From the NCBI GenBank assembly GCA_964588075.1, contig CAZPNU010000027.1, positions 1-29,238 of the forward strand: DNA of 29,238 bases. Reading direction: 5' to 3'. The position numbers and the translations under genes are program-made. Below, piece by piece: positions 1 through 29,238 of this stretch. Within the stretch, counting starts at the first letter, position 1. The number at the start of each line of letters is the position of its first letter. The notes beneath the pieces are model-generated. The model was not told the origin of the DNA. It was given only the letters and a program-made list of their open reading frames with translations, and ran no database searches. Origin of the DNA: an uncultured Candidatus Cloacimonas sp. (GTDB lineage: Bacteria > Cloacimonadota > Cloacimonadia > Cloacimonadales > Cloacimonadaceae).

Positions 1-69
1 GCACGAAGAAAACCAACTTATAATACCTTGTTTGAAAAACGGGGGGATGTGAGATGCAGCAGATATAGC

Positions 70-97
70 TTGACAACATCAACATCATTACTATAAT
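70..97 (+). promoter_or_regulatory. sigma70-like promoter for the 121..2790 gene
   Basis: TTGACA at 70-75, a 16-nt spacer, then TATAAT at 92-97. GGAGG at 112-116 lies 4 nt before the ATG at 121. Confidence 0.55.
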
Positions 98-120
98 GCC
101 ATATATTCAATGGAGGTAAT

Positions 121-2790
121 ATGAAAACACTTGTTGGTTTTATTGTATTTTTTTGTGCTGTACACCTTAGTGCCACAGTAAGGTTGGTTCCCCAAGAATA
201 CACAAGTATCCAAAATGCCATAGTCGCTTCTGCAAATGGGGATCAGATTCGGGTTAGTGACGGTACTTACAATGAGAATATCGATTTTATCGGTAAGGCT
301 GTCACCGTTAGTTCTCTGTACAACGTGGATCATAATCCATCTCATATCAGCGCTACAATTATCAATGGTACAGGTACCGGTAGTGTAGTTAGCATAATAT
401 CGGGAGAGGATTCCACCTCAGTGTTATCAGGCTTCACTATTCGTAATGGTAATTATATCCTTGGCGGGGGAGTATCTATCAGGAATTCCTCGCCCAAGCT
501 GATGAATCTGGTGATCCATAGTAACATCGGCACGCAGGCAGCAGGTGTGTTTGTAAGCAATTCCAGCTCTCGGCTAATAAACTTAACGGTCTGCGATAAT
601 GAGGGATATGGAATTAAATTTGCCGGCAGCAGCAATGCTGAACTTAGCAGCAGCATTGTATATTTTAACACTTCAGGCATCAGTCTTAACAGTCTCTCCA
701 CCCTAAACTATTCTAATGTACAGGAGATTGAAGAGACCCAAACGAACATCAGCATAAACCCTATGTTCCAAAATCACAGCCTTCACAACTATGCTCTTGC
801 AGCGGGATCTCCCTGCATAAACGGAGGTTCACCTTTCCTGCCCGCAGAAGCCGATGGAAGTCAGGCAGAGATGGGTGCCATATACTTTGCTAATAGTTTA
901 CCCTCACTTTACGTGGATTTCTCCGCTTCAGAAACAACATTGTTTTCTGATATTTCTGTGTCAGTTGCTTTTACCCCTGTTTTGTACGCTTTCAATTGCA
1001 CGATATCTTCCCAAACATGGTCTTTTGGTAATGGCTCTACCTCAAACCTGCTTTACCCCTCAGTGTTATATGAGCCGGGAGGGTATTACTCCGTTTCCCT
1101 TACTGCTTTTACGAATAATGGAGCTATCGTGACGAAAGTAAAAGAGAGATATATCACTTTTTACAACTTACTTGCCGGAGGAGAGCTTAGCGGGATACTG
1201 TCTCTTGATGGCTCACCATATTACGTAAGTGAAGATGTGGTTATTACTTCTACATTAGATGTGAGCCCGGGAGTGGAGATTTATCTAAACAATTCACCGG
1301 ATAATAGAGCTTATATATTAGTACAAGGAGTGCTAAATGCCATTGGTGACGCAGAAAATCAGATAACTATAGCTCCCCTTGCTAATGATGGATATGCAGG
1401 TTCGATAATTGTACAATCCGGCGATGTCACGTTTAGTTACTGTAACCTATCGAGATTGAGAAACGTCTATGTCTCAGATGATTCCGAAGCAGATTTATTA
1501 AACTGCAATTTGAGCGGATTTCTGAACTATGGGGTGTTTTCCACCGGAAACGATTTAAGGATTAGCAATTGTACCATTACAAATTGTGGATCAAGCTCGA
1601 TAGCTACTATTAACACCAATGCACTAATAACAGAGACAAGATTTGTGGGCAATGGTGGAAATAGTATCTACATTATGGACAGTGAACAAGCCCAGAATGG
1701 ATATCTGGTGAGCGTTAATAACTGCATTGTGATAAATGGCTCTCCCACCACATACCCGGCAATCTATGTGGGTATGAACGCCAATGCCATCATAACGGAA
1801 AACCAAATATCGAATGGGGCGGCAGGCATCTCTCTAAATGGTGCAGACCATGTGGTTATAAACAACAATCTTATCTACAACAACAGAAATTCCGGTATCT
1901 GGACGGAATTCATAGGACAGGCGGATATCTTTAACAACACCCTACACCACAACACCTGGGGCATCTATTGCGATGCGACATATAACAGTCCTATATCGTT
2001 GCAAGGAAATCTGATATACAATCACTTTCAGGATGGTATCTGTTTAGTGAACTCATCTCCCCTAATCAGTAACAACACAATCGTTTACAATAGTACGAAT
2101 GCAAGCGCAAATTCTGCCGGAATTTGGTGGAGAGAAACGTGTCAGCCTATCGTTGTTAACAACATACTATATGGCAATTTGGCAGACTTGGACGCAAATG
2201 AGATTACTGCCGGAGAAACCCCAACGGTATTATACAACATCACAGAGCACCCATTACACACCTCGCTGGTTGATGGAGGAAGCAACATTGTGGGTAATCC
2301 GGGTTTTATCAGCAGCACTGATTTTCGCCTTGGTGCCGGTTCTCCGGCAATAGACACAGGCAATCCCAATCCGGTGTATTCAGATTTGTTGGAGTATGAT
2401 ATTCGTGGCTTATCACGGATTATTGATGGTGACGAGAATGGTTCATCGGTAATCGATAGAGGTTGTTACGAATATAGCCCCGGCAATGGGATACACGATG
2501 ATGCTCTTGTGCCGGGTGTTATTGAGCTTAGCCTCTACCCCAATCCCATGAGAACCCAGCTTTATATAAACTATCGCAACCAGGATAAACATGACCTTAG
2601 CCAAATCTACATTTATAACCTGAAGGGACAGTTGGTGAGAACCCTTTGCCCCTCCCGGCAAGAACTTGAAACAACTTTGATATGGGACGGTAAGGATAAC
2701 AAGGGAAGGGATATGGCTGCGGGAGTATATATTATCCGGGCAAAAGGCAAGGATTGCATAGCAGTTAAGAAGATAACCATGCTGAGGTGA
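121..2790 (+). CDS. Secreted right-handed beta-helix (PbH1) repeat protein with a PKD-like domain and a T9SS/FlgD-Ig-type C-terminal sorting domain
   Basis: N-terminal signal peptide (MKTLVGFIVFFCAVHLSA). Many N/G/S/I-rich repeats of about 22 aa (e.g. NNLIYNN, NNTIVYN, GIWC/GIY). PKD-like block WSFGNGSTS...YEPGGYYSVSLTAFTNNG. C-terminus LYPNPMRTQLYINY...IYNLKGQLVRTL...WDGKDNKGRDMAAGVYIIRAKG. Confidence 0.8.
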   Translation: MKTLVGFIVFFCAVHLSATVRLVPQEYTSIQNAIVASANGDQIRVSDGTYNENIDFIGKAVTVSSLYNVDHNPSHISATIINGTGTGSVVSIISGEDSTSVLSGFTIRNGNYILGGGVSIRNSSPKLMNLVIHSNIGTQAAGVFVSNSSSRLINLTVCDNEGYGIKFAGSSNAELSSSIVYFNTSGISLNSLSTLNYSNVQEIEETQTNISINPMFQNHSLHNYALAAGSPCINGGSPFLPAEADGSQAEMGAIYFANSLPSLYVDFSASETTLFSDISVSVAFTPVLYAFNCTISSQTWSFGNGSTSNLLYPSVLYEPGGYYSVSLTAFTNNGAIVTKVKERYITFYNLLAGGELSGILSLDGSPYYVSEDVVITSTLDVSPGVEIYLNNSPDNRAYILVQGVLNAIGDAENQITIAPLANDGYAGSIIVQSGDVTFSYCNLSRLRNVYVSDDSEADLLNCNLSGFLNYGVFSTGNDLRISNCTITNCGSSSIATINTNALITETRFVGNGGNSIYIMDSEQAQNGYLVSVNNCIVINGSPTTYPAIYVGMNANAIITENQISNGAAGISLNGADHVVINNNLIYNNRNSGIWTEFIGQADIFNNTLHHNTWGIYCDATYNSPISLQGNLIYNHFQDGICLVNSSPLISNNTIVYNSTNASANSAGIWWRETCQPIVVNNILYGNLADLDANEITAGETPTVLYNITEHPLHTSLVDGGSNIVGNPGFISSTDFRLGAGSPAIDTGNPNPVYSDLLEYDIRGLSRIIDGDENGSSVIDRGCYEYSPGNGIHDDALVPGVIELSLYPNPMRTQLYINYRNQDKHDLSQIYIYNLKGQLVRTLCPSRQELETTLIWDGKDNKGRDMAAGVYIIRAKGKDCIAVKKITMLR

Positions 2791-2923
2791 TACTCCGAAG
2801 ACAACTATAAGCTGAAAGTAGATAAGGCAATTGCGTAGCAATGGTGGATTAGTGTGCTCAGGAACCTCATAATGTAAATTGAGAACATACCGTGAGAGCT
2901 TGTGCCTAATGCAGCTTCGTATC

Positions 2924-3052
2924 GGGGTGGTGACGTCCTCGTCGCCACAATAACCTCTGCCGCTTCCTACTGGAGTGGTGACGTCCCCGTCGCCACAATA
3001 ACCTCTGCCGCTTCCTACTGGGGTGGTGACGTCCCCGTCGCCACATAAACCT
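2924..3052. repeat. 48-bp tandem repeat, about 2.7 copies, each unit carrying a 9-bp-stem hairpin
   Basis: Units lie at 2924-2971, 2972-3019 (46/48 identical) and a partial unit at 3020-3052. Each contains GTGGTGACG-TCCC-CGTCGCCAC, with one G-T wobble in the stem. A degenerate partial unit precedes the array at 2911-2923. Confidence 0.9.
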
Positions 3053-3062
3053 ATCTAAGCAT

Positions 3063-3084
3063 ATGCAGCAGATATAGCTTGACA
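3063..3084 (+). promoter_or_regulatory. 22-nt motif identical to 54-75, ending in a TTGACA -35 box; putative promoter of the 3149 gene
   Basis: ATGCAGCAGATATAGCTTGACA occurs at 3063-3084 and is 22/22 identical to 54-75. The only -10 candidate at 16-nt spacing is the weak CAAAAT (3101-3106). AAGGAG at 3138-3143 precedes the ATG at 3149. Confidence 0.35.
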
Positions 3085-3148
3085 GCGTAATGTAAATAAA
3101 CAAAATGAAACTTTACAGAAAATTCTGGAAACACTATAAGGAGACCGC

Positions 3149-3913
3149 ATGAAAAAAAGCGCTATTATTTTGGCGGCGATGCTGCTACTATTTACCTTGG
3201 GAAGCTGTAAGCACGAGGAAGGCGATGCCCCCAACTATGTTTTCCCTTTGCAGATAGGCAATAGCTGGGAGATGATTCAAACATTTTCCGCACCTGAAAC
3301 AGTAGATATGGAGGACGGAGTATATAGAGACACTATGATGATATGGGTGGATTCTGCAGCATACTCTCCCGATAGCGAGGTGTTTATGAAGGTTAAATAT
3401 ACATACGCCAGTATGCCTGATGGTATCGGGTGCGAATACCTGGTAAACAGGTCGGATGGGCTATATCTGCTTGGGTGGGAGAGCATTATAGGTAGTACTC
3501 CCTTCAAAATCGGCAACCGAGAGCTACATTCCGGGCTTTTTAACCGCTTTATAGAGCATGATGATTCCAAGGCAATTGTATGGCTGGAAACCCCTCAACT
3601 CTTGATTCCAAAGGATTGTTCCGAAGGTAAAACCTGGGACAATCCGGGATCTCATGATAATCTACCGAGCACATGTTCCATCTTAGCCCCATGCAATGTG
3701 GAAACCGATTGCGGGACTTTCGCCTGCATCACCCGCAAGACAGTGGTGTTTCTTGACGATTTTAGCTGGAGTTATTACAACTATTATTGCGCCAAAGGCT
3801 TTGCAAAGTTCCGCTTCGATTTCACAACCGAGATGTTTGACGAAGACGGAAACTACCTTGGCACCTTTGATGGTTACGAGCAGTTGCTGCTGAATGATTG
3901 CGAGCTGAACTGA
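3149..3913 (+). CDS. Hypothetical lipoprotein
   Basis: Signal peptide with lipobox (LLLFTLGSC), a strong RBS, and no recognisable catalytic motif. Confidence 0.7.
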   Translation: MKKSAIILAAMLLLFTLGSCKHEEGDAPNYVFPLQIGNSWEMIQTFSAPETVDMEDGVYRDTMMIWVDSAAYSPDSEVFMKVKYTYASMPDGIGCEYLVNRSDGLYLLGWESIIGSTPFKIGNRELHSGLFNRFIEHDDSKAIVWLETPQLLIPKDCSEGKTWDNPGSHDNLPSTCSILAPCNVETDCGTFACITRKTVVFLDDFSWSYYNYYCAKGFAKFRFDFTTEMFDEDGNYLGTFDGYEQLLLNDCELN

Positions 3914-4048
3914 GCTTGCTCTAAGGTGGGTGTGGCAGTTGGGTGCCGTTAAACACAAATTCTCTTGACAAATGATTGCTATTTAAAGCCATACTTTTTT
4001 TCGGCAAAAAGGGATGCTATGTTTTGCCCCTGTTCAGAGAATTGTTAG

Positions 4049-4077
4049 TTGACAAATAAGCTGATTTTCTGCATTTA
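4049..4077 (+). promoter_or_regulatory. Candidate promoter for the defence-type operon
   Basis: TTGACA at 4049-4054, a 17-nt spacer, then CATTTA at 4072-4077. It sits about 70 nt upstream of the TTG start at 4147. The -10 is weak. Confidence 0.25.
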
Positions 4078-4146
4078 GCTTTCAGTCGTAGAAGGAAGCT
4101 TAGGAACCGCAAGGAAGGTTAGCTTAAGTCCAAAGGGGATTGTGTA

Positions 4147-7050
4147 TTGAACAAGATTGCTCCTATAACGGATTATCATGCAAAATACTATGCACTAGAG
4201 CTTAGCAGAAAGAGTGGTGCAGGTGTAGAAAGGGTTGGAAGAGCTTTGTTTGATGCCTGTGTTGACCTAAACCCCCATCAGATTGAAGCATCATTATTTA
4301 GCTTACGCTCTCCCATATCCAAAGGGGTTCTATTGGCTGATGAAGTTGGACTGGGGAAAACCATTGAAGCTGGCTTGACTATCTGTCAGTATTGGGCAGA
4401 GAAAAAGCGCAGAATCCTGATCATTTGCCCAGCATCCCTGAGAAAACAATGGGCTTTGGAACTTCAAGAAAAATTTAATCTCCCTGTGCAGGTGTTAGAT
4501 GCCAAAACTGCCAAAGACCTGGTGAAGAAAGGTCACGACAATCCTTTCGATACAAAGCATATAGTAATAGTTTCTATGCATTATGCTGGGCAGAACGCAG
4601 GATCAATCAAGCTGCTCCCCTGGGATTTAGTGGTAATTGATGAAGCCCACAAGCTGCGTAATGCTTACAGGCAAAGCAATAAACTGGGGCAAGAGATCAG
4701 GCGGGCAACCGAAGGAATCAAGAAGATACTGCTTACTGCCACTCCTCTGCAAAACTCTCTTACAGAGCTATACGGCCTCTCCACTCTGATTGATGAAAAC
4801 CTGTTTGGTGATTTACCTTCTTTCCGCAGCCAATACATGAATTCCGGTGGTAGCCTAAGCGATTTGAAAGAACGCTTACAGACCTTTTGTTGGAGAACCC
4901 TTCGCAGCCAAGTATTGGAATATGTAAAGTTTACAGAACGCAGACCCATCACCCGTCCTTTCACTCCTACCCAGCAAGAACATGATTTGTATATGGGTGT
5001 TTCTGAGTTCCTGAAAACAGAGGATAACTATGCCCTCCCACAAGGTCAGAAGCATCTGCTTATCCTACTGGTTCGCAAAGTACTGGCTTCATCACCTCAT
5101 GCTGTGGCAGGTACTCTGGAGATTATCAGAGACCGCTTAGTTAAACTGAGACAAAACTACCACAAGCAGCAAAGTGCCTTACAACAATTGATTATTGACG
5201 ACTACATCGATGATGACTTGTTAGATGAGCTTTTAGAAGATCAGGAAGACCTCGAAACTGAGACTGAGCCAGCTCCTTCACCTGAAGCAGATCAGCCTAA
5301 GAAACTCGACTTAACCAAATTAGACGCTGAAATAAAAGCCTTGAATGGCTACATAGACAATGCCAGAAGCTTCGGAGTGGATTCCAAGTCCAAAGCATTA
5401 CTTACTGCTTTAGATATAGGCTTTTCCCAAATGAAAAAAATGGGAGCAGCCCGCAAAGCAGTTGTATTCACAGAATCCAGACGCACCCAAGCCTGGCTCA
5501 AGGATTATCTGGAAATGAATGGCTATGCCGGAGAAGTGCTGACCTTCAATGGTTCCAATAAGGACGATGCTACAGGACAAATCTATGCTGAGTGGTTAGC
5601 AGAAAATCAAGCCAATGGCAGATCATCAGGTTCCAAACAGGTTGATTTACGCACAGCAATCATTGAACGCTTCAGAGATCAATCCAGCATCCTGATTGCC
5701 ACAGAAGCTGGTGCTGAAGGCTTAAACCTCCAATTCTGCTCCATGGTGATCAATTATGACCTACCTTGGAATCCACAGCGCATAGAGCAGAGGATTGGTC
5801 GCTGTCACCGTTACGGACAGAAGCACGATGTAGTGGTGATCAATTTCCTCAATGAACGTAATGAAGCAGACCAAAGAGTATATACAATCCTCTCAGAGAA
5901 GTTTCACTTATTCTCCGGTGTTTTTGGTGCTTCTGATGATGTTCTCGGCTCACTGGAATCAGGAGTTGATTTCGAACGGAAGGTGCTGGAGATTTATCAG
6001 CAATGCCGTACCGCGGAGGAAATTGCCACAGCTTTTAATAAACTTCAGAAAGAGCTGGAAGAGACGATCCAAACCCGCATGAAAGATACTCGCCGTAAGC
6101 TCTTGGAGCATTTTGATGAGGATGTTCATGAACGCCTCAAAGCAAACCATACCGATGCTGTAGAAGCCCTGGACAAGATAGGAAAGCTCTTCTGGCATTT
6201 AACGATGCACATCTTGAACAAGGAAGCATCCTTTGAAGAGAAAACCCATACATTCAGGCTAAAGAAAGCTCCCTGCAAAGGCAGCCGTCCGGGTACCTAT
6301 CGTCTGATCTCCAAAGACAGCGATAACTTCGGGAAAGAATTCCTATATCGGATGAGTCATCCCTTGGGTGAATACGTGCTGGAGCAAGGCAAAAAGAAAA
6401 CATGCCCTCCCGTAGAAGTGGTTTTTGACATCACCAAACACCCCACTCGAATTACTCTAATCGAACAATTGAAAGGGAATTGCGGATGGTTAAGGCTTGA
6501 TCTTCTTACCGTAAACTCTCTGGATACAGAGGAGTATCTGCTGTTTACGGCACTGGATGACGCAGGCAATAGCCTTGACCAGGAGACCTGCGAAAAGCTG
6601 TTCTTATGTAATGGCTTCGTCTCAGATCAATCTCTTGATATAATGCCTGAAGAATTAAACCTGAAAGATAATGCGGAAAGGCACGTAGAGGCTATTTTAG
6701 CCAAGAACCTGGAAGAGAATAACAAGCACTTCACCGAAGCCCGTGAACAACTGGAGAAATGGGCAGATGACATGGTAAAATCTGTCGAACGGGAATTGGA
6801 TGATATCAAAAGGCAGATTCGGGAAAAGCAGAGACTTTGCCGTCAAAGTCCTACTTTGAAGGAACAGCACGATTTACAGGAAGATATAGCCAAGCTGGAA
6901 AAGAAGAAACGCAAATTGCGTGAGAAGATATTTGATACAGAAGACCAGATTGCCGAAAAAAGGGATAAGCTGATCGATGCCCTTTCACACAGGCTTAAAC
7001 AAAAGACGAAAACTACAACCCTCTTCACCATCCGGTGGAAAGTAGTGTGA
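4147..7050 (+). CDS. SNF2-family (SF2) helicase/translocase with a long C-terminal accessory region ending in a coiled coil
   Basis: Motif I DEVGLGKT (aa 65-72, nt 4339-4362). Motif II DEAH (aa 165-168, nt 4639-4650). Motif III LLLTATPLQNSL. Helicase-C motifs ATEAGAEGLNLQ and PWNPQRIEQRIGRCHRYGQK. TTG start with GGGGA upstream. Confidence 0.9.
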   Translation: MNKIAPITDYHAKYYALELSRKSGAGVERVGRALFDACVDLNPHQIEASLFSLRSPISKGVLLADEVGLGKTIEAGLTICQYWAEKKRRILIICPASLRKQWALELQEKFNLPVQVLDAKTAKDLVKKGHDNPFDTKHIVIVSMHYAGQNAGSIKLLPWDLVVIDEAHKLRNAYRQSNKLGQEIRRATEGIKKILLTATPLQNSLTELYGLSTLIDENLFGDLPSFRSQYMNSGGSLSDLKERLQTFCWRTLRSQVLEYVKFTERRPITRPFTPTQQEHDLYMGVSEFLKTEDNYALPQGQKHLLILLVRKVLASSPHAVAGTLEIIRDRLVKLRQNYHKQQSALQQLIIDDYIDDDLLDELLEDQEDLETETEPAPSPEADQPKKLDLTKLDAEIKALNGYIDNARSFGVDSKSKALLTALDIGFSQMKKMGAARKAVVFTESRRTQAWLKDYLEMNGYAGEVLTFNGSNKDDATGQIYAEWLAENQANGRSSGSKQVDLRTAIIERFRDQSSILIATEAGAEGLNLQFCSMVINYDLPWNPQRIEQRIGRCHRYGQKHDVVVINFLNERNEADQRVYTILSEKFHLFSGVFGASDDVLGSLESGVDFERKVLEIYQQCRTAEEIATAFNKLQKELEETIQTRMKDTRRKLLEHFDEDVHERLKANHTDAVEALDKIGKLFWHLTMHILNKEASFEEKTHTFRLKKAPCKGSRPGTYRLISKDSDNFGKEFLYRMSHPLGEYVLEQGKKKTCPPVEVVFDITKHPTRITLIEQLKGNCGWLRLDLLTVNSLDTEEYLLFTALDDAGNSLDQETCEKLFLCNGFVSDQSLDIMPEELNLKDNAERHVEAILAKNLEENNKHFTEAREQLEKWADDMVKSVERELDDIKRQIREKQRLCRQSPTLKEQHDLQEDIAKLEKKKRKLREKIFDTEDQIAEKRDKLIDALSHRLKQKTKTTTLFTIRWKVV

Positions 7051-7057
7051 TGATATC

Positions 7058-7077
7058 AACCACAAAAGACACGAAAG
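7058..7077. repeat. Left inverted-repeat arm (CACGAAA-type array) of the GxxExxY cassette
   Basis: AACCACAAAAGACACGAAAG matches the reverse complement of 7471-7500 at 19/20 aligned positions, with one 10-nt unit missing. Confidence 0.8.
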
Positions 7078-7092
7078 GGGGATTGATCAGTA

Positions 7093-7470
7093 ATGGGTGA
7101 GATTGTTTATCAGCAAGAATCTTACTTGATTACTGGAGCGATATTTGAAGTGTACAAGGAGTTAGGCTCTGGGTTTCTGGAGGCTGTTTATCAGGAATGC
7201 CTAAGTAGGGAGTTTGCCCGGAAGAATATCCCCTTTACAGCACAGCCGGAACTCACAATTTGGTATAAGGACGAACCGATAGAACAAAAATACAAACCCG
7301 ATTTCGTCTGTTTCGATAAGATTATTATTGAGCTAAAAGCTGTTACCGAACTGAGTCCAATCCATACAGCCCAAGTATTAAATTATCTTAGGATTACAAA
7401 GATTAGGTTAGGCTTATTGGTAAATTTCTGTGCTTATCCAAAAGTCAAGATAGAGAGAATTACATTATGA
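7093..7470 (+). CDS. GxxExxY-family small PD-(D/E)XK nuclease-fold protein
   Basis: 125 aa. It has the GFLEAVY (GxxExxY) motif and the PDFVCFDKIIIELKA (PD...ExK) motif, a typical size and layout for this family. Confidence 0.8.
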   Translation: MGEIVYQQESYLITGAIFEVYKELGSGFLEAVYQECLSREFARKNIPFTAQPELTIWYKDEPIEQKYKPDFVCFDKIIIELKAVTELSPIHTAQVLNYLRITKIRLGLLVNFCAYPKVKIERITL

Positions 7471-7500
7471 CTTTCGTGTCATTTCGTGCTTTTCGTGGTT
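7471..7500. repeat. Right inverted-repeat arm: three phased TTTCGTG units
   Basis: The sequence is CTTTCGTGTCATTTCGTGCTTTTCGTGGTT. TTTCGTG starts at 7472, 7482 and 7491 (10- and 9-nt spacing). It lies directly after the GxxExxY stop and 19 nt before the mod ATG (RBS AAGGAG 7507-7512). Confidence 0.85.
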
Positions 7501-7518
7501 ATAAATAAGGAGTATTGA

Positions 7519-10500
7519 ATGCCCACAACAGAACAACTTCGCCAAAAGCTGATAAATAAACTCAAAGAACTGTTCCAACTCAATCAACCAGATCTGGATT
7601 TCGGTTTCTATCGGATTATGCATGCCAAAGCTGAACAGGTTAGCAGTTTCATTGAAAATGACCTCCTCCAAGTAATCCAGGAAACCTTTGGACAAGCGGA
7701 TGAAACCAAGAAAGACAAGCTAAAACAAGAACTGGACAATGCAATCCAGACCGCCATAGATTTCGGAGCACCAGACCCTGATGTTACTCCCAAAGTGATG
7801 GAAGCACGTGCCAAGTATGAAGCTATCAAAGATAGTGCCGGTTCCGAAGCAGAGATTTATGACCACCTCTACCGTTTCTTTGAGCGGTATTACGATGATG
7901 GAGACTTTATCTCCAGACGTTACTATACCAGAGAAACACCGGGAAAAGCAGCACCATTCTCCATACCTTACAACGGAGAAGAAGTCAAGCTGCATTGGGC
8001 AAATGCAGACCAGTACTACATAAAAACCACCGAGTATTTTGCCAATTACACTGTCAATCTGACCGAAGCTGTTAAGAATTTGAAAGAGAACAAGAAACGC
8101 AATGATGAAGAGATCGATCTTGAAGACAGCAGTGTTCCAGAGGGCTTAAAGCTGCACTTCCGCATTGTTGACGCCACCGAGGGCGAACATGCCAATGTGA
8201 AAGCCAGTGATGCTACCAAACGCTATTTTGCTATTCACAAAGAAAGACCAATTGAGCTGAACGACAAAAATGAGCTTGTTATCAACTTTGAATACAAGCC
8301 TACCACTGATAAAGCCAGACAAGATACCCTAAACCAGGAAGCAGTAGCACTGGTTATCAATGCCCTAAAAGACTTTGAACCACGAAATACCCGAAAAGAC
8401 ACGAAAATGGAATCTGAAGAAGAACCACAAAATACACAGAAATTCGCAGAAGCATTATTTGAGGAAGAGCTACAATATCCCATGACAAACAATTGTACTT
8501 CCTTACAAAATGAGCTTTCGTGTGCTTTCGTGCCTTTCGTGGCTAAGGATTACTTGAATGCTCTTTCCACCAGCATTCCCACTGATAAAGATAAAGACCG
8601 AATCCTATTGACCAAGTACATAAACCAATATACAGCACGTAATACGATGGACTATTTCATTCATAAAAACCTTGGTGCATTCCTCAAACGAGAGCTGGAT
8701 TTCTATATTAAAAACGAGATTATGCGCCTGGATGATATCGAAAACGCCGAAGCTCCCAAGGTGGAAGACTACCTCGCCAAGATCAAAGTCCTGAGAAAAA
8801 TCGCCATCAAACTCATAGAGTTTATGGCACAGCTTGAGGACTTCCAAAAGAAGCTCTGGCTCAAAAAGAAATTCGTGGTGGAGACAAACTACTGCATCAC
8901 TCTCGACAGGGTACCGGAAGAGCTTTATCCCCAAATCATAGCCAATAAAGAGCAGATAGATGAATGGATAAAGCTTTATGCCATTGATGAGATCGAAGGC
9001 GATACTACATGCCCAGCTTACACCAACCCTCTTACCCTGAACTTTCTCAAGGTTAACGACAAGCTGATGCTGGATACTCGCTTCTTTAGCGAGGTTTTCA
9101 AAGCCAAGCTGCTTAGTTCAATTCAAAACTTTGATGAAGAGTGCGATGGACTGCTCATACATAGCGAGAATTTCCAAGCCTTGGATTTGCTTCAAGAGAG
9201 GTATAGAGAGCAGGTTAAATGTGTTTATATTGACCCGCCTTATAACTCTAAAACAACGGAAATAGCTTACAAAAACACTTATAAACATTCATCATGGCTA
9301 AGTCTAATGCAAAACAGGTTTGAATTGAGTAACTCATTATCAACACAAGATGGGTCTCATATAGTTGCAATAGACGAAAACGAACAAGAAAACCTCGGGC
9401 GTTTGTTAAATGATGTTTTTCCAGATTATGAAATCATATGTATTGCAGTGATACATAACAAGAAGGGGATACAGGGTGATTATTTCTCTTATAACCACGA
9501 GTATGCTTTTTTTATAATTCCTAATCAACTCAAAGAGACTAATGGTATTTCGATATCCGAGAATGATTGGAAATACGATAATCTCAGGAAATGGGGCAGG
9601 GAATCAGAAAGAAATACTGCAAAAAACTGCTTCTACCCAATATTGGTTAAAGATAATAAGATAATTGGATTTGGTGATGTGTGTGATGTGGATTTTCATC
9701 CTGGGAAATCAATGGTACAAGTAGACGACATCATTTATATCTATCCAGTTGATTCACAAGGAATAGAAAGAAAATGGAGATATGCTCGAAACACTGTTGA
9801 ATCCATTGTACCACTTTTAAAAGTTTACAATACTCGAGATGCCGAGATTCAGATTGTTAAAGCCAAAGCAGAAAAAACATTGAAGACCGTTTGGGATGAC
9901 ACGAAGTACATAGCAGGAGATTATGGAACTAAGTGGTTAACTGATCTTGGCGTCAAGTTTAGTGAGACTTTATACCCCAAATCAATACATACAGTAATAG
10001 ACTCGATAACTGCGATTTCTGATGATACATCATATATTCTTGATTACTTTGGTGGATCTGGAACAACCGGTCATGCAGTTATAGATATTAACAGAGAGGA
10101 TAATGGAAAGCGTAAATATGTTCTCATAGAAATGGGAGATTATTATAACACAATACTTAAACCTCGTATCAGCAAGGTAGTTTATAGCAAAGATTGGAAA
10201 GATGGCAAGCCCAAGAATCGAGATACCGGTGTTAGCCACTGTTTCAAATATCTGCGTTTAGAAAGTTATGAGGACACTCTGAACAATCTGGTTCTGCAAA
10301 ACGAGCCCATCAGAGATAAAACCATTGCCGGTAATGATTCCCTCAAAGAGGATTATTTGTTACACTATATGCTGGATGTGGAAAGCAAAGGCAGCCAGAG
10401 TTTACTAAATATAGATGCTTTCAATGATCCCACCTCCTATTTGCTAAAAGTAAAAAAGCCCGGTAGCGATGAGTACACAGACAAAGCAGTGGACTTGATC

Positions 10501-10950
10501 GAGACCTTCAATTATCTGATCGGTCTTAGATTGGTGCATCTGGGGATTCCACAAACACTGACAGCTGCTTTTACCCGGATGAAAGACCCGGATTTACCTC
10601 AGGATCAGGATACCAAGCTGGTCATCAATGGAGATTTTAAACAGGTCGCAGATGGCAAATGGTGGATTCGCAAGGTAGAAGGCTGGGTCCCCAAGAATCC
10701 CTATAGTCCCAATGATGGCTTAAGAGAAAAAGTGCTCATCGTATGGCGCAAGCTGACCGGAAACCTAGAAGAGGATAACCTTATTCTGGACTCATGGTTC
10801 CAGAAGAACCGCATAAGCACTCTGGACTGGGAATTTGATACCATCTATGTAAATGGCAGTAACAACCTGCCTAACCTGCAAAAGGATGGTGATACCTGGA
10901 AGGTGCGGCTCATTGAGGAAGAATTTATGAAACGGATGTGGGAGCAATGA
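7519..10950 (+). CDS. Large beta-class N6-adenine (N6/N4 family, Type III Mod-like) DNA methyltransferase with long N- and C-terminal extensions
   Basis: Motif IV DPPYN is at aa 572-576 (nt 9232-9246) and precedes motif I FGGSGTTG at aa 844-851 (nt 10048-10071). This is the beta permutation, with about 270 aa (a putative TRD) between the motifs. The roughly 570-aa N-terminal and 290-aa C-terminal regions have no motif I recognise. Confidence 0.85.
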   Translation: MPTTEQLRQKLINKLKELFQLNQPDLDFGFYRIMHAKAEQVSSFIENDLLQVIQETFGQADETKKDKLKQELDNAIQTAIDFGAPDPDVTPKVMEARAKYEAIKDSAGSEAEIYDHLYRFFERYYDDGDFISRRYYTRETPGKAAPFSIPYNGEEVKLHWANADQYYIKTTEYFANYTVNLTEAVKNLKENKKRNDEEIDLEDSSVPEGLKLHFRIVDATEGEHANVKASDATKRYFAIHKERPIELNDKNELVINFEYKPTTDKARQDTLNQEAVALVINALKDFEPRNTRKDTKMESEEEPQNTQKFAEALFEEELQYPMTNNCTSLQNELSCAFVPFVAKDYLNALSTSIPTDKDKDRILLTKYINQYTARNTMDYFIHKNLGAFLKRELDFYIKNEIMRLDDIENAEAPKVEDYLAKIKVLRKIAIKLIEFMAQLEDFQKKLWLKKKFVVETNYCITLDRVPEELYPQIIANKEQIDEWIKLYAIDEIEGDTTCPAYTNPLTLNFLKVNDKLMLDTRFFSEVFKAKLLSSIQNFDEECDGLLIHSENFQALDLLQERYREQVKCVYIDPPYNSKTTEIAYKNTYKHSSWLSLMQNRFELSNSLSTQDGSHIVAIDENEQENLGRLLNDVFPDYEIICIAVIHNKKGIQGDYFSYNHEYAFFIIPNQLKETNGISISENDWKYDNLRKWGRESERNTAKNCFYPILVKDNKIIGFGDVCDVDFHPGKSMVQVDDIIYIYPVDSQGIERKWRYARNTVESIVPLLKVYNTRDAEIQIVKAKAEKTLKTVWDDTKYIAGDYGTKWLTDLGVKFSETLYPKSIHTVIDSITAISDDTSYILDYFGGSGTTGHAVIDINREDNGKRKYVLIEMGDYYNTILKPRISKVVYSKDWKDGKPKNRDTGVSHCFKYLRLESYEDTLNNLVLQNEPIRDKTIAGNDSLKEDYLLHYMLDVESKGSQSLLNIDAFNDPTSYLLKVKKPGSDEYTDKAVDLIETFNYLIGLRLVHLGIPQTLTAAFTRMKDPDLPQDQDTKLVINGDFKQVADGKWWIRKVEGWVPKNPYSPNDGLREKVLIVWRKLTGNLEEDNLILDSWFQKNRISTLDWEFDTIYVNGSNNLPNLQKDGDTWKVRLIEEEFMKRMWEQ
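8378..8544. repeat. Gene-less copy of the CACGAAA/TTTCGTG inverted arrays embedded in frame in the methyltransferase CDS
   Basis: The left-type arm at 8378-8407 is AACCACGAAATACCCGAAAAGACACGAAAA. A second, degenerate left-type copy lies at 8423-8442. The right-type arm at 8515-8544 is CTTTCGTGTGCTTTCGTGCCTTTCGTGGCT, 26/30 identical to 7471-7500. The two arms are 23/30 complementary. Confidence 0.85.
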
Positions 10951-11040
10951 TATCAAGACTAATGCTTGACGTATCTATACGAATGCAAAGAAGTGATTAT
11001 AAGATATGTGTAAATTAATTACGGCCAAATTGGAGAGAAG

Positions 11041-12171
11041 ATGAATAACGAGATTAGACACAAGCTAAAGAACATAGAGATAACCGGATTCAAGTCAATT
11101 GGCACAAAGCAGAGTATCTACTTTGGCGATATCAATGTCTTGATAGGTGCAAATGGAGTCGGCAAAAGCAATCTGGTTTCCTTTTTTCAGATGCTGAATC
11201 ACATCACTACTAGCGGACTGCAAATGTTTATTGGAAAGCAAGGATACGCGGATTCGCTCTTATATTATGGCTCTAGAAAAACTGAGCGTTTTACAGCAAA
11301 GTTAAGATTCGAAAATAACGAGTGGTATAACGAATATGATTTTGCACTTACACACTCATTCCAAGGGCAAATGATGTTTGCTTATGAAAATGCAAAATCC
11401 TTGAAGCTTTCATCATTTGCTAACCGTCAGAGATCGCCTAAGACATTAGGTACGGGACACCAGGAGAGTTTGTTAAAGGATAACAGCTCATTGCCTGTTG
11501 CAAAAATTCTGCTATCTGTTCTTGGCCGATGTAGAGCCTATCAGTTTCACGACACATCTGATAAGGCATTTATCAGACAACCAAGTGCTATTGACGATAA
11601 TCGCTTTCTGAAATCTGATGCAGGTAATCTCGGAGCTTACCTCTATACTATGAGAGCTAGCAAAACCGGAATACGTTACTATGAGCGCATAGTTAACAGG
11701 ATACAAAAGATTATGCCCCAGTTTGAAGCTTTTTTCCTAGAACCTGCTGTGGAGAATCCTTACTTGATAAAACTTCAATGGAGTGCGAAAGGGCACAATC
11801 ATATATTTGGGGCTCATCAAATATCTGATGGTTCATTGAGGTTTATGGCTTTGGCAACCTTACTATTACAACCTCCGGATTCACTTCCCAATGTGATCGT
11901 GATTGACGAACCTGAGCTTGGTCTGCACCCGGAAGCTTTAATTGACTTGGTGGGTATGATTAAGGTCGCAGCACAAAACTGTCAGATAATTCTATCTACC
12001 CAATCCTCTTTCCTATTGGATTTCTTCAATGTTAATGACATCATTGTAGTTGAGACCAAGGATGACTCAACTGTGTTCAACAGACTAGATCAAGATAAAC
12101 TTACAGAATGGGTCAAGGATTATACCATGTCCGAGTTATGGGAGAAAAACCTTATCGGGGGTCGCCCATGA
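11041..12171 (+). CDS. ABC/SMC-type ATPase (AAA_21/AAA_15-like) of the kind paired with Toprim/OLD-like partners
   Basis: Walker A GANGVGKS (nt 11146-11169). Signature-like ISDGSLRFMALATLL. Walker B/D-loop VIVIDEPELGLHP (from nt 11893). RBS GGAGAG before the ATG. Confidence 0.85.
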   Translation: MNNEIRHKLKNIEITGFKSIGTKQSIYFGDINVLIGANGVGKSNLVSFFQMLNHITTSGLQMFIGKQGYADSLLYYGSRKTERFTAKLRFENNEWYNEYDFALTHSFQGQMMFAYENAKSLKLSSFANRQRSPKTLGTGHQESLLKDNSSLPVAKILLSVLGRCRAYQFHDTSDKAFIRQPSAIDDNRFLKSDAGNLGAYLYTMRASKTGIRYYERIVNRIQKIMPQFEAFFLEPAVENPYLIKLQWSAKGHNHIFGAHQISDGSLRFMALATLLLQPPDSLPNVIVIDEPELGLHPEALIDLVGMIKVAAQNCQIILSTQSSFLLDFFNVNDIIVVETKDDSTVFNRLDQDKLTEWVKDYTMSELWEKNLIGGRP

Positions 12172-12842
12172 TCAGGCTACATGTGTTAGGGGAGGGACCA
12201 ACAGAGAAGAGATTTGTAGAGAGCTTGCTGGTTAATCACCTTATTCATCATCATGTTATTGTTGATGTATGTTGCTTTTTAACCAAGTATGTTCCCAAAA
12301 CTGGACAGCAGTTTAAGGGTGGAATAAGTAACTACGCTAAAGTTAGAAATGATATAGTAAAACGAATACGAACAGACAACCATGATGAATGCAGATTCAC
12401 CACGATGATTGATATGTATGGACTTCCAGATGATTTTCCGGGTTATCAAGAAGCCTTTAGGGTTAATGATCCCATCATTAAGGTAGAGATACTTGAATCT
12501 GCTTTTGCTCATGATATAGATGATCGCCGTTTTATACCCTATATTCAGTTGCATGAGTTTGAAGCTCTGATATTTTCTGATCCTAGCATGTTAATAAATG
12601 AGTACTTAGATAACGTACAGCAAATAGAAGGGCTTGTACAATTAAGCCAACAAATGGAACCTGAGATGATAAACGAAAATCCAAACACATCCCCATCGCA
12701 TAGGATTCTTAATGCAATCCCTGCTTATGATAAGCCATACGCTGGTAGCAAAATTACGGAAACGATCGGTTTAAACACTATAAGGCAGAGATGCCCTCAC
12801 TTCAATGAATGGCTAAGCAAACTTGAAGGCTTAAACAGCTAA
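12168..12842 (+). CDS. DUF4276-like (Toprim-like) protein, partner of the ATPase
   Basis: I place the start at ATG 12168, which overlaps the ATPase stop as ATGA; the ORF track starts at 12108 inside the ATPase. The N-terminus MIRLHVLGEGPTEKRFVESLL and the later HEFEALIFSDP resemble the DUF4276 family as I recall it. There is no HMM confirmation. Confidence 0.65.
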   Translation: MIRLHVLGEGPTEKRFVESLLVNHLIHHHVIVDVCCFLTKYVPKTGQQFKGGISNYAKVRNDIVKRIRTDNHDECRFTTMIDMYGLPDDFPGYQEAFRVNDPIIKVEILESAFAHDIDDRRFIPYIQLHEFEALIFSDPSMLINEYLDNVQQIEGLVQLSQQMEPEMINENPNTSPSHRILNAIPAYDKPYAGSKITETIGLNTIRQRCPHFNEWLSKLEGLNS

Positions 12843-15800
12843 TGGCTCGCAAAACAAGCTTACAAAACCATAAGTTCTCTAATAAACTGCTTCTTAACCA
12901 GTGGTTGATGAGTCAGTTTGGAATAGACCCGCTCTTGGAGTATAAGGATAATACCAAACCGTTTCACAAGCTGGCAGCACCAATCAGGGATAGTCGGCTG
13001 GAAGGCTATGATGCGGACGGATTGCATCGCTTTTATCATGAACTGGTGAATAGCGAGCTTTTTTACAATGAGTTCCATCCCATCAGCAAAGAGCAGCTAC
13101 GCATCTATGAGGAAAACATAGTATCACATACCAGAACGATAAACTACTTACGCAGTCGTCCAATTGTCTGGAAGTACTTTCAATGGCTAACCCTACTCTT
13201 TGTGGAAATCTATCTGGATCGCTATTTTACCGATAAAGCAAAGCTGCTGGATGATCTGAATATCTATCTAAAGAGATTTAATGAGAAGTGGACTGGCTTT
13301 CAGAACCTTGAGCCATACTCTTTTGACGATCTGAATAAACTTTGCCTGCAAAATGCTACGGGAAGTGGCAAGACCCTTTTGATGCATGTGAACCTCTTGC
13401 AGTTCAGGCATTATGCGAAAAAGACTCGTGAGGGAAGTGAGATATCCAGGGTAATCTTGCTAAGCCCCAATGAAAGGCTTAGTGAGCAGCATTTGGAAGA
13501 GCTTAAGATCAGCGGTTTCTATTCTGCCCAAAGACTAAAGGCCAAACAAGACGGCAGTATTGATATGGTCGATGTGATCGAAATCACTAAACTCGGTGAT
13601 ACAGAAGGACCAAATACAATTGCCACCCGAAGCCTTGGGGATCAAAACCTGCTATTGGTTGATGAAGGTCACCGGGGGATGAGCGGAAAAGATGAAGGTG
13701 TGTGGTTCACCAGACGGTCGGAGCTATGTGCCAAAGGCTTTACCTTTGAGTATTCTGCCACCTTCGCCCAGGCTGTTGCTGCTGCGAATAACCGAGCTTT
13801 TGAGGATAGCTATGCAAAAACAGTGATCTTCGACTATTCCTACAGGTGGTTTTACGAAGATGGCTTTGGCAAAGACTATCAGATATTGAACTTGCCCAAA
13901 ACCTATCAGCAGGTGCAGGATGTATATCTGACTGCCTGTCTGCTCAAATACTATCAGCAACTTAAAGTTTATGAAGATAAAAAACTGGATATTGTCCCCT
14001 TTAACCTAGAAAAACCCCTGTGGGTATTCGTGGGGAGTACTGTTACCAAGAAGAAAGGCAAGCAAGAGGTTGAGCTTCCAAGCGAAGAGTTATTGGCTGA
14101 TGTCGGTCAGATTATTGTCTTTATCGCAAAATTCCTTTCTAATGCACCTGTCTTCCAACGTAGTATAGAGCAAATTCTTTACGGAAGAGGAAGCAGTACA
14201 GGTTTACTGGATTATAATGGTAATGATATCTTCGCCAATTCCTTCAATTATCTACTCAAGACGGTTAATACTACGAATGGAACTTCAGAGATTTATCAAG
14301 ATATCTTGAGAACCTTGTTCAATAATCCTGCCAGTGGTCAGCTAAGATTGGATAGAATCAAAGGAGATTCAGGCGAGGTAGCTTTGTATCTTGGTAATAG
14401 CGACACACCCTTTGGATTGATCAATGTCGGGGATGCCAAAGGACTCTGCGACCACGTAGAGGAATATGCCAAGCACAATGATGTTCAGCTAACTGTGGAC
14501 GACAGCGACTTCACAGAAGCGATGTTTGCTTCAGTGAAGGATTCGTCATCTCCCATCAATCTATTGATCGGTTCCAAGAAGTTTGTAGAAGGGTGGGATT
14601 GCTGGCGTGTTAGCACCATGGGTTTGATGCATGTCGGTAAGAGCGAAGGAACGCAAATTATCCAGCTATTTGGGCGCGGTGTGCGCTTAAAAGGGTATGA
14701 GTGGAGTCTGAAGCGCAGTGGGCATACTTATGCCACAACAAAACCTGGATTCATTGAAGATATCGAAACCCTGAATGTCTTTGGCATCGAAGCTGACTTC
14801 ATGGATAAGTTCAGACAATTCTTACGTGATGAAGGCTTGCCTGGCAACGAGAAAAGGATGGTTGTTACTATCCCAATGAATGTAACCGCTGATTTTGGCA
14901 AGAAGCTGAAGATAATACGACCGAAAAAGAAGAAAGATGGCACTGAGTATGATTTTAAGAAGGACGGACCAGTACCTACCCTTGGCAGTATACCACAGTA
15001 CCTGCAAAACAATCCGGTAGTTTCAGACTGGTATCCCAGGATACAGACTATTAAGTCTCGTGGTGCTCAGCAGGATGGTCAAAAAGACCAAGTAAAATTG
15101 AAAAGTAGGCAAATCAGTCTATTGGATATGGATCGCCTGTATTTCGAACTGGAACGATTCAAACGAGAAAGAAGCTGGCACAATCTCAATCTCAGCAAAC
15201 AGGGGATTGTTAGCTTGTTATCAGACACATCTTGGTATCGGCTTTTTTTACCGGAAACCAGGCTCAATCCTCTAAACTATGATGAAGTGCTCATCCTCCA
15301 GCAAATCGCTACGGAACTGGTTAAGCGTTTCTGTGAAAAGTACTATAACTTCTGTAAAAAGGCATACATCGAGCCTCGGTTGGAATTGAGAGAGCTGACA
15401 GCAGATGACGACAATCTGCCTTCAGATAAAGAATATCAGTTGATTGTGGATGGCGATGATATCCAAGTAATCGAAGGAATCAAGAAGCTCAAAGATGAGA
15501 TCATCGTTAAGAAAGATCAGCTTTTGCAAGTGGGCGATCTCAAAGCCTGTAACTTTGGCAATCATCTCTTCCAGCCCTTGTTTCATGTGCGTCATGGTGG
15601 CAATATCACAATCCTGCCAGTCTCCTTAGGAGATAGCGAATACCAGTTTATTACTAACCTTAAAGAATGGTGCGAAAAGTATCAGAAAGATATGAAGGAT
15701 AAGGGACAGGAGCTATATCTTCTCCGCAATCTTAGCAGGGGCAAGGGAGTTGGCTTCTTTGAAGCAGGCAACTTCCATCCCGATTTCATTCTCTGGATAC

Positions 15801-16069
15801 TCTCAGAAGGAAAGCAATATGTTCACTTCATTGAACCTCACGGTCTGATGCATGAAGGTGTAAACAGCGAGAAAATCCAGTTCCACAAGCGCATCAAGGA
15901 GATTGAGACCAGGCTTGGCGATCCCAATGTGATCCTTAGTAGCTGGATATTGTCCTGGACTCCCAAACAAGAGCTAAAGCTCCGTGGGTATGATCCAGAC
16001 GAGTATCTGAAGAATAATGTGGTGTTTATGGAAGATGATGAGTACATCAACAATCTAATAAGGACATAG
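12842..16069 (+). CDS. Res-like SF2 helicase (Type III restriction Res family) with a C-terminal PD-ExK-like nuclease motif
   Basis: Motif I ATGSGKT (aa 172-178, nt 13355-13375). Motif II DEGH (aa 274-277, nt 13661-13672). Motif III YSATF. Then EGWD and motif [11 protein letters not shown] (from nt 14663). The C-terminus reads FHPDFILWI...VHFIEPHG (D981, E998, H1000). The start overlaps the previous stop as TAATG. Confidence 0.8.
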   Translation: [1075 protein letters not shown]

Positions 16070-16207
16070 GCTTAACAGGTAGTAGAAAGTTATTATTAGG
16101 GGCGAGATATGAACATACTGCTAGTGACTACCGGATACGTTCGAGACAGTATATTTGTGTTCAGGCGTTACATTGATACTTTTGGCGATTAAACCGAGAT
16201 ATGAGAA

Positions 16208-16246
16208 TCCATATATCGATTTGAAGCCACCAAATCGATATATGGA
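16208..16246. repeat. Perfect 15-bp-stem palindrome with a 9-nt loop
   Basis: TCCATATATCGATTT (16208-16222), GAAGCCACC loop, AAATCGATATATGGA (16232-16246). A third, direct half-site TCTATAATTCGATTT lies at 16249-16263 (12/15). Confidence 0.9.
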
Positions 16247-16303
16247 ATTCTATAATTCGATTTAGTACACCATTTCCTCAAGATAGCTCTCTTTAATTCT
16301 CTT

Positions 16304-16368
16304 TTGTGTTGCACCAAATGCCGTTTCATGCAACACAAACTGATTAATGTGTATTTCATGCAACACAA
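16304..16368. repeat. Three copies of TGCAACACAA (one inverted, two direct within a 15-nt repeat)
   Basis: TTGTGTTGCA at 16304-16313 is the inverted copy. TTTCATGCAACACAA occurs at 16324-16338 and again at 16354-16368, a 30-nt spacing. Confidence 0.85.
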
Positions 16369-16646
16369 GGTAGGCATCATCAAGAAAGACAAAATGATAA
16401 CAAATTGGTGTGCTCTGTTTGGTTTTGAAGTTTTGGTCGCTGTTACCGTTATCTATCATATGGGCATTGCCGAAGCAATCTTCTTCTAATTACAATAATT
16501 CTATTACCCCTACGTCCCGTAGAAGGTGCGCAATCCGGGTTGAGGAAGTGTTTCCATATCCGGGGCTATCGGGAGGGAATAATTATCTTGCCAGAAAACA
16601 GAGGGTAGGATAGTAATAACCCAATTGAAAATCAGAGGAGATAGAT

Positions 16647-17090
16647 ATGAAACAAATCATGCTGGTAATGGTTTTGATACTTCTTGGCACAATGTTGGCG
16701 GCTACCCGTCTGGATGATGAATTGAGTAACATTTACTCTCAAAGCACGATTATGGAACATGAGGACGACACTGTGCTGATTGGAGATGGCTATCTGGAAA
16801 GCGAAAGCAGCGCTTATGAATATGTGGCAATATGTTGCATGATGCTACTCTATGCCAGGGAAGGTTGGGATAGCTACAATTCCTCAAGTGCGTGGGTGAA
16901 AAACATTGATTCTGTGGCTGCAATCTGGGCAACAGAGTATCAGGAATTTCTGGTGGAAATGCCCATTTCTGAAATCCGTAATCAATTTAGTGATGCTCAG
17001 GAAGAGTATGACACCGCCGACGAGATCCTGGATGCCATCAGGAGTTATGTGGATTATCACGGAGACGTGAGCCCTCTCTCCATGTGGTAA
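16647..17090 (+). CDS. Hypothetical small secreted protein
   Basis: RBS AGGAG precedes the ATG. N-terminal signal-like segment MKQIMLVMVLILLGTMLAA. No recognisable motif. Confidence 0.55.
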   Translation: MKQIMLVMVLILLGTMLAATRLDDELSNIYSQSTIMEHEDDTVLIGDGYLESESSAYEYVAICCMMLLYAREGWDSYNSSSAWVKNIDSVAAIWATEYQEFLVEMPISEIRNQFSDAQEEYDTADEILDAIRSYVDYHGDVSPLSMW

Positions 17091-17093
17091 GCT

Positions 17094-18224
17094 TTAATAA
17101 CCTTCCTGTAGATATTGGAAGTAGTTGCCGGGGTTTATCAGCTTCAGCTCCGCTTGGGGGTAGGCATTTTGGAAAGCCCTTGCCCGGGCAACTTTCTTGG
17201 GATTCCATTTTAGCTCATACGCGGTGATAACCGAGTTTAGCACTTCCAGATAGTCCACATCTCCGGAGCTTTTGGAGCGCCAGAAGAATGGCTGTGCCAA
17301 GAGTTTAAGGTAATCCCGCTTTTTGAACAATTCGGATACGATGTAGTTTTCCCACAACTTCCCGATATCGTCCCGCAGTTCCACAGGACGATAGTCCGAG
17401 ATTAAGGCGTTTCGAATGCCATTATCCCAAAAGTATATTTTGCGGGATCGCTTTATCTCGTTCCTAAGATTCGAGCTGAAGTTCGGAAGACGGAAAAGCA
17501 CGAAGGCTCGTTCCAATATTCCGATGTAACGCTCCACGGTGGAACGGTCAGAATCCACTAATTGAGCAAGCTCGTGATATGAAACTTCGGACGAAACCTG
17601 AAAGGCTAAGGCACGGAGGAGCTTCTCCACCAGTTCCGGTCTGCGGAGATCGTGCAAAGCAAATACATCTTTGTATAGATAGCTGGAGCTTAGGTTTGCC
17701 AGTATCTCTTGTTCATTACCCGGATTGGTCACCACCTCCGGATAGGCACCATAAACAAGGCGGAGCTTTAGATGCTTAATCTCTTCCATCGGCTCTGTGT
17801 TCCCGGCAAGCTCTTGAAATGCCAAGGGATATAAGTTATATTCCCACTTTCTGCCGGTTAGAGGTTCATTAAGTTTGTCCGATAGCTCAAAAGAAGATGA
17901 ACCGCTTGCGATAACCTGAACATCGGGGATGTTATCCACGATAATCTTGAGGTTTAGCCCTGCATTATCAATGCGCTGTGCTTCGTCTATAAGTATTAGC
18001 TTCTTTGTCCCTATTACACTTCGCAGCACAGATGAATTTTGGGAGGAAAAGAGGTCTCTAACCTCCCGTTCATCACAATTGTAGTAAGCACCATGTTCCG
18101 GATAAGAAGCCAGAATCTGCCTTAAGAGAGTTGTTTTCCCGCTTTGCCGAGGTCCAAAGATAAGCACAAGCTTCCCGCTGAAGAGTTTGCTTTTTATCTT
18201 ATCCTCGATGATGCGTTTTATCAT
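17094..18224 (-). CDS. AAA-family ATPase with a DUF4143-type C-terminal region
   Basis: Walker A GPRQSGKTTLL and Walker B LILIDEAQ. The length and C-terminal layout are typical of the AAA_14 + DUF4143 family. Confidence 0.8.
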   Translation of the reverse strand: MIKRIIEDKIKSKLFSGKLVLIFGPRQSGKTTLLRQILASYPEHGAYYNCDEREVRDLFSSQNSSVLRSVIGTKKLILIDEAQRIDNAGLNLKIIVDNIPDVQVIASGSSSFELSDKLNEPLTGRKWEYNLYPLAFQELAGNTEPMEEIKHLKLRLVYGAYPEVVTNPGNEQEILANLSSSYLYKDVFALHDLRRPELVEKLLRALAFQVSSEVSYHELAQLVDSDRSTVERYIGILERAFVLFRLPNFSSNLRNEIKRSRKIYFWDNGIRNALISDYRPVELRDDIGKLWENYIVSELFKKRDYLKLLAQPFFWRSKSSGDVDYLEVLNSVITAYELKWNPKKVARARAFQNAYPQAELKLINPGNYFQYLQEGY

Positions 18225-18283
18225 ATTGATACCTCTGAAGATAAGCTACATTATCGTGGATTTGTGTCAAGTATTATCTCTTC

Positions 18284-18360
18284 ATTTTGCGGTTATACCC
18301 ACAAATAAACCTATAATTTTGCGGTTATACCCACAAAAAAACCTGTCATTTTGCGGTTAG
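18284..18360. repeat. 32-bp tandem repeat, about 2.4 copies, upstream of the AAA ATPase gene
   Basis: Units lie at 18284-18315, 18316-18347 (29/32 identical) and a partial unit at 18348-18360. The core is ATTTTGCGGTTATACCCACAAA. The array is 60-136 nt upstream of the minus-strand start at 18224. Confidence 0.9.
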
Positions 18361-18739
18361 GCGATATGTGTTAGGCAAACTCCCCGATGTAATGGCAATT
18401 TTTACGGATAACCTGAGGCTTCACAAAAATAATTCCAAAATCTGTCACCTATCCCCGGATTTGTCACCCGCATAATTGTGAAGGCAGGTAAAACTTGCCA
18501 AGCTCTTTGATTCAGAACATAGAGTGTATAAGTGTGTTAGCGGTGTTGAGGCAACACTATCCCGGTTCTGCGAATTATAATGCCGGATATGGGAATAAAA
18601 GCTTTGTGTATCTGTGGAGCAAAGTGAGCTAAGTATGCTTCCGAGCAGGCAATCCCATATCTGCAAACAGGGATAAATCCACTTTTTTCTTGACAGAAAC
18701 AGGGCTACTAAATTTGGTGAAAAAACTTAACCGAAAATC

Positions 18740-18814
18740 GGTCCAGTAACTCAGTGGTAGAGTATCTGCCTTTTAAGCAGAGAGTCGGCAGTTCGAGCCT
18801 GCCCTGGATCACCA
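18740..18814 (+). tRNA. tRNA-Lys (anticodon UUU), CCA encoded
   Basis: Manual cloverleaf. Acceptor GGTCCAG/CTGGATC. Anticodon arm TCTGC-CTTTTAA-GCAGA. T arm GGCAG-TTCGAGC-CTGCC. Ends in ACCA. Confidence 0.9.
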
Positions 18815-18820
18815 GTTTGC

Positions 18821-18895
18821 GACCCCTTCGTCTATCGGTCAGGACTCAAGATTTTCATTCTTGCAAGAGGGGTTCGATTCCCCTAGGGGTCGCCA
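18821..18895 (+). tRNA. tRNA-Glu (anticodon UUC), CCA encoded
   Basis: Acceptor GACCCCT/AGGGGTC. Anticodon arm CAAGA-TTTTCAT-TCTTG. T arm AGGGG-TTCGATT-CCCCT. Ends in GCCA. Confidence 0.9.
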
Positions 18896-18940
18896 GATTA
18901 TTTTCGGTGTAGCCATTATGAAAACAACAATAAAGCTTCT

Positions 18941-19016
18941 GTCCCGTTCGTCTAGTGGCCTAGGACTCGTGATTCTCAGTCACGCAACAGGGGTTCGATT
19001 CCCCTACGGGATGCCA
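18941..19016 (+). tRNA. tRNA-Glu (anticodon CUC), CCA encoded
   Basis: Acceptor GTCCCGT/ACGGGAT, with a G1-U72 wobble. Anticodon arm CGTGA-TTCTCAG-TCACG. T arm AGGGG-TTCGATT-CCCCT. Ends in GCCA. Confidence 0.85.
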
Positions 19017-19092
19017 TTTTGCTCTGCCCTTGGCACAAAACTTGCACCAATCTGTAGCAACTGAATCACAAAGGATAGTTTAATAAAAAATC

Positions 19093-20004
19093 ATGTCCCA
19101 CGAATTTCTACCTCCGCACAAGCTTAAGATAAGTTATCAAATAACCCCGGATGGGGAAGAGCGTTATTTGCTGTTACCCCGCTGGAGCTTTGCTGTGTTT
19201 ATGCTGTTAGTGGCATTGTTAGTGGGATCATCACTATTCAGTTTGGTGCATGGGCGGGGCTTATCTCGCCGGACTGCCAAGTTGGAGCAGTTGGAGATAG
19301 AGAACATCAGTCTGCGTAACAAGGTGGATTTCTATGCGGCAACGGTAGATTCCATCTATGTGATGCTGGATACCTTAAGGGTAAAGACCGAAGCAACGGA
19401 GAAGGTTTATCCCTCTTACAGCCCTGATATCAAAGCCAAACAAACTGATTTTGCTTATGATCCTGCTCTGAAAAATCAGATAAACGATCTGGAGCAGAAG
19501 TTGGTGTATATCCTTTCTTATGTATCGCATCCGGAATTGGGTAATGCTGTGGTTTATGGCTTGCCGGAAGGGGAGCTTACCCCGGATAGCATGCCTTCCA
19601 TCTATCCCAGCTTTGGGCGCATCTCGGATGGTTGGGGCTTGCGGGTGCACCCTATTAGCAACGAAATAGAATTCCACTTTGGGATTGATATTGCCAATCA
19701 GGCAGGCACTCCGGTTTATGCCACTGCCAAAGGCGTGGTAAGCAAGCAAGATTATGACACCGGTTATGGCAAGCGTCTTATGATAAATCACGAGAATGGA
19801 TACGAAACCATTTATGCCCATCTTTACAGCTATTTGGTGCGCATGGGAGAAGAAGTAAGCAAGGGACAGATTATCGGTTTGATGGGAAACTCGGGGAGAT
19901 CAACAGGACCTCATCTGCATTATGAAGTGCGACGACACGAGGAAAAGCTTAACCCCACCGCCTATCTCAATCGGATTGACGAACCCGCTTATGCAGTGCG
20001 CTGA
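19093..20004 (+). CDS. M23-family (LytM-type) metallopeptidase with an N-terminal membrane anchor
   Basis: HFGIDIA (HxxxD), GTPVYA, and GNSGRSTGPHLHYEV (HxH) motifs. A TM segment lies near the N-terminus. Confidence 0.85.
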   Translation: MSHEFLPPHKLKISYQITPDGEERYLLLPRWSFAVFMLLVALLVGSSLFSLVHGRGLSRRTAKLEQLEIENISLRNKVDFYAATVDSIYVMLDTLRVKTEATEKVYPSYSPDIKAKQTDFAYDPALKNQINDLEQKLVYILSYVSHPELGNAVVYGLPEGELTPDSMPSIYPSFGRISDGWGLRVHPISNEIEFHFGIDIANQAGTPVYATAKGVVSKQDYDTGYGKRLMINHENGYETIYAHLYSYLVRMGEEVSKGQIIGLMGNSGRSTGPHLHYEVRRHEEKLNPTAYLNRIDEPAYAVR

Positions 20005-20644
20005 TGCCCCCAAGCGGGCATATCTTTTTACTAATCACGCCCCCCGGCAAATAGTTTCCGGCTACGAAAATATATCCCCTCTGGATGGCATTATTGCCGT
20101 GGATAACGGGTTAGCTTGCATATGCGAGTTGGCTTTGAGCCCTTCAGTGATTATCGGCGACATGGATTCTGTAGCAAAACAGCTTTTGGCAAGTTACCAT
20201 CAGGTTCCAAACATCATCCACCCCGCCGAGAAAAAGGAGACGGATACAGAACTGGCTATCAAGTGGGCTATAGAACAAGGTTATACGGAATTGGTAATCT
20301 GTAACGATATGCAGGGACGCTTTGATCATGCCCTGGCGATTGTGCAAAACCTGCTATTGGCAGTTGGCAGCAATGTGCGGATAAGGGTGGAAAGCGAGAA
20401 TCAGGTGCTATTCACCATCTGCGGAAAGCACATTCTATCGGGCTATATGGGGCAAACATTATCTCTGATACCTCTAAGCGACAAAGTGGAGTTTATCAAT
20501 TCGCGAGGGCTGAAGTATTCTCTTTTGAGCCTGTGTATCGACAAAGAACAAAGCCGGGGCATTAGCAACGAAATTGAAACCGACACAGCAGAGATTGAAG
20601 TCCAAAGTGGTGTGGCTTTGGCAATTGTTACACTTTCTAATTGA
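19991..20644 (+). CDS. thiN: Thiamine pyrophosphokinase
   Basis: IIGDMDSV and KKETDTELAI motifs, with size typical of the TPK family. I place the start at ATG 19991; the ORF-track start at 19922 lies deep inside the M23 gene. Confidence 0.7.
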   Translation: MQCADAPKRAYLFTNHAPRQIVSGYENISPLDGIIAVDNGLACICELALSPSVIIGDMDSVAKQLLASYHQVPNIIHPAEKKETDTELAIKWAIEQGYTELVICNDMQGRFDHALAIVQNLLLAVGSNVRIRVESENQVLFTICGKHILSGYMGQTLSLIPLSDKVEFINSRGLKYSLLSLCIDKEQSRGISNEIETDTAEIEVQSGVALAIVTLSN

Positions 20645-20669
20645 CAAAAACAGATAACCTCTGTAAACA
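20641..20669 (+). promoter_or_regulatory. Candidate promoter for the xseB-ispA-dut-nadA block
   Basis: TTGACA at 20641-20646, a 17-nt spacer, then TAAACA at 20664-20669. This is about 30 nt upstream of the GTG start at 20701, with RBS GGGAGAG. Confidence 0.4.
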
Positions 20670-20700
20670 GGCGTGAAATAGATAATGGGAGAGATTTATC

Positions 20701-20943
20701 GTGAGTGCCATAACAGATAAAATTAGCCCCCTGAGCTTCGAATCTGCCCTGGAAGAGTTGGAAAGCATTGTAGAAAGACTTTCTGCGGGAGATACCAAGC
20801 TGGATGAACTGCTTAGATTATACGAGGAAGGCGTTGCTTACCTGAATCACTGCCAAAGCCGTTTGGGAGAGGCAGAAGCCAAGATAAAACTGCTGAGTGC
20901 ACAGATAGCGGATCCCAAGGCTGCGGAGGATGTAAATGGATAG
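20701..20943 (+). CDS. xseB: Exodeoxyribonuclease VII small subunit
   Basis: 80 aa. FESALEELESIVERLSAGDTKLDELLRLYEEGV matches the XseB consensus. Confidence 0.85.
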   Translation: MSAITDKISPLSFESALEELESIVERLSAGDTKLDELLRLYEEGVAYLNHCQSRLGEAEAKIKLLSAQIADPKAAEDVNG

Positions 20944-21826
20944 GAAAATACTGCTTAAAAAAGACATGAAAGAAAAGCAGGAGTTGGTGAATATCATTCT
21001 GGACAGATTTCTCCCCCGCAAAGATGAATATCCCAAAGAGATACATAAAGCTATCCGCTACAGCGTGTTTGCAGGTGGAAAGCGTTTGCGTCCCTACCTG
21101 ACCCTGTTGGCATTTGGGATGTATAACGAGGATGTGGAACTGATAACCCCAGTGGCAGCCGCAATTGAGATGATTCACACCTTTTCTCTGATCCACGATG
21201 ACCTGCCGGATATAGATGACGACGAATACCGCAGAGGTAAGAAATCCTGCCATGCCATGTTTGGCGAAGGTGTTGCCCTGCTTGCAGGAGATGCCTTGTT
21301 GATAAGTGCGTTTGAGCTTATAACCCTGGCAGAGATTGATGCAACTCTTAGGGTGCAATTTATTCGTGAACTGGCTCAGGAAGTGGGTATTAAAGGCTTG
21401 ATTGCCGGGCAAATGGTAGATATCGAATCCGAAGGCAAAAAAGTGGATAAAAAGACTTTGAATTACATCCACGAGAATAAAACTGCCCGCCTGATAAACA
21501 TCTGTTTACGCTTTGGTGCCATGGCTGGTGGTGCGCCGGATAACGAACTGAAGCTGATTGAGGAATATGGCAAGTTGATTGGCTTGGTGTTCCAGATTGT
21601 GGACGATTTGCTGGATATCGAGGGCTCTCAAGAGGAGCTTGGAAAGAGCATTGGCAAGGATGCGGGAGTGAACAAGGCAACCTTCCCTTCGGTTTATGGA
21701 ATAGAGGAATCCCGTGCCAAAGCTGCGGAACTGACCGAAAAAGCAAGGCAGATAATTGCTCCCTTAGGAGAGAAAGCTTTAAAACTGGATATCCTGGCAG
21801 AATACCTTTTAACCCGCAAATCATGA
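20936..21826 (+). CDS. ispA: Polyprenyl (farnesyl/geranylgeranyl) diphosphate synthase
   Basis: First DDxxD-type motif LIHDDLPDIDDDEYRRGK and second motif FQIVDDLLD. Chain-length specificity is not determinable by eye. Confidence 0.85.
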   Translation: MDRKILLKKDMKEKQELVNIILDRFLPRKDEYPKEIHKAIRYSVFAGGKRLRPYLTLLAFGMYNEDVELITPVAAAIEMIHTFSLIHDDLPDIDDDEYRRGKKSCHAMFGEGVALLAGDALLISAFELITLAEIDATLRVQFIRELAQEVGIKGLIAGQMVDIESEGKKVDKKTLNYIHENKTARLINICLRFGAMAGGAPDNELKLIEEYGKLIGLVFQIVDDLLDIEGSQEELGKSIGKDAGVNKATFPSVYGIEESRAKAAELTEKARQIIAPLGEKALKLDILAEYLLTRKS

Positions 21827-22257
21827 TGTTTATTTTTACCAGGCTAAGTAAAACTGCCACCGTCCCGCAGCGCATGACGCAAAATGCCTCCGGTTTTGAC
21901 CTTTTTGCCGATATTGAGGAGCCCATAATCCTGCAGCCGGGAGATATCTTTGCCGTTCCCACGGGGATTGCCATGCATATACCTGAAGGGTTTGAGGGGC
22001 AGGTTCGCCCCCGCAGCGGATTGGCACTGAAGCACGGAATAACGGTGCTGAACAGTCCCGGGACTATTGATGCGGATTACCGGGGTGAGATTAAAGTGAT
22101 ATTGATCAATATGGGTAGAAGCCCTTTTATTTTGGAACCTAAGATGCGCATTGCACAGTTGGTGTTTTGTCCTGTGGCAACGCCAATGCTAGTTGAAGCA
22201 GAAGAACTTGATGCCAGTGACCGGCAAGCCGGTGGATTTGGACACACCGGCAACTGA
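21823..22257 (+). CDS. dut: dUTP diphosphatase
   Basis: ASGFDL, RSGLALKHGI and GTIDADYRGEI motifs, plus C-terminal GGFGHTG. Confidence 0.9.
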   Translation: MMFIFTRLSKTATVPQRMTQNASGFDLFADIEEPIILQPGDIFAVPTGIAMHIPEGFEGQVRPRSGLALKHGITVLNSPGTIDADYRGEIKVILINMGRSPFILEPKMRIAQLVFCPVATPMLVEAEELDASDRQAGGFGHTGN

Positions 22258-22267
22258 TGAGGCGAAG

Positions 22268-23173
22268 ATGAATAGCGATTTGATAACTAAGATACAAGAA
22301 CTCAAAGCGGAAAAATCTGCTGTGATTTTGGCACATAACTACCAAGCGGTTGAGATACAAGATGTGGCAGATTACCGGGGAGACTCCCTGCAGCTATCTA
22401 TACTGGCATCTCAATTGGATGCAAAGGTGATAGTGTTTTGCGGTGTAAGGTTCATGGCGGAGACCGCAGCAATACTTAACCCTCATAGTGATATCTTATT
22501 GCCGGCATTGGACGCAGGTTGTCCCATGGCAGATATGATAAATGCGACGCAGTTGAGGGACTTCAAGAGCCGCCATCCGGGCTCGCCTGTGGTTTGTTAT
22601 GTAAATTCCAGCGTGCAGGTGAAAGCCGAAAGCGATATCTGCTGCACTTCCTCCAATGCCGTGAAGGTTTTACAATCCCTGCCCGGAGATAAGCCGATTC
22701 TGTTTGTACCGGATAAGAATCTGGGAGCTTGGGCAGGTGCACAATCCGGCAGAGAAGTGATAACCTGGCATGGATACTGTCCGGTTCATCAATGGGGCTT
22801 CACCGAGCAACAAGTGCTAAGCATGAAGCAGATGTATCCTGATTACAAACTGCTGGCACATCCAGAATGTGATGAAGATATCCTTCGGCATGCTGACCTT
22901 GTGATGAGCACCGGAGGAATGGCGAAATGGGTGGAAACGGGAGATAAGGCTATTATCGCCACAGAATGCACTTTTACCAAATATCTCAGGCATTTGTATC
23001 CCGAAAAGCACTTGCAACCACTTTCTATCCAAGCAGCGTGTAAAAACATGAAAAAGACTACTCTTGAGCATGTGTACCAAGCTCTTGCACAGCATCAGCA
23101 TCTCATAAAAGTTGAGCCCGAAATTGCCGAAAAGGCAAAACAGAGCATCACCCGGATGTTGGAGCTTGGTTGA
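22268..23173 (+). CDS. nadA: Quinolinate synthase
   Basis: ILAHNYQ, FMAETA, CPMA and HPEC motifs. I place the start at ATG 22268; the ORF-track start at 22193 overlaps dut. Confidence 0.9.
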   Translation: MNSDLITKIQELKAEKSAVILAHNYQAVEIQDVADYRGDSLQLSILASQLDAKVIVFCGVRFMAETAAILNPHSDILLPALDAGCPMADMINATQLRDFKSRHPGSPVVCYVNSSVQVKAESDICCTSSNAVKVLQSLPGDKPILFVPDKNLGAWAGAQSGREVITWHGYCPVHQWGFTEQQVLSMKQMYPDYKLLAHPECDEDILRHADLVMSTGGMAKWVETGDKAIIATECTFTKYLRHLYPEKHLQPLSIQAACKNMKKTTLEHVYQALAQHQHLIKVEPEIAEKAKQSITRMLELG

Positions 23174-23187
23174 AAGAGGAGTTCGCC

Positions 23188-23811
23188 ATGTATAGCGAGC
23201 TAAGCCTGCCCATCGATTTATTGGCGGAGAAACACAGATTATTGCAGAAAAGCAGCGCACTTGGAGTTAGCAGTGCAACTGCCTCACTGTATGAGTATCT
23301 GAAACACAACTTCCCCAGCTCACCTCTTCGAGTGCTGGAAGCAGGCAGCAGCAGCGGAATTCTGTGCCTGATGCTTAAGCTCAGCCAAGCAAACTGGGAA
23401 CTAACGGGGCTGGAGATTCAGGAAGAACTGCACCATTTAGCTATTGCCAATGCGGAAGCACTCAAGTTGCAGCTTTGCTTCGTTAATGGGGATCTACGAT
23501 GCTATGACGATCCTGAAGGCTTTGATCTGATAATCGCAAATCCACCTTGGCAAAAGCTGGGAAGCGGTTTGATAAGCCCTGATATGTCCAAGGCAATATC
23601 ACGCACAGAGCTATGTTGCACCATGGATGATGTCTTGGCTTTTTGTGGACGCAACCTCGGCATCGGGAAACAAGCGGTGCTGATTTATCCCAGCTCCCGC
23701 AATGAGGAACTGCTGCAACTGGCAAGTAACTATGGGTTTGGATTGAAGACTGCAGTAGTTGCCAACACAAACACATTGATTTATCATTTAGTAAAAGGAC
23801 ACCAAGTATGA
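23188..23811 (+). CDS. Small SAM-dependent methyltransferase with an NPPW motif (TrmN6/YfiC-like, N6-adenine or related)
   Basis: VLEAGSSSGIL (motif I-like) and IIANPPWQK (motif IV). ATG 23188 follows GAGGAG. The TTG at 23170 is an alternative start. Confidence 0.6.
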   Translation: MYSELSLPIDLLAEKHRLLQKSSALGVSSATASLYEYLKHNFPSSPLRVLEAGSSSGILCLMLKLSQANWELTGLEIQEELHHLAIANAEALKLQLCFVNGDLRCYDDPEGFDLIIANPPWQKLGSGLISPDMSKAISRTELCCTMDDVLAFCGRNLGIGKQAVLIYPSSRNEELLQLASNYGFGLKTAVVANTNTLIYHLVKGHQV

Positions 23812-24680
23812 CCACACGCTTTTTCCTAATCATCATCATGCTCGTTGCTTTGTTTGGAGCATGGCAGTATCTGGGCTACGAACATGCTATCAGCAGCCAA
23901 TCTAAGCTGGATGCAATATCCAAGCTATCTGTCTTTGCTTACATAGCGGATTCCACCAAAGTGCAAAGCATCTTAGAGGAGATTAAGCCTATTCCTGCGG
24001 TAAAAAGCGTCACATATGAAACTTCAGCCGAGGCAGCAAATGAACTGATAACTGCATATGACCTTCCCTTGAGTGAGGAGATGATTGCGGATTACCAACT
24101 GCCGGCAGTGATAACCATTAATTTTGAGCCCAACACACAAGCTCTGAAAAGTAAGCCTTTGGTGCTTGATATTCTTCGCGGATATATCAGTGAGGCAGAT
24201 ATTGATAGTCAGGCTACGGCTTACAACAGTCTGTTGGATGAGTTGAACCTAGTAAACAGACGCGGCATTGCCTTCCATGTGTTTGCCGGTATTCTTTTGC
24301 TCATGATTTTTGTGTTTAGCAGGCTAAGCTATGAACTGCATACTTTGCTCCTCAACAAAGGAAAGCATCATACGGTAGTGGATGTGATTCGGCACCATAA
24401 ACAGGGTGTTGAGCATACTTGGTCGATGTTGTTAATCCCATTACCCATCAGTGTAGCAGGCTATTTTGCTCTCATGTATTTTAAAAAACTTCCTATGTTG
24501 GTGCCATACTGGGTGTTCCTTGTTCAACTAGCTGCGGCTTTCATTGGCACTTTGATTACCCATTTTACGCTTCATACATTTGAGCATGAAGTTGCCTTGG
24601 CTGAACGACCTGTGCAGATTATTAACCCCAATGCCGAACCTACGTTGGTGGAGAGCGAAGATGAAACGCAACCTTCCTAA
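23808..24680 (+). CDS. FtsX-like membrane protein
   Basis: One N-terminal TM. An extracytoplasmic domain with an FtsX-like segment (ILEEIKPIPAVKSVTYETSAEAANEL). Three C-terminal TMs. No ftsE lies adjacent. Confidence 0.45.
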   Translation: MTTRFFLIIIMLVALFGAWQYLGYEHAISSQSKLDAISKLSVFAYIADSTKVQSILEEIKPIPAVKSVTYETSAEAANELITAYDLPLSEEMIADYQLPAVITINFEPNTQALKSKPLVLDILRGYISEADIDSQATAYNSLLDELNLVNRRGIAFHVFAGILLLMIFVFSRLSYELHTLLLNKGKHHTVVDVIRHHKQGVEHTWSMLLIPLPISVAGYFALMYFKKLPMLVPYWVFLVQLAAAFIGTLITHFTLHTFEHEVALAERPVQIINPNAEPTLVESEDETQPS

Positions 24681-25218
24681 TGCTCTTACCATCCTGCGTT
24701 TTCTGCTTGTTCCCGTTTTTCTGTATTATCTCTTTGTATCGCAGCATACAGAGCGAGATTGGTATGCTCTCAGCATATTTGTGGTGGCTTCGATCACGGA
24801 TTATCTGGATGGTATGCTGGCCCGTAAATACAATGTGATTAGCGACTTTGGCAAGATTATGGATCCCCTGGCTGATAAGCTTTTGGTGCTTTCTGCCTTG
24901 TTTGGGCTTTGTTGGTTACCGCCATTCAATCTTAGTAAGGTTATATTTCTCATCATCTTTGCTCGTGAGCTGTTAGTAACCATCCTGCGGGAAGTATATC
25001 AACGTCGGGGCATCGTGGTTGCAGCAGATAAACTGGGAAAGCTTAAAACTGTGATGCAGATGCTGGGTATAATAGCTGCATTCATCTTTTGGGCAACCAT
25101 GGCAGAGATTAGTCAAACAGTCAAACTCTCCATCAGCATCTGGTTCTGGCTGGTAGCAGTCATCACCATTATAAGCGGTATCAACTACCTGCGGATACCT
25201 CATCACAAGGAGGCCTGA
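24661..25218 (+). CDS. pgsA: CDP-diacylglycerol--glycerol-3-phosphate 3-phosphatidyltransferase
   Basis: CDP-alcohol phosphatidyltransferase motif DYLDGMLARKYNVISDFGKIMDPLADK. I place the start at ATG 24661 (MKRNLPNALT); the ORF-track start at 24580 overlaps the previous gene. Confidence 0.85.
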   Translation: MKRNLPNALTILRFLLVPVFLYYLFVSQHTERDWYALSIFVVASITDYLDGMLARKYNVISDFGKIMDPLADKLLVLSALFGLCWLPPFNLSKVIFLIIFARELLVTILREVYQRRGIVVAADKLGKLKTVMQMLGIIAAFIFWATMAEISQTVKLSISIWFWLVAVITIISGINYLRIPHHKEA

Positions 25219-25219
25219 T

Positions 25220-26281
25220 ATGCGCAGATACTTCTTCATCCTCCTCGCTACATTGATCCTCGTAGGTTGTAACAATTCCGGAGGAGAGAACGAAAGATAT
25301 ACCATGTTTGACAAGATTATTGACCATGCTAAACCACTGGCCATGGGAGATGATAGAGATGTGCATGTATTCTGCGACCCGGCTAATTGGAAAGCATTAG
25401 AACCATTTATCCGTAGTGGAATCGAGCGAGAAGTCCCCATAGTATATCCCGAAAAGTATTTTAATCTAGTCCTCACAGATGTGTCTGAGGCAAATACTCT
25501 TGCGAAGTATAAGAACATAGTCTATATAGGTGATCTGGAAAGCACTGCCCCTGTTTCTGCCTACATGAGAAGTATTCTGGCCAAGGATTTCGTTACTCGT
25601 GTTCAGAATAGCGGTGGAGACCTCTTTGTTAGCAGAAATCACAGTTCCCGCGATCAGGTTATACTCTTTCTATTGGGCAAGGATGCCTTAAGCCTCAGTA
25701 AGATAGGAGCAGTGCAAGCTGATCCCATCTTTGCAATCTTGTTACAGCGTTTTGCTGAGCGCCAAGGCTATTATGCCTACCAAGGTAAGGTGCTCCCCGG
25801 TTCTTTCTTCGATGACTATCCTTATAGCATTAAAATTCCTGACACTTACCGTATTTTCTCTAATGACAAGCAAGGTAGATTCTTGAGTTTTCTTTACCGT
25901 GCCAAGATGCAGAACCGTGAGATACCGGACAAATATGTGTCTGTTTATTACGAAGCTATGCCGGAGAACAAACTGGATATCAACTGGCTGCTGCAAAAAC
26001 GCAAGGAGTTGGGACAAAAGTATTTCGAAGGAGATGAGTTCGATGCCCAGCTTATCCGCAAGGAACCATTCAAGTTCGGGAAATATGATGGATATCGTTT
26101 ACTGGGAGCTTGGAAGAACATGAAACTTGCCATCGGTGGGGGTTTTCAGAGCTTTGCCTTTTGGGATGCCGATACCAAGACTGCTTACCTGATAGATAAT
26201 ATCGTTTATTTTCCTGCTGGGGATAAGCTGCCCATTTTGGTAGAGTTATACACCGTTTCCAATTCCTTTAAGGTTAAATAA
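25220..26281 (+). CDS. Hypothetical lipoprotein
   Basis: Signal peptide with lipobox LILVGC. No catalytic motif recognised. Confidence 0.65.
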   Translation: MRRYFFILLATLILVGCNNSGGENERYTMFDKIIDHAKPLAMGDDRDVHVFCDPANWKALEPFIRSGIEREVPIVYPEKYFNLVLTDVSEANTLAKYKNIVYIGDLESTAPVSAYMRSILAKDFVTRVQNSGGDLFVSRNHSSRDQVILFLLGKDALSLSKIGAVQADPIFAILLQRFAERQGYYAYQGKVLPGSFFDDYPYSIKIPDTYRIFSNDKQGRFLSFLYRAKMQNREIPDKYVSVYYEAMPENKLDINWLLQKRKELGQKYFEGDEFDAQLIRKEPFKFGKYDGYRLLGAWKNMKLAIGGGFQSFAFWDADTKTAYLIDNIVYFPAGDKLPILVELYTVSNSFKVK

Positions 26282-28008
26282 TGAGAGGATTGCTCTCTAT
26301 TGTAGCTGTATTGCTACTTATCTCTGCCTGCGCTGCCCCTCCGGCACAGCTTGCTGAACATTCGGTGGATAACTCCAAGCCTACAATTGCTTCCATCTAT
26401 TACTACATCTCGGCTTCTTTGATGCATTATGAAGGAAACTATCTTGCTGCAAGCGAATTGTATCGTTTGGCGCAGAAGCAAGATTCCAATAGCCGGCAGA
26501 TAGCCAAGCAGATGCTGGTCAACAGTGCTTATGCCTATGTAAATGGTCAAGATACAGGCGAGGATGTCCCCGCAACTTTTAATGCGGCTCGCTTGACTTT
26601 CAGCTTTGATCAAGAGTTGCTGAACGCTGCCTACAGTGTTTACAACAAAGCTCAGGATACTGCCGGAATGCAATGGGCAGTTGATGAATCAGTTGCCCGC
26701 TACCCAAGCTGCAGAGCATATTTGCAAAAGTACTATTTACTGTACTCCTCAAAACAACAAACGGATAAAAAGCTGCTGCAACAGGCATACAAGCTTGCCA
26801 AAGGAAAGGCTGAGGATCTTGTATTATGCGGAAGAATGTATTCGCTGGTGGATCCTAAAACTGCCAGGGAAATCCTTCAAGAAGCATATTCAGTTAATCC
26901 CACCAGAGAAACCGCTTTGTTAGTTAATGATCTCACCCTTCGACAAGCCGGAGATGCTGAAGCAGTTAAACTGTTTAACAGCTACATTTATCCCCAGGAT
27001 AAAGAGCCGATGCGGGATTTCTTGCAGACAGCAAATAAGACTCTTAAGCTGCAATTGCTTTTGGATTTAACGGAGCCGATTCTTGCCACTAAGGACGTTC
27101 AACTGCTCGCCGAACTTGCTTTTGCTGCCTATATGCGTTATGATGATAATGTTCTGCTGCTTTGCAAAGACACCGCCCTACAGTCTGCGCATGCTCCAGA
27201 AGAGCTTGCCGGGCTGGCGATATTCTTGTTGGGACAATCTCTCTTTACTGATTCATTGGGCTCACCCTCACAGTATGTTGAAATGCTCTACGGCAGCAGA
27301 GATGTGGACGACATGTTGCTATACCGCACTCTAAGGCACACTTTGAAAATACAGATTAACGCTCAGGTGGATACTACAAACTTCTATGATGCCATGCGGA
27401 ATGCATGCGAAAAGCATCTTGCACAGAGTCCAATCTCCCGCTACATAGTCCTAACCCAAGAGGAACTTCTGAACCCCAGAGATTCATTAACTGCCATCCG
27501 AAACGAGCTGAGCGAGTATTTTGTAACCCACAACAAAGGATATGAAGAGGATTGGACTAGCGTTATCTCTCAATACCTCCTTGCCGGCAGGGAGCAGGAA
27601 AAGCTTGGGTTGCTGCGTGCAGCAGTGGGACGCTTTCACAACAACCCGGTGTTTTTGAACGATCTTGGCTACAGTCTGCTGGAATATCCGGATTCCTTGC
27701 AAGAAGCAGGCAGCCTCATCACTCAAGCCTTGGAGCTTGATCCCGATAATGCTTATTATCACGACAGCATGGCATGGTTCCATATGCTCTCCGGTAACAC
27801 CCAAAAAGCCTTGGAGTACATCCAAGTTCCTATGCAGATGGAAAACCTTCCTGGCGAGATAGCCTATCACATCGGTTTTATACTTGAAGCAAACAATGAC
27901 ATTAAGAACGCCCGACAATACTATCTTAAAGCCATAGACGACAGTGTATTCCCAGCCTTCCAGGATAAGGCTAAACAGGCTTTACAAGCTCTACCCAAAG
28001 AGCCTTAA
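26281..28008 (+). CDS. TPR-repeat lipoprotein
   Basis: Lipobox LLISAC. Helical repeat-rich sequence with TPR-like units (e.g. AYYHDSMAWFHMLSGNTQKALEY, ARQYYLKAID). Confidence 0.7.
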   Translation: MRGLLSIVAVLLLISACAAPPAQLAEHSVDNSKPTIASIYYYISASLMHYEGNYLAASELYRLAQKQDSNSRQIAKQMLVNSAYAYVNGQDTGEDVPATFNAARLTFSFDQELLNAAYSVYNKAQDTAGMQWAVDESVARYPSCRAYLQKYYLLYSSKQQTDKKLLQQAYKLAKGKAEDLVLCGRMYSLVDPKTAREILQEAYSVNPTRETALLVNDLTLRQAGDAEAVKLFNSYIYPQDKEPMRDFLQTANKTLKLQLLLDLTEPILATKDVQLLAELAFAAYMRYDDNVLLLCKDTALQSAHAPEELAGLAIFLLGQSLFTDSLGSPSQYVEMLYGSRDVDDMLLYRTLRHTLKIQINAQVDTTNFYDAMRNACEKHLAQSPISRYIVLTQEELLNPRDSLTAIRNELSEYFVTHNKGYEEDWTSVISQYLLAGREQEKLGLLRAAVGRFHNNPVFLNDLGYSLLEYPDSLQEAGSLITQALELDPDNAYYHDSMAWFHMLSGNTQKALEYIQVPMQMENLPGEIAYHIGFILEANNDIKNARQYYLKAIDDSVFPAFQDKAKQALQALPKEP

Positions 28009-28047
28009 CCCCCACCAATCTCCCCCAAACCGGGCTGTGAGACGGCA

Positions 28048-29238
28048 ATGAAGAAAGTAGTCGATTTCTTGGGACTTAAGCCCAGCATGGCTGCCATGCT
28101 TATCATGGCAGTGTTAGTGGGCTTGGGAGAGAAGATGGCAGAGCGCTTCCTGCCTGTATATCTCCTGGCGCTTGGCGGTTCAACCATTGGGATTGGCTTG
28201 CTGAATGGCATGGACAACCTGCTTTCTGCGCTATACTCTTATCCCGGCGGTTGGCTGGCAACCAAAATAGGATATAAGAGATCTCTCCTCATCTTCAATT
28301 GCCTGGCTATCTTTGGCTATTTATTAGTAGTGCTCATCCCCAGTTGGTATGCTGTGCTCCTTGGAGCAATTTTTTTCTTATCCTGGACATCTCTTTCCCT
28401 TCCCGCAACAATGGAGCTTGTTTCCGCGGTGTTACCCAAAGATAAGCAAACTATGGGTATTACTCTGCACTCATTGATTCGTAGGGTACCCATGGCATTG
28501 GGTCCTTTATTTGGTGGGTTCTTCATCGTTCGTTTTGGTAGAGTCCAAGGGGTGCGTTATGCTTTCTTGGCAGCAATCTTCTTTGCCTTGGTTGCCTTGC
28601 TGGTGCAGCAGCGCTTTATTGCCGACCAACGTCCTGCCTCTCAGGGAAGTGATAAGCCCGCCATCAAACACAGATTTAGCCATAATCTGCGCTGCTTGTT
28701 GGTTTCTGATATCTTGGTGCGCTTCTGCGAGCAGATACCTTATGCCTTTGTGGTGGTGTGGGTGATGAATAACAGAGGTTTAAGTGCCCTAAGATTCGGT
28801 GTGTTAACTACGGTTGAGATGGTTACGGCAATGCTGGTTTATATCCCTGTGGCGTATCTTGCAGACAGAAGTAGCCGTAAACCTTATGTGGCAATCACAT
28901 TCTTCAATTTTGCCATCTTTCCCTTGGTGTTGTATTTTTCAAGTAGCTTTCCCGCTTTAGTGCTGGCATTTGTGGTGCGTGGATTAAAGGAGTTCGGAGA
29001 GCCATCACGCAAGTCCCTAATACTCTCTCTGGCTCCGGAGGGTGCCAAAGCGAGTACCTTTGGCAGATATTATCTTGTTCGTGATGTCGTGGTGTCCATT
29101 GCTGCCTTTGGAGGTGCCTGGTTGTGGAGTTATAACCCAGCCGTAAACCTGTTTGTCGCCTCCGCCTTTGGCTTTATGGGAATGCTGTTCTTCCTCTTGA
29201 AGGTGCAGAACATCGATACATTGAAAGCTGACGTCTAA
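28048..29238 (+). CDS. MFS-family transporter
   Basis: About 12 predicted hydrophobic segments over 396 aa, with an MFS-like loop (GWLATKIGYKRS). The stop TAA falls at the last 3 nt of the window. Confidence 0.75.
   Translation: MKKVVDFLGLKPSMAAMLIMAVLVGLGEKMAERFLPVYLLALGGSTIGIGLLNGMDNLLSALYSYPGGWLATKIGYKRSLLIFNCLAIFGYLLVVLIPSWYAVLLGAIFFLSWTSLSLPATMELVSAVLPKDKQTMGITLHSLIRRVPMALGPLFGGFFIVRFGRVQGVRYAFLAAIFFALVALLVQQRFIADQRPASQGSDKPAIKHRFSHNLRCLLVSDILVRFCEQIPYAFVVVWVMNNRGLSALRFGVLTTVEMVTAMLVYIPVAYLADRSSRKPYVAITFFNFAIFPLVLYFSSSFPALVLAFVVRGLKEFGEPSRKSLILSLAPEGAKASTFGRYYLVRDVVVSIAAFGGAWLWSYNPAVNLFVASAFGFMGMLFFLLKVQNIDTLKADV

Follow-up and report, generated by a model that had tools for sequence, protein, structure and literature searches.

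Gene-less heptamer-array elements in frame within a Type III-like methyltransferase gene, probable satellites of a neighbouring GxxExxY nuclease cassette

The window analysed here (the whole 29,238-nt stretch of contig CAZPNU010000027.1, from an uncultured Candidatus Cloacimonas sp.) encodes a Type III-like N6-adenine DNA methyltransferase, Mod (7519–10950, + strand, 1143 aa), whose gene carries a composite insertion at 8378–8542 (+ strand, AACCAC...GTGG) of 165 nt, or 55 codons (Mod aa 287–341). We consider it probable that this segment consists of gene-less heptamer-array elements, satellites of a GxxExxY cassette located 0.9 kb upstream, in a permissive linker of Mod. A preliminary description of the sequence had suggested a MITE-like derivative of that cassette, tolerated in frame, and this suggestion is well supported: the closest Mod homologues are without the segment, gene-less 75-nt copies occupy two Mod sites with another copy in a distant lineage, and the arm family is widespread and tightly tied to GxxExxY genes.

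Anatomy and distribution of the insertion in mod

The mod gene belongs to an operon with the order SNF2 (DrmD-like)–Mod–[HEC-01 A/B]–Res. Its reading frame (7519–10950) is unbroken across the element, and the encoded peptide, EPRNTRKDTK...LSCAFVPFVAKDY, is as originally quoted. The insertion is made up of a 75-nt-class outer palindrome and a 90-nt nested insertion inside its loop, giving two nested gene-less palindromes: the outer one of CACGAAA/TTTCGTG type and, in its loop, a half-decayed one of CACAGAA type. The outer left arm (8378–8407, + strand; AACCACGAAA-TA-CCCGAAA-AGA-CACGAAA-A) encodes PRNTRKDTK, and the outer right arm (8515–8544, + strand; CTTTCGTG-TGC-TTTCGTG-CC-TTTCGTGG-CT), in which all three heptamers are invariant across five orthologues, encodes LSCAFVPFV. 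The two arms (8380–8406 and 8516–8542) show 81% complementarity across 27 nt, with 109 nt between them. A further array at 8423–8442 (+ strand; AACCACAAAATACACAGAAA) had been described as a degenerate left-type copy. Its similarity to the left cassette array at 7058–7077 stands (16/20 by hand count on the 20-mer), but rather than a spare arm of the outer element it represents the left half of the nested one, of CACAGAA/CACGGAA type. The interior and right arm of this nested element have decayed in the window (about 8443–8500); it is complete in the related locus L206 (2405–2479) and stands alone at the same insertion site (site 1) in L207.

The 75-nt unit (25 codons) has three CACRRAA heptamers per arm at 9–10-nt phasing, AACCAC/GTGGTT termini and a loop of ~19 nt. 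The heptamer is highly concentrated: TTTCGTG occurs nine times in the 29-kb window, always within one of four arrays (7070–7076 (−), 7472–7497 (+), 8381–8406 (−) and 8516–8541 (+)), where shuffled sequences give an expectation of 3.05 scattered copies. The pattern TTTCGTGN3TTTCGTGN2TTTCGTGG, with at most one mismatch, is found three times in the window vs 0.00 times in 100 shuffles. The right arms of cassette and in-ORF element (7471–7501 and 8515–8545) are 87% identical over 31 nt, and left-arm matches reach 80% (8389–8413 vs 7059–7083) and 93% (8423–8437 vs 7058–7072). The coordinates and the identity and complementarity counts reported earlier all hold.

Alignment of Mod with its homologues identified the ~55-aa segment as a lineage-specific insertion. 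It is missing from P0002 (87% identity), P0003, P0011, P0022 and P0028, and other homologues carry a short, long or alternative version of it; judged from these aligned sequences, 8378–8542 is inserted DNA when compared with the closest homologues. Patterns of the element peptide were matched in 23 of the best 120 Mod homologues, 22 of them at site 1 (aa 288) or at site 1 together with a second site near aa 890–920. The remaining match, in P0115 (56% identity), is an independent element near site 1 in a different reading frame. Every gene-less copy in this set of Mod genes measures exactly 75 nt, apart from an independent 60-nt copy in L208, and site-1 and site-2 copies are identical at 70/78 and 67/78 positions, loop included. 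The alignments of these copies indicate that the 75-nt unit was copied to at least two Mod sites and nested into itself. In all five orthologues that bear a TTTCGTG-type element, each arm has exactly three units with a mixed 9/10-nt period and the frame is preserved; there is thus no variation in repeat number. No consistent target-site duplication was found at sites 1 and 2, and the empty sites have diverged too far for the element ends to be placed exactly. Candidate flanking repeats are a possible AAAGACT(T/A) at site 1 in L124 and, at site 2, GAT only.

The AlphaFold model of Mod is poor (mean pLDDT 55), so it lends only weak support to a disordered insert; within it, residues 289–339 have the lowest pLDDT (24–32) and form a coil between two helices. 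The encoded peptide is probably a disordered passenger with no functional domain.

The GxxExxY cassette, its arrays and protein-base covariation

The cassette between the SNF2 gene and mod consists of a left array of CACGAAA type (7058–7077, + strand; two units, starting AACCAC), the GxxExxY gene (7093–7470, + strand, 125 aa) and a right array of three TTTCGTG heptamers ending in GTGGTT (7471–7501, + strand). The left array starts 8 nt past the SNF2 stop codon, and its last unit plus GG extends into the GxxExxY ribosome-binding site; the right array follows immediately on the stop codon of GxxExxY, leaving a gap of 6 nt to the ribosome-binding site of mod. The gene scores 145.3 bits against both PF13366 (PDDEXK_3; cut-off 22) and TIGR04256 (cut-off 35), with no Y1_Tnp match in the profile search, and the residues of its catalytic motif PD...ExK (P69, D70, E80 and K82) show no or almost no variation. 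Its AlphaFold model is confident (pLDDT 95.6), with Cas4 and lambda exonuclease as the best PDB matches. Since these Foldseek matches are generic to the PD-(D/E)XK fold (TM about 0.5), an assignment as a junction resolvase was dropped. A single-sequence search of the PDB gave no match, a profile search gave weak matches to T7 endonuclease I only (E = 0.08–0.8), and GxxExxY is in none of PADLOC's known defence-system models.

Comparison of orthologous SNF2–Mod junctions, with flanking genes 86–95% identical, showed one and the same place to be empty, occupied by the cassette or taken by one of another type: the cassette is absent in L121 and L211, an 81%-identical cassette with A-type (CACGAAA) arrays is present in L124, and cassettes of G type, 60–63% identical, are present in L206, L207 and L209. 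In-ORF elements were found only in cassette-bearing loci (6/6, plus one incomplete contig); among the loci without an in-ORF element, three have no cassette and two have one. Element and cassette agree in type for the TTTCGTG, TTTCGCG and TTCCGTG/CACAGAA types. The exception is L209, where a G-type cassette accompanies A-type in-ORF elements, which counts against the in-ORF copies being satellites of the cassette.

The arrays extend far beyond this locus. A search for further copies of the arm, in contigs from one genome per species, found the triple TTTCGTG array at at least 120 loci, where by our estimate about 2–3 would be expected by chance. The listed loci come from Verrucomicrobiota, Planctomycetota, Acidobacteriota, Gemmatimonadota, Proteobacteria, Cloacimonadota, Spirochaetia and others, and most arrays sit just downstream of stop codons. 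The arm architecture of the family is 2–4 heptamers at 9–10-nt phasing with AACCAC...GTGGTT ends. Among the matches listed, 148/156 arrays end in TTTCGTG-G, mostly followed as GTT or GAC, and 82/156 have an inverted partner within 450 nt; heptamer types are commonly nested within one another at the listed loci. About half of the listed arrays are without a recognisable partner, and tandem arrays in the same orientation exist, both of which count against a satellite origin.

Most array copies are gene-less, as a GxxExxY gene lies within 100 nt at only 4 of the 120 listed loci (a fifth locus, L110, has one 145 nt away). Paired gene-less elements number 42 among the matches listed, with sizes of 52–435 nt. 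Starting from the gene gives the opposite proportion: a phased array lies within 100 nt of 76/80 GxxExxY genes from metagenomes vs 13/211 displaced controls, strict inverted arrays lie on both sides of 32–38/80 genes vs 0/211–221 controls, and the cargo between tightly paired arrays is almost always GxxExxY. The same arm architecture therefore flanks almost every sampled GxxExxY gene and also occurs gene-less across many phyla. Two sets of apparent in-ORF copies elsewhere were set aside. First, 9/157 listed arrays fall in long stop-free frames, probably spuriously; most of the nine are in high-GC DNA, and the top one (L034) is intergenic on the other strand. Second, the in-frame matches inspected in viral contigs are plain 9-nt coding tandem repeats (EKHEKHEK, DTKDTK, PRNPRN) with no inverted partner and are unrelated to the element.

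A residue in the N-terminal helix of the nuclease covaries with one heptamer base, as the paired protein and array sequences show. Arg at residue 14 was found at 18 G-type loci and one A-type locus, and other residues at 54 A-type loci and one G-type locus, so that the rule relating residue 14 to heptamer base 5 (Arg where the base is G; Gln, Met and others where it is A) holds at 72/74 loci (Fisher 5e-15, with loci counted as independent and phylogeny ignored). Residue and base share 0.70 bits of mutual information out of 0.82 possible; the 95% maximum under the null is 0.30. Residue 14 of the window's protein is Thr, in keeping with its A-type arrays. Residue 7 also covaries with heptamer type; heptamer positions 2 and 4, for which few loci vary, gave no significant protein covariation. 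The nearest relative is non-Arg for six or seven of the Arg14 proteins, which fall into at least four neighbour-joining clades (a weak tree, from a 125-aa protein).

These observations are consistent with a mechanism in which the PD-(D/E)XK protein would use helix 1 (residues 7 and 14) to bind the phased heptamers and would nick or cleave at or near the arrays. It could thereby mobilise the cassette that encodes it and also, in trans, gene-less copies, in a relation resembling that of RAYTs to REPINs or of transposases to MITEs. Spread would apparently favour nearby DNA and the loops of elements already in place. The mod copy may have survived because the unit has a length divisible by three and because the arrays are stop-free in both reading frames seen here. 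More tentatively, we propose that GxxExxY proteins are the sequence-reading nucleases of multi-phylum selfish elements, with a helix-1 code pairing Arg14/Glu7 with CACGGAA and Gln/Met/Thr14 plus Lys/Arg7 with CACGAAA, and with 75-nt satellites that colonise intergenic DNA, loops and, by virtue of a length divisible by three, ORFs.

Heptamer conservation in mod and alternative explanations

One observation runs against the main reading, in that a plain picture of tolerated junk does not explain the heptamer conservation of the copies in mod. Within mod the heptamers are conserved well beyond synonymous expectation: 1/42 heptamer columns is variable, compared with a background of 27% (P = 3e-5), and 5/18 spacer columns are. 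Between the window and L124 there are about 9 differences in the 107-nt loop region by hand count, mostly non-synonymous, in line with a permissive site. The heptamer conservation therefore indicates ongoing maintenance, by binding, gene conversion or RNA structure.

The last of these underlies what we regard as the foremost, though unlikely, alternative, namely that the arrays act in the transcript, as bulged hairpins or as duplexes between the mod leader (7471–7500) and the left ORF arm (8378–8407), with effects on RNase III-type processing or stability of the SNF2–GxxExxY–mod mRNA or on the tuning of Mod expression; GxxExxY could in that case be an RNA-binding or RNA-cleaving PD-(D/E)XK protein. 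An RNA switch had been raised in the preliminary description, and its structural part is borne out by prediction: the leader/left-arm duplex is the strongest predicted (−33.8 kcal/mol vs −28.0 and −21.8 for the local pairs), and the minimum free-energy fold of 7050–8560 pairs cassette arms with ORF arms (Rc–Lo and Lc–Ro). Compared with shuffles, the predicted fold is also strong for the window element (−43.7 kcal/mol, z −4.1) and for the 75-nt form (−35.6 kcal/mol, z −5.9). Stem-forming heptamers are conserved and bulge-forming spacers variable, the arm types of cassette and ORF element agree in 5/6 loci, and the position of most arrays just past stop codons would suit a role in mRNA. The switch itself fares less well. 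Six nucleotides separate the arms from the ribosome-binding site of mod, which leaves no evident means of occluding it, and many Mod orthologues are without the ORF element, the cassette or both (L121, L211, L210, L212), while the arm types differ in L209. A scan of 6900–8700 found no Rfam family (E ≤ 1). Spacers often do not co-vary between the arms, so that conservation follows the heptamer word rather than pairing, and the protein-base covariation points to a protein that reads a specific base, which fits duplex DNA and is compatible with RNA.

Less probable still is that the arrays are domesticated operators, with GxxExxY a DNA-binding regulator or roadblock and the mod copy kept since its occupancy tunes mod transcription, so that the cassette would be coupled through regulation to the restriction-modification operon. 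The nucleotide-level conservation of the mod heptamers beside drifting spacers, the usual agreement of element type with the type of the resident protein, and the 9–10-bp phasing, which puts the sites on one helix face, would all fit. However, close Mod orthologues are without the element and some without the cassette, the element recurs in many unrelated intergenic contexts (at least 120 array loci), and the strict conservation of the PD...ExK residues favours a nuclease over a mere binder.

That the 55-aa peptide was selected as a functional linker or interaction module, the nucleotide repeats being incidental, is very improbable. Its frame has stayed open in P0010, P0012 and P0017 (70–77% overall identity), but it is missing from the closest homologue, the same site holds unrelated peptides (CACAGAA type in P0007 and P0037, another frame in P0115), loop changes are mostly non-synonymous with heptamer third positions conserved, and the region is predicted to be disordered. 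Least credible is the inversion or phase toggle also raised at the outset, in which inversion or deletion between 7471–7500 and 8378–8407, or between 8378–8407 and 8515–8544, would switch Mod: inverted repeats of 27–29 nt with 81–86% complementarity are present, but they are short and imperfect for RecA-dependent exchange, neither a tyrosine nor a serine recombinase, nor an invertase, is encoded in the window, the ten related loci with available DNA all share its gene order and orientation and have intact ORFs, and orthologues with the TTTCGTG-type element are fixed at three units, with no slippage-type variation.

Relation to known systems and implications

If the segment is indeed a set of gene-less satellites of the GxxExxY cassette, it shares features with several known systems. 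The phasevarion mod repeats are homogeneous 4–5-nt tandem tracts in which copy number shifts the frame; here, too, the repeats lie inside a Type III mod ORF, but there are three 9–10-nt units per arm, in fixed number and with the frame preserved. Unlike invertible promoters or shufflons, the locus has no recombinase in the window and the ten related loci with available DNA are all colinear. Cyanobacterial STRRs are dispersed arrays of a 7-nt word arranged head-to-tail, with no 2–3-nt spacers or inverted pairing; the present arrays are likewise built on a 7-nt word but have both. The intervening sequences of 23S rRNA are palindrome-flanked, host-tolerated hairpin-loop inserts that sometimes carry small ORFs (a four-helix bundle family); they are similar as tolerated palindrome-flanked inserts, and their ORFs are of another family than GxxExxY.

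Homing endonucleases offer a further parallel. I-Ssp6803I is a PD-(D/E)XK homing endonuclease, and a comparison can be drawn as well with free-standing homing endonuclease genes. By analogy, the cassette may be seen as a small PD-(D/E)XK gene set between two (pseudo)palindromic half-sites, with a single junction found occupied, empty or holding a replacement. It differs in having no intron or intein and in half-sites that are arrays which also travel gene-less, and PDB and Foldseek searches gave no sequence or close fold relation between GxxExxY and I-Ssp6803I or other homing endonucleases.

Bacterial MITEs such as Correia, ERIC, BOX and Nezha are small, non-autonomous elements with terminal inverted repeats and occasional in-frame fusions to host ORFs (PMC10969869). 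The 75-nt unit resembles them in its AACCAC...GTGGTT ends, its 30-nt inverted arms and its lack of coding capacity, but the only gene regularly found between matching arrays is of the PF13366 (PDDEXK_3) family and not an IS-type transposase or a transposase of any known family. Tn7 and Ac/En-Spm have subterminal transposase-binding repeats, which the repeated-heptamer arms resemble. In REPIN–RAYT systems, a gene lies between inverted short repeats, many gene-less hairpin doublets occur, mostly in intergenic DNA, and the enzyme is thought to act in trans (PMC3116915, PMC3337134). As in REPINs, gene-less inverted doublets outnumber gene-bearing copies at the listed loci and a strong hairpin is predicted. 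In contrast, the linked protein is a 125-aa PD-(D/E)XK nuclease (PF13366) where RAYT is a Y1 HUH transposase, the arms are multi-unit phased arrays where REP is a GTAG-tagged single palindrome, and the cassettes are replaced and horizontally mixed where RAYTs are typically single, vertically inherited copies. The Rickettsia palindromic elements (RPEs) are in-frame palindromes tolerated as extra peptide in many unrelated genes (PMC10969869). The window's 165-nt palindromic insert is similarly in frame, with the ORF open, and is absent in P0002. By their published descriptions, however, RPEs are about 100–150 bp long, confined to Rickettsia and with no known associated enzyme, whereas the arms here are phased 7-nt arrays found in many phyla with a tightly linked nuclease gene, and in-ORF copies are the exception for the heptamer-array family in the genome sample.

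We found no bacterial use of TTTCGTG/CACGAAA in the literature, and GxxExxY, PDDEXK_3, PF13366 and TIGR04256 met with passing mentions only; a 2012 survey of the superfamily gave the function of GxxExxY/PDDEXK_3 as 'Unknown'. The heptamer-array selfish-element family thus appears to be undescribed, though a description in a subscription journal is possible. After the RPEs of Rickettsia, it provides another clear case of an in-frame palindromic coloniser of a gene, here a restriction-modification methyltransferase, and, given how well the heptamers in mod are conserved at the nucleotide level, one may ask whether passengers of this kind gain host or element functions. As a class of dispersed repeats that ranges from Proteobacteria to Planctomycetota, the arrays can also mislead gene calling, producing N-terminal 'HEKHEK'-type extensions and extra peptide segments in called proteins. 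GxxExxY/PDDEXK_3 proteins are very common, being annotated in thousands of genomes, often in defence and housekeeping operons. We propose for them a testable function, in which the protein would recognise, and probably cut at, its own flanking heptamer arrays, and in which the exchange of one residue, Arg vs Gln/Met at position 14, is predicted to switch specificity at one base.

Anatomy and insertion history of the element in mod

The 165-nt palindromic segment at 8378–8542, inside the mod ORF, is real: it carries no gene, is nested and in frame, and belongs to a family of heptamer-array palindromes whose gene-bearing form is the neighbouring GxxExxY cassette. In the window, an SNF2/DrmD-like helicase gene (4147–7050) is followed by the gene for a 125-aa GxxExxY protein (7093–7470; PF13366 PDDEXK_3, TIGR04256), mod (7519–10950; Type III-like N6 methyltransferase), an embedded HEC-01 A/B pair (AAA_21 + DUF4276; 11041–12842) and a Type III Res helicase-nuclease gene (12842–16069). 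The window has nine TTTCGTG heptamers compared with 3.05 expected from shuffles, and all nine fall within four short arrays. These are a CACGAAA-type array (7058–7077) and a TTTCGTG triplet (7471–7501) on the left and right of the cassette, and a CACGAAA-type left arm (8378–8407) and TTTCGTG-triplet right arm (8515–8544) in mod. The triple-array pattern occurs three times at up to one mismatch, versus 0.00 in 100 shuffles. A repeat finder bore out the preliminary description of these arrays: the right arms are 87% identical over 31 nt, the in-ORF arms are inverted (81% complementary over 27 nt, spacing 109 nt), and a second left-type copy at 8423–8437 is 93% identical to 7058–7072. The mod ORF does stay open through the whole segment.

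The DNA of ten related loci (L-numbers) defined the anatomy of the element. Its basic unit, running from AACCAC to GTGG, measures exactly 75 nt (25 codons) and has three heptamers per arm separated by 2–3 nt and a loop of ~19 nt (L209 2360–2434 and 4181–4255; L124 8744–8818; L206 2405–2479; L207 2360–2434). Gene-less elements in the compared Mod genes are exactly 75 nt whatever their heptamer type, apart from an independent 60-nt copy in L208; in other genomes, lengths range over ~52–140 nt. Copies at this site (site 1) and at a second site ~600 residues on agree at 70/78 and 67/78 positions including the loop, and therefore the whole unit was copied rather than re-derived. In the window, 90 nt have been inserted into the loop of this unit, and the insertion opens with a second left arm (8423–8442, AACCACAAAATACACAGAAA). 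The nested element, whose right arm has decayed in the window, is intact in L206 (CACAGAA/CACGGAA ... TTCCGTG, 75 nt), and in L207 its CACAGAA type is the sole occupant of site 1; insertion therefore happened at least twice in succession, the later element landing in the loop of the earlier one.

We aligned Mod with 20 homologues (P-numbers). Residues ~287–341 are missing in the closest relative, P0002 (87% identity, 1090 aa), as well as in P0003, P0011, P0022 and P0028; a short form (EPRNSRKDTKND-LQDDLSCDFVPFVV) is found in some relatives, P0010 and P0012 share the window's long form, and P0008, P0013 and P0031 have a differing long form. Mod homologues whose sources give a name are mostly from Candidatus Cloacimonadota. 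Element-peptide patterns matched 23 of the best 120 homologues. In 22 of the 23 the match is at site 1, or at site 1 plus the second site; the same linker of the remaining one, P0115 (only 56% identity), carries a short element that is independent and is read in a different frame (REPREIHEKENFRDFRAFRG). The suspected lineage-specific insertion is thus confirmed, the peptide not being conserved in distant homologues, and the arms occur in other loci. Solved relatives (EcoP15I Mod and similar) cover only the methylase core (residues ~530–930), and the insert lies upstream of it in a variable linker. A low-quality AlphaFold model of Mod is least confident at residues 289–339, placed as coil between two helices, so that the site might fit a permissive surface loop.

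Elsewhere in the window, a 48-nt intergenic tandem repeat (2927–3052; 2.6 copies, 94% matches) lies upstream of an ORF (3149–3913) with no Pfam match, and a 32-nt tandem repeat (18284–18359; 2.4 copies, 93% matches) adjoins the start of a minus-strand AAA_14/DUF4143 ATPase gene (17094–18224; PADLOC PDC-S01). The slot between Mod and Res, which holds HEC-01 A/B in the window (11041–12842), is variable among orthologous operons: L207, L210 and L212 have a 340-aa protein and a Fic protein, and L209 and the P0003 locus have an empty slot.

Heptamer arrays and the GxxExxY protein across genomes

An exact-pattern scan of one genome per species returned at least 120 loci, compared with a chance expectation that we estimate at ~2–3. 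The matches listed include Verrucomicrobiota, Planctomycetota, Acidobacteriota, Gemmatimonadota, Methylococcales, Gallionellaceae, Rhodocyclus, Cloacimonadota, Spirochaetia, Lentisphaerota and others. Among them, 148/156 arrays end in TTTCGTG-G (next bases mostly TT or AC), 82/156 have an inverted partner within 450 nt, and 42 clean CACGAAA...TTTCGTG pairs span 52–435 nt; most arrays lie just 3' of stop codons, and read-through of an ORF is rare. Sister words (CTTCGTG, ATTCGTG, TTCCGTG, TTCTGTG, TTTCGCG, CTTGGCG) are often nested around each other like onion layers. The element had no family match in Rfam, and the searched literature held no description of the repeats. Same-orientation arrays also occur in tandem every 70–95 nt (L013 5300–5650; L095 1–450, reverse strand; L115 7290–7460), with TTTCGTG triplets alternating with ATTCGTG-type arrays and no left-arm partners, an arrangement left unexplained by a simple palindrome model. 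On viral contigs (L232 4294–4318, L262 12454–12478, L248 5064–5115, L289 1699–1723), perfect 9-nt CACGAAANN tandem repeats encode EKHEKHEK, DTKDTKDTK or PRNPRNPRK in low-GC, giant-virus-like ORFs and have no inverted partner; they are probably normal coding repeats whose period happens to fit the search pattern.

Among the matches listed, a GxxExxY gene lies within 100 nt of an array in only 4/120 array loci, and L110 has one at a distance of 145 nt. For the converse, we compared 80 metagenomic GxxExxY genes with displaced control windows: a phased array lies within 100 nt of 76/80 genes versus 13/211 controls, and inverted arrays on both sides, under a strict test, flank 32–38/80 versus 0/211–221. 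The relation from gene to array is nearly absolute. Arrays start ~10 nt or less from the start and stop codons, and GxxExxY is almost always the cargo of tight array pairs. One other cargo was seen in L031 (5093–5433), where a TTTCGTG-type pair surrounds a 79-aa minus-strand ORF with a weak DUF4926 match (E = 3.8e-5, below the Pfam cut-off) and an outer CTTCGTG-type pair encloses the whole.

The GxxExxY protein, whose function a 2012 superfamily survey gave as unknown (PMC3424549), keeps the PD...ExK catalytic residues and is predicted to adopt a minimal PD-(D/E)XK fold (pLDDT 95.6), with Cas4 and lambda exonuclease as the nearest solved structures at modest TM-scores. Public calls in L206, L207, L208, L209, L210 and L212 lengthen the ORF to 135–152 aa by running through the left array, overlapping the SNF2 stop codon; such N-terminal extensions, derived from the array, are likely to be a widespread artefact in annotations of this family.

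The protein also covaries with its repeats. Of 74 classifiable cassettes, 55 have A at heptamer base 5 (A-type, CACGAAA) and 19 have G (G-type, CACGGAA or CACAGAA). Among the protein columns, residue 14, which directly precedes the GAxFEVY Gly, is the most informative (mutual information 0.70 bits, with 0.82 possible; null 95% maximum 0.30), followed by residue 7 (0.57 bits), two helical turns away on the same face of helix 1. Arg14 occurs in 18 G-type and 1 A-type loci, and Gln, Met, Thr, Ser, Ile or Val in 1 and 54, respectively (Fisher 5e-15, ignoring kinship among loci); Glu7 goes with G, and Lys7 or Arg7 with A. Overall, 72/74 loci pair Arg14/Glu7 with CACGGAA or CACAGAA, or Gln/Met/Thr14 and Lys/Arg7 with CACGAAA, and the window agrees (Thr14, A-type arrays). 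At least four neighbour-joining clades contain Arg-type proteins with Gln-type sisters, and six or seven Arg-type proteins have a non-Arg nearest relative, which still holds when positions 7 and 14 are masked. The residue 14 codon lies ~40 nt into the gene, too far in for an overlap to account for the correlation. Arg–G and Gln–A are classic residue–base pairings. We regard the covariation as evidence that helix 1 may recognise the heptamer, and the residue 14/7 switch looks like a one-residue recognition code.

Cassette turnover and constraint in mod

Among loci whose flanking proteins are 86–95% identical to the window's, the SNF2-Mod junction is empty in L121 and L211, holds an A-type cassette (81% identical) in L124 and holds a G-type cassette (60–63% identical) in L206, L207 and L209. 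The cassette at this junction turns over. In a small, partly non-independent sample, in-ORF elements occur only with a junction cassette (window, L124, L206, L207, L208, L209); L122 also has an element, its contig starting inside the right array. Element-free loci either lack a cassette (L121, the P0003 locus, L211) or have one (L210, L212). Element and cassette types match as TTTCGTG in the window and L124, as TTTCGCG in L208 (an independent lineage) and as TTCCGTG/CACAGAA in L207 and the nested element of L206, with L209 as the exception.

In five orthologues sharing the outer element, 1/42 heptamer columns vary (2%), versus 5/18 spacer and edge columns (28%; Fisher P = 0.008) and 393/1458 columns of flanking coding sequence (27%; binomial P = 3e-5); at third codon positions of the upstream flank the figure is 151/286 (53%). 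In the loop, a hand count classes most differences between the window and L124 as non-synonymous. The 7-nt words are therefore kept constant as the peptide drifts, a conservation that goes beyond passive tolerance; it might come from protein binding, from homogenisation against the cassette arrays nearby, or from structure in the RNA or DNA.

Candidate modes of action

The main rival explanation is an RNA switch, in which the arrays would act through transcript pairing. The element does fold strongly (z -4.1; -5.9 for the 75-nt form), and the minimum free energy structure of 7050–8560 (1.5 kb) prefers long-range pairs, cassette right arm with ORF left arm (-33.8 kcal/mol) and cassette left arm with ORF right arm (-21.2 kcal/mol), over two local hairpins. 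The pairing of the mod leader with the ORF left arm that the preliminary description had proposed is thus the strongest predicted duplex (local pairs, -28.0 and -21.8 kcal/mol), but the arms leave the mod ribosome-binding site free, many Mod orthologues have no pairing partner, and the great majority of the family has no connection with mod; we consider a switch improbable. Inversion or phase switching that toggles Mod, also raised at first, is very unlikely, as the whole window encodes no recombinase, no variant orientation occurs among the ten related loci and the number of repeat units is fixed.

The element is like Rickettsia palindromic elements in outcome (PMC10969869) and like REPIN-RAYT or MITE-IS pairs in organisation (PMC3116915). 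It probably belongs to none of these: no Y1 or IS transposase accompanies it, and next to the diverged empty sites no target-site duplication is demonstrable around the insert. Given the gene–array association, the covariation, the local matching of types and the presence/absence/replacement polymorphism, we infer that the GxxExxY nuclease would mobilise the gene-less heptamer-array elements.
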